In this document: piece by piece, positions 1 through 64,000 of the stretch
Layout of the letters: every line of letters starts with the position of its first letter
Position numbering within the stretch: the stretch's first letter is position 1
Origin: an uncultured Gemmatimonadaceae bacterium
Lineage (GTDB): Bacteria; Gemmatimonadota; Gemmatimonadetes; Gemmatimonadales; Gemmatimonadaceae
Direction of reading: 5' to 3'
Length of the DNA: 64,000 bases
NCBI GenBank assembly: GCA_963740355.1
Contig: CAVUDW010000003.1
Location: 1,536,001 to 1,600,000, forward strand
Translations under genes and position numbers: made by a program
Notes under the pieces: generated by a model
What the model was told of the DNA's origin: nothing
The model's database searches: none
What the model saw: only the letters and a program-made list of their open reading frames with translations

Positions 1-57
1 CGTTCGGGAAGACGGTGCGGTAGGTGCGCAGGCTCAAGTTCGTGAGGTGGGACTTGT

Positions 58-1170
58 CTAGTGCAGGATCTTCAGCATGCCCGCGTCGGCACTGCCACGC
101 AGGAATGCTTCGGCCGAATCGGTCGGGACGCGTTGCCCGGTCTGCGCCTGCACCCGGGCCGCCTCACCAAGCATGAATTCATACAGTGACTTGCCACCGG
201 CAGTCGCGTCGCGCATCTCGGTCAGGATATCGTCCCAGCTGCCAACGAAGGTGTCGCCGGTGCGCGTCAAGACACTGTGCTCGACGTCGCTGTCCTTCTG
301 ATCGCGCATCTCGGCCAGCAACGAGCCGAACAACTCCAACTGCCCCTTCGAGTCGGAGTCGTCCTCGCCTTCACCGAGCACGCGCGCCTCGATCTCCGAC
401 AACATCTCGTCGATGCTGTCGGTCTCGGCGTTCAACTCCTCGAGCTGCGCCTGCCATGGGGCCAGGTCCGGATCGTCGTCGTTGAGGCGATACGCGGCCT
501 TCTTCAACTCGATCAAGCGCCAGATGCCCAGCTCGTCCCAGTGATCTTCCGGTGACGACTTCTCGAACTGGTACAGCGCCGCCTCGAACTCCTGCTTGTC
601 GTACAACAGGTTGGCGAGGTAGATGCGGGCCTCGGTGTAATCCGGATCGAGCTTGAGCGCACGACGCAGCGTGGAAATCGCTGCATCGTCCTCGCCGGCG
701 CGATGCTGGGCGTAGCCCATGCAGCTCACCGCTTCCGCCGAGCCGGGCTCCTGCTGCACTGCGATATCGAAGAACTGCGCGGCATCCTCAACGAGGTTGT
801 CGCGGAACAATGCACGGCCGACCTGGAGCATCAGCTCCACGTCATCGTGATACCCGAGTTCGAGGATGCGGCGGAAGTTCTTCCGGGCATGATCCACCTG
901 GCCGAAGCGCAACAGGGTCTCACCCATGCCAGCCAGGCCGTCCTCGTGCTCCGAGTCGAGGGTCAGTGCCTCCTCGAAGCTCCGGCGCGCCCACGCGTAT
1001 TCCTCGCGCGCCAGACGTGCGTATCCCTCTCCGACATGGAGTTCGACCGAGGTCGGATAGAGCACGAGCCCTTCGCGCAGCACCGCCAGCGCGTCGTCAA
1101 AGCGCCCCTCGTTGTAGAGCTGGTGGGCGCGCTCGTCGTACTCTTCGGACGACAGGAATTGCGAGGCCAT
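58..1170 (-). CDS. Tetratricopeptide-repeat protein with acidic C-terminal domain
   Basis: 370-aa ORF with serial TPR helices (e.g. AISTLRRALKLDPDYTEARIYLANLLY). Confidence 0.85.
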   Translation of the reverse strand: MASQFLSSEEYDERAHQLYNEGRFDDALAVLREGLVLYPTSVELHVGEGYARLAREEYAWARRSFEEALTLDSEHEDGLAGMGETLLRFGQVDHARKNFRRILELGYHDDVELMLQVGRALFRDNLVEDAAQFFDIAVQQEPGSAEAVSCMGYAQHRAGEDDAAISTLRRALKLDPDYTEARIYLANLLYDKQEFEAALYQFEKSSPEDHWDELGIWRLIELKKAAYRLNDDDPDLAPWQAQLEELNAETDSIDEMLSEIEARVLGEGEDDSDSKGQLELFGSLLAEMRDQKDSDVEHSVLTRTGDTFVGSWDDILTEMRDATAGGKSLYEFMLGEAARVQAQTGQRVPTDSAEAFLRGSADAGMLKILH

Positions 1171-1409
1171 CGCGACAGTCCTCCGGGCAAAGCGTCAGCA
1201 GGGAAAATAGACCGCGGTACACACCGCGAGCCACCCCGCTGAACGGGTAGTACACCGAACTACAGCGATTGGTCGTCCACAGCGCCCACGTTCCTGCGCC
1301 GCCGCTCGTCCTCTGTACCGTACCCAGTTCTATCTAACGAGCGTGACAAGTGTTGCTCCGATAAACGCGTCACGTTCGTGTCCCGTGCCCGATCCTGCAC
1401 CCGTGTGAG

Positions 1410-2318
1410 CTACCGCGCCAGTGTCCCACAGGCGACCGCGATCTGCGCGGCCAGCGTGGCGTTGGATTCCAGCAGCGCCAGATTGGCCGGCAACGACGCG
1501 CCATCGGTGGCGGCGAGCACCGCGCCGAGCAAGAACGGTGTCAATGCGGCGCCGGAAATGCCGGCCTCCGCGGCGTCACGCACAGCGCCCGCCACCGCCG
1601 CGTCAACCGTTTGCTGATCGAGCGCGGCCGCGGCGGGGGGCGGCTGCACTACCAGCACCGCGCTGCGTTCCCCAAGTGCCCAGTGTGCGCGCGCAATCCG
1701 CGCGATGTCTTCCGCTGAATCGGCGCGCTGCGGCACACGAAGTCCCGTGCCGAGGGTGAAGAACCCTGGCAGTTCGTTGGTGCGGTACCCCACCACGGGC
1801 ACGCCAAGCGTTTCCAGCCGCTCGAGTGTGGCCGGCAGGTCGAGAATCGACTTCGCACCCGCGCACACCACGATCACCGGCGTGTGTGACAACGCCGTCA
1901 GGTCGGCCGATTCATCGAACGGTGCGCCCCGATGCACGCCGCCAATGCCGCCGGTGGCGAACACCTCGATGCCGCCGGCATGGGCGAGCGTCATCGATGC
2001 CGCGACGGTGGTGGCACCGTCTGCCCCTTGCACCATACACGTCGCCAGGTCGCGTGCACTCACCTTTCGCACACCATCACGCGCCAGAAAGCGCTTCAGC
2101 TCCTCGGAGGTGATGCCGAGCGTCGCCTGGCCGGCAGCGACGGCGGTCAGCGCCGGCACGGCTCCCGCGCGCTCCACCGCATACACCATGCGGTGTGCGG
2201 CATCGGCGTTGTACGGAATCGGCAGCCCTTGCGACAGGACCGACGTCTCGAGGGCCACGACCGGCGTGCCATTGGCGAGCGCTTCGGCAATGTGTGGCAG
2301 TATGCGCAAGACGTGCAT
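1410..2318 (-). CDS. psuG: Pseudouridine-5'-phosphate glycosidase
   Basis: PVVALETSV, GATTVAAS, FATGGIGGVHRG, DESADL, GAKSILDL motifs; start placed at MHVLRIL. Confidence 0.93.
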   Translation of the reverse strand: MHVLRILPHIAEALANGTPVVALETSVLSQGLPIPYNADAAHRMVYAVERAGAVPALTAVAAGQATLGITSEELKRFLARDGVRKVSARDLATCMVQGADGATTVAASMTLAHAGGIEVFATGGIGGVHRGAPFDESADLTALSHTPVIVVCAGAKSILDLPATLERLETLGVPVVGYRTNELPGFFTLGTGLRVPQRADSAEDIARIARAHWALGERSAVLVVQPPPAAAALDQQTVDAAVAGAVRDAAEAGISGAALTPFLLGAVLAATDGASLPANLALLESNATLAAQIAVACGTLAR

Positions 2319-2425
2319 GCAATCGGGATGGTCGTGATCGATGAATGCCCGGAGCATTCCAACGAACCGTGCGTCGAACGCCGCAGTCTAGCGCGTGCAC
2401 CACATCACACGCAGCGGCCAGCGAG

Positions 2426-3127
2426 CTACTGCGTCACCGCACCCGGTGCAACCGCCTTTGGCCCCGTTTCCCGCTCGCGCATCGACACCGGCTCGGCGGT
2501 CAACAGCAGGCGGTCGGGGGATGGCCCGACGTAGCGAGTGGGCCAGCAGGTGGTGAGTGTGAGCTGTGGCGTGCGCGACTCGAAGATCACGCGTTCGTCC
2601 TTGCCCACCACGCGACGCTGCGTGATGCGCCACATCACACTCAACATGGGTGTCTGCGTTTCGATCATGTCGCCCACACGCAGGTCGTCGAGTCGATGGA
2701 AGTGACGATCGCGGTGCGCGGAAATGACCGAGTTGCCTGTCTGCCCCGGGAATACCGTGCCAGGCATGTGTCCCGGCCCAGCCCAGAGGTCCTTGTCGCT
2801 CAGCCCTTCCACGACCACTTCGTCGAGGCGGATCGCAGGAATGATCACACGCACGACCGGTGCACCCGACGGCACACGCGTGAGATTGAGGCTTGCAATC
2901 GCGCTCAACGATGCGGACTTCATCACCTTCGTCCACTCGGCGCGCGTCCGCTCGCGAGCCACCGTGCCGCGCAGGTACTGCACACCGACCACCGTCATGA
3001 TGATGGTGCCGATCGCGAGCAGGGCAATGCCAAAGACGCGAGGAGCGCGGCGGCGAGGTGGCCGACCGCGCCCGGGCGCGTCATGGATCCCGACTGGGCT
3101 AGCTCCGAGTGCGGAGAACTGTGACAC
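2426..3127 (-). CDS. Sortase (class D-like)
   Basis: N-terminal TM anchor; GNSVISAHRD (His), LTLTTCWP (Cys) and downstream Arg (PDRLL). Confidence 0.9.
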   Translation of the reverse strand: MSQFSALGASPVGIHDAPGRGRPPRRRAPRVFGIALLAIGTIIMTVVGVQYLRGTVARERTRAEWTKVMKSASLSAIASLNLTRVPSGAPVVRVIIPAIRLDEVVVEGLSDKDLWAGPGHMPGTVFPGQTGNSVISAHRDRHFHRLDDLRVGDMIETQTPMLSVMWRITQRRVVGKDERVIFESRTPQLTLTTCWPTRYVGPSPDRLLLTAEPVSMRERETGPKAVAPGAVTQ

Positions 3128-3641
3128 AGCCGATGGCTACGAGACCCGTGCCGAGGAGGAACACGGACGGCAATGGCGTGCCGGTGTTCGGCGCACGCAG
3201 GCCGGCACGCATCGAGTCGGGAGACACTGGCTCGGGGATGTTGCTGCGGTTCATCGATGGTGCGACGCCGCCCGCAGGCGATTCCGCTCCGGCATTGCGC
3301 GCCCCTTCTCGCACGGCGAGATCGGGATCTGCGGCAGCCGGCGCGCGCGTGGCCGGATCGCCGGCACCAGCGTTCGACACGATGAGGTTGGGATTGGTCC
3401 CAGAATCCGGCGTCCGTGCGGCAAACACACCGGGAACACCACCCGCCGCGGCCATCACGCCCAGCAAACCCAGCGGGGCAAGTGCACCGAGATCGCGCAG
3501 ACCACCACGGGAATCGCCGATCGGGCAATCACAGGTGGCCGGCGGCGTCGTTGTCGGAGGCGTCGTCGTCTGGGCGCCGAGCAGCACAGGCGCCGCAGAC
3601 ACCGCTGCCCACGCCGCAATTGTCACCGCTTGCTTGAACAT
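3099..3641 (-). CDS. Small secreted protein with LPxTG-like sorting signal; putative sortase substrate
   Basis: Signal peptide MFKQAVTIAAWAAVSAAPVLLGAQ; C-terminus APNTG, hydrophobic helix, then RTRS; overlaps the sortase start. Confidence 0.75.
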   Translation of the reverse strand: MFKQAVTIAAWAAVSAAPVLLGAQTTTPPTTTPPATCDCPIGDSRGGLRDLGALAPLGLLGVMAAAGGVPGVFAARTPDSGTNPNLIVSNAGAGDPATRAPAAADPDLAVREGARNAGAESPAGGVAPSMNRSNIPEPVSPDSMRAGLRAPNTGTPLPSVFLLGTGLVAIGCVTVLRTRS

Positions 3642-3692
3642 TCCAGAGACTCCAGCACTGTGGCGGGTGATACGTATCGCCTCGATCGAAGC

Positions 3693-3707
3693 GCACCTCA
3701 CATGCCA
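3693..3707 (-). promoter_or_regulatory. Putative sigma-54 -24/-12 promoter for the substrate-sortase operon
   Basis: TGGCATGTGAGGTGC (GG-N10-GC), about 50 nt upstream of the ATG at 3641. Confidence 0.45.
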
Positions 3708-3892
3708 GCGGATCGGTCAAAACTGCACACCGGAGCGCGAGCTGGACAGAGGCCACAACTGACGGCGCCACCGTCAGTTAGCGAATCCTGTCAGAGGACA
3801 CATTAGTCACGGTTCAAGTAACAAGCGAGCAGGACCATTGGGTTAACGCGTCGGAGTGTGGGATCGGAGCCACACTCAGGGTGGCCAGGTGC

Positions 3893-4858
3893 CTACGGCG
3901 ACGTCGCGACCAGCCGCGGCCACGCGGCCGTGATCACCCGACCGAACTCTGCCATCGTCCGCTGTGGCTCGGAGTCGATGGCCCACCGCTGGTCGACATT
4001 CTCCCGGGTGAAAACACAGGCGACCACCCGGCTCTGGAGGTAGAACACCGCGCACTCGGTGCGCACCGCGTCCGTCGCGCCGGTCTTGTGGGGCGCCCGA
4101 ATCCCCTCGACGTACCGCTGGAGCAGCTGGCCATCCTCGTTGTGGTCGAGCATGTCCAGCAGCAGCGAATCGGCCGCCGGCGAGACGGCCTTGCCGTCGG
4201 CCAGCATCGAGAAGAGCTGCGACATCTCGTTCGGCGTGCTCACGCCCAACCCGTACTTGACCGAGCTGTCCATCGCCACGCTCGCGAGGCGCAGGAACAC
4301 CTTGGAGTGCACCTTGGTCCGCGGCAGCCCCCGCTTCTCCATCGCGTCCCAGACCCGCCGAATCTCCACCCGCGAGAGCAACAGGTTCGTGGCGGTGTTG
4401 TCACTCAGCGTGAGCATCAGCCAGAGCGCATCGCGAATCGTGATCTCCGCGCCGTCGTGCAGGAACTGCAGGACGCCCGCCCCCGGCACCTTCTCGATCT
4501 TGAGCACGGTGATGCGATCGTCGAGGGAGATCTGTCCCAGCGCGACCTGATCCAACAGCGCCACCGCGATCGGCACCTTGATCAGGCTGGCCGTCGGAAA
4601 CGGCTCGTCGCCCAGTCGGGAGAGGCGTTCACCGGTCGCCAGGTTCGTGACTGCGTACCCCACGATGCCATGGTGCGCCGCGCTGATGGAATCGAGCGTC
4701 CGGTGCAGTGTCGCGGTGTCCGCGCGCGCGGGAGCGGCCGTGCGCGAAGCACGCGTCGCTTGCGACTGCGTCGGCGGCGCGAGCAGCATGAAAGCGAGCG
4801 GGGCGATGATGGCCACCGGCCACCACCGCCCCGCTCCCCAACAGCCCGCCACGATCAC
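3893..4858 (-). CDS. Class A beta-lactamase-like serine hydrolase
   Basis: FPTASLIK (SxxK), SDN and HKTG motifs; signal peptide; GTG start overlaps the upstream TGA. Confidence 0.85.
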   Translation of the reverse strand: MIVAGCWGAGRWWPVAIIAPLAFMLLAPPTQSQATRASRTAAPARADTATLHRTLDSISAAHHGIVGYAVTNLATGERLSRLGDEPFPTASLIKVPIAVALLDQVALGQISLDDRITVLKIEKVPGAGVLQFLHDGAEITIRDALWLMLTLSDNTATNLLLSRVEIRRVWDAMEKRGLPRTKVHSKVFLRLASVAMDSSVKYGLGVSTPNEMSQLFSMLADGKAVSPAADSLLLDMLDHNEDGQLLQRYVEGIRAPHKTGATDAVRTECAVFYLQSRVVACVFTRENVDQRWAIDSEPQRTMAEFGRVITAAWPRLVATSP

Positions 4859-5088
4859 TCGGCGGCGTCCGGGAATTCGTCGGACTTCTTCGTTGCCACG
4901 AGCTCGCGCTCGGTGCTCGTCGGGTCGTAGAGCGCGAGAATCTTGATCGTCTCGCCCGGATAACAATCGAACTCCTTTCCGGTGCCCTTGTAGACCTTGA
5001 TCTCATGCCCATCCTCGAAGCGGAGCAGCGCGAGAGGATACGAGTCGTTCGTGTACTGCTTGCGGACACGCTTCGGAGCTGTTGACAT
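4855..5088 (-). CDS. Small hypothetical protein (77 aa)
   Basis: MSTAPKRVRKQY...; typical codon usage; GAGGA RBS; coupled to the downstream gene. Confidence 0.7.
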   Translation of the reverse strand: MSTAPKRVRKQYTNDSYPLALLRFEDGHEIKVYKGTGKEFDCYPGETIKILALYDPTSTERELVATKKSDEFPDAAE

Positions 5089-5135
5089 CGCTGGACGATC
5101 CTCTGAGTGCTGAGCTGGCGGCGACGCGGGGTGCG

Positions 5136-6338
5136 TCAGGTGACCACGGGTCGGTTGGCGGCGAACGCTTCCCACGACCGCGTAGCGAGAATGTCATCGA
5201 GCACCGCCACGGCGGCCTCGATTTCCTCATCGGTCGTGTAGAAGTGCGGTGCCACCCGGATTCCTGCCCCGGGACGGTAATCGATCACAATGTCACGTGA
5301 GAGAAGGGCCTGCGCCACGGCTGGGCCCTGCGGAACGTCAAACGCCACCGTTCCCCCTCGGCGTTCGCCGTCACGCGGGGCGTGCACCTTGAAGCCGCGC
5401 TCGTCAGCGAGGGCGATCAGCCGAGCGGTCTGGCGCTGGCTCTTGGCCCGGATGGCGGCCATCCCCGCCTCGCCCACGATCGTTGGGCCATCCATCGCGG
5501 CATACAGCGCCGGCACGGTCGGAGTGCCGCCAAGCCAGCGCCAAGCGCCATCGGCCGGCGCCAGCGACGGCTCGAACGCGAACGGACGGGCGTGCGCCTG
5601 CCATCCCGTCAGCACCGGCCGCAGCGTTGCCGACTGATCTGGCGACACCCAGAGGAAACAGCCGCCGGGGCCACCGCAGAGCCACTTCAGCACGCCCCCC
5701 ATGTAGAAGTCGGCACCGAGCGCCACGACGTCGACCGGAATCACGCCTACTGCGTGATAGGCATCGAGCAGGACCAGCGCGCCGACCGAGTGCGCCTTCG
5801 CGATGATCGGCGCCACATCCATGATGTACGCCGACTTGAACAACACATGGCTGATCGCCACCAGCTTGGTTCGCGGCGAAATCGCGTCAACCACGCGCTG
5901 TGCATCGATGCTCAGGTTGTCGTCGGACGGCACCACCGTGACACGCGCACCAAGCTTCGGCGCCAACTCATCGGTGACGTACCGCACACTCGGGAAATCG
6001 AGTTCCGTCATGATGATTTCATCACGATCCGGCGAGTACGAAAGCGCCGACACGATCATCGCCTGTGCCTGACTCACCGTCGGCACCATCGACACGGAGC
6101 CAGCCGGCGCGCCCATCAGTGGTGCGACGATGTTGCCGACCTCGATCGGCAACTGCCACCAGCGATCGGCCCACGCCTTCACGCCCAGTGTGGCCCATGA
6201 TTCAGCGTACTCGGCGAGGCGTCCAGCGGTGGACGCCGGCATGGCGCCGAGCGAGTTGCTCACCAGGTACGTGCTGGTGGAAAGGATCGGGAACCGATCG
6301 CGGAAGCGCAGCAGCGGATCCTGTTCTGTCGTCGTCAT
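5136..6338 (-). CDS. kynU: Kynureninase / class V PLP-dependent enzyme
   Basis: YLVSNSLGAMP, LDFPS, LDAYHAVG, GGVLKWLCGGPG (PLP Lys), RGGTV, IDYR. Confidence 0.75.
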   Translation of the reverse strand: MTTTEQDPLLRFRDRFPILSTSTYLVSNSLGAMPASTAGRLAEYAESWATLGVKAWADRWWQLPIEVGNIVAPLMGAPAGSVSMVPTVSQAQAMIVSALSYSPDRDEIIMTELDFPSVRYVTDELAPKLGARVTVVPSDDNLSIDAQRVVDAISPRTKLVAISHVLFKSAYIMDVAPIIAKAHSVGALVLLDAYHAVGVIPVDVVALGADFYMGGVLKWLCGGPGGCFLWVSPDQSATLRPVLTGWQAHARPFAFEPSLAPADGAWRWLGGTPTVPALYAAMDGPTIVGEAGMAAIRAKSQRQTARLIALADERGFKVHAPRDGERRGGTVAFDVPQGPAVAQALLSRDIVIDYRPGAGIRVAPHFYTTDEEIEAAVAVLDDILATRSWEAFAANRPVVT

Positions 6339-7657
6339 GCGGGTGTAGCCGTCATCGGGGTGAGGGTGCGGCGTGCGATCACGAAGAAGAGGGAGGCGAC
6401 GCCAAGTGTCGCACCAAGCACCGTCCACTCCTCGAGTGTGATCGAGGTCAGGAGCCAGCCGATCAACAGCACCGTGATCACAGGAATCACCGGGCCACCG
6501 GGCACCGAGAAGGGAATCGTTCCCTCTTCGCGAACGCCACGCTTGCGAAGCACCATGGTCGCCAGTGCGCAGCCGGCATAGAGTAACAGTGCCGCGAGGT
6601 TCGAGATCACGGCCAGTTGCTCGAACGAGTTGAAGATCGCCAGAAATGCCACCAGTGTGGTCTGCACGGCGATGGCGACGTGCGGCGTTCGGTACGTTGG
6701 ATGAATGGCACCGATCACGCGTGGCAGCAGCCCATCCTGCGCGAACTTCCAGATCGCGCGGGGCGCGGCCAGCGTCATGCCGCTGACGTAGCCGAACATC
6801 GAGATCGTGGCGCCGATCAGCAGCAGCAGGCGGCCCGGCGTGCCAAGGAACTGCTCGGCGGCGAAGGCCAACGGCGCCGTCTTCACCGTCGCCAGGCGAT
6901 CACCGAGCAGGCCTGCGGCGACGAGATGCACCGAGAGATAGAGCAGCGTCACGCCGATCATCGCGATGGCCAGCGCGCGGGGCACGGTGCGCGCCGGGTC
7001 CTTCACCTCACCACTCGGCACGAGCGCACTTTCGCAGCCGGAGAAGGCGAAGATCAGGATGATCGATGCACGGGCGAGACTGGCCGGCGCCGGCATGTGT
7101 TCGATCACCAGGTTCGACGGCGTGATGAAGAATGCACCGATGCCGACGAACACCAGCAGCGGCAGCAGCTTCGCCACACTCATCACCACGATCAGGTTCG
7201 TGCCCTGTTTCACACCGCGAATGTTGACCAGCGCCAAACCGACGAACGCGGCAACGATGATCGGCGTGCGCAGCGATGGCATCCCGAGCAGTGTGCCCAA
7301 TCCCTCGGCGAATGCCGATGCGACACCGGCCACGGCGGTGGTGCCGATCATCCAGAGCAGCACGCCGGCCATGAAGCCGATGTAGCGTCCGAAGACCGCC
7401 TCGACGTAGGCGTAGGGGCCGCCGGTGAGCGGCACGCGACTGCCCGCTTCCGCAAAACAGAGCACCACGCAGCCGATGACGGCCGCGCAGATCAGGTAGA
7501 CGAACGGCGCAGCGGTGCCCGCAGCGGCGGCGGCTCCGGATGGCAGGCGGAAAATCCCGCCGCCCACCGTGACGTTGAAGATGCTGGCCGCGAGTCCGAA
7601 GACCCCGACGGCGCGCACCAGGCTGGGCGCGGATGAGGTCGACGGTGAGGTAGGCAC
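6335..7657 (-). CDS. APC-family amino acid permease
   Basis: About 12 TM helices; VTVGGGIF, GGPYAYV, FAFSGCE, GEVKDP. Confidence 0.92.
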   Translation of the reverse strand: MPTSPSTSSAPSLVRAVGVFGLAASIFNVTVGGGIFRLPSGAAAAAGTAAPFVYLICAAVIGCVVLCFAEAGSRVPLTGGPYAYVEAVFGRYIGFMAGVLLWMIGTTAVAGVASAFAEGLGTLLGMPSLRTPIIVAAFVGLALVNIRGVKQGTNLIVVMSVAKLLPLLVFVGIGAFFITPSNLVIEHMPAPASLARASIILIFAFSGCESALVPSGEVKDPARTVPRALAIAMIGVTLLYLSVHLVAAGLLGDRLATVKTAPLAFAAEQFLGTPGRLLLLIGATISMFGYVSGMTLAAPRAIWKFAQDGLLPRVIGAIHPTYRTPHVAIAVQTTLVAFLAIFNSFEQLAVISNLAALLLYAGCALATMVLRKRGVREEGTIPFSVPGGPVIPVITVLLIGWLLTSITLEEWTVLGATLGVASLFFVIARRTLTPMTATPA

Positions 7658-7902
7658 GCGCGCAAGATCGTCCCGAACCGTCGTTGCGGGCAGGGGGGCG
7701 CCGAACCGCGTGACCGCACCCGGCCGGCAGGCGTCGTCCAGACGGGATCGCGAGCTGGACGCGCGGGCCGTCGAGACGTGGTCAGTCGGCGCGGGATGCC
7801 GGTGGTGTATCAGGCGCGATCGGGGTTCGAGTGCCCGCGCTCCCCCGCCAGGTCATCTTTCGTGTCGGTGCAGGAACGACTTCACCTCAGCCTTGGGATG
7901 GC

Positions 7903-8958
7903 ATGACGTCGGACAGACCACGAATCGGACTGGTGCTGGGTGGCGGTGGTCTGAAGGGGTTCGCACACATCGGCGTGCTCGAGGTGTTGCACGCGGCCGG
8001 CATCGCGCCGGTGCTGATGGCGGGGTCGAGCATCGGCTCGCTGATAGCGAGCTCGTACGCACTTGGTACGCCGATCGCGAAGATGCGCGAGCGGGCGATG
8101 ACGCTGCGCCGCAAGGATCTGTTTCGTGTGAACGCGGGTGGCTTTGCGCGCGGCTTGCTGAAGAGCCCGAGCTTTTACGCCGCGGAACCGCTGCAGGCAC
8201 TGATCGCGGGCGTCATTCCCGATCGCCGCTTCGACCAGCTCTCGCAACCGCTGCTGGTCAACACGGTCGACCTCGAGCGCGGCATGCAGGTGGTGTGGGG
8301 TTCGCCTGGCTTCAAGAACGCCTCGATTCGTGAGGCCGTGTACGCGTCCTGCGCGTTGCCTGGCTTCTTTCCGCCGGGGCTGGTCACGGGCCGAGTGTGC
8401 GTTGATGGCGGCACGGTGGACAACATGCCGGTGACGGCCGCCGCTGAGTCGCTCGACCTGCTGATCGCGGTGGATGTCGGCAACAGCGAAGTTGAACACG
8501 CCGCGGATGTGACGCAGGAAGGCATTGCGTCGATCTTCATGCGCTCTGCCACACTGATGATGCGCATGCTGCAACATGCGCCGCTGGCCGCCTGGAACGG
8601 TCGTCCGCCGGTGGTGCTGATCCGACCGCATGTGAGCCGCTACGGCTGGTTCAACTTCGACAAGATCCCCACGTTGATCAGCGCCGGCGCCCAGGCGGCC
8701 GAGGAGGTGCTGGACGCCATTCCGCTGGCCCTGAAGGCCGGGCACGGCATCTTCCCGCGCCAGAACATCCGGATCGCGGTGTCGCGCGACAAGTGCACGG
8801 CCTGTGGGCAGTGCATCGCGATGGCGCCCTATGCCATGACACGCGGCGTGGATGGCAAGGCGGTGCCGCTGCAGTCGCGGTTCGATTGGAGTCCGGTGGA
8901 CAGCGATTTCACGGTGCATTGTCCCACCGGTGCGATCTCGATGCAGCGCGGCGCGTAA
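7903..8958 (+). CDS. Patatin-like phospholipase with C-terminal ferredoxin-like domain
   Basis: GGGGLKG, GSSIG (GxSxG), DGG; C-terminal CTACGQC...HCPTGAI. Confidence 0.88.
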   Translation: MTSDRPRIGLVLGGGGLKGFAHIGVLEVLHAAGIAPVLMAGSSIGSLIASSYALGTPIAKMRERAMTLRRKDLFRVNAGGFARGLLKSPSFYAAEPLQALIAGVIPDRRFDQLSQPLLVNTVDLERGMQVVWGSPGFKNASIREAVYASCALPGFFPPGLVTGRVCVDGGTVDNMPVTAAAESLDLLIAVDVGNSEVEHAADVTQEGIASIFMRSATLMMRMLQHAPLAAWNGRPPVVLIRPHVSRYGWFNFDKIPTLISAGAQAAEEVLDAIPLALKAGHGIFPRQNIRIAVSRDKCTACGQCIAMAPYAMTRGVDGKAVPLQSRFDWSPVDSDFTVHCPTGAISMQRGA

Positions 8959-9037
8959 GCGCGGAACGGACCAGGGTCAGCGCTGCAGCACCGACCTTCA
9001 CACGTGGACGAGGGATTTCAGCGCGGGCGCTGGCGAG

Positions 9038-10045
9038 TCAGGACAGCGCCGCCTTCGCCAACCGTTCGTACGCGCCAACCGCCGCCCGCATCTCCGCGAT
9101 CTCGATGAACTCGTGATCGGTGTGCGCGACGTGAATGCTGCCTGGCCCGAACAGATACGGCGTGCCCCAGTTGCTCAACTCGGGCACGTCGGTGGCATAG
9201 GCGACAACATCCGTCTCGAACCCCGCGACTGCCCCCAGCAGCACTGGCTGCACGATCGTCTCGACGTTCAACTGGCCGCGATCGCCGAGCCAGTTGCGAA
9301 GCATCGCGACGACCTCTTCGCCCGGCGTGACAATGCGAATCATCAGACGCGCGGTCGCTTCTGGCGCGATCACATTGTCGGCCACGCCGCCGGCCAGCCC
9401 GCCGATGTTGACCGTCGTGGCGCCGAGCACAGGATGTGTCGGCAGCGTAAGCGCCTCGAGCTCTGTCAGCAGCTTCACCAGGTTCGACGTCGCGCTCACG
9501 CCGTTCTGCGGATAGGCCGAGTGCGCCGCTTTGCCGTGCGTCGTGATCGTGCAGCGCAACGCCCCCTTCGTGCCGATGCCGAGCTTGGACTCGGTGGGTT
9601 CGCCATTGATCAACACCTTGCAGTTGTTCTTCATCGCGTTGGCGGCGCGCGCGCCGTCATGCGGCGCTTCTTCACCAACCACCAGCAACACCCCCACCGG
9701 CATCCCCTCGTCGCGCAGTGCGGTGGCGGCGCAGATCATCGCCGCCGCGATGCCCTTGGCGTCACAGGCGCCGCGCCCCAGCAGCCGATCCCCTTCGATC
9801 GTCGGCGGGATGTACGGCGGCACCGTATCGAGGTGGGTGGAGAAGACCAGTTCCACCGGCTTCGAGCCGTAGGCCAGCAGGTTGTCGCGACCGGGCGTGA
9901 CCGGGATCCGCCGGATGTTCCAGCCGAGTTCGGTAAGGATGCCCTCGGCGACCGTGATCACGCGGCCTTCGCTGCCGGTGGTCGATTCGGTGGCCATGAG
10001 CTGCATCGCAACGGCGAGCACGTCGGGAGCGGGAGGAGGCGTCAT
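9038..10045 (-). CDS. M20 family metallopeptidase / acetylornithine deacetylase-like
   Basis: STHLDTVPP, GRGACDAKG, GEE, NGEPT, AHTDHE. Confidence 0.9.
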   Translation of the reverse strand: MTPPPAPDVLAVAMQLMATESTTGSEGRVITVAEGILTELGWNIRRIPVTPGRDNLLAYGSKPVELVFSTHLDTVPPYIPPTIEGDRLLGRGACDAKGIAAAMICAATALRDEGMPVGVLLVVGEEAPHDGARAANAMKNNCKVLINGEPTESKLGIGTKGALRCTITTHGKAAHSAYPQNGVSATSNLVKLLTELEALTLPTHPVLGATTVNIGGLAGGVADNVIAPEATARLMIRIVTPGEEVVAMLRNWLGDRGQLNVETIVQPVLLGAVAGFETDVVAYATDVPELSNWGTPYLFGPGSIHVAHTDHEFIEIAEMRAAVGAYERLAKAALS

Positions 10046-10059
10046 CCCTGAAAACTAAC

Positions 10060-10199
10060 GATCAAGATCTCTGACCCCTTGATCGGACCCCTTGATCGGA
10101 CGATCAAGATCTCTGACCCCTTGATCGGATCAAGATCTCTGACCCCTTGATCGCGGGCCCGTTGACCGCACGCCGATCAAGATCTCTGACCCCTTGGTC
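10060..10199. repeat. REP-like palindrome cluster (unit GATCAAGATCTCTGACCCCTTGATC)
   Basis: Copies at 10060, 10102, 10128 and 10175 (last with one mismatch), plus a partial copy at 10086; reverse complement of the 36.4-kb unit. Confidence 0.9.
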
Positions 10200-10323
10200 G
10201 CCTCGCCGCGCTAACTTGCCTCCAGCCTGTCGACTCGGCCTTACGGACGACTCCCGGCAGTGGCTCCATTCATCACTTCGCCCCCGCCCACATCGGGGGC
10301 CCGGTTCCGGAGATCGTCGGACC

Positions 10324-13092
<2,769 letters not shown>

Positions 13093-13130
13093 TACTCGTA
13101 CATCACTTTACGCCTTCACCTCGGAAACTC

Positions 13131-13709
13131 ATGCAGATGAATCGCACCCTGACGGCCGTTGCCGTTGCCGCCTTGCTGGTCACACCAGCGTCGCTTCGCG
13201 CCCAGGCGCCGGCCACCGCCGCTCCGGCTGGTCCCGAAGTTGGACAGATGGCCCCGGACTTCACGATCAATGTGATTGGCAAGGAGGGCGCTGCTCGTCC
13301 GCTGACGTTGTCGTCGCTGCGCGGCCAGACGGTCGTGCTGGCCTTCTTCCCGCGCGTCCGCACCTCTGGCTGCACCACGCAGATGGAGTCGTACCGCGAC
13401 AAGTACGCCGAGTTGTTCCGCAGCGGCCGCAAGGTGACGCTGATCTCGATCAGCACCGACAGCAGCTCGCAGCAGCAGGCGTGGGCCAAGGACGCCAACT
13501 TCCCGATGATGTTCGGCAGCGACATCGGCGGGCCGGTCGGCACGCTCTACGGCGCGTTCATGCCCGCCAACGGCATCGACAACCGCTACCTGTATGTGAT
13601 CGATCCTGACGGCAAGATTTCGTACACGGCCAAGCCGTTCAAGCAGATGACGGATGTGGCGTACACGGATCTTGGTGCGGCAGTGGCAAAGGCAGCCGGG
13701 ACGCGCTGA
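13131..13709 (+). CDS. Exported peroxiredoxin-like (AhpC/TSA, BCP-type) protein
   Basis: Signal peptide; APDF; FFPRVRTSGCT (PxxxTxxC). Confidence 0.85.
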   Translation: MQMNRTLTAVAVAALLVTPASLRAQAPATAAPAGPEVGQMAPDFTINVIGKEGAARPLTLSSLRGQTVVLAFFPRVRTSGCTTQMESYRDKYAELFRSGRKVTLISISTDSSSQQQAWAKDANFPMMFGSDIGGPVGTLYGAFMPANGIDNRYLYVIDPDGKISYTAKPFKQMTDVAYTDLGAAVAKAAGTR

Positions 13710-13732
13710 TCGGTTGACTTGAAGCAGCCTCC

Positions 13733-13770
13733 AATCGGGCACCTCCTTCGCGGGAGGTGCCCGATTTTTG
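13733..13770 (+). terminator. Intrinsic terminator
   Basis: AATCGGGCACCTCC-ttcgcg-GGAGGTGCCCGATT followed by a T tract. Confidence 0.85.
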
Positions 13771-13879
13771 TTGCAGCATGGCGTGACTGCGGCCGGCGTG
13801 GGAACGAATTGTGGTGCTCACGGCTACGCCGCCCGATCGCCGCTGCGGCACCCTATCTCCCCTGAACGCAATCACCACG

Positions 13880-14500
13880 ATGCGCCTGACTCTGCTTGCA
13901 GGTTCCCTGCTTCTGGCAACGAGCGTTGCCACACCCGCCTTGGCGCAACGCCCAGCGGCACTCGGCCCAAGCGACGGGCGAGACCTGCAGCCGACTGAAA
14001 TCGAACGGGTCGCGATCGGCAGCCGCGCTCCCGACTTCACGCTTCGCAGGATGAGTGGCGGTACCGTGACCTTGTCTTCATTCCGTGGCAAGAAGAACGT
14101 CGTGCTGGTATTCTATCGCGGATACTGGTGCCCCTACTGCATCAAGCAGTTGGCCGGTATGCGTCAGCTGCTCGACAGCGAGATGAAGAAGGGGACCGAA
14201 CTACTGGCGGTGTCGGTCGACGATTCGGCGGGCACGCAACGGACCATCGGTCGCATCAGTGCGGACGGAATCGCGCCTGACTTCGCCTTCCTCTCCGACC
14301 CGGATCATGCGGTGATCGCACGTTACGGAATCTTGAATCCGTCCGGAGGAGACCGCGGGATTCCTCATCCGGCGACGTATGTCATCGATCGTGATGGCGT
14401 GGTGCGCTGGCGCGACATCGAGACTGACTACAAGATCCGACCCACGAACGACGCGGTGCTTGCCGCGGTTCGCGCCCTGCCTACCCCGACAAACCGTTAG
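13880..14500 (+). CDS. Exported redoxin (AhpC/TSA family)
   Basis: Signal peptide; FYRGYWCPYC; PHPATYVID. Confidence 0.87.
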   Translation: MRLTLLAGSLLLATSVATPALAQRPAALGPSDGRDLQPTEIERVAIGSRAPDFTLRRMSGGTVTLSSFRGKKNVVLVFYRGYWCPYCIKQLAGMRQLLDSEMKKGTELLAVSVDDSAGTQRTIGRISADGIAPDFAFLSDPDHAVIARYGILNPSGGDRGIPHPATYVIDRDGVVRWRDIETDYKIRPTNDAVLAAVRALPTPTNR

Positions 14501-15598
14501 ATGGCGCGTCGTGCGTTACGTGTGATGCAACAGCTTGCACGCTGGATGCGAAACGACGCGCCCGCGCGCCTGGCCCTCGCTGGACTTCTCGTCGCCGCGG
14601 CAACGTCGCCAGCTGAGGCCCAGGTGGCGCGCGGCCGCACTGTGACGCAGGACCGAGTGCTGGCCTTCACCCTTGACCGTGACACGCATGCGGTGACGGT
14701 GCACGATCGCCTGAATGACAGCACACTCGCTGTCGTCACCGTGTGTGCCGATGCGACGGGCGGGGCTTTGTCACCAGACGACGTCTCGTTCATCGTCGCC
14801 TGCCGGAATGCACCCTCCATGGCAATCAATACTGCTGCCCTCGTTGCGGGTGCCGTGCCGGCCGCCCCTCCCGCCCCGCGTCGCGCTGCCTTCCGCGCCA
14901 AGAACGAGGTGGTCGTGGTTGGCACCATCCATGGCGAGCATCGCACCAGCACCCGCTATGGCACGCGCGTGTTGCACGACCTGTTGCGTGAGATGCATCC
15001 TGATTTTGTGCTGACTGAAATTCCGCCCAATCGCTTCGCGGCCGCGATGGATGAGTTCCAGCGTACGGGAACCATCACCGAGCCACGGGTGAGCCGCTTC
15101 CCGGAATATGTGGATGTGCTCTTCCCGCTCTCGCGGGAAATTTCCTTGACCATCATCCCGACAGCTGGCTGGACCCGGCCGATGGACCTGTATCGGAACG
15201 CGGCGCTCAAGCGCCTATCCGCCGACCCGTCACGCCGCGTGCAGTACGAGGCACACATCAACGCGCAGAAGCTGGCCGACTCGATCGTGACGGCACGCGG
15301 CAGCGACGATCCCTATTTCATCAATTCGGCCGCCTACGATTCGTTGCAGACGGTCGCGCACATTCCTTACAACCGCTACTTCAATCGCGACCTCGGCCCC
15401 GGTGGCTGGGACAACATCAACGTCACACACTTCGGCCTGATCAGCGCCGCGCTCGACGCACACCGCGGCGAGGGTAAACGCTTCGTGATCACCTATGGCG
15501 CTGGGCACAAGGAGTGGTTCATGCGCCAACTCCGAAAGCGGAGTGATATCGTACTACTCGACGTGAAGCCCTTTCTCGAGCGGATCGGCGCGCGGTAG
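14501..15598 (+). CDS. Secreted hypothetical protein, TraB/EreA/ChaN-like fold candidate
   Basis: VVGTIHGEH...PDFVLTE...ITYGAGH motif pattern; start uncertain. Confidence 0.65.
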   Translation: MARRALRVMQQLARWMRNDAPARLALAGLLVAAATSPAEAQVARGRTVTQDRVLAFTLDRDTHAVTVHDRLNDSTLAVVTVCADATGGALSPDDVSFIVACRNAPSMAINTAALVAGAVPAAPPAPRRAAFRAKNEVVVVGTIHGEHRTSTRYGTRVLHDLLREMHPDFVLTEIPPNRFAAAMDEFQRTGTITEPRVSRFPEYVDVLFPLSREISLTIIPTAGWTRPMDLYRNAALKRLSADPSRRVQYEAHINAQKLADSIVTARGSDDPYFINSAAYDSLQTVAHIPYNRYFNRDLGPGGWDNINVTHFGLISAALDAHRGEGKRFVITYGAGHKEWFMRQLRKRSDIVLLDVKPFLERIGAR

Positions 15599-16087
15599 CG
15601 CGAGCCGCATCGCAACCGCGCTCGCGGGGCAGCCCTGCTTCCACTCGTGCGCCATCATCACCGCGGCCGGTGCGGCATCGCGGGCAGTCCGCGTGAAGCC
15701 AAACCGGGGCCAGTAGTCAGCGGCGGTTTCCGTCAGCAGGTACAGCGCTGCCAGCCGCTCACCTTCCGCCCACGACAGTCGGTCTTCGGTCAGTGCCGCG
15801 CCAACGCCGTGCCCGCGCAATCGCTCGTCGACCACGGCAGAGCGCAGCAGGCCGTAGGTCTCGCCACCGTCGACCTCCGTGTCGCGGTACAACTCCACCC
15901 CGGCTGAACCGATCACCGTGCCCGACGCGACGTCGACTGCGACGGCGAACTGTGGCCCGAACTGGGCGTCCAGCCCATTGGGCGCCAACCTGGCCGCCGC
16001 CAGCAATGCCGAGACCGCACTGAGATCGTCTGCTGAAGCAGGGCGGACCGAAAACGTTGGAGGCGTCTCGATTTGTGAACTCGTCAT
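15554..16087 (-). CDS. GNAT N-acetyltransferase (ArsN2-like)
   Basis: LLRSAVVDERLRGHGVG, LYLLTETAADYWPRFGF, CPASAVAM. Confidence 0.85.
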   Translation of the reverse strand: MTSSQIETPPTFSVRPASADDLSAVSALLAAARLAPNGLDAQFGPQFAVAVDVASGTVIGSAGVELYRDTEVDGGETYGLLRSAVVDERLRGHGVGAALTEDRLSWAEGERLAALYLLTETAADYWPRFGFTRTARDAAPAAVMMAHEWKQGCPASAVAMRLALPRADPLEKGLHVE

Positions 16088-16203
16088 GACTGGTCCCGAT
16101 GGGGTCGCGGTCGTACGGAATGGTGGACGGTAGGCAGCCGGCGACCGCGCTGTCAACGATGCCCCCGCTGCGGTGTCGGCCATATCGCGCTACACTGACG
16201 TTC

Positions 16204-17430
16204 GTGACGACACCAACGCCGCGCCAACTGCTCGAAACGATCTACCACGACGCCATCGCTGCGCTCCAGCCGGAACCAGCCGTCGCATCAGCGCTCGACG
16301 CCGTCTACGGCCCTGGCCACTGGCCCCCATCGATTCACGTGGTCGCGATCGGCAAGGCGTCGCACACCATGGCAGCGGCGGCGTTGGAGTGGTGCGCCGC
16401 GAAGCAGGTGCAGGTGCTCGGCGGGTTGTGCATCGCGCACGTCGCTGGCGGTGCCCCCCTTGGGCCGCTCACCATGCTCACCGGCAATCACCCGATTCCC
16501 GGGCCAGACTCCGCCACCGCAGCCGAGGGTGTCGGGACGTACATCGCAGAGCGTGTGCGTGAGCGCGACGCGGTGCTGGTGCTGCTCTCGGGCGGAACCT
16601 CAGCGCTGATCGGGGCACCGCTCGCCGGTCTATCGCCGGACGAATACGCGTCGACGACGGAGGCACTGATTGGTGGTGGGCTGAGCATCAACGCGATAAA
16701 TCGTGAACGCCGCCGTCTCTCTCGATGGGCACGCGGTCGCCTTGGCGAGGCGCTCCAGGCCCGCGGGGCGACGGTCGAGGTGCTGGTGATCTCCGATGTG
16801 ATCGGCGACGATCTGGCATCGATCGGCAGCGGGCCCTGCATCCCTGATGCAACCAGCGACGCGCCACCGATTCCGCATCGCATCATCAGCAGCAATCGCG
16901 CCGCGCGCGAACTGGTGCTCGCCGCGGCGCAGCGGAACGGCCTGACGCCGGTGCGCGTCGATGAACCGCTGCGCGGCGACGTTGGATACTGTGCCGAACG
17001 GATCGCGCTGGTGCTGCGCACACACGCCATGCACGCGCGCACCGGCTCCCACGCGCACAAGCTGGTGTGCTGGGGCGGCGAACCGACGGTGACCTTGCCC
17101 GGACCGCACGCCCCGCCGGGCGGCCGCATGCAAGCGCTGGCCCTCGCGCTCGCGAAGGAATTGCACAATGCCGGCGCCGATGCCCGCAGCATCACGATCC
17201 TCGCCGCAGGCACGGATGGCCGCGACGGTGCGACCGATGCGGCAGGTGCGGTCGTGGACGGACGAACCTGGTCCGCGATCCGCAGTGTCGGGCGCGCGCC
17301 GGAGCACGATCTGGCGTCGTACCAGAGCCATCAGGCGCTGTCGCTGATCGGCGCGCTGGTTCCGGCCTTCGCGAGTGGCACCAACGTGAATGACCTCGTC
17401 ATCGCGCTGGTCCAGCGCGACGAGGACTAG
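16204..17430 (+). CDS. Glycerate 2-kinase (MOFRL family)
   Basis: AIGKAS, GNHPIP, LLSGGTSAL, ISDVIGDD, GGEPTV, GTDGRDG, GTNVNDL. Confidence 0.9.
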   Translation: MTTPTPRQLLETIYHDAIAALQPEPAVASALDAVYGPGHWPPSIHVVAIGKASHTMAAAALEWCAAKQVQVLGGLCIAHVAGGAPLGPLTMLTGNHPIPGPDSATAAEGVGTYIAERVRERDAVLVLLSGGTSALIGAPLAGLSPDEYASTTEALIGGGLSINAINRERRRLSRWARGRLGEALQARGATVEVLVISDVIGDDLASIGSGPCIPDATSDAPPIPHRIISSNRAARELVLAAAQRNGLTPVRVDEPLRGDVGYCAERIALVLRTHAMHARTGSHAHKLVCWGGEPTVTLPGPHAPPGGRMQALALALAKELHNAGADARSITILAAGTDGRDGATDAAGAVVDGRTWSAIRSVGRAPEHDLASYQSHQALSLIGALVPAFASGTNVNDLVIALVQRDED

Positions 17431-17436
17431 CGGAAG

Positions 17437-18432
17437 CTACGTACCGAGCGCGGCGAGGAATTCTGTCATGTCTTCGATCGCGGAAATGCTGTGCACCTCC
17501 CGGAACACGAGCAGTGCCGCTTCACCACTCGCGCGAGCAGTCCCGAGCTCACGCCGCCTCAACGCAATGTTCGCCTGCATCTGCAGGGCCTGACCCTCCT
17601 GCAGCCGGTGCCCGTGCGTCTGTGCAAGCCGGATCGCCTGCACTAATGCGCCATCGGCACCGAGTGTGTCTCCAAGCTGGTCCGCGGCGTCGGCGAGCAT
17701 CCACCACGCATCTGCCTCGAGGAGGAAGTCGGGCAGCGCGCTGAAAACCTTGATCGCGCGCGTCAGCGTCGCATGCGCCCACGCGGGATCGCCGCGGCGC
17801 AGCGCGATGTCCGCGCGGCCGGCGAGGGCCATCGCTGACAATCGCTCGTCCGGCGCCTCACGTGCGAACTCGATGGCGCGCCGCTCCGCCTCATCCGCTG
17901 CGGTCAGTTCGCCGCGCATCCGATATGCGATGCCGAGATTGTGAGAGCTTTCCGCGAGGCCACGGGCATGCCCGAGCCGCTGGTACGCCGGCATGGCCAG
18001 TTGGTACGCAGCGATCGCGCGGTCTGCGTCACCGTGCAGGGCGGCAATGGCACCGAGGTTGTTGGTTGCCCGCGCCGTGAGTAGCGCGTCGTCGTCCCGC
18101 CGTGACCGCGACAGCGCATCGCCGAAGTGATCGGCGGCGACATCGAGCATGCCGAGCGAGAAAGCCGCAGCGCCCTGCATGTTGATCGCGCGTCGCAACG
18201 CAGGCTGGTCGCCGGAACGATCCAGTAGCGTGGCCGCGCGCGTCAACCATGTCGTGGCGGTCCGAGGATCCCCCGTGCGCAAGCACGCCTCTGCCAGCAG
18301 GATGGCCCGCGCGCCGTCCTGCTCCGTGGCGATGGCGTCCTGTTCCAGGGTTGAACGCACGTCTGCCCACGCCCCGGCAACAGCCGAGACGCGCGCCACG
18401 TTCAACACCGGATCACCGCCGAGAAGCGACAT
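17437..18432 (-). CDS. TPR protein, module copy 1
   Basis: INMQG, TNNLG and SHNLG repeats; no signal peptide; paralog of 21595-22590. Confidence 0.85.
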   Translation of the reverse strand: MSLLGGDPVLNVARVSAVAGAWADVRSTLEQDAIATEQDGARAILLAEACLRTGDPRTATTWLTRAATLLDRSGDQPALRRAINMQGAAAFSLGMLDVAADHFGDALSRSRRDDDALLTARATNNLGAIAALHGDADRAIAAYQLAMPAYQRLGHARGLAESSHNLGIAYRMRGELTAADEAERRAIEFAREAPDERLSAMALAGRADIALRRGDPAWAHATLTRAIKVFSALPDFLLEADAWWMLADAADQLGDTLGADGALVQAIRLAQTHGHRLQEGQALQMQANIALRRRELGTARASGEAALLVFREVHSISAIEDMTEFLAALGT

Positions 18433-18448
18433 GACTCTTTAGTACGCG

Positions 18449-19084
18449 TTAGTACGCGATGGCGTGCGCGGTGAATGAGAGCAAGTCGGCCTTCACTTCA
18501 CTCAGGTTCCCCGAGATCTCGACCGCGCTGGTCAGCTTGAACCATGGCTGCCCAACGGCTTCCTGCTTCCAGATCGCGAACGACGGCACGAGGTTGGTGT
18601 CGGTCTGGTTGACCGATCCGTCACGATTGAAGTCGGGGTCACAGTTCTTGAAGTCGAGCCGGAGTTCCGCCGGCCGCGAGTCGCTGAACGTGAGCCCACT
18701 CGGCGCAAAGTCCGTGATCAGTTTGGTGAAGTCGCGAACGCGAATCGTGATACGTACCGAATCACCCGCCGCGAAGGCCGAGCCGTCGGGGCGACGAAGC
18801 AACGATTCGTTCCTCACGCGAAAACGCAGGAACCGCACCGAGTCTGTGTTCCCGGGGTTCGGGCGATAGTACATCGCGACCTCACGATCCTGGCCCTTCA
18901 CCGCCCAGAAGCTGACGCTGTCGGTGCGTAGCGCGGTACCCGTCGCGGGCTTGAGAAACCGCAGGCTGGTCTCGGGCGTGCCGCTACCGCCTGGCGTTGG
19001 CGTCGGATTGACCGGGGTGTCACTGGAGCAGGCGATGGCCAGCATCGCCGTCAGGGCGACCGCCGCCCATGTCGTATGTCGCAT
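18449..19084 (-). CDS. Lipoprotein B, copy 1 (ZU5-like, DxNxDG motif)
   Basis: Lipobox AIAC; FAPSGLTF..PAEL; DFNRDGSVNQTD; ends SFTAHAIAY. Confidence 0.8.
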   Translation of the reverse strand: MRHTTWAAVALTAMLAIACSSDTPVNPTPTPGGSGTPETSLRFLKPATGTALRTDSVSFWAVKGQDREVAMYYRPNPGNTDSVRFLRFRVRNESLLRRPDGSAFAAGDSVRITIRVRDFTKLITDFAPSGLTFSDSRPAELRLDFKNCDPDFNRDGSVNQTDTNLVPSFAIWKQEAVGQPWFKLTSAVEISGNLSEVKADLLSFTAHAIAY

Positions 19085-19085
19085 C

Positions 19086-20459
19086 TCAGAAATCCTCGTT
19101 GAGTTCATCATCGGTCGCGCCAGAAGCCTGCGCATCCAGCAACCGCTGCAACCGCGGTCGGCTGATGCCAAGTCGTCGCGCCGCTTCGCTCTTGTTGCCA
19201 CCGCATCGTTGTAGCATGGCACTGGCCGCACCACGCGCCAGCATCGACAGCGACGCCGGCCATGGCAACTCGCCACCGGCAGCCCCTGCCGCCACCGTGG
19301 CGCCGTCGCCAGCCATGTCCGCAACGTCCATCCGTACCCCATCACAGAGCAGCAGCGCCCGCTCGATGACGTTCCGCAGCTCGCGCACGTTGCCCGGCCA
19401 GGAACGCTCCACCAGCGACCGCTGCGCCGCCGCTGACAACTGCGGCACGGGCATCATGCCATACTCGTGCGCAAACTTGCTCACGAACGCCTGCGCCAAG
19501 CCGACGACATCGTCCGCCCGATCGCGCAGCGGCGGCAGTTCGATCGGCATCACGTTCAGCCGATACCACAGGTCTTCGCGAAATTCCTTGCGCGCCACCG
19601 CTGCCTTCAGCTCGACATGTGTCGCCGCGATCACGCGCACATCGAAGGGAATGGTGCGTGTGCCGCCCACGCGTCGCAGCGTGCGTTCTTCCAGCACCCG
19701 CAACAGCTTGCCCTGCAGGGTCAGCGGCAGGTGGCCGATCTCATCGAGGAACAAGGTGCCGCCGTGCGCCAGCTCGAAGAGCCCAGGCTTCGCCGCGCGG
19801 GCATCGGTGAAGGCGCCCGCTTCGTGACCGAACAACTCACTTTCCAGGAGATTGTCGGGAATGGCGGTGCAGTTCACATCCACGAACGGCTGCTTGCCGC
19901 GTGGTCCGTTGTAGTGGATGGCGCGCGCGAACAACTCCTTGCCGGTTCCCGTCTCGCCAGTGAGCAACACCGTGACATTCGCGTGTGGAATCACCCGTGC
20001 CGCGCGTGTCAGTGCTGCCCGCAAGGCCGGGCTCGAGCCGAGGATTCCGTCAAAGGAGTATTTCATCCCTTCACGTGACGCGAAGGCGGAGCCATCACCC
20101 TGCTCCGCAATGCGCCGCGCCGCATCGTTCACCCAGCTTCGCAAGGCCTCGAGATCGCCTGGCAGCGCGAAGTACTCCTGTGCGCCATGCCGCATGGCAC
20201 TCACCGCCAGCCGATGGTCGGCCACCGACCCGACCACTGCCGTGAACGAGGGCACCGCCACCCGTTCGAGAGCGCTGATCGCATCACGTTCCACGCCGCC
20301 CGCCGCGAGCAGATGTATGGCATCCGGCGTTGCCGACCACGCAGCGAGCCCCTCGCTGGTGGAGGGATGTGCCTGCAGCGACGCGCCGGATGCCGTGGCC
20401 AGTTCCGGCCACAGCATCTCGAACGAATCCGACCAGCCAAGGAGTGCGAGCGTCGTCAC
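19086..20459 (-). CDS. Sigma-54 enhancer-binding protein with degenerate receiver, copy 1
   Basis: GETGTGKE, ESELFGHEAGAFTDA, LFLDE, WPGNVREL; Fis-type HTH GNKSEAARRLGISR. Confidence 0.95.
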   Translation of the reverse strand: MTTLALLGWSDSFEMLWPELATASGASLQAHPSTSEGLAAWSATPDAIHLLAAGGVERDAISALERVAVPSFTAVVGSVADHRLAVSAMRHGAQEYFALPGDLEALRSWVNDAARRIAEQGDGSAFASREGMKYSFDGILGSSPALRAALTRAARVIPHANVTVLLTGETGTGKELFARAIHYNGPRGKQPFVDVNCTAIPDNLLESELFGHEAGAFTDARAAKPGLFELAHGGTLFLDEIGHLPLTLQGKLLRVLEERTLRRVGGTRTIPFDVRVIAATHVELKAAVARKEFREDLWYRLNVMPIELPPLRDRADDVVGLAQAFVSKFAHEYGMMPVPQLSAAAQRSLVERSWPGNVRELRNVIERALLLCDGVRMDVADMAGDGATVAAGAAGGELPWPASLSMLARGAASAMLQRCGGNKSEAARRLGISRPRLQRLLDAQASGATDDELNEDF

Positions 20460-20524
20460 CAGTATCGATGGCGCTCGTACCGCGCGCCGAGAGAGGAGTC
20501 ATGTCACGGCACCGGCGCAATCGC

Positions 20525-21370
20525 TCAGCCGTGGCCGCTGCCTTCGTGTCCACGGCTCGATCCGCGACCACTGTCTTCATGGCCATCGCGATCCCGATCG
20601 CCGAAGGCGCGGAAGGACGTCATGATATTCTGGTCGATCGCGGCCTGATTTGCGACCGTCGGGGCCAACAAGGCACCACCAGCGCTCTTGAACCAGGAAG
20701 ACAGATCGAGTGCGATCGAGACATTGTCGTTCACGCCCGACTGCACCACGAGTGAGGGCTCGAACTCGAACTCCACCTCGGCGCGCGCCTTGCTCAGGAA
20801 CGTGAACGCGGTGCCCTTGTAGGTACCGCTCACCTTCACGGTGACGTCGCGAAACTCCGGGTGTGCGGCCAGAAAGTCCTTGTCGGCCTGTGGGGCGTTG
20901 GCGCTCGTGCTGACGTCGTCGATCTCGAACTCGAATTCATGATAGGTGCCCGCAGGCACGGTCACGGCCAGAGGCGACGTGCTGGCACCGCTCAGCGGTA
21001 GATCGAGCAGCATTGGGCCGAGATCGAGCCGCGAGCAGCCGCCCTTGTCCGAACTGCGACCACGCGTGCTACTGACCGTCATCGAGTCTGGGCACGCCGT
21101 CACCCCTTCGCGACGCAGCTTCACGTTGCCCAGCACCAGCTGCACCTTGTTGATCACCATCGTGTCGGAGGACGTGCCGACGATGATGGCATTGCCGGCG
21201 GCGTTGGTCGCCGCGGTGCCGGTGGCGGCAAACGAGACAGACAACGCGGTGGCACCGGCGGACCCGGCGTCGGTGGTCGCGGTCGCGCCATCGCCACAGG
21301 CGGCGAGGGTGCACAGCAACGTGAGAGGCAGCACCCCAAGAGGGCGCGGTGGGAGCAGGCGTGTGATCAT
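20525..21370 (-). CDS. Lipoprotein A, copy 1 (DUF4382-like beta-sandwich, C-terminal DxDxDG)
   Basis: Lipobox LAAC; VPAGTY; ends AFGDRDRDGHED; GGAG RBS. Confidence 0.8.
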   Translation of the reverse strand: MITRLLPPRPLGVLPLTLLCTLAACGDGATATTDAGSAGATALSVSFAATGTAATNAAGNAIIVGTSSDTMVINKVQLVLGNVKLRREGVTACPDSMTVSSTRGRSSDKGGCSRLDLGPMLLDLPLSGASTSPLAVTVPAGTYHEFEFEIDDVSTSANAPQADKDFLAAHPEFRDVTVKVSGTYKGTAFTFLSKARAEVEFEFEPSLVVQSGVNDNVSIALDLSSWFKSAGGALLAPTVANQAAIDQNIMTSFRAFGDRDRDGHEDSGRGSSRGHEGSGHG

Positions 21371-21423
21371 CAGAATCTCCTGAAGAGGGGCGAACTGTCG
21401 GATGGTTCTCGAGGCTGAAGTGG

Positions 21424-21438
21424 GCATGACACGCGCCA
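21424..21438 (-). promoter_or_regulatory. Sigma-54 -24/-12 promoter, copy 1
   Basis: TGGCGCGTGTCATGC (GG-N10-GC). Confidence 0.7.
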
Positions 21439-21543
21439 TGCCGCCGTTCGCCGGTTGACCATCACAACCCTCTCAGGGACAACGACTTACAAGATTCGCC
21501 CGAGGGCGCAGTGGGGCCGCATCGCGCTCGTGGCGTTCCACCC

Positions 21544-21560
21544 TGTATCGTGGCGATGCA
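21544..21560. promoter_or_regulatory. Putative enhancer (UAS) palindrome, copy 1
   Basis: TGTATCG-tgg-CGATGCA, 106 bp from the promoter edge; related site 20 bp away (21524-21540). Confidence 0.6.
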
Positions 21561-21594
21561 GCGACAGTGACTGCACGGCCCTCCGCCCTGTCGG

Positions 21595-22590
21595 CTACCG
21601 AGGCAGGCTCGCGATGAATGCAGCCATGTCATTCACGGAGGCCTGGCTGCCGACACGGCTGAACGCGTCGAGCGCATCCGAACCGATTCGTGCGGCTGCC
21701 GTCACGTCGCCGCGTCGCAACATGATGTGGGCGTGCGTCTGAAGGATCTGCGCCTCTTGCAAGAGATGCCCGTGATCACGCGCAAGCTGATACGCTTTCT
21801 CCAGCAGGGTGTCGGCCACGACGGGAATGCGGAGCCGGTCGCTGGCATCAGCCTGCACCCGCACCGCGTCTGCCTGCAGCAGGAAATCAGGCACGGTGCT
21901 GAACAGGGTGGCGGCACGCGATGCGTTGGCGCGCGCCCACAGGAAATCGCCACGGAGCAGCGAAATCTCCGCGCGCCCGACCTGTGCCATCGCAACCAGG
22001 CGCAGGTTGCCGGACTCGTTGGCGTACTCGCTCGCACGACGCTCCGCTTCGTCCGCGTCGTCGAGCTTTCCAAGCGAGCGATACGAGATCCCGAGGTTGT
22101 GCCAACTCTCAGCCAGCCCAAGTGTGTGGCCGAGCCGCTGATAGGCCGGAATGGCGAGTTGGTATGCCGCGATGGCCCCGGCCGTATTGCCGCGAAGCGC
22201 CTCGATGGCGCCAAGGTTGTTGATCGCGCGCGCGGTAAGCAATCCATCGCCATCTACGCGTGCCATGTCCAGCGCGGTCCCGAAACTCTCCGCCGCCGCG
22301 TCGAGCCGACCGAGGGAAAACGCTGCGGCTCCCTGCATGTTGATCGCGCGTCGCTCGGCGGGGCGATCTCCGACGCGCGACAGCAGCCCCGTCGCCGTGT
22401 CGAGCCACCGCCGCGCCGTACGCGCATCGCCCGTGCGAAGGTACGCCTCCGCCAGCAGGAGCGCGCTCGCCCCGTCGCGCCCTGCGACCTCGTCGGCGCC
22501 TGCGAGCTTGTCGCGCACCACACCCCACGCGCCGATACCGGCGGCGGCGCGAGCGGACGACAGCACAGAATCGACGGGTGGTCCTGACAT
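21595..22590 (-). CDS. TPR protein, module copy 2
   Basis: Collinear paralog of 17437-18432 (RRAINMQGAAAFSLG, AIAAYQLA.PAYQRLGH). Confidence 0.85.
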   Translation of the reverse strand: MSGPPVDSVLSSARAAAGIGAWGVVRDKLAGADEVAGRDGASALLLAEAYLRTGDARTARRWLDTATGLLSRVGDRPAERRAINMQGAAAFSLGRLDAAAESFGTALDMARVDGDGLLTARAINNLGAIEALRGNTAGAIAAYQLAIPAYQRLGHTLGLAESWHNLGISYRSLGKLDDADEAERRASEYANESGNLRLVAMAQVGRAEISLLRGDFLWARANASRAATLFSTVPDFLLQADAVRVQADASDRLRIPVVADTLLEKAYQLARDHGHLLQEAQILQTHAHIMLRRGDVTAAARIGSDALDAFSRVGSQASVNDMAAFIASLPR

Positions 22591-22597
22591 GATCGCG

Positions 22598-23233
22598 CTA
22601 GTAGGCGATCGCGTGGTTCGTGAACGACAGGATCTGCGCCTCGATCTCCCGCAGATCACCTGAAACTTCGGCGCGGCTCGAGAGTTTGACCCACGGCTGC
22701 CCCGCAAATTCCTGCTTCCAGATGGCGAAGTCCGCGATGCGCAGTGAATCGGCTTGCGTCACGGCGCCATCTCGGTTGTAGTCCTCGTCGCAGTTCTTGA
22801 AGTCGAGCCGCAACTCGGCCGGCTCGGCGGGATTGAACACCAAGCCACTCGGCAAGTACTCCGTGATCACGCGTGCGCTATCGCGCACCTTGATCGTGAT
22901 CCGAATGGAATCGCCGAACACGAATGGCGTCCCATCGGGACGGCGCAAGAGCGCGGCGCCGCCAACCTTGAAGCGCAGGAAGCGTACCGAGTCGCTCTTG
23001 CCCGCAGCGGGGCGGAAGTAGAGCGAGACCTCTCGATCCTTGCCACGGACTGCCCAGAAACTGACGCTGTCCTTGCTCAGGACGGCGCCAGGCGCAAAGC
23101 GGAGAAAGGAAAGTTGAGTTTCGGGACGCGTCGGCGATTCCAGACTCGGATCCACCGGAGCGCCATCGCTGGACGCACAGCCGAGCAGCAACAGCGCTGC
23201 CACCGTGCAAAGAAACTTTCGCTGGTCAAACAT
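22598..23233 (-). CDS. Lipoprotein B, copy 2
   Basis: Lipobox LLGC; DSVSFWAV; DYNRDGAVTQAD; ends SFTNHAIAY. Confidence 0.8.
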   Translation of the reverse strand: MFDQRKFLCTVAALLLLGCASSDGAPVDPSLESPTRPETQLSFLRFAPGAVLSKDSVSFWAVRGKDREVSLYFRPAAGKSDSVRFLRFKVGGAALLRRPDGTPFVFGDSIRITIKVRDSARVITEYLPSGLVFNPAEPAELRLDFKNCDEDYNRDGAVTQADSLRIADFAIWKQEFAGQPWVKLSSRAEVSGDLREIEAQILSFTNHAIAY

Positions 23234-23234
23234 T

Positions 23235-24617
23235 TCAGTACTCCTCACGGGAATCGTCGTTCGTTGCACCATCAACAGGCGCATCCACGAGTCGCTGCAG
23301 GCGCTGCCGACTGATGCCCAGTCGCCGCGCCGCCTCGCTCTTGTTTCCATTGCAACGCTCGATCATGGCCAGCCCTGCACTGCGCACCAGCACACCCAGT
23401 GTGGACGGCCAGTCCAATTCGCCCGCTTCCACGGCGCTGCGCTTCACGGCCAGGCGCGCGTCGTCAATCGCCACGTCCCCGGCCTCGATTACATCGCCAT
23501 TTGACACCAGCATCGCGCGCTCGATCACGTTACGGACCTCGCGCACGTTCCCGGGCCAGGTGCGCGAAGTCAGCGCGTGGATGGCCCCCTCGGACAACGT
23601 TGGTACCGGGGAGATGCCGTACTCCTTCGCAAATCGACGCACGAACGCACTCGCCAGCTCGATCACGTCCTCCATTCGCTCGCGCAGCGGCGGAAGGACG
23701 ATGGGCATTACGTTCAAGCGATACCACAAGTCTTCACGGAACTCGCCGCGCGCCACCGCGCTATGCAAGTCGACATGCGTGGCAGCAATGATCCGCACGT
23801 CGAAGCCGATGCTTCGTGTGCCGCCCACGCGCCGCAGCGTACGCTCTTCCAGCACACGCAAAAGCTTGCCCTGCAAGACGAGTGGGAGGTGCCCGATTTC
23901 GTCCAGAAACAGTGTGCCGCCGTCGGCCAGCTCGAAGAGACCTGGCTTGGCCGTGCGGGCATCGGTGAATGCACCGGCCTCATGGCCGAACAGTTCACTC
24001 TCGAGCAGCGTCTCCGGAATCGCAGTGCAATTCACCTCGACGAACGGTTGGGTGGCGCGTGGCCCATTGTAGTGAATGGCACGCGCGAATAGCTCCTTGC
24101 CCGTACCCGTTTCCCCGGTCAGCAGTACGGTGACATTCTGCCGCGGAATCACGCGACTGGCGACGGCCATCACGTTCCGCAACGCCGCACTCGAGCCGAG
24201 GATGCCGTCGAAGGTGTACTTGCGCCCTTCTCGCGCAGCAAACGCCGAGCCGGCGAGCGCCTCGGACTGCTGACGCGCGGCGTCATCGATCCAGCTCCGC
24301 AGGGGCTCGAGGTCGCCAGGCAGCGCAAAATACTCCTTCGCTCCCGAGCGCAGCGCACGCACCGCCACGCGATAGTCGATCGTACCGCCAACCATTGCGG
24401 CAGTGCCGAGCGACGTCTGCCGGCCCACCGAGGCGATTGCCTCCATTTCCACACCACCCGCGGCGTGCACTGTGATCGTATCCCGCCTCGCCGCATGCAA
24501 TTCCAGCAGCTCCGGCGACGCCTGCGCCATCTCGAGCGACAGGCCAGACGCTGTGGCCAATTCGGGCCACAGCGCCTCAAACGAGTTTGACCACTGAAAG
24601 ACAACGAGCGATGTCAC
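23235..24617 (-). CDS. Sigma-54 enhancer-binding protein with degenerate receiver, copy 2
   Basis: Same AAA+, GAFTDA and HTH motifs as copy 1; GTG start inferred from alignment with copy 1. Confidence 0.95.
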   Translation of the reverse strand: MTSLVVFQWSNSFEALWPELATASGLSLEMAQASPELLELHAARRDTITVHAAGGVEMEAIASVGRQTSLGTAAMVGGTIDYRVAVRALRSGAKEYFALPGDLEPLRSWIDDAARQQSEALAGSAFAAREGRKYTFDGILGSSAALRNVMAVASRVIPRQNVTVLLTGETGTGKELFARAIHYNGPRATQPFVEVNCTAIPETLLESELFGHEAGAFTDARTAKPGLFELADGGTLFLDEIGHLPLVLQGKLLRVLEERTLRRVGGTRSIGFDVRIIAATHVDLHSAVARGEFREDLWYRLNVMPIVLPPLRERMEDVIELASAFVRRFAKEYGISPVPTLSEGAIHALTSRTWPGNVREVRNVIERAMLVSNGDVIEAGDVAIDDARLAVKRSAVEAGELDWPSTLGVLVRSAGLAMIERCNGNKSEAARRLGISRQRLQRLVDAPVDGATNDDSREEY

Positions 24618-24683
24618 GTGATGGCTGAACGTCTGACGGTTGCACCGGGTGCAGCGCGAGATCGCGGCACCCGGTGCACGCAA

Positions 24684-25508
24684 TCAAGGCTGTCCCTGTC
24701 GGCTACGCTCGCGACCGCGACCTGAGTCTTCCTTTCCGTCGCGGTTCCGATCGCCGAAGGCATCGAAAGATGTCACGATGTTCTGCTCGATGCGTGATTG
24801 GTTCTCAACCGTCGGTGCGAGCAATCCGCCGGTCTCGCCCCGGAACCAGCGGCCGAGATCGAGCGACACCGTGATGTTGTCGTTGACACCTGCCTCGACC
24901 AACAGCGCAGGCTCAAACTCGAACTCCACTTCCGCCTCGACGTGACTGACGAAGGTGAACGGCACGCCACGATACGTCCCCGTGACGCGAACCGTCACGT
25001 CACGGAACTCGGGGTGCTGCGCCACGAACAGGCTCTCGGCAGCCGACGCACTGCTCCCGGTGCGCACTTTGTCGAGCTCGAACTCGATCTCACGATACGA
25101 TCCTGCGGGGATCGCGACTGCCAGCTTCGACGCGCCAGTGCTGTCGAGCGGCACGTCGAGCAGCATGGGGCCGAGATCGAGGCGAGAGCAGCCGCGTTCA
25201 TCGGAGCTCCGCTCACGATTGGGGCTGACGGGAATGCTGTCCGGGCACGCCGCGACGTCCGCGCGGCGGAGTTCAACGTTGCCCAGAACCAGTTGGACGG
25301 TGGAGATCTTCAGCGTATCACCCGCAGCGCCGACCAGGATTGACTGTCCTGCCGCGTTGGTCGCCAGCGCACCCGTGCTGGCAAATGAGACAGAGAGACT
25401 GGTGGCACCACCACCAGAAGCGAGCGGATCCGTGCCGCACGCTGCCAGGGTTGAGAGGAGCGTGACCGGCATCCAGACGCGGCGTCGCGAGAGGGAGCGG
25501 ATGTTCAT
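24684..25508 (-). CDS. Lipoprotein A, copy 2
   Basis: Lipobox LAAC; CSRLDLGPMLLD; ends AFGDRNRDGKED. Confidence 0.8.
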   Translation of the reverse strand: MNIRSLSRRRVWMPVTLLSTLAACGTDPLASGGGATSLSVSFASTGALATNAAGQSILVGAAGDTLKISTVQLVLGNVELRRADVAACPDSIPVSPNRERSSDERGCSRLDLGPMLLDVPLDSTGASKLAVAIPAGSYREIEFELDKVRTGSSASAAESLFVAQHPEFRDVTVRVTGTYRGVPFTFVSHVEAEVEFEFEPALLVEAGVNDNITVSLDLGRWFRGETGGLLAPTVENQSRIEQNIVTSFDAFGDRNRDGKEDSGRGRERSRQGQP

Positions 25509-25567
25509 TTGAAAGCCTCGACAGTAGAAGTTTGCCGACACCAGATTCGATGTCACTGTAGAGCTAG

Positions 25568-25582
25568 GCAACTGAAATGCCA
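25568..25582 (-). promoter_or_regulatory. Sigma-54 -24/-12 promoter, copy 2
   Basis: TGGCATTTCAGTTGC, close to consensus TGGCACN5TTGC. Confidence 0.8.
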
Positions 25583-25605
25583 CGGCAATTCGACTCGAGG
25601 CCAGC

Positions 25606-25634
25606 AATCAAGTCGTTGCGCCACAACGTTTTAC
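25606..25634. promoter_or_regulatory. IHF-like site(s)
   Basis: AATCAAGTCGTTG matches WATCAANNNNTTR; inverted partner CAACGTTTTAC at 25624. Confidence 0.6.
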
Positions 25635-25687
25635 GCGAATGCGACGCTCGCCGGCCATTGCCTGAGGTTGTTGCGAAATCATACGGC

Positions 25688-25704
25688 TGTACCATTTTGG
25701 TACA
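25688..25704. promoter_or_regulatory. Putative enhancer (UAS) palindrome, copy 2
   Basis: Perfect TGTACCA-ttt-TGGTACA, 106 bp from the promoter edge. Confidence 0.7.
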
Positions 25705-25890
25705 ACCGCATTGGATCGGCCGGTTTCGGCAAGCACTCGAAAACAGTCGCGCCACTCCCCGTTCGCGCGTCACCGATCTCTCGTCCAGAGCCCCCGATCT
25801 CAGGGATGCCCGAGACCGGGTGGAGGGCGCGGATGACGTACATTTCCGCCGCGCGAGCCCGCGCCTCCTCCTGACCGACTTCCAGAGATC

Positions 25891-26820
25891 ATGACCGCTT
25901 CGTCCACGTTCACGGTGGGCCTCGTCCAGATGGCCGTCACCGGCGACCGTGCCACCACGGTGACCGCCGCGATCGAGAAGATCCGCGAGGCGGCCGCCCG
26001 TGGCGCACAGATCATCTCCCTGCAGGAGCTGTTCAACGCTCCGTACTTCTGCAAATCCCTGAAGCTGGAACGCTTCGACATCGCGGAGCCCATTCCCGGG
26101 CCGACCGTCGAACTGTTGCAGGGCGTCGCGCAGGAACTCGGCGTGGTGCTGGTGGTGCCGATCTACGAGAAGCAGGCACCGGGTCTGTACAAGAACTCCG
26201 CCGCCGTCATCGACGCCGACGGTGCGCTGCTTGGCACGTATCGCAAGATGCACATCCCGCACGACCCGATGTTCGAGGAGAAGTACTACTTCACCCCCGG
26301 CGACGTCGGCCCCGATCTGCGCACGGATAAGCATCCGGGCGTGAATGGGTTCCGCGTCTGGCAAACGAAATTTGCGAAGATCGGTGTGCTCATCTGCTGG
26401 GATCAGTGGTATCCGGAAGCCGCTCGCATCACCGCCATGCTCGGTGCCGAGGTGTTGTTCTATCCCACCGCGATCGGTTGGCACCCCGCCGAGAAGGCGA
26501 CGTTCGGTGCGGCGCAGGTCGATGCGTGGCGCACGGCACAGCGGGCGCACGCGATCGCGAACGGTGTGTTCGTGGCGGCCGCCAATCGTGTCGGATTCGA
26601 GCCCGAGCCCGGCACGGATGGCCTCGAGTTCTTCGGCAACTCGTTCATCTGCGATCCCATCGGTCGCTACCTGACGCAGGCGGGCACCGATCCCGAAGTG
26701 CTCATCGCGACCTGTGATCGTGCCCTGATCGAGGACACCCGTCGCAACTGGCCGTTCCTTCGTGATCGCCGCATCGATGCCTACGCACCCATCACCCAGC
26801 GGTGGCTCGGTGGCGCCTGA
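25891..26820 (+). CDS. aguB: N-carbamoylputrescine amidase (CN hydrolase)
   Basis: LQELF, YRKMHIP, EKYYFTPGD, ICWDQWYPEAAR, YPTAIGW; adjacent to agmatine deiminase. Confidence 0.9.
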   Translation: MTASSTFTVGLVQMAVTGDRATTVTAAIEKIREAAARGAQIISLQELFNAPYFCKSLKLERFDIAEPIPGPTVELLQGVAQELGVVLVVPIYEKQAPGLYKNSAAVIDADGALLGTYRKMHIPHDPMFEEKYYFTPGDVGPDLRTDKHPGVNGFRVWQTKFAKIGVLICWDQWYPEAARITAMLGAEVLFYPTAIGWHPAEKATFGAAQVDAWRTAQRAHAIANGVFVAAANRVGFEPEPGTDGLEFFGNSFICDPIGRYLTQAGTDPEVLIATCDRALIEDTRRNWPFLRDRRIDAYAPITQRWLGGA

Positions 26821-26830
26821 TCACGGACGG

Positions 26831-27913
26831 ATGCCACACGTGACACCGCTCACGTCGCCCACACGTCGCATGCCGGCGGAATGGGAGCAGCACGCGGCGA
26901 CCTGGCTGGCGTGGCCGGTGCACGAACCCGACTGGCCCGGCAAGTTCGCGCCGATCCCCTGGGTGTATGCGGAGATCGTCCGTGTGCTGGCGCAATACGA
27001 GCGAGTGGATGTGCTCTGCAACGACGCGCATGTCCGAGAACAGGCGCGCGAGATGCTGGCCGCACATTCCGTCAATCTCGACAATGTGCGACTCCATGTC
27101 GCACGCACCGATCGCGTCTGGGTTCGCGATTCGGGGCCCACCGGTGTGCACCGACCCGACGGTTCGGTGGAGCTGGTGCAATGGGGCTTCAACGCGTGGG
27201 CGAAATACGAGAACTATCTGCACGACACGCAGGTGCCGGAGCATGTGGCAGAGTTCACCGGCCTGCCGATCACGCGGGCACAGCGCGCCGATGGCAACGG
27301 GGCGCTCGTCCTCGAGGGTGGTGGCATCGAGGTGAACGGCCGCGGGCGCATTCTCGTCACCGAGGAATGGCTGCTGACGGACCTCCAGGTACGCAATCCT
27401 GGGTTCGGGCGCGCCGACTACGAGCGTGCGTTTGCGGAATGGCTTGGCTGTCCCGAAACGATCTGGCTCGGTGAAGGCTGCGTTGGAGACGACACACACG
27501 GCCACGTTGACGACATTGCGCGCTTCACCAGCGGCGACACCGTGCTGCTGGCCGTCGAGCGCGATCCAATGGACGACGAAAACCATCGCCGATCCATCGA
27601 CAACCTGCATCGCTTGCAGCGGGTGGGCGGCGCTGCGGGGCCGCTCCGGGTGATCGAGCTGCCATACCCGCGAGCGGTGATGATGGACGGCGTGCGCTTG
27701 CCAGCGAGTTACGCAAATTTCTACGTCGCCAACGGCGTGGTGATCGTTCCGACGTTCAACGATCCGAACGATCGCGTGGCCATGAACATCATCGCCGACT
27801 GCTTCCCGGGTCGCGCCATCGTCGGCATTCACGCCGTCGACCTGGTGTGGGGTCTGGGCACACTGCACTGCCTCACACAGCAGCAACCAGCGGCGCGCAA
27901 CTCGCACCGCTGA
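26831..27913 (+). CDS. aguA: Agmatine deiminase
   Basis: MPAEWE, WVRDSGP, LEGGGI, DDTHGHVDD, ASYANF, GTLHCLTQQQP. Confidence 0.93.
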   Translation: MPHVTPLTSPTRRMPAEWEQHAATWLAWPVHEPDWPGKFAPIPWVYAEIVRVLAQYERVDVLCNDAHVREQAREMLAAHSVNLDNVRLHVARTDRVWVRDSGPTGVHRPDGSVELVQWGFNAWAKYENYLHDTQVPEHVAEFTGLPITRAQRADGNGALVLEGGGIEVNGRGRILVTEEWLLTDLQVRNPGFGRADYERAFAEWLGCPETIWLGEGCVGDDTHGHVDDIARFTSGDTVLLAVERDPMDDENHRRSIDNLHRLQRVGGAAGPLRVIELPYPRAVMMDGVRLPASYANFYVANGVVIVPTFNDPNDRVAMNIIADCFPGRAIVGIHAVDLVWGLGTLHCLTQQQPAARNSHR

Positions 27914-27937
27914 TTGGAGCACCGGCCCCGCCCGTCG

Positions 27938-28462
27938 TCACTCCGGCGGGCGCGGACCGAACGGCTTCTTGACCGGGATCGAATCCAGCGGCGGGACAGT
28001 GGCCCGATCGAGCAGTGGATTCTTGTGGGCAATGAAGCCGGCTTCGTAGGCTGTCTTCACCGTGGCAGCCGACGCCGCGAGCGCCGTCACGACAACCGCG
28101 CCACGCAGCCACGATGGCACGACGGGCAGCTCGCCCGCAGGGCCCTTCGACGCCCGCCACAACGCGTAGGCCGCCACACCACCCGCCAGCAGCACGACGT
28201 AGAGCGCCTTCTCGGCCGCTTCCTCGTGTTCCTCGATGGCGTCGTGCTGCACGTACCATCGCTGCATGTCCTGATGCTCGGCGTTGCCACCGGTCCACTG
28301 CACCGGGTAGAACGAAATCCCGGCTACGACCAACGCCGCCGTCCCGAGCTGCCAGATCCAACGGCGCCGGATGAACGTGGCCAGAATGACGAACAGGGTT
28401 CCGAGCAGGCCGGCGAGGATCGGCACGTGGTTGATCATCAGGTGGATCGAAAGTGCGTCCAT
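27938..28462 (-). CDS. Membrane protein (DUF2231-like)
   Basis: HLMINHVPI, about 4 TM helices, IEEHEEAA, GFIAH; GGAG upstream. Confidence 0.7.
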   Translation of the reverse strand: MDALSIHLMINHVPILAGLLGTLFVILATFIRRRWIWQLGTAALVVAGISFYPVQWTGGNAEHQDMQRWYVQHDAIEEHEEAAEKALYVVLLAGGVAAYALWRASKGPAGELPVVPSWLRGAVVVTALAASAATVKTAYEAGFIAHKNPLLDRATVPPLDSIPVKKPFGPRPPE

Positions 28463-28603
28463 TGGTCGGGGCTGGGGTGACGAAGGAGGAACTCTCTGCA
28501 GGATGGCCACCCACGTGTGAGTAGACAACCTCAACCGTGACGTCTGTATGGATGGGTTCGTCTGAGCCTTGCCAGCCTCATCCCCACCGCCCCGCCCCCT
28601 CGC

Positions 28604-29701
28604 ATGGTCTCCGTCCCGGTCCGCCGTCTGAGCGCCCTGCTCTGCTGCCTCGCGCTGCCGGCTTGCGAGCGGTCGTCGCTGATCCGCAGCGGCAACCTGC
28701 AGCTCGGGGCCGCCGGCGCCTGGGAAACAGCCTACGGCGAGATGGCCCATCGCGGCATCGAGCTGGCGGTGGAAGAGCTGAACAAGCAGGGTGGCCTCGA
28801 CGGTCGGCCCGTCAACGTGACATTTCGCGACGATCAGGCCGATGGTGGCATGGCGGCCGACATCGCCCGTGAATTCGTGGATGACCCGAAGATCGTTGGT
28901 GTGATCGGCCATCTCAGTTCCACAGCGATGGTGGCGGCGGCGCGCGTGTACGATGGCGCCCTGCCTGCCGTTTCTCCGTCCACCACTTCGCCCGACCTGA
29001 GCGGTGTGTCACGCTGGCTCTTCCGCCTCAATCCGAGTGACTCGGTCACCGGCCGCAAGCTGGGCGAAATGGCGCGCACGCAGTTCGGCAAGCATCGCGT
29101 AGCAGTGATCTACGACAACACCTCGTACGGGCGTGGCCTCGTCGAGCCATTCCTCGCTGGACTCGGCCAGACGCCCGTCGCACTCGAACCGATCGATCCA
29201 TCGGGCGACAGCATCGCCGTCAACGTGGCGGCCATCGCACGCGAAAAGCCCGACCTGATCTTCGCCGTCGGCACCGTCTCTGGTCCACCGGTCCTGAAGG
29301 CCCTTCGTGCTCAGGGCATCACCGTGCCGGTAATCGCTGGCGACGGATGGAGCGGCATCGAAAATGGCATGGAAGTCCACGACGTAATGATCGCGCTCCC
29401 CTTCAGCAGCACCGAGGAGCGCACCGACGCAAAGCGATTCGTGGCGGCGTTTCGTGCGCGCTACAAGGTCGATCCGGATGCCTATGCGGCGCTCTCGTAC
29501 GACGCGACGATCGCACTGGCGCGTGCAGCCGCTCGCGGCGGCACACGCGCCGGCACCCGCGAGGCACTCGCGACGATGCGCGACACGCAGGGCTACGCGA
29601 CCGGCGCCGTTCGCTTCTCGAAGACCGGCGACCCGATCGGGCGCAGCATGCACCTGCTGCGCATCGATGGTGCGACACGATCATTCGGAGTGATGCAGTG
29701 A
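28604..29701 (+). CDS. LivJ-type periplasmic ligand-binding lipoprotein
   Basis: Lipobox [35 protein letters not shown]. Confidence 0.9.
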
Positions 29702-31590
29702 CCGAGACAGTGCAGCAGGTCTTCACCGCGAAGACGATCGGCGGACGGCTCCTGCGCGCATTCCTGGTGCTCGCGGTGTTGCTCTCCGGCGCAGGTGTCC
29801 TGGCCTACAACTCGCTTCATTCATCGGCCGCCACAGCCACCGATGCGCTGGAAGTGATCCGTCGCGACGCCCGACTGTCATCGTCATTGTCGGCCACTGT
29901 GGCCGAGGAAATTCAAGCGGCGAGTCACTACCTGCGCGATGGTGACGCTGCCGCGCTGGAGACGTTCCGGCGCCTGATGTTCGAGACTCATCGCATCACG
30001 CGTGCCATGAATCGCCAGGCGACGCGCGAGTCGGATCACATCGCGCTGGTGGCACAGGTGGACCGTGCGCTGTCGAGTGTCGAGGTCACTTACGCCCGCG
30101 CGCACCGGCACCTCGAGATGGGCGACACAGTCGCCGCACGCCGCGAAGAAGCTGCCGTCTCACCGGCGGTGCGCCAGTTGCTCGGCGGAATCGACCGACT
30201 TGGTTCACTGACGGAACGACAGGTCACGCTGGTTGCTGCAGAGATGCGCAGCGAGGCAGAGACGCGCGCCCTCGCGGTGCTGCTGGTGTTCGGCGGTGTG
30301 TTGATCGTTGGCACGTTGCTCGTCGGCGCCACGCTCCGCTCTATCAACGAGCCGTTGCACCAGCTGGTGGAACATGCCGATGCGCTCAGTCGTGGTGCCT
30401 TTGAAGCGCGTACCAGCGGTCGCATGCCCGGCGAGTTCGAGAAGATCGCGGCCGCGCTCAATGAGGCGGGCGCCTCGCTCGGCATCCTGCACACCGCCAC
30501 CGCGGCCACCGCCTCGGAGCTGGCAGGTTCGTCAAGCGAGCTGTCGCAGGTCAGCGATCGAATTGCGCACAAGGCAACCGAGGTCTCGCACGTGATGGAA
30601 AATGTCACGCGCGGCGCCGAGAACCAGGTTGGCATGCTGAAGAAGATCGACGCCGAGTTGGCCGCGAACGGTGAACGTGCGCTCGAGGTCCGTCAGGAGG
30701 CCGGTTCTGTTGCGGCACTCGCCGAGTCGATCGAGCGGGAGGCGATGGAGAAGCGCCAGACGATCGGGCAGGCGATGGCGGTGATGCTGGAGATCCGCAC
30801 GTCGGTGCAAACGGCCAGTCGCACGGCGGAATCGCTGCACGGCGTCACCGAAGGCATCGCGCAGTTCGTGACGTCGGTGGGCCGCATTGCCGAGCAGACC
30901 AACATGCTGGCCCTCAACGCCGCGATCGAGGCCGCACGTGCCGGCGATGCTGGGCGCGGGTTCGTGGTGGTGGCTGATGAGGTACGCAAGCTGGCCGAAG
31001 CCGCGCAGCGCGCAGCCGATGATGTCGCACGCCTCACCAACGCGATCACGGGACGCGTCAACGAGACCGTCAGCACCATGCAGCGCAGCGCTGGGCTGGT
31101 GGGTGAGATCGAGACCGTCGGTCGTGACGTGGGGACAGCACTCGAGAGCATCACTGCGTCGGCGGAACGGACGGTGGCGGCGGCCGCCAACCTGAGCCAG
31201 ATCGCCGCGCTCAACTCGACGCAGATGGCAAGCGTCCAGCAGTCACTGGGCGTCGTGGCAGCGGATGCCGTCGGCCATGCCACCAGCGCGCAGAAGGCCA
31301 ACGCGTCGGCGCAGGAACAGAGCGCTGCCTGTCAGCAGATGAGCGCGGCATCGCAGGTCCTGCATGGCCGCAGCAACCGGCTGCGTGCCCTGGTCGAGTC
31401 GCGCGGCGCCGTGAATACCACGCCTGGGCACACCGCAGAATTCATGACGACGAAGAAGCTCGAAGTGATGTCGTCTCCGCGGGAGGGTGGTACACCCACA
31501 CGCGTGACAGCGGTCACGCCGCTCAACAACCGCGTGTTGAACCGTGCACCGCAGACCAAGCAAGGGCCACCGGGCAAGCGGCACGCCTGA
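29698..31590 (+). CDS. Methyl-accepting chemotaxis protein
   Basis: 2 [46 protein letters not shown] overlaps the upstream stop. Confidence 0.95.
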
Positions 31591-31686
31591 GGCTCGACGG
31601 TCGGAGATTCTGCATCACCACAACCAAAGCGAGGGCCATCCGACACTGTCCGGATGGCCCTCGCTTCGTTCGTCACCGCCGTGGCG

Positions 31687-32427
31687 CTACGCGGTGGCGT
31701 CCGGTTCTTTCGTCGTCTTCTTGCGCAGCTTGATGTTGAGCATCTCGGTGATGATCGAGAACGCCATCGCGAAGTAGGTATACCCCTTCGGAATGTGGAA
31801 GCCGGTGCCCTCGGCGACGAGGTTGGTGCCGATCAGGACGAGGAAGGAGAGCGCCAGCATCTTCACCGTGGGGTGTCGATCGACGAACGCACTGATCGGC
31901 GAGGCGGCCAGGAGCATGATGCCGAGCGCGATGATGTTGGCCCCCACCATGATCTCGATATGCGGCACCATGCCCACTGCCGTGATGACCGAGTCGAGAG
32001 AGAACACGATGTCGATCACGGTGATCTGCGCCACGACAGCCCACAGGCCCTTGCCCGAGTCCTTGCTCTTCTTCGCCAGCTCGCTGCGTTCGTCCTCTTC
32101 CAGCTTGTGATGGATTTCGGTGGTCGCCTTGCCGATCAGGAACAGGCCGCCGACGATCAGGATCAGGTCCTTGCCGGTGATCTCGCGTCCCAGCACCGCG
32201 AACAGTGGCGTGGTCAACTTCATGATCCACGTGATGCTGAACAGCAGCGCCATTCGCGACACGAACGCCCCGGCCAGGCCGAGGCGTCGCCCGCGCGGCT
32301 GCTCGTTCACCGGCAGCGAACCCGCCAGGATCGAGATGAAGATGATGTTGTCGATCCCGAGCACGATCTCGAGCAACGTCAGCGTCGCGAGACCGATCAG
32401 GGCGTCGGCGGTGAGCAGGTGCGACAT
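31687..32427 (-). CDS. TerC family membrane protein
   Basis: LEIVLGIDNIIFI, DIVFSLDSVITAVG, HIPKGY. Confidence 0.95.
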   Translation of the reverse strand: MSHLLTADALIGLATLTLLEIVLGIDNIIFISILAGSLPVNEQPRGRRLGLAGAFVSRMALLFSITWIMKLTTPLFAVLGREITGKDLILIVGGLFLIGKATTEIHHKLEEDERSELAKKSKDSGKGLWAVVAQITVIDIVFSLDSVITAVGMVPHIEIMVGANIIALGIMLLAASPISAFVDRHPTVKMLALSFLVLIGTNLVAEGTGFHIPKGYTYFAMAFSIITEMLNIKLRKKTTKEPDATA

Positions 32428-32566
32428 GGCATGCGGGTGGGAGATGAAGCACGCGCGGCATCACCAAAGGGATGACGCCGCGCGAAAATGAAGCTAACGC
32501 AGCTCGCTCAGCGCCCAGAACAGGCCGGGTCTGTCACGAGCAGTGCGGTGCCGCGAAGAACAGGGC

Positions 32567-33382
32567 TCAGGGGCTGGTGCCGGGCACACGCCATTGCGAC
32601 GACGAGAAGAGTCGCGCATCGAGTGCCGTGTTCAGCAGTACCTCGGTGTACTGCTCCTTGAAGAACGGCTGTCCCTCGCGAAGAAACACGATTTCGTGAA
32701 CGACTGGTACACCGCTGAGTACGCGATAGTCACCGAGCCTGAATTCCGTTGAGGGACGCGGTCCTTGCGATGATCCGAGTGCTGCGCGATCGATCACGCG
32801 GTGCACTACCCACGTCTCGGCGTCGACCCAGAACTGTGGCGAGCCAAGGTCGGTCGGGCCCGTCGCGCCCACCACCCACACGGCGCGACCATTCCAGTTG
32901 TCGCGGCGGAGCTTGGTAAGATCGACGCCCAAGCCCGTCAGCTGCCTTACGCTGGTGGTGACCGGCTGCGCGTAGACGTCAGCCGTGAGCACCAACAGGA
33001 TGTTCACCTGAGCGACGGTGCGCGCGAGCTTCCCGCCCTCGAATGAATAGACGTTGCCGTCCGCGTAGATCGCGCCGTTGCCACCGCTCGCGGGCAGGAA
33101 CTCGATCCGCAGCCGGCCCGGCACCAGCATGTATTCCTTCCACTGCGAGCGCTCGGTACGGCCGTTCGCCGCGTAGCGCGTGTTCTCCTGTGTGAACTGC
33201 AGTGTCTGAAACCACTTGCCCTCATACTTCGAGTACATCCGCTGCACGACATCGGTACCGGTGGTCGGCGGTGGCGGCGCGGAGGGACCACCGGACGAAA
33301 GGCTCACGCAGCCTGACGCAGTGAGCGTAGCACCGATCAGCAGTGGGCGGATCAGGCGCTGGAGTGAACGAAGTCGAATCAT
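32567..33382 (-). CDS. Hypothetical lipoprotein (LolA-like fold candidate)
   Basis: Lipobox ASGC; PGRLRIEF; QFWVD. Confidence 0.7.
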   Translation of the reverse strand: MIRLRSLQRLIRPLLIGATLTASGCVSLSSGGPSAPPPPTTGTDVVQRMYSKYEGKWFQTLQFTQENTRYAANGRTERSQWKEYMLVPGRLRIEFLPASGGNGAIYADGNVYSFEGGKLARTVAQVNILLVLTADVYAQPVTTSVRQLTGLGVDLTKLRRDNWNGRAVWVVGATGPTDLGSPQFWVDAETWVVHRVIDRAALGSSQGPRPSTEFRLGDYRVLSGVPVVHEIVFLREGQPFFKEQYTEVLLNTALDARLFSSSQWRVPGTSP

Positions 33383-34521
33383 GAAGAAAAGAGGTGAGAG
33401 ACTGCTGCGAGAATGCCGACCGACGCGGCACCGAGCAAGAGCATCGTGGCAGACCATCGCACCAGCAGCACCAATGCGGCCGCGAGCAGACAGACCGGCC
33501 ACTGCCACGGTAGCATCGGCCACGCGAAACCAACCACCGCGCGGCCGAGCAGCGCCACGCTCGCGAGTACTACGCCGTCGAGTGCGGCACGTGTCAGTCT
33601 CGATCGTTGCACGAGCCGTCGCACCGGCTCACCTGCCAACGGGCTGAGAAACGCAGGCAGGAAAATTCCGACCGTCGCTGCCAGCGCACCGATGTGCCCG
33701 CCGATCGAGAACCCGGCGGCGGTCGCAGTCGTGAACAGGGGCCCCGGGGTCACCTGCGCCAGTGCCGATGCCTGTGTCAGCGCCCCCAGACCAAGCCACC
33801 CTCGCTCGCCCACGAGATCCTTCTGCAGCCACGCAAACAACACGTAGCCACTGCCGAAGACACTCACGCCAGCGCGCAGGAAGTAGAGGAAGATCTCCAG
33901 CGCATCGGGTGTCGCAGAGTGCGCCGGCGGCACCAACTGCGCCCAGACAGTGCCGGCGCCAAGGAGCGTCATCGAGGCGACCGCCACACTGCGCACTATT
34001 CCCTTGCCGCCGCTCGCCGCGAGCATCGAAGCCACGGCGCCAACAACCAAAACCGCCAAGTCGGACGGCAGCAGCGCAGCGGCGATGGCCGTGACCGGAA
34101 TCACCACCCAGGCAGCGGGGCGCTCCGAGGCCTGTCGGCCAAATTTCCAGAGCGCCTCGACCAGCACAGCGACCACCACCGGCGTGAGCCAGAGCAGCAC
34201 CGACGACACGATCGGCGCGACGGCCGGCCCGCTCACCAGCACCGACAGCAGCCAGACCAGCAGTGCACTTGGCCCCACAAAACAGAGTCCGGCCACGATC
34301 GCGCCGCGCCAGCCGGCCTGCGCGTGACCAACGTGGATCGCCAGTTCGGTGGAGTTCGGCCCTGGCAGCAGCTGGACCACGCCCAGATGATCGAGAAACT
34401 CGGCACGGGTCATCCAGCCGCGGCGTGTCACCACTTCGGCCTCCATCACGGCCACGTGGGCCGCTGGACCGCCAAATGCGCTCACGCCAAGGCGCAGAAA
34501 CAGACGTGCGATCTCTTGCAC
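33379..34521 (-). CDS. chrA: Chromate efflux transporter (CHR family)
   Basis: [33 protein letters not shown]; start approximate. Confidence 0.9.
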
Positions 34522-34573
34522 CGTCCCGCGACTGTTTCCGGGGCCGTCCGGGGCCGTTAGCCTTGAACCTACG

Positions 34574-35308
34574 ATGTCATCACTCACGCACTCACCCGCT
34601 CCGCGACCGGCCGTCGTGCTGCTCAGCGGTGGACTCGATTCCACCACCGTCCTCGCCCATGCTATCGCCGAGGGCTTCGCCGCGCATGCGCTGACCTTTC
34701 GCTACGGCCAGCGCCACCAGCACGAAATCGTGGCCGCCCAGCGCATCGCCACCACCCTGGGCGCCAGCGGGCACGCGATCCTCGACATCAACCTGCGCGG
34801 TTTCGGCGGTTCAGCGCTCACCGACGCGTCGATCGAGGTGCCGAAGGACCGGAGCGCCGACGACCTCTCACATGGCATCCCGGTGACGTACGTGCCGGCG
34901 CGCAACACGATCTTCCTCTCGTTCGCGCTCGCCTACGCCGAAGTGCTCGGCGCCAGCGACATCTTCATCGGCGTGAATGCGCTCGACTACTCCGGCTATC
35001 CCGATTGCCGGCCCGAGTTCATCAGCGCCTTCGAAACGCTTGCCAACCTTGCCACGGCGTCCGCGGTGGAGGGGCGCACACGGGTCAAGATTCGCGCGCC
35101 GCTGCAGCAGATGACGAAGAAGCAGATCGTGGAGTTCGGCGTCAGCCTTGGCGTCGACTACACGGCGACCATCAGCTGCTACGACCCGTCGGACGATGGT
35201 GCGGCGTGCGGGCATTGCGACGCCTGCCAGTTGCGGCACAAGGGTTTTCGCGAGGCGGGGGTGACGGACCCGACACGCTACTCCGTGTTGCCGGCCGAGC
35301 TCACCTGA
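34574..35308 (+). CDS. queC: 7-cyano-7-deazaguanine synthase
   Basis: [39 protein letters not shown]. Confidence 0.97.
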
Positions 35309-35952
35309 TGTCGTACGCGGTGAAGGAGTGCTTCTACACGCTGCAGGGCGAGGGCGCGCAGAGTGGGCGGCCGGCGGTGTTTCTGCGCTTTGCCGGCTGC
35401 AACCTGTGGACCGGCCGTGAGGCAGATCGTGCGACGGCCGTCTGCAAATTCTGCGATACCGACTTCGTCGGCATCGGGCCCGATGGCGGCAAGTTCGCCG
35501 ATGCCGCGGCGCTGGCAGCACATGTCGATGCACGGTGGCCGGCCAACGCGTCGCCGCGCGCGCGCAAGCTGGTGGTGTGCACGGGCGGTGAACCGTTGCT
35601 ACAGCTGGATGAAGCGGCGATCGACGCGTTGCACGCGCGCGGATTCGAAGTGGCCGTCGAGACCAATGGCACGCAGCCCGCACCACGCGGGCTCGATCAC
35701 ATCTGCGTCAGCCCGAAAGCCAACGCCCCGCTGGTGCTGACGCACGGCACGGAGTTGAAGCTGGTGTATCCGCAGCTGGAAGCCGATGCCCAGCCGGAGC
35801 GCTTCGCCGATCTCGATTTTGAGCAGTTCCGTCTGCAGCCGATGGATGGACCGAACGCCGAAGCGAACACGCGCGCGGCGCTCGCCTATTGCCTCGCACA
35901 TCCGCAATGGCGCCTGAGCCTGCAGACACACAAATGGCTGGAGATTCGATGA
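35308..35952 (+). CDS. queE: 7-carboxy-7-deazaguanine synthase (CX14CX2C type)
   Basis: [48 protein letters not shown]. Confidence 0.96.
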
Positions 35953-36338
35953 GTACAGCAGGCCAACCCAGTGGGCACATCGTCGAGTTGCACCGCGACG
36001 TCACGTTCGAGGCGGCGCACCGGCTGCCGAACGTGCCCGAGGGGCACAAGTGTGCACGCTTGCACGGGCATTCCTTTCGCATTCGCCTCGTTGTGCGCGG
36101 GCCGGTCGATGCGCACACCGGCTGGCTGATGGACTTCGGCGAGATCAAGGCCGCCTGGGCCCCGCTCGACGCGCAGCTCGATCATTTCTACCTGAACGAC
36201 ATCACCGGCCTCGAGAATCCCACCAGCGAAGTGTTGGCGAAGTGGATCTGGGATCGCCTGATCGTGACGCTGCCGCAACTGAGTGCGGTGCAGGTGCACG
36301 AGACCTGCACGTCGGGGTGTGTGTACCGCGGGGAGTGA
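35949..36338 (+). CDS. queD: 6-carboxytetrahydropterin synthase
   Basis: [30 protein letters not shown]. Confidence 0.96.
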
Positions 36339-36345
36339 CCCCTGC

Positions 36346-36721
36346 CCTCCGATCAAGGGGTCGGAGATCTTGATCGGAGAATTTCGGGCGTAACCCGTTG
36401 ACCGGCATCGGCTTGGCCTCCGATCAAGGGGTCAGAGATCTTGATCAATCAATGGGTCAGAGATCTTGGTCGGCGAATTTTGGGCGTAACCCGTTGACGG
36501 GCATCGACTTGGCCTCCGATCAAGGGGTCAGAGATCTTGATCAATCAAGGGGTCAGAGATCTTGATCGGCGAATTTCGGGCGTAACCCGTTGACCGGCAT
36601 CGACTTGGCCTCCGATCAAGGGGTCAGAGATCTTGATCGGCGAATTTCGGGCGTAACCCGTTGACGGGCATCGGCTTGGCCTCCGATCAAGGGGTCAGAC
36701 CCCTTGATCGAGATCTCGATC
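36346..36721. repeat. REP/BIME-like composite tandem array
   Basis: Seven copies or variants of GATCAAGGGGTCAGAGATCTTGATC, separated by four near-identical ~46-bp linkers. Confidence 0.92.
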
Positions 36722-36764
36722 AGCTGATGGCTTCGCGACACGGATACCGCCCGCCTGTCGCCAC

Positions 36765-39311
36765 TTACGCGATCTTCTTCTCCAACCGCGTCTGCCACGA
36801 CGCCGCCTCGGCCGGCTTACCCCACATCCGGTACAACGCCACCAGGCGCTTGCGCTGGTCGGCCACGGGACCGCTCTCCACCCCCCGCGCCTCACGCACC
36901 CGCGCCTCGGCCGAGAGCAGCAACTTCTCCGCCTCGGCATAGCGACCATCGAGTGCAATCACCTCGCCCAGCGCGCCATCCGTCGACGCCAGCAACCAGT
37001 GGCCCGCAGGCAGGCTCTTCTCGCGCAACGCACGCGCCTCACGGACCAACAACTCGCCCGCCTTGGCGGAATCCAAGTGCGCCAGGGCACGGCCGAGGTG
37101 CATCAGGCAGCCCTGCACCGGATAACTCGACTCCTCCAGCGACGTACCGCGCAGCGCGAGGATCTCGCGCGCCATCGTCGCCGCGTCGCGCCACTTCTCG
37201 CTCCGAATCAGGTGATCGGTGTAGTTGACACCGCTCACCGCGTAACTGATGTGCGTCGGACCAAGGATGCGGCGCTTGATGGCCAACGTTGCCAGGTACG
37301 CGGCCGTCGACTCGTCCATCCGATTCTGCATCTCGAGAATCCCGGCACGAATCGAATACGCGTTGGCCACCATCGGATGGTTCATCCCATGTGCGCGCTT
37401 CGCCGTCTCGATGCTCAGCAACGAAAAGGTGTCGGCCGCGGCCAGCTCGCCGGCCTCAGAAAAGATCACTGCCGCATTGGCAAAGGACGGAGCGCGCGCA
37501 GAATCATCCGCTGCGAAATAGCGCGCGCCGAGTGCCAGCGACTTGCGCATCTGCGACAGCGCCTCGGGCACACGACCCAGCTGGTACAGCACGCGCGCGC
37601 GATTTTCGATCGCGGTGCTCTCCTCACGCCGATCGGGATGCGGGAAGCGCGCATACATCAATTCGGCGACACGCAGCAGCGAGTCCGCCGCCGCCATGTT
37701 GCCGCGCGTTTCCTCTACGAGTGATAGCTGCGAGTACGTCACCGCTGCCCCATAACTCCCACCCGGGGCCAACCGGCGATGCGCTTCGAGGTCGAGTTCG
37801 AACTGCTTCTGTGCGATGTCGAGCTCACCCAGTGCGAGATAGGCACCACCCATGATGCCGCGGATCTCCGTCGCCAGCTCCGGTGACAACTTCGACGAGT
37901 CCGCGCGCAACACGGCGGAATCGAGCACCGTGCGCATCGTGACGTCCTTCCCGAACGATTCCGGGTTGGACGAATTGAGCATCGAGGTGAGGAATGACGT
38001 CACCTCGGTAGCACGCGCACTCTGTGCGGTCGCCACCACCCGCTGCGCCTCGGCACGACGCGCCTGCAACACGGCCGCCGCCGTGCCACCAATCAGCGAG
38101 AATGCCGCTACCGCCGCCGCGATCACCTCGAGCTTTCGACGACGCACCAGCTTGCGTACCCGGTAGCCCAGGCTGTCCGGACGTGCCTGCACCGGCTGCT
38201 GTTCGAGATGCTGCGTCACATCACGCGCCAGCGCGTCGACCGACGGATAGCGACGCTCGGGTTCCTTGCGCAGCGCCATCAGTGCGATCGCGTCGAGGTC
38301 GCCCTCGATGCGCTTGCGCGCGCGCGCAGCGGACCGCTCGCTGAGCACACGCCAGCGATTGACACCCAGCACACTGCTCGGGCGTGGGGCCGCCTGGTCG
38401 CAGACGATGCGCTCGATCTCGGCTAGCGACTTCCCCGTCAGGTCGAACGGGCGCTGGCCTGCCAGCAGTTCGAACAACACCACACCGAGCGCGTAGACGT
38501 CGGCCGTCGTGTCCACCGGCGTACCGCGGAGTTGCTCCGGTGCCGCGTACTCCGGCGTGAAGGCGCGATGCCCGTATTGCGTTGCGGTCGGCAGGTCCGG
38601 CACCTGCTCGTCGCGCATCAGCTTCGCAATGCCGAAGTCGAGCAGCTTCACCGTGCCGTCGGTGGTGACGAGGATGTTGCCCGGCTTGAGGTCGCGATGC
38701 ACGATCAGCTTCTGGTGCGCCGCGCGTACCGCCGCACACACCTGTCCGAAGAGCGCGAGGCGCGCCTCGACCGAGAGGCTGCGACCGTCACACCAGCGCG
38801 TGATCGGCTCGCCCTCGATGTACTCCATCACGAAGTACGGCAGTCCATCGGGCGTCATTCCCCCATCGACCAGCGACGCGATGTTCGGATGGTGCAAGCT
38901 GGCGAGCATCTGTCGCTCGGCCCGGAAGCGTCGCACGGCCACGCCGCCTTCCGTGGCGCGGCTGAGGAACTTCACGGCCACTCGCTGCCGGTATTGGTCA
39001 TCGGCGCGAATCGCCTCGTGCACCGTCCCCATGCCGCCCGATCCGATCTGCCGACCGATCTCGTAGGCACCCAATCGCGCACCAACCCAGCGTTCACTAA
39101 GATCCCGATCCTGACGCAGCGGGCTCGCGAAAACAGAATCGCTCAGTGCATGCGCTGAGAGCAGGGCGCGCAGTTCCGCCGCCAGTGCTGGGTCGTGTGA
39201 CGTGCTTTCATCGATGAACGACTCACGCGACGTCTCGGGCAGCCCGAGCGCCGCATCGAACAGCGACTCGAGGAGAGCGAGCCGCGTGGGGGTCATCGGT
39301 GCTTCAGCCAT
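36765..39311 (-). CDS. Membrane Ser/Thr protein kinase with C-terminal TPRs
   Basis: IGSGGMG, VAVK, HRDLKPGN, DFG, TPEYAAPEQ; TM helix; TPR repeats. Confidence 0.96.
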   Translation of the reverse strand: MAEAPMTPTRLALLESLFDAALGLPETSRESFIDESTSHDPALAAELRALLSAHALSDSVFASPLRQDRDLSERWVGARLGAYEIGRQIGSGGMGTVHEAIRADDQYRQRVAVKFLSRATEGGVAVRRFRAERQMLASLHHPNIASLVDGGMTPDGLPYFVMEYIEGEPITRWCDGRSLSVEARLALFGQVCAAVRAAHQKLIVHRDLKPGNILVTTDGTVKLLDFGIAKLMRDEQVPDLPTATQYGHRAFTPEYAAPEQLRGTPVDTTADVYALGVVLFELLAGQRPFDLTGKSLAEIERIVCDQAAPRPSSVLGVNRWRVLSERSAARARKRIEGDLDAIALMALRKEPERRYPSVDALARDVTQHLEQQPVQARPDSLGYRVRKLVRRRKLEVIAAAVAAFSLIGGTAAAVLQARRAEAQRVVATAQSARATEVTSFLTSMLNSSNPESFGKDVTMRTVLDSAVLRADSSKLSPELATEIRGIMGGAYLALGELDIAQKQFELDLEAHRRLAPGGSYGAAVTYSQLSLVEETRGNMAAADSLLRVAELMYARFPHPDRREESTAIENRARVLYQLGRVPEALSQMRKSLALGARYFAADDSARAPSFANAAVIFSEAGELAAADTFSLLSIETAKRAHGMNHPMVANAYSIRAGILEMQNRMDESTAAYLATLAIKRRILGPTHISYAVSGVNYTDHLIRSEKWRDAATMAREILALRGTSLEESSYPVQGCLMHLGRALAHLDSAKAGELLVREARALREKSLPAGHWLLASTDGALGEVIALDGRYAEAEKLLLSAEARVREARGVESGPVADQRKRLVALYRMWGKPAEAASWQTRLEKKIA

Positions 39312-39314
39312 GCG

Positions 39315-39881
39315 TCACACCGCCTCGAGCGTCTTCAAGAGGAAGGCCCTCGCGAATGTCCAGTCACGCTTCACCGTCGCTGGCGAGACATCGAGCGCAA
39401 TCGCCGTCTCCTCGATGTCGAGTCCACCGAAGAAGCGCAGCTCCACCACCCGCGCCTGACGCGGCGCCATCGCTTCCAGTTGCTGCATGGCGTCGTCGAG
39501 CGCGATCAGGTCGAGTGAGCGCCCAGGTGCTTCTGCAACACCTTCGTCCAGCGTCACGCGCACGCCATGATCGCGCTTGATGCGTCGGCGCTGTCGTGCA
39601 TGATCGACGAGGATGCGCCGAATCATCTGCGACGCGACGGCATAGAACTGCGAGCGATTCGTCCACGAAGCCTGACGCTGGCCGAGCAGGCGCATCAGCG
39701 CCTCATCCACCAACTCCGTGGGTTGCAGCGTGTGCCCGTCGACTTCGCGACGCATGGCGCTTTCCGCGATGCGGTGCAACTCCGCCATCACCACGGCCGC
39801 CAGGCGATCTGCCGCGCCGGGCACGCCGGCACTCAGGTCGGCCAGCAACACGGTGACGTCAGAGTGTCCTGCATCGGTCAT
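39315..39881 (-). CDS. ECF sigma factor (TIGR02999-like, kinase-associated)
   Basis: HTLQPTELVDEA, RRILVDHAR, VVELRFFGGL, ATVKRDW. Confidence 0.93.
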   Translation of the reverse strand: MTDAGHSDVTVLLADLSAGVPGAADRLAAVVMAELHRIAESAMRREVDGHTLQPTELVDEALMRLLGQRQASWTNRSQFYAVASQMIRRILVDHARQRRRIKRDHGVRVTLDEGVAEAPGRSLDLIALDDAMQQLEAMAPRQARVVELRFFGGLDIEETAIALDVSPATVKRDWTFARAFLLKTLEAV

Positions 39882-40054
39882 CCGGTGCTGCCTCCAGGTG
39901 CGGTGAGCCAACCAGACCGTGATGCCGATCCCGGATCTACATTAAGAGATACTCAGCAGTCTCGGCCGGGGCCATATCCCCCGCGTGATTTCCGTCGCAT
40001 CATTCCGTCTGCGACTCGCTCCTGAGCCGCGCCGACCAATCGCCGGAGACTCCC

Positions 40055-42118
40055 ATGCGTCGTGACACATCACAACTCCTGACAGCAAGCCTGCTCCTGC
40101 TTGCCGTCACGAGCACCATCCCAGCTCAGCAAACGGGCGCACCGCCGGCCAGCCGAAAAGTCACGGTCGCCGACTACCTCGAGTGGGAGGATGTTGGCGA
40201 TCCGCAGCTCTCGCCCGACGGCAAGCAGATCGCATTCACGCGGCGCAGCGTCGACAAGGTGAACGACAAGTGGGACACCGCGATCTGGGTGATGAACGCC
40301 GACGGCACACGGCAGCACAGCGTGGTCGCCGGTTCGGCACCTCGTTGGTCGCCCGATGGCAGCCGACTGCTCTACATCGCAACGGGCCAGCCCAGCGGCA
40401 TGCAACTCTGGGTGCGCTTCATGGATGGCGACGGAGGCACGACGCAGCTCACGCGATTGACCGAGGCGCCGACCGAACCAGAATGGGCGCCCGACGGAAC
40501 GCAGATCGCCTTCCGCATGAACGTGCCGACCAAGGAATCGTGGAACATCGCGCTCCCCGCGGCACCGAAGGGCGCCAAGTGGACGGACGCACCGCGCATC
40601 GTGCAGCGCCTCAACTATCGCTCCGATCGCGTCGGGTTCACCGATGATGGCTACCAGCACCTGTTCGTGATGTCCGCTGACGGCGGCCAGGCGCGACAGG
40701 TGACCAACGGCAACTGGAACCACAGTGCCGCACGATGGACGCCCGACAGCAAGGCGCTGCTGTTCAGCAGCCTCCGCACGCCGGATTCGGAAGGGGCGTG
40801 GCGTGAGTCAGAGATCTATCGCGCCGACATCAGCTCCGGCACGATCAGCGCGCTCACCCGTCGCAAGGGTCCTGACAACAACCCCGTCGCATCGCCCGAT
40901 GGCAAGCTGATCGCGTACACCGGATACGACTCCACCGATGCCACGTGGAAGGACGCAACGATCTACCTGATGAGCAGTGACGGTAGCAACCCGCGCGCGC
41001 TGAACGCCGCACTCGATCGTTCACCGCAGGGCATGATGTGGGCGCCTGATGGCAGCGGCGTGTACTACAACGTCGAGAACGAAGGCTACCGTCACCTGTA
41101 CTTCACATCGACCGCAGGACAGACGCGGCAGATCACGACGGGCAAGCAGGTGCTCAGCGTCACCGACGTCGATCGCCTCGGCAACATGGTCGGCATCCAG
41201 TCCACCGAGATGCAGCCCAACGACATCGTGCGCTTCAACGTGCGCACACCGGCCACCATCACGCGCCTCACGCACGTGAATGACGACGTGCTGGCCGGCA
41301 AGGAACTCGGTCGCACCGAAGAGATCTGGCTCACCAGCGTCGACGGATTCCGCATCCAGGGCTGGATCGTCAAGCCGGCCGACTTCGACCCGGCAAAGAA
41401 GTATCCGTTGATGCTCGAGATTCACGGCGGCCCACATGCCATGTACAACGGCGCCTTCAACATCTCGCGCCAGGATCACGTCGCCAACGGCTACGTGCTG
41501 CTCTACACCAACCCGCGCGGCTCCACCGGCTACGGCAGTGCATTCGGCAACGCGATCAAGAATGCCTATCCGGGCAAGGATTACGATGACCTGATGGCGT
41601 CGGTCGACACGGTCATCAATCGCGGCTACGTCGACACCAAGCGCATGTACGTCTTCGGCTGCTCCGGTGGTGGTGTCCTCACCTCGTGGATCGTGGGCCA
41701 CACCAATCGATTCGCCGCTGCCAGCGCCAACTGCCCGGTGATCGACTGGTTGAGCTTCGTCGGCACCACCGACGGCGCGAGCTGGTACCGCAACTTCGCG
41801 CAACTGCCGTGGGTCGATCCGTCCGAGCACCTGCGCCGTTCACCGCTGATGTACGTCGGCAACGTGAAGACCCCCACGATGCTGATGACGGGCGTGCTCG
41901 ACCTGCGCACCCCGATGCCGCAGACGGAGGAGTTCTACTCGGCCCTCAAGATGATGAAGGTCCCGACCGCCATGATCCGCTTCAACGAAGAGTGGCATGG
42001 CACCTCGTCCAAGCCGTCGAACTGGATGCGGACGCAACTCTACATGCGGAGCTGGTTCGACAAGTGGCCGGCGACGCAGACCACATCATCGCGCGACGGA
42101 CTGCGCGGACAGCAGTAA
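40055..42118 (+). CDS. S9 family peptidase (acylaminoacyl/dipeptidyl peptidase)
   Basis: Signal peptide; PD40 repeats; HGGPH, NPRGSTGYG, GCSGGG, DLRTP, WHG. Confidence 0.95.
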   Translation: MRRDTSQLLTASLLLLAVTSTIPAQQTGAPPASRKVTVADYLEWEDVGDPQLSPDGKQIAFTRRSVDKVNDKWDTAIWVMNADGTRQHSVVAGSAPRWSPDGSRLLYIATGQPSGMQLWVRFMDGDGGTTQLTRLTEAPTEPEWAPDGTQIAFRMNVPTKESWNIALPAAPKGAKWTDAPRIVQRLNYRSDRVGFTDDGYQHLFVMSADGGQARQVTNGNWNHSAARWTPDSKALLFSSLRTPDSEGAWRESEIYRADISSGTISALTRRKGPDNNPVASPDGKLIAYTGYDSTDATWKDATIYLMSSDGSNPRALNAALDRSPQGMMWAPDGSGVYYNVENEGYRHLYFTSTAGQTRQITTGKQVLSVTDVDRLGNMVGIQSTEMQPNDIVRFNVRTPATITRLTHVNDDVLAGKELGRTEEIWLTSVDGFRIQGWIVKPADFDPAKKYPLMLEIHGGPHAMYNGAFNISRQDHVANGYVLLYTNPRGSTGYGSAFGNAIKNAYPGKDYDDLMASVDTVINRGYVDTKRMYVFGCSGGGVLTSWIVGHTNRFAAASANCPVIDWLSFVGTTDGASWYRNFAQLPWVDPSEHLRRSPLMYVGNVKTPTMLMTGVLDLRTPMPQTEEFYSALKMMKVPTAMIRFNEEWHGTSSKPSNWMRTQLYMRSWFDKWPATQTTSSRDGLRGQQ

Positions 42119-42123
42119 GCGGG

Positions 42124-42306
42124 ATGGAAATTCGCTGCGGTGACTGCTCGGCCGTACTCCCGGATGGCGCCGCGAGTTGCCCCGCCTGCGGACGCACGCT
42201 CGGCTCGGCACCGAAAGGAAAGCGGCCGAAGTTGCTGATCTGGGCGGTGGTCGCCGCAGCGGTCGAGGTCGCCCTCACGCTAGTGGTGATGCGAGGGTGT
42301 CGGTGA
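42124..42306 (+). CDS. Small zinc-ribbon membrane protein
   Basis: CGDC...CPACG followed by a TM helix. Confidence 0.6.
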   Translation: MEIRCGDCSAVLPDGAASCPACGRTLGSAPKGKRPKLLIWAVVAAAVEVALTLVVMRGCR

Positions 42307-42427
42307 CGACCGGTCTGGGGGGTGCAACGGAAGGGCCCCCCGGATCGTCCCTGCTCCAGCACCCTCTGACTGACACAATCAGACGGGTTTGGCGTAGAAT
42401 GTCAGTCACCCTTTTCACGGAGTTCCG

Positions 42428-43153
42428 ATGTCCCGTACTGCCATCCGCCGCGCGTTCCTGTCGGCGGCGCTGGTTGTTCCGACTGCACTCTTCGCCCAGA
42501 AGCCGAGCGCGCAGTCGATCTTCGATAAACATGCGGCCGCCGTTGGTGGCGTCGCTGCGTTCAAGGCAGCAACTGCCCGCACAGAGATTGGCACCGCCGA
42601 CATCACGTTCGCTGGCGTCAGCGCCGGATACGAGCGCAAGGTCGCTGGCGGCAAGATGCTGATGACGATCGACGTGGCAGGCTTCGGGCAGGTCGTGCAG
42701 GGCTTTGACGGCACCATCGCGTGGGCGATGGATCCGCAGTCCGGTGCACGCAAGATGGATCCGGCAACCGCAGCCGATGCAGCATCGAGCACGTCGCCGA
42801 CGGCAGGCCTGTGGGAAGCTGGTAGCTACACGAGCGCGGAAGTGCTCGAGGCCGCAGACTTCGAAGGCACGAAGGTCTGGCCCGTGAAGGTCGTCAGCAA
42901 GAGCGGCAAGTCACGCATCGTCTACTACAGCCAGGAGACGGGCCTCAAGGTCGGCGAGGTGATCCAGCAGGATGGCGCCGAGCAGAAGGTCGTGTACGCC
43001 GACTACAAGCCGTTCGGTGCATTGAAGGTGCCCACCAAGGTCACGCAGGGTACGCCGAATGGTGACATCGTGCTCAACATCACCGCGGTCAAGTTCGACC
43101 CGATCGATGCGGCTGCATTCGCGCTGCCTGACGCAGTGAAGGCGCTGCCGTAG
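42428..43153 (+). CDS. Secreted hypothetical protein (LolA-like/DUF620-like)
   Basis: Signal peptide; GFDGTIAWAMDP; YADYKPFG; GGAG RBS. Confidence 0.75.
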   Translation: MSRTAIRRAFLSAALVVPTALFAQKPSAQSIFDKHAAAVGGVAAFKAATARTEIGTADITFAGVSAGYERKVAGGKMLMTIDVAGFGQVVQGFDGTIAWAMDPQSGARKMDPATAADAASSTSPTAGLWEAGSYTSAEVLEAADFEGTKVWPVKVVSKSGKSRIVYYSQETGLKVGEVIQQDGAEQKVVYADYKPFGALKVPTKVTQGTPNGDIVLNITAVKFDPIDAAAFALPDAVKALP

Positions 43154-43180
43154 TCTGGTGTTGCGGTTCGTACCTGAAAG

Positions 43181-43224
43181 AACAGCGGGGCCGGCTTCGC
43201 GAGAATGCCGGCCCCGCTGTTTTG
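43181..43224. terminator. Bidirectional terminator between convergent genes
   Basis: AACAGCGGGGCCGGC...GCCGGCCCCGCTGTTTT. Confidence 0.85.
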
Positions 43225-43237
43225 CACGATGCGCCCG

Positions 43238-44578
43238 CTATTCGGTGTCGTCCGGCGCGTGCAGGTGTTCGAGTCGTCGCAAGGTCGGCGACAGCACCGC
43301 CATCGACAGCACGACGACGATCGTCACCACGCCGCCCATCAGCACACTGTTGACCGCGCCGAACAATCGTGCCGTCAACCCACTTTCGAAGGCGCCGATT
43401 TCATTTGCGCTGCCGATGAAGATCGAGTTCACGGCCATCACGCGTCCCATCACGTGCGGCGGCGTGCGTGCCTGCAGCAGCGTAGACCGGATCACCACGC
43501 TGATGCCGTCAACCGCGCCACCCATCGCCAGCAGTGCGCAGCTGAGCCAGACATTTCGCGACAGGGCGAAGCCGATGATGCTCAGTCCCCACGCGAACAC
43601 GGCCATCAACAGGGTGCGGCCGGCCCGTCGCATCGGCGGCTGGTGCGCCAGCAGCAACGCCATGCACACCGCACCGACCGCCGGCGCTGCGCGCAGGTAG
43701 CCAAGCCACTCGGGCGAGACATGCAGGACAGTCTTCGTGAACACTGGCAGCAGCGCGGTCGCGCCGCCGAACAACACGGCAAACATGTCGAGCGAGAGTG
43801 CGGCCAGCACCAACTTGTCGCGCAGCACGAACCGGACGCCTTCGAGGATGCCGGCACCCGCGCTCGATGCCGCAACTACGCTTGGCTCGCGACGAGGCGC
43901 GGTCACAGCCGCCATCGCCCACCACGCAAGCAACAGCAGCGCGAACGTCACCGAGTACGTCGCCGTCGGGCCCGCAAAGGCGAAGATCAATCCACCAATT
44001 GCCGGACCGAGCACCGACGCGAATTGCCAGATCGAACTGCGCCAGGTGGCAGCGTTCGCGTACAGCGATGCCGGCACGATCATCGTCCCGAGGGCCTGCC
44101 GCGCCGGCTGCAGGATTGCGCGTGACACGCCAGACACGGCCAGCACCGCGTAGATCGCCATCGGCGACGACCACGCCGTGGACCCGATCGTTCGCGCGCC
44201 AGCGCCCTCACCACTCGTCATGTGAAGCGCAAACGTCATCGCGAGAAACAACGCGGCACAGAGCACGAGAACCACGATCCCGAGCAGTGCCAGTCGTTTG
44301 CGATCGTAGCGATCAGCCCAGTGTCCCGCAGGCAGTGACAGCGCCAGGAAGGGGAGCACTTCCGCCAGGCCTGCAAGGCCCAGCGCGAGTGGATCGTTCG
44401 TTGCCGCATACAACTGCCACGCGACGGCAATGCCCTGGATCTGTACACCGACCGTCATCGCCATCAGGCTGATGACGAACCACCGAAACGCCGGCACGCG
44501 CAACGCGCCGTAGGGGTCGTGCTTGGGCGTCGGCGGCAAGCCCCCTGCCGTGATGCCGGTATTGTCGCTGTCGCTCAA
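43238..44578 (-). CDS. MFS transporter (EntS/DHA3-like)
   Basis: GHWADRYDRKR, LGPAIGG, RGRV-like MGRVMAVNS; TTG start overlaps the upstream stop. Confidence 0.9.
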   Translation of the reverse strand: MSDSDNTGITAGGLPPTPKHDPYGALRVPAFRWFVISLMAMTVGVQIQGIAVAWQLYAATNDPLALGLAGLAEVLPFLALSLPAGHWADRYDRKRLALLGIVVLVLCAALFLAMTFALHMTSGEGAGARTIGSTAWSSPMAIYAVLAVSGVSRAILQPARQALGTMIVPASLYANAATWRSSIWQFASVLGPAIGGLIFAFAGPTATYSVTFALLLLAWWAMAAVTAPRREPSVVAASSAGAGILEGVRFVLRDKLVLAALSLDMFAVLFGGATALLPVFTKTVLHVSPEWLGYLRAAPAVGAVCMALLLAHQPPMRRAGRTLLMAVFAWGLSIIGFALSRNVWLSCALLAMGGAVDGISVVIRSTLLQARTPPHVMGRVMAVNSIFIGSANEIGAFESGLTARLFGAVNSVLMGGVVTIVVVLSMAVLSPTLRRLEHLHAPDDTE

Positions 44579-46284
44579 GCGACGGTCGAACCGCGCAGCG
44601 TCTCGAGTCGATCCTCGACCAGCCCGACGAGTTCGCGCATACCGTCGGCATCGAAGATCAGCCGTGCACCGGCCGCCGCGTACAGCTCGGGTAACCCGCG
44701 CGTGCCACCGAGTCGCAACGCCGCCTTGTACCCCGCCAGCGCCCCTTCGGGATCGGTCAGGCTGCGCTTCCAGATCTGGAGCGCACCGAGCTGCGCGATC
44801 CCGTATTCGATGTAGTAGAACGGCAACTCGAAGATGTGCAACTGCCGATACCAGCGCGCGGTGCGCTCGCGATCGAGCCCGGACCAGTCCACACCCGACT
44901 CGAATCGGTTGCGCAGTGCCAGCCACGCCGCGTCACGTGCATCGCGATCGTGCCCCTTGCCGCTGGTGTAGATCCAGCGCTGAAAGGCATCGACGCTGGC
45001 GATGTGCGGCAACGCGAGCAACACATCCTCGAGATGCGCTGCCTGCGCTCGACGCGCCTGATCCGGCGTGTAGTAGCCCACCGGCAATGCGAACAACGGC
45101 GCCGCCAGCAGCTCCATCGACATACTCGCCAACTCTGCCGCTTCCGAGCCTGTGCCACGCTGCCAGATCAACTCCTGGTTCGACGCCAGGTAGGCGTGGA
45201 AGCAATGCCCCGCTTCATGCACCAGCGTCGTCACGTCATCCGACACACCAACGGCGTTCATGAACACGAACGGCTGCTTGCGATGGTGCAGCGTGGTGCA
45301 GTATCCGCCCGGCGCCTTGTTCGGCCGACTCTCGAGATCGAGCAGCCCGTCGCGCGCCATGTCGGCAAACCGGCCACCAAGCTCGGGATCGAGCGCCGAG
45401 AAGAGTCGGCTGCTGGCCGCGACGAATTCTGCGGCGTCGCGAAACGGGCGCAGCGGTGCGAGACCATCAGGGTCCACCGCCAGGTCCCACGGCCGCAACG
45501 CCTCGACACCGAGGCGCTCACGTCGATACGCATGCACGCGGGCCGCGGCCGGCGTGACGACCTCCGCGACGGCATCGTGAAATCGCGCGACATCATCGGC
45601 GGTGTAGTCGTAGCGATGTTTCGCTGCGTACGAGAACGCCTGGAAGTCGTCGAAGCCGGATTCGCTGGCCACATCCTGTCGCAGTTCGAACATCCGATCG
45701 AACAACTCCGACATTTCATCGCGATGCGCCAGATAGGCATCGGCGCCGGTACGAAACGCGCGTTCGCGAGCACTGCGATCGTCGGACTCCAGCAGCGGCT
45801 GCAACTGCGGAATCGTGAGCGTGCGCCCGTCGATCTCGACACTCAGGCCGCCAGCGATCTTCTGGTAGGCAGCACTCAGTTCCTCGATCTGTGCGAAGCG
45901 CGGCACGTTAGCGGCGCGAAAGATCGAGACCGTGGTCCGGAACTCACGCAGGAGCGTCGCGATGTCGGCATCGTCGATGCCGGTTGCGATCAACAACTCG
46001 GCGAGGCCGGTCTGTCGCGCCTCGACGTTCGGCTGGATCTCGGTCACGAAGCGCAGGTATCGCGCCTCGGCCGCTGCATCAGCGGTGTTGCCGGTGTACG
46101 CGATCAGCGCCTGTGACGCCGCTTCATTCACCATCTCCTCGAGCAGCGACCACTGACGCAGCCAGGCGCGCGCCGTGCTGCGCGTGGGGGCATCCGCCGC
46201 CAACCCGTCATAGTAGGCGGCGATCTCCGGCCAGGTGGCGTCAGCGAGATCGGCCGGCGAATTCGGCAGCGAGTGCGGCATCAC
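44575..46284 (-). CDS. M3 family oligoendopeptidase F
   Basis: KAPGGYC, HEAGH, AELASMSME, HIFELPFYYIEY. Confidence 0.95.
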   Translation of the reverse strand: MMPHSLPNSPADLADATWPEIAAYYDGLAADAPTRSTARAWLRQWSLLEEMVNEAASQALIAYTGNTADAAAEARYLRFVTEIQPNVEARQTGLAELLIATGIDDADIATLLREFRTTVSIFRAANVPRFAQIEELSAAYQKIAGGLSVEIDGRTLTIPQLQPLLESDDRSARERAFRTGADAYLAHRDEMSELFDRMFELRQDVASESGFDDFQAFSYAAKHRYDYTADDVARFHDAVAEVVTPAAARVHAYRRERLGVEALRPWDLAVDPDGLAPLRPFRDAAEFVAASSRLFSALDPELGGRFADMARDGLLDLESRPNKAPGGYCTTLHHRKQPFVFMNAVGVSDDVTTLVHEAGHCFHAYLASNQELIWQRGTGSEAAELASMSMELLAAPLFALPVGYYTPDQARRAQAAHLEDVLLALPHIASVDAFQRWIYTSGKGHDRDARDAAWLALRNRFESGVDWSGLDRERTARWYRQLHIFELPFYYIEYGIAQLGALQIWKRSLTDPEGALAGYKAALRLGGTRGLPELYAAAGARLIFDADGMRELVGLVEDRLETLRGSTVA

Positions 46285-46407
46285 GGCAGAGCGAGCGGAA
46301 GTGACTCAGGGCTCAGGCGGCCTCAGGCGAGCAGTGCCGCACCGAGATTCCCGATGGCTCCGGCGTCGTCGCCGTGCCGTACTCGGAGCATTCTACCCGC
46401 CCCAACC

Positions 46408-46725
46408 TCAGGCGCGTACCCCTGCGCTCCCGGCAGCCAGCCACGAGGGCGTCCGCGCCGTGACGGCCGCCAGGCGATGCCGCAGTTCCGACGGCAAAGA
46501 CGCTGCGCCTCGGGCGTCCGCTTCCTGCACCAACCGAATGGCCCGCGACTGTGCCGCAAAGGCTTCCAGCAGCGCCGTGGCGGCACCAGGCACCTCCAGC
46601 GCCTGCCGCATCAGCATCTCCAGCGTCAGGTCGGCATTGACCAGATGTGCGCGCAGCGGCGCAATCTCGTCCTGGGGCTGCTGGGTTGCATCGGTCAGCT
46701 GAACTGCTTGGAGCGGCAAAGCCAC
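46408..46725 (-). CDS. Small hypothetical protein
   Basis: GGAG RBS before GTG; helical composition; fills the gap between genes. Confidence 0.5.
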   Translation of the reverse strand: MALPLQAVQLTDATQQPQDEIAPLRAHLVNADLTLEMLMRQALEVPGAATALLEAFAAQSRAIRLVQEADARGAASLPSELRHRLAAVTARTPSWLAAGSAGVRA

Positions 46726-46898
46726 GTCACGTTCTCCACACGGTGGGCGTCGGTCCAGTGTTGCCTGGAAGCACGACGATGGGTTATATGTTTCACTACG
46801 CACATTCTTTACCTGCCTGCGACCTCACCGCGACGCGCAACTCCAAGTGCCGTCGCAACTTGGTGAAGTACACCGAGGCATCCGGAGGGCCTGACGCT

Positions 46899-47783
46899 GT
46901 GACGCACGCTTCACACGCGATCTTCCCCGCGCCGCCCGCGAGCGGAGCGGACCTCGTCGATCGGCACTGGGCGGTTGACGCCATGCCGATCGCGCAGCGT
47001 CTCGCGACCCTCGCCGCCGCCGAAAAAGCGACCGTCCCCCTCACGGACTCTGGGCTTCGCGAGTCCGCGAACACGCTCGCGACCGCCTACGAACTCGCGG
47101 CGCTGCTTGGACGCGACGCCCTCCGCTCCGGATCGCCCAACACCACTGCGAGCCTCGAGCGAGCGGCGCTGCGCGTCGGTGCCGAGCGCGCCAACCTGCT
47201 GCACCGGGCCATCGGGCTGCAGCCCGGTACCGACTCGGAGGGCCTGCTGCGGCACGCGGTGCGCCTCTGTGCCCTCGCTGCGGTTGCCGGGCCCACGTGT
47301 GTGGCTCACACGCGTAGCTGGCTGCAGGCGGGCCCGGTGGCTGACCGCCTCGAGCAGGCCGCGAAGCACCAGCCCAACCCCGCCGAGGAGATGTCGCCAC
47401 AGGCGGCCGCGCCGCTCTGGCGCATCTGGCGTCATCTCCTGCTGCATCCCGACACGGCGACCCTCGAACAGCTGGTGAACGACCTCGCCGCCCTCCGCGA
47501 ACTGCGGCACGGCGTGACCGACCTCTCGCCGAGCACCAACGAGACGGAGCTCCGGCTTCGCTTTCAACAGTTCGTGCGGGAGCGGCTGGCCGACGCCGCC
47601 GGCCTCCTCGCCATCGGACTGCGTGGACGCGCCAATCCGACGACCATCGCGACCGAGATCACGGCGCAGTGCACCGCGGCCCGCTCGGCGTCCACCGGTG
47701 ATCCCAACCTCGACCTGCTGGCCGCCTGGCTCGAGCTCGCGGCGCTCACGACCCTCGCCCCGCAACTGACGGCGTCCCGCTGA
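46899..47783 (+). CDS. All-helical hypothetical protein
   Basis: GGAGG RBS before GTG; GC3-rich codons; HWAV, AYELAA motifs. Confidence 0.7.
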   Translation: MTHASHAIFPAPPASGADLVDRHWAVDAMPIAQRLATLAAAEKATVPLTDSGLRESANTLATAYELAALLGRDALRSGSPNTTASLERAALRVGAERANLLHRAIGLQPGTDSEGLLRHAVRLCALAAVAGPTCVAHTRSWLQAGPVADRLEQAAKHQPNPAEEMSPQAAAPLWRIWRHLLLHPDTATLEQLVNDLAALRELRHGVTDLSPSTNETELRLRFQQFVRERLADAAGLLAIGLRGRANPTTIATEITAQCTAARSASTGDPNLDLLAAWLELAALTTLAPQLTASR

Positions 47784-47962
47784 GCGGAAACCCACCCCGC
47801 CCGGCACGACTGTCAGTGTTTCATCCTGCGGTGGCTGTGGCGCTGGCATGACCCACGATCCTCACCTGCGACAAGACGAATTCGTTCTCGCGACCAGCGC
47901 CGACCGCGTGGGAACAAGCGTACACTCCGCCCGCGTCCCTCACAATCCCGAACAAACACCAC

Positions 47963-48066
47963 GTAAGTCGTTGTGGGAATTGTGGATACGTTATCCACGC
48001 AGGTGTGGACAAACGCGCCAAGTCGTGATCTGACAAGCACGTCCGCGCTGTCGACCGTGTGGAAAT
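47963..48066. promoter_or_regulatory. DnaA-box cluster with adjacent IHF-like site
   Basis: TGTGGGAAT 47972, TGTGGATAC 47981, TTATCCACG 47991, TGTGGACAA 48004, TGTGGAAAT 48058; GTAAGTCGTTG 47963. Confidence 0.7.
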
Positions 48067-48156
48067 CGCCACGGTGCGCGTGCACTATTTTCGAACCACC
48101 CGGCCGCACGCCAGCGGCGCCTCGTGTTCTCTCCCCACCGCGCGGTTGGCTTCGCG

Positions 48157-51009
48157 ATGTCGTCGCTGGACGCCTCTACCTCCGAACAGCCGATTCCGGC
48201 CTTCCTCGTCACGCGCTTCGCGCGCGGGCGGTTGCTGCTGTGGATCGTGCTCAGCGCCGTCGCCGCGCTGGTCAACCCGGAGTTGCTGCAACGGCTACCG
48301 CGCTGGGTCTTCACGATCTGGGCGACGTGGATCGCCATTAGTTCCCTGCTCGTCATTGCGCTGGAGTACGTCCTCAAGCCGATCCGACGGCATTGGCTCG
48401 ATGCACTGCAGGCCAGCATCGACCTCCCCGTCATAGCGCTCCTGACGTGGTACGCGGGCGCTGGTGCATACCTGCTGGCGCCCTGCCTCGCCATCCCGAT
48501 GGCCTCGGCCACTGGCTGGTTGCCGAAGCGCCCTGCGATCATGGTCGCCGTCGCGACCGAGCTGACGATGCTGGCAGTGATCATCCTCGTCGCCAGCGGC
48601 ACGGTCGTCCCGACACCGATCAGCAGTGGTGCCGGTGGTCCGAGCCGAACCTTCCTGCTGATGGTCCTCGCCGTCCAGGCGGGGTCGCTGGCCACCATTG
48701 CCTATCTCCAGTTCTCCGCCGTGCGCGTCGCACGTGATCGGCGTGATCGCTGGCAGCGTCTCTTCGATGGCGCGCCCGATTCGATCTTCGTCCTCGATCG
48801 CAACGCGAACGTGGTGCGCATGAACGCCGCCGCGCGGCGCGTCACCGGCTATTCCGACGCCCAGATGCGCGAGGGACGGCTGGCCCGGTTCACCGCGGCC
48901 GAGGACCGCGAACGCGCCATGCAGCAGGTCAATCGCGCGCTCAATGGCGAGAACTCCACCTACGAAGCGCGCGGCGTGCGTGCCGATGGCTCACTGGCCC
49001 ACGTGCTGGTGTCGAATGCGCCGCTGGTCGAGGATGGCGTCGTCACCGGTGTGCTGAGCATCGTGCATGACATGACCGACATCCGTCGCGCCGAAGAGGA
49101 ACGTCGGCAGATGGAACAGTCGCTCGACCAGCATCGCAGACTGCTGCAAAGCATCGTGTCCACGGTCCCGACGTACCTCTACGTGCTCGACCTGCGCCTG
49201 CGGCATGTCACGTTCGCCAATGACGCGTTGCTCCAGATGCTCGGCAAGTCGCTCGAGCAGCTCGCGCAGATGCCGCGCGATGAGCTGTTTGCGCTCTACC
49301 ATCCGGATGACATCACCGCGATGCAGCAGGCGGCGCGCAGCATGCGCACGTCGAGTGTCTCGAAGGTCGACATGACCTATCGACTGCTCGGTGCCGACGG
49401 CGAATGGCGTTGGCTGAGCGACCGCATGACGGTCTTCGAGCGCGATGCCGACGGCACCGTCACGCGACTCCTCGGCTCCGCAATCGACGTCACGGAACAG
49501 CGGCGAGTGAGCGCGCAGCTGCGTTTCAGTGATGAGCTCTATCGCACACTGATCGAGAACTATCCCGGTGGCGCGGTGCTGCTGTTCGATCGTGATGCAC
49601 GCCTGCTGCTGGCTGCGGGCCGCGGCCTGCGCGATGCAGGTCTCGACGCGCCGGACATCCTCGGTGAGCCGTTCGGTCACACGCTCGATGCCCACACGGC
49701 GGCCATCCTGCAGCGCCGCTGCCGGGCCGCCCTCGATGGCAACGAACAACAGTTCGAACTCAAGCTCGGCGAGAAGACCTACGATGTTCGCGCCGTGCCA
49801 GTGCGCGACGCGGACGGAACGATTCGTTTCGGTATGGCGCTGACGCTCGATGTCACGGAACGCCGCCGGCTCGAGGCCGACGTCAGGCAGTCGCAGAAGA
49901 TGGAAGCGGTCGGCACGCTCGCCGGTGGCATCGCACACGACTTCAACAACATTCTCGCCAGTGTCATCGGGTACGCCGAGTTGGCCATGCTGGACGCCGA
50001 GTCGGAGGAATTGCAGGCGGACCTGCACCAGGTGCTGACGGCGGCCGCGCGCGGTCGGCAGATGGTGCAGCGCATCCTCGCCTTCAGCCGGCGGAGCGGC
50101 GAGGAGCTACATCCGGTGGAACTCGAGCCGATCGTCTCCGAGACGCTTCGCCTGCTGCTGCCGACGCTGCCGCCAGGAGTCACGATCGACCTGCACGACG
50201 AAGAACGTGTACCCGCCGTACTTGGCGATGCAGGGCAACTGCACCAGGTGATCCTCAACCTCTGCGGCAATGCGATCTACGCCATGCGCGAGACGGGCGG
50301 TACACTCACGGTGCGCCTGCTGCGGAGTGAGACGCTCGGCCAATCGTATCTGCGGCTGGAGGTCAGCGACAACGGCAGCGGGATGTCGCCCGAAGTGCTG
50401 GAGCGTGCGCTGGATCCCTTCTTCACTACCAAGCCACCCGACGAAGGCACCGGCATGGGCCTCGCGATGGTGCACGGCATCATCACGGGCATGGGGGGCA
50501 TCTTCCGCCTCGAGTCGGTGCTGCACCGCGGCACCACGGCGATCATCGAGCTGCCGGCGGACATCGGCCGTCCGTCGCCCTCCACACCACTGGGTGCGGT
50601 CGGTGCAGTGCCCAACGGCACCGAGCGCGTGATGGTGGTGGACGATGAACCCGCGGTTGCGGCCTTCCTCGCCAATGCGCTGGCACGATTCGGGTATCGC
50701 ACCAGCACGTTCACCAGCGCCGAGGCCGCGCTCGAGCAGCTGCGCGACGAGACGGAGCACTACGACTTGTTGATCACCGACATGACGATGCCGCGCATGT
50801 CGGGTGAGGATCTCCTGCGCGAGGCATTGCGAGTGCGACCGGAGTTGCCGGTGGTGGTGTGTACCGGCTACAGCGCCAGCATGACCCCGGAGCGCGCCTA
50901 CGAACTCGGCGCGTCGGGCTATCTCAACAAGCCGCTCTCGGTGAACGAGCTGGCGCTGCAGATCCGCCGCATCCTCGACCTCGACGCCTCGGCCGTCCGC
51001 GACTCCTGA
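48157..51009 (+). CDS. Hybrid sensor histidine kinase (TM, 3 PAS, HisKA, HATPase, REC)
   Basis: GGIAHDFNN, NLCGNA, DNGSGM, GTGMGL; VVDDE and ITDMTMP receiver. Confidence 0.95.
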   Translation: MSSLDASTSEQPIPAFLVTRFARGRLLLWIVLSAVAALVNPELLQRLPRWVFTIWATWIAISSLLVIALEYVLKPIRRHWLDALQASIDLPVIALLTWYAGAGAYLLAPCLAIPMASATGWLPKRPAIMVAVATELTMLAVIILVASGTVVPTPISSGAGGPSRTFLLMVLAVQAGSLATIAYLQFSAVRVARDRRDRWQRLFDGAPDSIFVLDRNANVVRMNAAARRVTGYSDAQMREGRLARFTAAEDRERAMQQVNRALNGENSTYEARGVRADGSLAHVLVSNAPLVEDGVVTGVLSIVHDMTDIRRAEEERRQMEQSLDQHRRLLQSIVSTVPTYLYVLDLRLRHVTFANDALLQMLGKSLEQLAQMPRDELFALYHPDDITAMQQAARSMRTSSVSKVDMTYRLLGADGEWRWLSDRMTVFERDADGTVTRLLGSAIDVTEQRRVSAQLRFSDELYRTLIENYPGGAVLLFDRDARLLLAAGRGLRDAGLDAPDILGEPFGHTLDAHTAAILQRRCRAALDGNEQQFELKLGEKTYDVRAVPVRDADGTIRFGMALTLDVTERRRLEADVRQSQKMEAVGTLAGGIAHDFNNILASVIGYAELAMLDAESEELQADLHQVLTAAARGRQMVQRILAFSRRSGEELHPVELEPIVSETLRLLLPTLPPGVTIDLHDEERVPAVLGDAGQLHQVILNLCGNAIYAMRETGGTLTVRLLRSETLGQSYLRLEVSDNGSGMSPEVLERALDPFFTTKPPDEGTGMGLAMVHGIITGMGGIFRLESVLHRGTTAIIELPADIGRPSPSTPLGAVGAVPNGTERVMVVDDEPAVAAFLANALARFGYRTSTFTSAEAALEQLRDETEHYDLLITDMTMPRMSGEDLLREALRVRPELPVVVCTGYSASMTPERAYELGASGYLNKPLSVNELALQIRRILDLDASAVRDS

Positions 51010-51128
51010 GGCGAACGGAGTCGCCGCGAGCAACGGCCGTTCATGGAGAGTTCTCTATGCGGTCAGCGCTTGAGACTTCGTGGGGTCGGAGTCCTTGAAC
51101 ACGTTCGCGCGGCTGCGCCGCTGTCGAC

Positions 51129-51419
51129 CCACACGTCCTCACGCGGAGGCGCGGAGAACCGCGGAGCCGCGGAGCTTTCGCGCGCGGCAGCCAGCTTTTG
51201 CGTGGCGCGGAGGATGAACTGCAGGGGAACTGCGCTCGCGAGCACACCGCGAGCACCCGGTAGCAGCCCGCCCTCCCAAAAACTTTGCCTCGCGGGCCGA
51301 CACCCTAAAAAGCAGTTGCAGTTGCCCGTCGCCCGATGTTGACCCCTCCGCCGCCAAAGGCGTCGAGTGCTGTTCTCCGCGCCTCCGCGTCCCCCGCGCC
51401 TCCGCGTGAGGGAGTGTGG
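51129..51419. repeat. Long inverted-repeat element (REPIN/MITE-like)
   Basis: ~45-bp imperfect inverted repeats with CTCACGCGGAGGCGCGGAG core at 51129-51174 and 51375-51419. Confidence 0.75.
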
Positions 51420-51549
51420 ACCAGCGCCGCCGGAGGCGTCGAACGCCGTCTCCAGCCCCCCGGGTGAGGAAGCGTGGACTAGTCGAACGCCGTCTGCAGC
51501 GTCCCGGCGTGAGGGAGTGTGGACCGAAGCCGCCGAAGGCGTCGAACGC
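51406..51549. repeat. Degenerate tandem repeats
   Basis: GTGAGG(G/A)AG(T/C)GTGGAC...GTCGAACGC three times. Confidence 0.7.
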
Positions 51550-51560
51550 GAAGAACTGAC

Positions 51561-51603
51561 GGAAAAGCAGAAGGGGGCACCTCCTTGCGGAGGTGCCCCC
51601 TTC
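51561..51603 (-). terminator. Intrinsic terminator of the OmpA gene
   Basis: GAAGGGGGCACCTCC-loop-GGAGGTGCCCCCTTC followed by TGCTTTT on the minus strand. Confidence 0.8.
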
Positions 51604-51622
51604 CTTCCTTCAGACCGATTCC

Positions 51623-53062
51623 TTACGGGCGGATCGGCTTCAGCTCAGTGCGGCGGTTCAGAGCCTTGCCAGCCCTGGTCGCATTCGTTGCACGCGGCTG
51701 GCTCGGGCCGTAGCCCTTCGTCTCGAGGCGGCTGGCATCGATCCCAGCGGCGACGAGAGTGCGCTTCACCACTTCTGCACGAGCCAGGGACAGGCGCTCG
51801 TTCAGCTTCGCCGAACCAGTGGCGTCGGTGTGACCACCGATTTCGACACGGACATCCGACGACGTCTTCAGCAGCTCAGCAGCGCGGAGCAGGATCTGAC
51901 GTGAGCTCGGAGCGAGGACCGACGAGTTGGTGCGGAAGAGCACACCCTCGAGGACCAGCGTCTTCGCCGTGTCGAGCACCGTGCGGACGATCGTGCAGCC
52001 ATTCGCATCGACCTTGGTGCCGGCCGGAGTGTTCGGGCAGCGGTCAGCGTCATCGTTCACGCCGTCGCCATCGGAATCCTTCGGGATCGAGCAGCCTTCT
52101 GCCGTCACCTGATCACCACGCGGGGTGTTCGGGCAGCGATCGCGGAAGTCAGGCACGCCGTCCATGTCGCTGTCGATCGGGCAACCCGTCGCGTCGACCT
52201 TCACGCCAGCTGGCGTGTTGGCGCACTTGTCCTGGTAGTCCGCGACGCCGTCCTTGTCGCTGTCCACCGGGCAACCCGTGCTGTCGACCGTCACGCCAGC
52301 CGGCGTGTTCGCGCACTTGTCGAGATAATCCGCCACGCCGTCACGATCGCTGTCGAGCGGGCAGCCGGTCGCGTCAACCCGGACACCAGCCGGCGTATTC
52401 GCGCACTTGTCCATCTTGTCGGCCACACCGTCGCCGTCAGCATCCTTCGGCTTGGTGTTGAAGAGGTAGCTGACGCCGAACTGGCCGCCGATGTTCGTGC
52501 TCCGCTTGCCGTTGAAAAGGCGATTGTCCGCCGCTTCGAACTGCGAGCCGTCGACCGTCACCGCTGCGCGGAACGCAACGTTGTCGGTCAGGCCGAGGCG
52601 GGCGCCGATCAGCGTGGCCCAGCTGTATTCATTGAACTTCTTGGCAGTCTGGGCTGAGTTGGCGCCAACAGGAATGTTGGGCTCCAACCACCGCTGCTCA
52701 TTACGTACAGCGCCAAGTCCGAGGAGGAGCTCAACCTGCTCCGCCACCGGAAGAGAAAACACACCGCGGAGATGAATCGGCGTGTACGACGAAAGCGATC
52801 GCGTCCCGACTGGGACATTCGTCACGCGGCCATTCGCCGACGAGATTTCAGCCTCGACAGCAAAGTTCCGGTGCAAATACAGGCCGAGCAGGCCGGTTGG
52901 CGAGGTAACGGACGAATAGTTCTTGATGCCGACGTCCGACACGCGGACTCCAGCATTGACTTCGACCGTTCCTGCCTGGGGCGTCTGCGCAAACAGCGGC
53001 GCTGCGCTGATCGCAAGCGCGAACAGCGAGCCCGCCGAGCGCAGGCGAACAGATAGCGTCAT
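51623..53062 (-). CDS. OmpA-family outer-membrane protein with thrombospondin type-3 repeats
   Basis: Signal peptide; beta-barrel; five DxDxDG..D..D.C.NTP repeats; GHTD, LSLARA, NRRTE; GGAGG RBS. Confidence 0.95.
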   Translation of the reverse strand: MTLSVRLRSAGSLFALAISAAPLFAQTPQAGTVEVNAGVRVSDVGIKNYSSVTSPTGLLGLYLHRNFAVEAEISSANGRVTNVPVGTRSLSSYTPIHLRGVFSLPVAEQVELLLGLGAVRNEQRWLEPNIPVGANSAQTAKKFNEYSWATLIGARLGLTDNVAFRAAVTVDGSQFEAADNRLFNGKRSTNIGGQFGVSYLFNTKPKDADGDGVADKMDKCANTPAGVRVDATGCPLDSDRDGVADYLDKCANTPAGVTVDSTGCPVDSDKDGVADYQDKCANTPAGVKVDATGCPIDSDMDGVPDFRDRCPNTPRGDQVTAEGCSIPKDSDGDGVNDDADRCPNTPAGTKVDANGCTIVRTVLDTAKTLVLEGVLFRTNSSVLAPSSRQILLRAAELLKTSSDVRVEIGGHTDATGSAKLNERLSLARAEVVKRTLVAAGIDASRLETKGYGPSQPRATNATRAGKALNRRTELKPIRP

Positions 53063-53365
53063 GCCACCTCCGAAGGGGTGTTAAGTGCGAGGATGCTGCT
53101 GAGATTCCGGAAGTTCACCCGCTAGAGCCGAATGCGCTAGCGGTCCGGAACTTATTGGTACCGCAAGGGATGGGCCCAGAAGCGAACTCATCAGAGACGC
53201 TTCCGAGACATCGCCCGACCAACATTCGGAATAGTGCCGGATTCGGGTCCATTCTGCCAGTGATCGTAAGCAAATGATCACCAGCGAAAACGGCCGAGTT
53301 CGGCAATGAATTCCGAGTCGACACACACCACCTGCGTGAGTGTTACCTGCCGCAGTATCGGCTCG

Positions 53366-55039
53366 TCACGCGCGTTTCTCAGGCCCCGGTTCACGGCGCT
53401 GCCGCCACATCGACGGCCGACGCGTTCCACGTGCCCAACCCACGACGCTCACGGCCAGCGACACTGCGCCAACCAGCACCCAGAGCGTCATCGACGCCCG
53501 GGGACCACCCGGCGTCACCGCCGCACCGAGGAAGAGCGACGCCAACACCCACCCGGCGATCAGGCACAGGTGCCCGACGATCTTCTGCTGCACCACCACG
53601 TGCACCGCCAATGACACCAACAACCACCCCCAGAACGGCACCAGCACACCACGGAACACCGCGTCCACGAATCCTGCCGCCGACAACGACTCAAACGACT
53701 CACCGGAGGAAAGCAGCGCCGTGATCGCCGCCGTCGTCGTCAGCAGTGCCACGACCATCGCCTGTGCCATCAGCACACCGAGGACGCTCCCCAGGACCCG
53801 CGCGCGATCACTGATCGGCAATGCATCGAACAAGGGAGCGGAACGGTCATCCCGTTCCCGCCACACCAACTCGCCAGCGTAGATCGTCGCGAGCAGGATC
53901 AGGAAAAGCTGCGAGTGCAAAACGAGCCCACCGATGGTGCGCTGCAGCAGTTCGGCCGACGATCGGGCCCCCGCCGCATCCAATGCAGCATGGACGCCGA
54001 CATTCACAGCGCCCAGCGCCGCCAGCACGCGCCATCCCGTATCGCGCAGCATCCATCGCGCCACATACCAGCCACTCGCACCCACTCCACGCCATGCGCC
54101 GCTGGCAATTGCATTGGCATTGGCATTGGCGCGCGCGATGCTCCCGGCCGCGCCCATACGCGCCGCACTCGTTCCCGCATCACGTGCGAGCGGCCCGACG
54201 ACAGCAACACCGTCACTCGGACCTGTCGCACGCAGGCTGCGCCGTCTTCCACCGCGAAGCACGGCGCCGAGCGCCGACACACCACCCAGTGCCAGCCAGA
54301 GTGCACGATTCCAGAGCAGCGCACCTGTCACCGGCATCGGCCGCACGACTCGCTCTGCGTCGGTCCACTCCTGCGTCGCCGCCAATAACGGCGCGCTGCC
54401 AAACGGATCGACCAGCAAGAACGTCGCGCCAGCTGCCTTCGCCGCCACCGCGTCGACCGCCGCACTCCAAAGCCAGATCAGCAGAAGCCCCTGACCGACG
54501 ATCACCCACAGCCGTCCACTCGAGACACCCACCGCGAACTGCAGCGCACCAATCGCCAGCATCGTCGGCATCGCCAGCAGCACGAACGGCGGCACGACCG
54601 CTCGCACTGCTGAGACGAACTCTCCGCCACCGACCACCGCGCCAAGCACCAATCCCAGTGGCACCGCGCTGTAGATGAGGCCCAACATCACCAGCGCCGC
54701 GATCAACTTCCCCGCCAGATATTCGCGTGACGTGAGTTGCGTGGCGGCGATCAGGTCGGCCACACGATCTGCGCGATCACGCAAGACCACCGTCGCGGCG
54801 ACCATCGTCGTGATCACCTGTCCGAACGCGGTCAAGGCGGTGCTGGCGAGCATGATCGACCACGCAGCGTCGCGAGGCACCGCACCGCGATCCCGAACCA
54901 GTTCCACCGGCCCGGCCGCAGCAAACGCGGCACCGAGTGCGATGAAGACGAGCATGTAGAGCAACGTCAGGGGCTCGCGCCGTTGTATACGCAACTCGAG
55001 ACGTAGCACCGCCGCCACGCGCTGCAAACGATCGCTCAC
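53366..55039 (-). CDS. ABC-2 type permease (duplicated halves)
   Basis: Many TM helices; VLRDRADR and VWRERDDR repeated halves; downstream of the ABC ATPase. Confidence 0.8.
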   Translation of the reverse strand: MSDRLQRVAAVLRLELRIQRREPLTLLYMLVFIALGAAFAAAGPVELVRDRGAVPRDAAWSIMLASTALTAFGQVITTMVAATVVLRDRADRVADLIAATQLTSREYLAGKLIAALVMLGLIYSAVPLGLVLGAVVGGGEFVSAVRAVVPPFVLLAMPTMLAIGALQFAVGVSSGRLWVIVGQGLLLIWLWSAAVDAVAAKAAGATFLLVDPFGSAPLLAATQEWTDAERVVRPMPVTGALLWNRALWLALGGVSALGAVLRGGRRRSLRATGPSDGVAVVGPLARDAGTSAARMGAAGSIARANANANAIASGAWRGVGASGWYVARWMLRDTGWRVLAALGAVNVGVHAALDAAGARSSAELLQRTIGGLVLHSQLFLILLATIYAGELVWRERDDRSAPLFDALPISDRARVLGSVLGVLMAQAMVVALLTTTAAITALLSSGESFESLSAAGFVDAVFRGVLVPFWGWLLVSLAVHVVVQQKIVGHLCLIAGWVLASLFLGAAVTPGGPRASMTLWVLVGAVSLAVSVVGWARGTRRPSMWRQRREPGPEKRA

Positions 55040-55069
55040 GGCGCGCTCATTCGTCGCCCCACGCCATCC

Positions 55070-55936
55070 TCACTCTGCCGTCGCCTCAGCGAATACATCG
55101 TCCAGCGTCGGTTCGGCCAGCGCGAATCGCGCGTCGGGTGCGGCGTCGGCGATCACCGTCATCTCGATCGCACCATGCACCAGGAACTCTCGTACGACAC
55201 GCGAATGCTGCCGCACCAGCGCCCCTTCGGCCCGCGTCAGGTGCGCCCGGTACACACGCCCGCGAAGCGCGTCGATCAACACGGAGGGTGCGCCGGATCG
55301 GACGACACGACCACGCTGCAGGATCACCGCTGAATCACAGAGGGCTTCCACGTCGGCGACGAGGTGCGTCGACAGCAGCACCGCCCGCTCTTCGGCCAAC
55401 TCCACCAGCAAGTCGAACACCCGGTACCGCTCCGACGGATCGAGCGCCACGGTCGGCTCGTCGACGATCAGGACATCCGGCCCGCCAACGAGCGCCAGCG
55501 CAATGCCGAGCCGTTGCCGCATGCCACCCGACAACGCGCGCACGGCACGATGCCGCTCGGTCCAGAGATTGACGCGCCGCAGCATCACGTCGACCGCGTC
55601 GCGGCGCTCCGACTTGCCGGAAAACCCCTTCAGTACCGCAAAGTGATCGAGCAACTCGGCTGGCGTGAGTGCCTGGGGAAACCCGAAGTCCTGCGGCAGG
55701 TACCCAAGCCGCGCGCGTGCCGCATCCGGGTCCGCCAGCGCATCGATACCCGCCAGCGTGACCGTACCGCTGTCGGGTCGCTGCAACGTGGCGAGCACAC
55801 GCAGCAACGTCGATTTGCCGGCCCCATTCGCACCCAGCAGGCCAGTCACTTCCCCGCGCGAAACCTCGATCGAGACGTCGTCGAGCGCGCGCACCCCGCC
55901 TCGATACACGACGGAAATGTGACGCCCGACAATCAT
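55070..55936 (-). CDS. ABC transporter ATP-binding protein
   Basis: GANGAGKS, LSGGMRQR, IVDEP, STH. Confidence 0.96.
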   Translation of the reverse strand: MIVGRHISVVYRGGVRALDDVSIEVSRGEVTGLLGANGAGKSTLLRVLATLQRPDSGTVTLAGIDALADPDAARARLGYLPQDFGFPQALTPAELLDHFAVLKGFSGKSERRDAVDVMLRRVNLWTERHRAVRALSGGMRQRLGIALALVGGPDVLIVDEPTVALDPSERYRVFDLLVELAEERAVLLSTHLVADVEALCDSAVILQRGRVVRSGAPSVLIDALRGRVYRAHLTRAEGALVRQHSRVVREFLVHGAIEMTVIADAAPDARFALAEPTLDDVFAEATAE

Positions 55937-55970
55937 CGCCCGCGACCGTTCCGCGCCGTTCCCGTCGCCT

Positions 55971-56348
55971 TCAGTCCCCGTCGCTCTCGCGATTCGTGCC
56001 CAGCACGAAATGCAACACGCCCGCCGTCACACTCACCACCAGTGAGCCGATCAACGCTGGTACGAACCCGTCCACGTGGAATCCAAAGCCCATCCGCGAC
56101 GACAGGTACGACGTCAGAAGCAGCATCAAGGCGTTGATCACGAGCAGGAACAGTCCGAGCGTCAGCAACACGACCGGGAACGAGAAGAACTGGAGGATCG
56201 GCTTCACGATCACGTTCACCACGCCGAACACGAACGCCACGCCGAGCAACGCAGCGTAGTTGTCACCAGTGAAGGAGATCCCGGTGACGAACTTCGTCGC
56301 CACCCAGAGTGACGCGGCGGTGACGAGCAGGCGCAGCAGGAGCTTCAC
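55971..56348 (-). CDS. 4-TM membrane protein (YvlD/DUF360, 'phage holin family 4')
   Basis: VFGVVNVIVKPIL...LTLGLFLLVINALML. Confidence 0.88.
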   Translation of the reverse strand: MKLLLRLLVTAASLWVATKFVTGISFTGDNYAALLGVAFVFGVVNVIVKPILQFFSFPVVLLTLGLFLLVINALMLLLTSYLSSRMGFGFHVDGFVPALIGSLVVSVTAGVLHFVLGTNRESDGD

Positions 56349-56382
56349 GGTGAGACCCTCGAAAAGGAGATGTTCGACACGT

Positions 56383-57474
56383 TCAGGGAGTCGCGAGCGT
56401 GCCAAGGAAGTCGCGGAGCAGGTCGCCCCAGATCGCGGGCTGCGAATGTGTGCCGTGCCCACGCGTCTGGTCCGTGATCGGCAGCAACACGAACTTGGCG
56501 TGCGGCATTCGCGCATCCAGTTGCTCGGCAAAACGCAATTCCGGCGGATTGACCTCGTCATCCTCGGAATTGATGTGCAGCACCGGCACCCGGATCTCGC
56601 TCAGGTGCGTCGATGGATCGTAGTCGCTGCTGGCGTCGAACTGGTAGAGGAAGTCGTTCGCATCGGTGGTCGTGATGCGCGAATCGATGAACGCCCGGAT
56701 CACGGAATCAGCTGCGTCGCGCGTGGGGGCCTGCTTTTGCTGCACCAGCGGTGCGGTGCCCATCATCCAGAGAATTTCAAGGGCGCCACGCAGGCCCGCA
56801 CGCGGCGGTGCGGTGTAGTCCCCGCCGCGCCATTCCGGATCCTGGCGAATGGCATCCATCGCCAGCGTCCGCATCATGCGATTGCGTCCCGCGATCTGCG
56901 TCGGCACACACGCCATCGGCGCCAGCGCATCCGCAAAACCGGCGTACATCCAGCCCCACGTGAAAGCGTGCATGCAGCCCATCGACGTACCAATGATCAG
57001 GCGCAGGTGCGCAACGCCGAGCGCTTCGGTCAACAAGCGCTGCTGCGCCTTCACCATGTCGCGATAGCCATAGTGCGGAAAACGAGCGCGCAGCCCATCG
57101 CTTGGCTTGGACGATCCGCCATGCCCGATGCCATCCGGAAGGACGATGAAATATTTCGTCGAGTCGAGCGGCTGGCCGGGGCCGAACAATCGTCCGGCGT
57201 ACGTCGGGTTGAGGAAGCTGCGACCGGTGCCGCCGGTCCCATGCAGCACCAGCACCGCGTTCCGTACCACACCATCGGCGCCGCGGCGCGGTGCACCCAG
57301 CGTCGTGTAGTGCACGCGAAGGGTGTCCAGCCGTCCGCCGGCGCTGAACTCGAAATTGCGCAGGTTCGCGGTGCCCTGGGTACCGACGGCAGACCACGGA
57401 TTTCCCGACTGCGCCTGCATCGGCATGACGAAGGCGGCGCAGAGCGCGGCGACACAAGACAGGGATCGGATCAC
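56383..57474 (-). CDS. Secreted alpha/beta hydrolase, homoserine acetyltransferase-like
   Basis: VLHGTGG, PDGIGHG, GTSMGC, DDEVNPPE, GHGTH. Confidence 0.88.
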   Translation of the reverse strand: MIRSLSCVAALCAAFVMPMQAQSGNPWSAVGTQGTANLRNFEFSAGGRLDTLRVHYTTLGAPRRGADGVVRNAVLVLHGTGGTGRSFLNPTYAGRLFGPGQPLDSTKYFIVLPDGIGHGGSSKPSDGLRARFPHYGYRDMVKAQQRLLTEALGVAHLRLIIGTSMGCMHAFTWGWMYAGFADALAPMACVPTQIAGRNRMMRTLAMDAIRQDPEWRGGDYTAPPRAGLRGALEILWMMGTAPLVQQKQAPTRDAADSVIRAFIDSRITTTDANDFLYQFDASSDYDPSTHLSEIRVPVLHINSEDDEVNPPELRFAEQLDARMPHAKFVLLPITDQTRGHGTHSQPAIWGDLLRDFLGTLATP

Positions 57475-57519
57475 GGCGAGATCGGAGCAGGAGACGGTAA
57501 TGTCGGCCTGCGGGTCCGT

Positions 57520-59844
57520 TCAGGGCGTGGCGATCGCTGCGCGCGCCTCCCGAACCGCGGCATGCCGGTCGAGCACCTGACGCACCATCTCCAGCAGCTC
57601 CTGCGGTGTGAACGGCTTCTGCAGGAACATGCTCGCGGACGGGTCGTCGCTGGGCAGCGGAAAACTGCCTGCGGTGTAGCCGGAAACGAAGAGCACGGCA
57701 GCAGATGGCAGGAACTGGCGGGCCAGCTCGACCATCTCCTTGCCGCCCATCTCGGGCATCACCACATCGCTGACGATGAGGTCAATCGCGTCGCGCTCAC
57801 GCCGGGCGACCTGCACCCCGTCACGACCGTTGGTGGCTTCCAGCACCCGATACCCTGCCGAGCGCAGCGCACGAGCGGCGACGGCGCGCACCTGCGGCTC
57901 GTCTTCGACCAGCAACACCGTCTCGGTGCCCGATGTGACAGCCACCGGTGTGTCACTCCGCGGACGCTCCGCGCGGGCCGGCAACGGTCCCTCATAACGC
58001 GGCAGCAGGATGAAGACGGTCGTGCCACGCCCCGGTGACGATTCGATCCAGATCACCCCGTGGTGCTGGCGAATGATGCCGTAACACATCGCAAGGCCAA
58101 GTCCGGTGCCCTGGCCAACAGGCTTGGTGGTATAGAACGGCTCGAACACATGGGCCAGCGTCTCCTCGTCCATGCCCGAGCCGGTGTCGCTGACCACGAT
58201 CTCGACATAGTCGCCGGCAGGCATCGGACGCGGCAGCACGATGGCACCGTCGGCCAGCGTGCGATTCGCCGTGCGAATGGTGAGCCGCCCGCCATTCGGC
58301 ATCGCGTCGCGCGCATTCACCACCACGTTCACCAGCACCTGCTCCAGCTGCGGCCCATCGGCTCGCACATGCCAGAGTGATTCACCGAGCGTGACACGAA
58401 GCGCTACTTCGGGACCAACGAGTCGCGACAGCATGCGCTCCATGGTCGCCACGCGATCATTGAGTTCGATCGGCTGCTGCGACACCGGCTGCCGCCGCGC
58501 GAAGGCGAGCAACTGCTTGGTCAGCTGCGTGGCGCGTTCACCGGCCAACTGCACATCTGCGAGGTCCGCCTGCACCTCGTGGTCGGGAGGCAGGATTTCC
58601 CGCGCGACCGAGGCGCTGCTGAGAATGGCAGTCAGCAGGTTGTTGAAGTCGTGCGCGATGCCGCCGGCGAGACGCCCCACGGTGTCGAGCCGCTGTGCCT
58701 GCTGCAACTGCTGCTCGAGCTTGCGTCGTTCGGTCACGTCGCGCGCCACGATCACGCCGCCCACGATGTCGTGTGCGTCGCGACGTGGCCGTGCGCTGAC
58801 GTCGAAGAATTCCGGCGGGACATCCCCGTTCTCGAACGTCGCCTCGAACACCTGGTCGTTGCCGTTCAACAGCGCTGCGATGCGACCCGACCACTCCGCG
58901 GCGGCACTGGCGGGCAAGACATCGAGGACTGACACACCCTCGACCGGCGGCTGACCACCGTGGCGTCGAGTGAATGCGTCGAACGCCGGATTCCAGGCCA
59001 CCAGTCGTGCGTCCGTCCCAAACACCGCCACCAGGTCAGGCACTGCGGCGAGCGCCGAGATGAGGCTTGCGCCCGTGGCGCGCGCGCGGCGCTCGGCTTC
59101 GACCTGCCCCTCTGCCGCGCGCCGAATCTCCGTCTGTTCGTCCTCGACCAGCGCGATCGCGGTGCCGATGCCGAGCGCGGCGGTGAGAAGGATGTCGAGC
59201 AACGGCAGAGCCTGCAGGATGCCAGAGGCATAGACACTGTTTCGGCCTAGCTGCGAGGTCGCGACGAACGCCACGACGATGCGGTGCGCACCGAGCAGCA
59301 GCAGGATCCACCACATCCACCGCGCGCCGAGTGCGGACCCGCCCACCCGTGCGCGACGGATGAAGTAGGCGGCGGCCACCGTCAGTGTGCCGACTGCGGC
59401 GGACAGCACACCAACGCGCACCAGCAGGCGCGTTGACACCGAGTCAGGGCTGCCATCCTGTGGCACGCCGAGCGTGGCCGCGAGTGCGACGAGTCCCGCG
59501 CCGACCAGGGCAATCATCCACGCGGACGTCGCGTCACGCTGCGCGCGGTACAATGCCCACGCACCCATCACCAGCAAGGCGCCGTGGACATAACCCGCGG
59601 TCTGCGATACCCAGACCGCGATGTTCGGCCCGAACCCAACCGACATCGCGTTCGGCTCGCGCAGCATCAACGCCAGGATACCCATCGAGACGTGCAGCGC
59701 CTCGGCGACCCACGCCCCGGCCCACAAACGCAGGAAGTAGCGAGGATAGTAGCGTCCGAGCACATACAGCGCGCACGAGAGCAGCAGCGCAGTGGCAGCT
59801 TGCGTCGCGGCGGCAGAGTAGAGCACGAAATAGGACGGACGCAT
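57520..59844 (-). CDS. Hybrid sensor histidine kinase (7TM, PAS, HK, REC)
   Basis: HDFNN, NARDAM, DTGSGM, GTGLGL; LVEDE and SDVVMP receiver. Confidence 0.95.
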   Translation of the reverse strand: MRPSYFVLYSAAATQAATALLLSCALYVLGRYYPRYFLRLWAGAWVAEALHVSMGILALMLREPNAMSVGFGPNIAVWVSQTAGYVHGALLVMGAWALYRAQRDATSAWMIALVGAGLVALAATLGVPQDGSPDSVSTRLLVRVGVLSAAVGTLTVAAAYFIRRARVGGSALGARWMWWILLLLGAHRIVVAFVATSQLGRNSVYASGILQALPLLDILLTAALGIGTAIALVEDEQTEIRRAAEGQVEAERRARATGASLISALAAVPDLVAVFGTDARLVAWNPAFDAFTRRHGGQPPVEGVSVLDVLPASAAAEWSGRIAALLNGNDQVFEATFENGDVPPEFFDVSARPRRDAHDIVGGVIVARDVTERRKLEQQLQQAQRLDTVGRLAGGIAHDFNNLLTAILSSASVAREILPPDHEVQADLADVQLAGERATQLTKQLLAFARRQPVSQQPIELNDRVATMERMLSRLVGPEVALRVTLGESLWHVRADGPQLEQVLVNVVVNARDAMPNGGRLTIRTANRTLADGAIVLPRPMPAGDYVEIVVSDTGSGMDEETLAHVFEPFYTTKPVGQGTGLGLAMCYGIIRQHHGVIWIESSPGRGTTVFILLPRYEGPLPARAERPRSDTPVAVTSGTETVLLVEDEPQVRAVAARALRSAGYRVLEATNGRDGVQVARRERDAIDLIVSDVVMPEMGGKEMVELARQFLPSAAVLFVSGYTAGSFPLPSDDPSASMFLQKPFTPQELLEMVRQVLDRHAAVREARAAIATP

Positions 59845-60059
59845 GACGATGAGCCGGAGTGAGCCAGTTCAACCACGACAACAGGGCGCCGCCGAGCGTG
59901 ACTTCTCACAAAAGGTAATTGAGTCGCAGACTGCAACTCTTAGTGCGGTCTCATCCACAAGGTGCGTCACACTCGCCTCAGCGACTGAGCTCGCCGGCTG
60001 ACATTCCAGCGCTGCGCCGCACGGCTGGACGCGCTGCGAGTCAGGCGCAATGTTGCCAC

Positions 60060-60377
60060 ATGATCATTTACGAAGTAACCACGGACGTCGCGGCTGACGG
60101 CATCGCGGCATATGAGGCGTACATGCGCGACACGCACATTCCCGCCGTGCTCTCGTCGGGCTGCTTCGTCACGGCGTCGATCGCCATGTCGTTCCGGGGA
60201 CGCTACCGGGTGCGATACGTGGCGCGGAACATGGATGTGCTCGATCGGTATCTTGCATCGTACGCTCCGCAATTCAGGGCGGACTTCGCCTCGCATCTTG
60301 GCAGCCGCGTCGAGGTGTCGCGCGAAGTCTGGACCGAGTTGCAGCACTGGGACGCGAAATCGACTGGGGCGGCCTGA
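60060..60377 (+). CDS. DUF4286-like protein
   Basis: MIIYEVT...HIPAVLSSGCF...LDRYLASYAPQFR. Confidence 0.8.
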   Translation: MIIYEVTTDVAADGIAAYEAYMRDTHIPAVLSSGCFVTASIAMSFRGRYRVRYVARNMDVLDRYLASYAPQFRADFASHLGSRVEVSREVWTELQHWDAKSTGAA

Positions 60378-60464
60378 CGCCCTGACCGGCGTTCAGCGAC
60401 ATTTCACGAGCCGGCCGTCGCCGGTCGCCGGTCTCCGCCCGCCATCTGCCTTCATTCGCCAACC

Positions 60465-60908
60465 ATGCGATTTCTGCCCCTGACCGTGTGCGCACTCGCA
60501 CTGAGCACCGCCGCCTCGACCCTGTACGCGCAGGCGCCTGCCACCGCACCCGCGCCGGCTCCCGTGATCGGGATTCTCCTGCCGACCAATGGCGCGACCG
60601 TGACCAGTCCCGTCACCGTGCGATTCCGCCTCGCGAACTACGGCGTGGCGCCCGCTGGCACCCAGATGGAGCGCACCGGACATTTTCATCTGCTGATCGA
60701 TGACGAGGCCGGCGCGCCCGGCACGGTGATTCCGGCCGACAGCATGCACATCCATTACGGCAAGGGGCAGATCGAGGTCTCGGTGCCGGTTCCACTCGGC
60801 CGCCACACGCTGCGCGCGGTGCTGGGTGATTACGCGCACAAGGTGATCGGCCCCGAACTCGTCTCGGCGCCGGTCAGCATCCGGGTCGTGCCAGGCAAGT
60901 CGCGCTAA
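60465..60908 (+). CDS. DUF4399-like secreted protein
   Basis: Signal peptide; GVAPAG; TGHFHLLID; HYGKGQ; GRHTL. Confidence 0.85.
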   Translation: MRFLPLTVCALALSTAASTLYAQAPATAPAPAPVIGILLPTNGATVTSPVTVRFRLANYGVAPAGTQMERTGHFHLLIDDEAGAPGTVIPADSMHIHYGKGQIEVSVPVPLGRHTLRAVLGDYAHKVIGPELVSAPVSIRVVPGKSR

Positions 60909-60938
60909 CGGCAGCCCGCAAGCCGCTGGATGTCGGGC

Positions 60939-61727
60939 TCACGCCGATGCGTGACGACTCGGCATCCAGATCCGGCCTTCGATCGCTTCGAGTGCGTCGG
61001 ATCGCGCCCACGCTTCAGAGTCGAGAGGCGTAGCCGACATCACGATCGCTGAAATGCCAGCATCGAAGGCATCCTCCGAACGCGTCATCAGCGCGCGAAA
61101 TTCTTCCGGCACGTCCGGATGGTGGCGAGCCAGGTGCTCAGCCCGCGCGCCGCTGCTGCTCTTGACCACCGCGCCCGTGAAGAACCGGGGATAGATCTCC
61201 ACCACGGTGTGCGTGTTCGCCGCATCGAATGGCCAGATCGCCCAGCCAGCGTGCCGCAACCTGCGAAGCATCGGCATGCCGCGGATCGATCCGGTGCCGA
61301 CTGAGCCCGCACCGCCGACCTGAAAGACCGACTTCGGCCGAATCGAGGCTGGCCCGTTGCGTTCCGTCGCACGCAGGCCGTCGATCGCCGGATGGCTACG
61401 TCCCTTGCCGGGACGCCCCCAGAAAGGCGGTGCGCAGTCCGTGAGCCAGCGCTCGCCGTCGGCTTCCGCCGCCGCCCAGATCGCGTCGGCGTCTCGCCAT
61501 CCGCGCTGCTCGGCGAACCAGGCCGGCAGGCTGAAGGCGAAGTCGAGGCCGACGACGCAGGGCAGCGGGCTACGTCGGCGCTCCAGCAACACCTCGCGCA
61601 CCGCTGCTCGGCTGCCCGGGGCGTCGAGCGCAGTCAACACGCCGTCTGTCGCGCGTGCGATCCAGATGCGCGCCGCTTCGCCGGTCACGGCACCCGACCA
61701 GTCGACCGCCACGAATTCCACTGCCAC
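60939..61727 (-). CDS. DUF429-like predicted nuclease (RNase H fold)
   Basis: AVDWSG, GLDFAFSLP, VEIYP, DAFDA, EGRI. Confidence 0.7.
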   Translation of the reverse strand: MAVEFVAVDWSGAVTGEAARIWIARATDGVLTALDAPGSRAAVREVLLERRRSPLPCVVGLDFAFSLPAWFAEQRGWRDADAIWAAAEADGERWLTDCAPPFWGRPGKGRSHPAIDGLRATERNGPASIRPKSVFQVGGAGSVGTGSIRGMPMLRRLRHAGWAIWPFDAANTHTVVEIYPRFFTGAVVKSSSGARAEHLARHHPDVPEEFRALMTRSEDAFDAGISAIVMSATPLDSEAWARSDALEAIEGRIWMPSRHASA

Positions 61728-61757
61728 CTGCGTGCCGCTTCGAGCGCGTTCTCGCGA

Positions 61758-63287
61758 CTACCTCCGTCGCTTGCCCATCAGCGCACCGAGCACCGAGCGT
61801 GTGATTGTGCCCGCAATCGTGACGGCAATCGTGCGCGCCACCGGTGAGCGCATGAAGGCGCCCAGTGCGCCCTCATCCTCGCGCGCCGTTCGTGCACCGC
61901 CCTTGGTTGGCGCAGCATCCGCTTCGGCGGCAGCAGCCTGCTCAGCGGCCGCGTGCTTCTTCTCCAGCACCTCGCGCGCCGACTCACGGTCCACGGCCGT
62001 TGCGTACTTCTTCGCCTGCGGTGTCTGCAGACGTGGTGCGACTTCCGCAGGCGTGAGTGGGCCCATGCGCGACGCCGGTGGCACCATGTGACAGACGAAC
62101 GGCAGTGTTGGTGTGCCTTTCGCCGTCAGGGTGGAGACCAGGGCTTCGCCGGTTCCCATCGAGGTGAGCGTGGCTTCGATGTCGTAGTACTCGGTCTTCG
62201 GGATCGTGCGAGCCGTGGTGCGGAGCTGCTTCTCGTCGTCCGGCGTGTAGGCGCGGAGTGCATGCTGCACACGATTGCCGAGCTGACCGAGCACGGTCTC
62301 CGGAATGTCGCGCGGCTGCTGCGTGATGTAGAAGACGCCGATGCCCTTCGAGCGGATGAGTCGGGTCACCTTCTCGATTTCATCACGCATCGCATCACTG
62401 GCATCGTTGAAGAGGAGGTGCGCTTCGTCGAAGAAGAACACCAGCTTCGGCTTCGCCAGGTCGCCCACTTCCGGCAGGGTCGCATAGAGCTCGGCCAACA
62501 TCCAGAGCATGAAGGTGGAGAACAGGGCCGGCTTGTCCTGCACATCGGAGAGCACCAGCACCGACACCAGCCCACGACCATCGCGCTCGATCGAGAAGAG
62601 GTCGTCGAGGTCGAACTCCGGCTCGCCGAAGAACTTGTCGGCGCCCTGCGCTTCGAGTCCGATGATGTTGCGCAGCAGCACGCCGACGGTGGCCTTCGAC
62701 ATGCCGCCGTATTCCTTCAATTCCGCCGCGCCGTCCTCGGTCAGGTACTGCAGCACCTCGCGCAGGTCACTCAGGTCGAGCAGCAACAGGCCCTTGTCAT
62801 CGCAGTACTTGAAGACCAGTGCCAGCACGCTCGCTTGCGTCTCGTTGAGATCGAGCACCTTCGCCATCAGCAACGGGCCGAAGCTGGAGACCGTGGCGCG
62901 CAGCTGGCCGCCGGTGGTGCCAGTGAGCGAGAGCAGCTCCACCGGGAACGACGCGGACTGCCACTTGTGTCCCGTGGCAGTTGCGCGCTCCTCGATCTTT
63001 GCGTTGCTCTCGCCCGCCATCGCGATGCCGCTGACGTCGCCCTTCACATCCGCGAGAAAGACCGGCACCCCCTGCGCGGAGAGCTGCTCAGCCATCAGCT
63101 GCAGCGTTTTCGTCTTGCCCGTGCCGGTGGCGCCGGCGATCAGGCCGTGACGCGTCATCATCGACAGCGGCAGGCGCACCAGCGGCTGCGGATCGATGGC
63201 GCCTTCGTGGACGACGGCTCCGAGCGTGATGCCCGGCAAGTCGGTCGGGAACGCGGCCTGTGCGGCGGCGATGAGGGCTTCGTTCAT
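61758..63287 (-). CDS. HerA-like ATPase (DUF853/YjgR)
   Basis: RHGLIAGATGTGKTKT, ADVKGD, FFDEAH, RLIRSKGIG, GNRVQHALRA. Confidence 0.93.
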   Translation of the reverse strand: MNEALIAAAQAAFPTDLPGITLGAVVHEGAIDPQPLVRLPLSMMTRHGLIAGATGTGKTKTLQLMAEQLSAQGVPVFLADVKGDVSGIAMAGESNAKIEERATATGHKWQSASFPVELLSLTGTTGGQLRATVSSFGPLLMAKVLDLNETQASVLALVFKYCDDKGLLLLDLSDLREVLQYLTEDGAAELKEYGGMSKATVGVLLRNIIGLEAQGADKFFGEPEFDLDDLFSIERDGRGLVSVLVLSDVQDKPALFSTFMLWMLAELYATLPEVGDLAKPKLVFFFDEAHLLFNDASDAMRDEIEKVTRLIRSKGIGVFYITQQPRDIPETVLGQLGNRVQHALRAYTPDDEKQLRTTARTIPKTEYYDIEATLTSMGTGEALVSTLTAKGTPTLPFVCHMVPPASRMGPLTPAEVAPRLQTPQAKKYATAVDRESAREVLEKKHAAAEQAAAAEADAAPTKGGARTAREDEGALGAFMRSPVARTIAVTIAGTITRSVLGALMGKRRR

Positions 63288-63457
63288 GGCGCAAGCAGAG
63301 GAAGGGGATCGCAGGCGGCGAGCCGCTCGGCGGACGGCGAATGATACCGAGGGGTGCGGGGTCTCGCTTCGGGAAGGACGCCACGACGCGGCGGCGTGTC
63401 TGGATTGGGGCCCGCACGGCGAGGCTGAAATCCGCATGAGCAGGCGCCAACGGAATC

Positions 63458-63473
63458 GGGCACCGCAATTGCT
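63458..63473 (+). promoter_or_regulatory. Putative sigma-54 promoter
   Basis: GGGCACCGCAATTGCT (GG-N10-GC), about 80 nt upstream of the lipoprotein gene. Confidence 0.6.
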
Positions 63474-63552
63474 TTTTGTGGCAGGGCGTGATCGGTGCCT
63501 TGTGTGCCGAGCATCAGCCGCCGTCATGTCCGACGCCCATTCCCGCCCTGCA

Positions 63553-64000
63553 ATGCGTATGTCTCACGCTCCCCAGCACCAGATCCGCCGTCCCTCCACC
63601 CGGCAGCTTTTGTCGGCACTAGTTGCCGTCGCTGCAGTTTCTGCCTGCTCCGGCGGGAAGAAATCGACGGTCGGCATCACCGAACCAAACGGCTCGCTGG
63701 CGCTGACGGTGTCCGGTAGCGGTACGGGCAGCGGTCGCATCATGTCGACACCAGCGGGCATCGACTGCGCGCTGTCGGCGGGTGCGGTGAGCGGCACCTG
63801 CTCCGCACGATTCGCGGCCGGTGCGGTCGTCACACTGCGCCCCGAACCCGGGACGACATCGGTGTTCCTCGCATTCGGCGGTGACTGCACACTGACCTCC
63901 TGCCAGACCACCATGCAGGCGCCACGCACGGTGACGGCGACCTTCGTTCCGAACTTCCTCTCAGTGGTGGCGAATGCCACATCGGTCGGCGGCGGGCGCA
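63553..64000 (+). CDS. Lipoprotein with InlB-B/Flg_new-like repeat (partial, runs off the window)
   Basis: Not in the ORF track because no stop is reached; translates MRMSHAP...AVSAC (lipobox)...GTGSGRIMSTPAGIDC...VTLRP...FGGDC...VTATF. Confidence 0.8.
   Translation, partial: MRMSHAPQHQIRRPSTRQLLSALVAVAAVSACSGGKKSTVGITEPNGSLALTVSGSGTGSGRIMSTPAGIDCALSAGAVSGTCSARFAAGAVVTLRPEPGTTSVFLAFGGDCTLTSCQTTMQAPRTVTATFVPNFLSVVANATSVGGGR

Follow-up and report, generated by a model that had tools for sequence, protein, structure and literature searches.

Import-and-bind peptide signalling is so far known from Gram-positive bacteria. The RRNPP systems of Firmicutes (Rap/Phr, NprR, PlcR/PapR and PrgX/cCF10) combine a short hydrophobic peptide, Opp import and an adjoining cytoplasmic TPR receptor; Rap proteins exert their effect on response regulators in trans. 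Long TPR repeats that bind extended peptides on an Asn ladder occur in LGN/Pins, kinesin light chain and BKLC. In place of a kinase, a partner protein can control a sigma-54 activator (PspF/PspA, NifA/NifL and FleQ/FleN, FleQ having an atypical receiver too); we know of none of these with a TPR peptide receptor. The GAIN domain of adhesion GPCRs, the FIIND of NLRP1/CARD8 and Nup98 cleave themselves before the last beta-strand, which in adhesion GPCRs is the agonist and remains joined to the seven-helix receptor.

In the part of PMC10075063 used here, the RRNPP criteria are a TPR receptor of 250-500 residues, an adjacent precursor gene and a propeptide of 10-100 residues matured by exopeptidases/Eep. 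Likewise in part of PMC7117660, the heptapeptide cCF10 derives by cleavage from a lipoprotein precursor, and PrgZ, a dedicated OppA-like protein, recruits the chromosomal Opp. MAIN domains (Brogan and Rudner, bioRxiv 10.64898/2026.05.12.724683, available text) are cleaved between Phe and Ser of HFS, with Ser/Thr interchangeable and the cleavage products remaining associated. Self-cleavage in surface proteins was proposed for bacterial ZU5 domains of polymorphic toxins (PMC3482391, in part). Here we analysed a locus in a 64,000-nucleotide stretch of Gemmatimonadaceae DNA (the window) and compared it with these systems.

Organization and distribution of the duplicated locus

The locus is a tandem pair of two collinear copies of the genes A, E, B and T, with all eight genes on the minus strand (Table 1). 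The coordinates agree with the diverged copies, gene order and gaps given by the initial annotation, whose outer positions 21560 and 25704 fall on the ends of the enhancer palindromes of copies 1 and 2. The gaps after A are 65 and 66 bp, and that between E and B is 1 bp in both copies. Protein identity between copies 1 and 2 was 62% (A), 67% (E), 58% (B) and 57% (T), and DNA identity was 66%, indicating an old duplication and no assembly repeat. Two other genomes, G004 and G009 (loci L120 and L119), also have a tandem A-E-B-T pair, while tblastn found no third A or B in the host genome. In accord with the claim that histidine kinases and membrane-spanning proteins are lacking, none of the eight proteins had a kinase domain by Pfam, and their best 19-residue hydropathy was at most 1.66. 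A lipobox was found in A and B and none in T and E. The hairpin between A2 and E2 possibly stabilises the message of A.

Table 1. Positions of the features of the two copies in the window
Feature	Position	Strand	Remark
Enhancer-like palindrome, copy 2	25688..25704	-	122 nt upstream of -24 element
Match to the IHF consensus	25606..25618	-	between copy-2 enhancer and promoter
Sigma-54 -24/-12 promoter, copy 2	25567..25582	-	
A2 lipoprotein, DUF4382/MbnP-like fold, accessory output	24684..25508	-	fold from paralogue A1
G+C-rich hairpin between A2 and E2, without U-tract	24618..24683	-	z -4.0 against mononucleotide shuffles
E2 sigma-54 activator	23235..24617	-	pseudo-receiver, AAA+ (GAFTDA loop), Fis-type HTH
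B2 ZU5/GAIN-fold lipoprotein	22598..23233	-	predicted cut SF/T; fold from paralogue B1
B2 predicted released heptapeptide	22601..22621	-	residues 205-211, TNHAIAY
T2 cytoplasmic TPR protein, predicted peptide receptor	21595..22590	-	
Enhancer-like palindrome, copy 1	21544..21560	-	122 nt upstream of -24 element
Sigma-54 -24/-12 promoter, copy 1	21423..21438	-	
A1 lipoprotein, DUF4382/MbnP-like fold	20525..21370	-	invariant Cys pair, near-C-terminal acidic DxDxDG motif
E1 sigma-54 activator	19086..20459	-	pseudo-receiver, Ala52 for Asp, Leu99 for Lys
B1 ZU5/GAIN-fold lipoprotein	18449..19084	-	dockerin-like DxNxDG loop; predicted cut SF/T
B1 predicted released heptapeptide	18452..18472	-	residues 205-211, TAHAIAY
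T1 cytoplasmic TPR protein	17437..18432	-	40-residue repeats; Asn ladder N84, N124, N125, N165

The module was found in about one third of the sampled Gemmatimonadota genomes, and E, B and T occurred together in 165 of 178 loci of the phylum (fetched around B). B lies directly 5' of T in most loci, and the order B-E-T occurs in some. The core consists of these three genes and A is accessory; the co-occurrence across the phylum on which the initial annotation depended was supported. The A1 model matched the MbnP fold (Z 9.6, rmsd 3.7, 183 aligned), and among 70 members of the A family weak matches to PF20243 (14) and PF14321 (21) were obtained. WxW, the copper motif of MbnP copper-binding proteins, is absent from A1, A2 and the consensus of the 70. 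A is an accessory output of DUF4382/MbnP fold, unlike B.

Lipoprotein B, its tail and the groove of T

B is a lone folded domain of 211 residues with an N-terminal lipid anchor, so the part freed by a cut would be a bare seven-residue strand. The Pfam search gave no direct match for B1 or B2. The predicted model of B1 (pLDDT 92) best matched ankyrin ZU5 (Z 9.8, rmsd 2.8, 119 aligned), with further matches to UNC5b (Z 8.1), CD97 GAIN (7.5), CARD8 (6.0) and Nup98 (4.4); the best 11 Foldseek rows were all ZU5 proteins, and PF00791 (ZU5) is present in 38% of the members of the nearest named Atlas cluster. B has the ZU5-type beta-sandwich of the ZU5/GAIN/Nup98 autoproteolytic superfamily. Ankyrin and UNC5b ZU5 domains are not known to cleave themselves, and their being the best fold matches counts against self-cleavage.

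Among 418 homologues of B, position -1 is Phe in 414, position +1 keeps a nucleophile in 415 (Thr 269, Ser 142, Cys 4) and the tail is exactly seven residues long in 353. The nucleophile precedes the last strand (188-192 of the mature B1 model). Position -2 is the canonical His in only 50 of them (Gly 230, Ser 125); both window copies carry Ser there and so lack the canonical HF/HL motif, and these homologues have no other family-wide conserved His column. The His at -2 is dispensable in CARD8, NLRP1 and Nup98. Judged from the model and the conserved residues, B quite probably cleaves itself.

T1 and T2 are each 331 residues long with TPR_12 above cut-off. By profile, the best natural solved relatives of T are the TPR domains of LGN/Pins, kinesin light chain and BKLC, and the best 60 of its 147 matches to solved structures included no RRNPP protein. 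Covariation was analysed in 191 B-T pairs, 134 of them from one family. The top inter-protein pair was B I209 with T A88 (z 21.6), followed by A210-Y150 and H207-A131, so that positions 88, 131 and 150 of T1 co-vary with the tail of B. Though the tail makes up 7 of 171 columns, it is involved in 13 of the top 20 pairs; residues 195-204 of B are in none of these, the covariation stopping at residue 205. T88 ranked first of 313 T columns. Loci outside the covariation set follow the same tail-groove code. Among 178 pairs with seven-residue tails, R52 of T, in an Arg pair near the peptide C-terminal end, was present in 164, and position 208, near the predicted free peptide N-terminus, was acidic in 169.

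Kin have residues in common, and the preponderance of one family in the set would suit an ordinary co-transcribed operon whose covariation reflects shared ancestry. The controls that keep ancestry lose the signal, however, and make this explanation extremely improbable: the top z fell to 6.7-8.5 in all six runs when B was re-paired with the T of a near relative, and the E-T and E-B blocks reached 8.7 and 8.2 against 20.6 for B-T. In an independent-pairs test, for which the tree was built without the tested columns and the traits were picked after the data had been seen, 209 and 88 changed jointly in 8.4 of 10 pairs and never oppositely. The covarying pairs also run in monotonic order along the groove of T. 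Under weaker regularisation the control blocks rose to z 13.0 and 11.3 against 18.1 for B-T, with the tail in only 4 of the top 15 pairs. Counted as independent events, neither the pair 211/51 (p 0.5) nor the charge swap at 206/92 (p 0.25) reached significance, and the 209/88 signal was absent from the window's own family (41 pairs, top z 7.1). Taken together, T very probably binds the tail of B, whose last seven residues are its likely ligand.

In the initial annotation T gated E, and the two Ca-motif lipoproteins were outputs and/or signal sources. The two lipoproteins are unlike, A being read here as an accessory output and B as the protein that carries the likely ligand of T, and calcium motifs are not their main feature. 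A version without any peptide, in which they are only outputs or calcium-sensing parts, would suit the DxDxDG-type motifs in both and the A-A-E-T loci without B. It does not account for the covariation between tail and groove, for a tail of fixed length or for the kept nucleophile; at least one B homologue (L031) lacks the DxDxDG loop, and we consider this version highly improbable. The 17 loci with E and T and no B count against the peptide reading, the tail of B offering no ligand there.

An OppA-like SBP_bac_5 gene lies within 1 kb of 33 of 97 loci, in several arrangements. Against import, such a link was seen in 1 of 24 loci of the window's own family and none in the window; the host genome has an Opp-type operon unlinked to the module. 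T might instead monitor export or folding, binding the tail of stuck or unfolded B precursor in the cytoplasm and reporting secretion stress to E with neither release nor import. Such a monitor would explain the covariation and the Arg pair at R52 without transport and would fit a window without a linked transporter. It would need no Ser/Thr/Cys nucleophile, yet one is almost invariably kept, and the end of the covariation at residue 205, the acid of T near the predicted free N-terminus and the linked OppA-like genes also speak against it; we regard it as unlikely. That the peptide reaches T from outside the cytoplasm is the reading we consider reasonably probable.

Activator E and its control

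E carries PF00158 and PF02954 above cut-off and has the Walker A, Walker B, GAFTGA-type loop and HTH of sigma-54 enhancer-binding proteins. In 120 rows Walker A was intact in 118, and the loop was GAFTDA in 68, GAFTGA in 46 and GSFTGA in 5; the GAFTDA loop is taken as functional in PMC4641369 and treated as untested in PMC10714721 (both in part). E did not reach the curated cut-off of any of the 25 NCBIfam families listed, PspF and NifA included. The activator had been thought to lack a phosphorylatable input, and this was confirmed: receiver position 52 is Ala, Leu, Ser, Asn or Met in 116 of 120 rows, without the phosphorylated Asp, and position 99 is Lys in none. A kinase gene was among the recurrent neighbours of at most 9 of 126 loci. 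E was therefore rejected as a two-component NtrC-type response regulator, its receiver being without Asp and Lys and having no regular cognate kinase.

Each copy is preceded by its own -24/-12 promoter and upstream palindromic enhancer, as had been described, and RpoN is present in the genome. The enhancer pattern and spacing classes are common to 45 of 57 promoters of A genes. Since the combination stands before each copy and was found nowhere else in the host genome, it fits the autoregulation proposed earlier.

The gating of E by T is plausible from gene order and finds no counterpart in T-E covariation, none of which exceeded the swap control. T might thus be the receptor of the tail with a target other than E, in which case E would transcribe the operon in answer to something else, for instance a small molecule acting on the pseudo-receiver; B-T pairs without E (6 of 178 loci) and the absence of an E-type receiver from 11 of the 98 genomes that match B agree with this. 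Against it, T directly follows E in 17 of 20 loci without an adjoining B, which favours a T-E link, and T itself carries no output domain, while HD-GYP outputs are fused to related TPR domains that share its groove residues. A different target is rather improbable, and gene order points to T as the likely controller of E.

Proposed circuit and comparison with known systems

In the proposed circuit, B, which has a lipobox, would be exported and lipid-anchored, and would cut itself between Phe204 and Thr205, leaving the last strand as a separate seven-residue peptide still held in the fold. Pulling, unfolding or turnover of B would free the peptide, and an Opp-type ABC transporter, as the linked OppA-like genes suggest, would probably import it. 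The peptide would then lie lengthwise in the groove of T, its C-terminus at the first repeats and its N-terminus near the fourth and fifth. T would alter the activity of E, most likely through the pseudo-receiver, and E on its palindrome would open its own sigma-54 promoter, giving more A, B, E and T. On balance we lean towards this circuit as a whole. Activation of the E route by the peptide is slightly favoured over inhibition because it gives autoinduction. As a tentative generalisation, Gemmatimonadota might signal with a diffusible peptide that is the bare tethered-agonist strand of a GAIN/ZU5 domain, stored in a self-cleaving lipoprotein and freed on force, damage or turnover, with cytoplasmic TPR receptors that have a residue-by-residue code, interchangeable outputs (the sigma-54 activator; elsewhere a c-di-GMP phosphodiesterase) and double receptors for two peptides.

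If true, this would be peptide signalling between cells, or of damage, in a two-membrane bacterium of a common, poorly understood phylum. The module provides a candidate ligand and importer, a putative receptor whose contact residues are predicted, and a promoter by which the response can be read; since all are small and expressible, questions on peptide signalling and on the GAIN C-terminal fragment are testable with one synthetic peptide. The tail-groove code predicts specificity and could give orthogonal peptide-receptor pairs.

As the initial annotation had supposed, no description of such a module was found in print. With RRNPP systems it shares the predicted short hydrophobic peptide and the adjoining cytoplasmic TPR protein as putative receptor, and it would share Opp import; T1 and T2 are of RRNPP receptor size, and B adjoins T as a precursor gene would. 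It differs in that B is a folded 211-residue lipoprotein instead of a short propeptide, the peptide is a C-terminal strand predicted to be self-cut by B and not by Eep or exopeptidases, T lacks an HTH, the probable target is a sigma-54 activator and the host is a two-membrane bacterium. For LGN/Pins, kinesin light chain and BKLC no tie to a secreted precursor or to transcription is known. Polymorphic-toxin ZU5 domains form part of large RHS or adhesion proteins from which they release cargo, and the available text of PMC3482391 mentions neither a lipoprotein that stands alone nor a TPR partner or a transcription output. MAIN domains have the fold class in common with B; in the available text (10.64898/2026.05.12.724683) MAIN proteins are large, with signal peptide, N-terminal cargo and C-terminal cell-surface anchor, an architecture that B lacks, and no signalling is tied there to the C-terminal fragment, whereas B has a receptor gene alongside. 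The predicted cut of B before the last strand is that of adhesion GPCR GAIN, FIIND and Nup98. The B system has no membrane receptor, and the strand would travel free to a cytoplasmic TPR protein; if true, it would be a bacterial counterpart of adhesion-GPCR agonism.

The duplicated module and its distribution

Two collinear minus-strand copies of a four-gene module lie in the window, and their gene order and gaps agree with the initial annotation. Each copy consists of a lipoprotein (A), a sigma-54 activator (E), a second lipoprotein (B) and a cytoplasmic TPR protein (T), with the suffix 1 or 2 for the copy. The proteins of the two copies are 57–67% identical and the DNA 66%, and genomes G004 and G009 also hold the tandem pair, so the duplication is real and predates this strain; an assembly artefact was rejected on the same grounds. 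Pfam analysis of the eight proteins returned TPR repeats only for T, sigma-54 AAA+ and HTH domains for E, a sub-threshold DUF4382 match for A2 and no domain for B. Both flanks of the pair, with labels based on motifs, are listed in the table.

Relatives of the module proteins are Gemmatimonadota by the named records. The B profile matched 101 of 301 genomes sampled from this phylum, and 873 representatives at 50% identity, of unstated taxa. The profile of the E N-terminal domain matched 95 of the same 301 genomes, 88 of them strongly, and a B match was present in 87 of these 88. A metagenome scan gave no match with one protein query and 8 loci with another.

Gene neighbourhoods were collected for 180 regions, mostly around the best-scoring B matches (143 from one large family and 32 from the window's own family), and 178 were kept after removal of 2 duplicates. 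E and T both occurred within 3.5 kb of B in 165 regions, T without E was found in 6 and neither gene in 7. A was present in 90 of the 178, 60 of the B-centred regions being so narrow that A can be missed there, and its position and strand vary between loci. Among 20 regions with an E gene and no nearby B match, T followed E directly in 17, of which 16 had the order A-A-E-T. B-T without E and E-T without B both persist, which places T at the hub of the module.

Several local variations were observed. At L116, L117, L105, L030 and L191, three to six B-family genes with differing tails form arrays together with several T domains, and some of these B genes carry extra N-terminal domains (430–454 residues). 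At about 14 loci (L108-L111, L167, L169, L174-L182) three small proteins converge on T, labelled from a reading of their sequences as one Rieske-like and two membrane proteins. At L108 two A genes flank a cation-efflux gene.

Coordinates of module flanks and of related genes
Feature	Position	Context
Presumed glycerate-kinase-like gene	window 16099-17430	one flank of the module pair
Presumed carbon-nitrogen hydrolase and agmatine-deiminase-like pair	window 25891-27913	other flank of the module pair
B genes with 14–16 residue tails and Cys nucleophile (HFC)	L105:6657 onward, L181:5458, L186:4848, L187:4636	beside double-T genes
Second HFS ZU5 family with TPR-HD-GYP fusion	L026:3096-3632, L066:3657-4226, L070:11141-12943, L136, L143, L156	adjoins A-E-B-T module
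Weaker T-profile matches in the genome of the window, among twelve	C3:1900666, C2:451968, C2:1678702, C3:1827436	open frames of 910–1375 codons, outside the module

Predicted cleavage of B and the tail/groove code

The AlphaFold model of mature B1 was confident (pLDDT 92), and its best structural matches were ankyrin ZU5 (Z 9.8, rmsd 2.8, 119 aligned) and UNC5b (8.1), followed by the adhesion-GPCR GAIN domain (CD97, 7.5), the FIIND of CARD8 and NLRP1, and Nup98. These Z values are modest, yet the whole ZU5/GAIN superfamily comes up together, and the closest named language-model cluster has Pfam ZU5 in 38% of its members. The fold also carries an inserted, dockerin-like DxNxDG loop, which may bind calcium; dockerin identity for B was rejected because the match spans 23 positions.

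According to PMC9539791 and bioRxiv 10.64898/2026.05.12.724683, the superfamily self-cleaves ahead of the last strand, at Ser/Thr after a hydrophobic residue. In 418 distinct B homologues the predicted nucleophile was Thr (269), Ser (142) or Cys (4), a swap that matches the behaviour expected of a nucleophile. Phe preceded it in 414, the residue ahead of Phe was Gly in 230, Ser in 125 and His in 50, and exactly seven residues separated the site from the protein end in 353. The canonical His is absent at most of the predicted B cut sites, a caveat to the predicted cleavage which is softened by CARD8 and NLRP1, cut at Ser-Phe-Ser as described in PMC9539791. Two distant B-like proteins (L189, L190) have no Phe-Ser/Thr site and no T and E neighbours.

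The last seven residues of B (the tail, 205–211; TAHAIAY in B1) showed covariation with T. A first mutual-information pass over 120 rows was noisy and set several tail positions against T. With a regularised direct-coupling score on 166 single E-B-T triples, the B-T block was led by I209-A88 (z 20.6), then A210-Y150 and H207-A131, with the tail in 12 of the 15 top B-T pairs, and the E-T and E-B blocks peaked at 8.7 and 8.2. Under weaker regularisation the B-T maximum was 18.1 versus 13.0 (E-T) and 11.3 (E-B), and the tail appeared in 4 of the 15 top pairs. Of 202 B-T pairs collected, 191 single pairs were analysed; here the tail (7 of 171 columns) was involved in 13 of the 20 top pairs. I209-A88 led in each of four random halves and when the large family was taken by itself, but not in the window's own family (41 pairs). 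When each B was given the T of a near relative, the signal was lost in all 6 runs.

The counts take the form of a code, with residue pairs written B/T. Ile or Val at B209 went with Ala at T88 in 143 of 144 cases and Leu with a larger T88 residue in 33 of 40. A tree that excluded the tested columns gave joint changes of 209/88 in 8.4 of 10 independent pairs, with no change in the opposite sense (median p 0.008), and p 0.03 for 210/150 and 207/131, the traits having been chosen after the data were seen. For the 209 trait, T88 came top among the 313 T columns (9.6 vs 4.8). Where B206 is basic, all 99 pairs have an acid at T92, and where it is acidic, 21 of 22 lack one, a charge swap that is clear in counts and has three independent changes only; pair 211/51, also clear in counts, was not significant on the tree (too few independent changes).

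T positions 88, 92, 128, 131, 168 and 172 correspond to residues 9, 12 and 13 of the first helix in successive repeats, beside N84, N124, N125 and N165, and from TPR geometry we take them to face the groove. Pairs 211-52, 209-88, 207-131 and 205-168 run in a single direction along it. Among the 178 pairs with seven-residue tails, 164 retain R52 and 169 have an acid at T208; of the 13 pairs with longer tails, which are related to one another, 6 retain R52. Such conservation would suit clamps that hold both free ends of a peptide, a role that R52 and acid 208 may have. That the B tail is the predicted ligand of T is the strongest claim of this analysis.

Loci outside the covariation set follow the same code. 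At L141, L167 and L250, each of which has a second module or a second B gene, a Leu tail goes with Val88 and an Ile tail with Ala88. In 10 of 11 listed cases the two halves of a tandem double-T protein differ at position 150, one having Phe and the other Tyr, and B-family genes supply both tail types in 5 of 9 double-T loci. Four B genes have tails that apparently contain two heptapeptides in series (table); the neighbouring double-T genes encode tandem TPR proteins of about 670 residues. A single mismatch was noted, where the Leu-bearing half of the doubled L105 tail meets Ala88.

A second ZU5 lipoprotein family, in which HFS is canonical and the tail has seven residues, is encoded directly upstream of TPR-HD-GYP fusions (table). 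The fusions keep N84, the acid at 92, N125, N131 and N165, which indicates that the T-type TPR also provides the input to other outputs. In the A-A-E-T subclass without B (L320-L332, L335, L336, L338), the Asn ladder and R52/R81 are conserved in T, which has Trp/Phe at 51, Asn at 128 and Ala/Gly at 92; since these three positions differ, it probably reads another ligand.

The activator, promoters and possible transport

E begins with a receiver-like domain, for which LuxO was the best match (E 3e-5). In 116 of 120 rows position 52 holds Ala, Leu, Ser, Asn or Met, and no row has Lys at the Lys position; with the phosphorylatable Asp and the Lys lost, kinase input to E was rejected. S12, F13, G55, E57 and R83, which surround the former active site, hardly vary and likely form a partner surface. 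The ATPase motifs are intact, and two loop variants, GAFTDA (68/120) and GAFTGA (46/120), alternate within one family; the GAFTDA loop is regarded as functional in PMC4641369 and as untested in PMC10714721.

The one sign of a link between T and E is gene order, with E-T persisting without B. The earlier proposal that T gates E agrees with this adjacency, while covariation by domain over 183 T-E pairs gave none above the swap control. Complex prediction for T1 with the E1 receiver (residues 1–137, 102-row alignments) scored 0.02 in both runs, which speaks neither for nor against a contact. The mode and direction of T action on E, together with peptide release, form the weakest part of the model.

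RpoN is encoded in this genome. Within 130 nt of 57 of 90 A genes there was a -24/-12 site scoring at least 9/12; the opposite strand gave 4 such sites and positions further upstream gave 1. The palindrome TGYA-N9-TRCA, whose pattern was initially defined on the two sites in the window, stands ahead of 45 of these 57 promoters (18% in shuffles), with spacing clustered at 90–100, 110–113 and 122–126 nt. In this genome the palindrome-plus-promoter pair stands only ahead of A1 and A2, so the module seems self-controlling, in line with the autoregulated circuit first suggested; a wider regulon was rejected, as 104 enhancer-like matches contained two enhancer-promoter pairs only. A is the predicted main transcribed output. 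Its fold is MbnP/DUF4382, and MbnP-type copper binding was rejected since the copper motif is absent. The copies differ in the palindrome, one HTH residue and one tail residue, and may thus be partly insulated. In one clade (L072, L089, L131, L145, L155, L164 and related loci) a sigma-54-like site lies in the E-B gap of about 115 nt, so a separate promoter for B and T is possible there.

In the proposed circuit the freed tail would be imported. The gene most often found beside the module encodes an SBP_bac_5 (OppA-like) protein and lies no more than 1 kb away at 33 of 97 wide loci (28/66 in the large family vs 1/24 in the window's own). It is divergent, convergent or in line with the module and in the most distant genomes only 24–27% identical, which suggests recruitment more than once. 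Four SBP_bac_5 genes are present in this genome, and the one closest to the linked ones heads an Opp-type operon unlinked to the module. Enterococcal PrgZ offers a precedent (PMC7117660) for a dedicated binding protein working with the chromosomal permease.

Place among known systems

A literature search, with most subscription journals outside its coverage, found no description of the A-E-B-T unit. B-like proteins may be among the 15,000 proteins of the preprint on the microbial GAIN-like domain (MAIN), and B does not share the architecture of MAIN proteins. The module would work like RRNPP, the peptide/TPR-receptor signalling of Firmicutes, but its precursor falls outside the RRNPP definition. 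By fold and motif, B belongs to the ZU5/GAIN superfamily.
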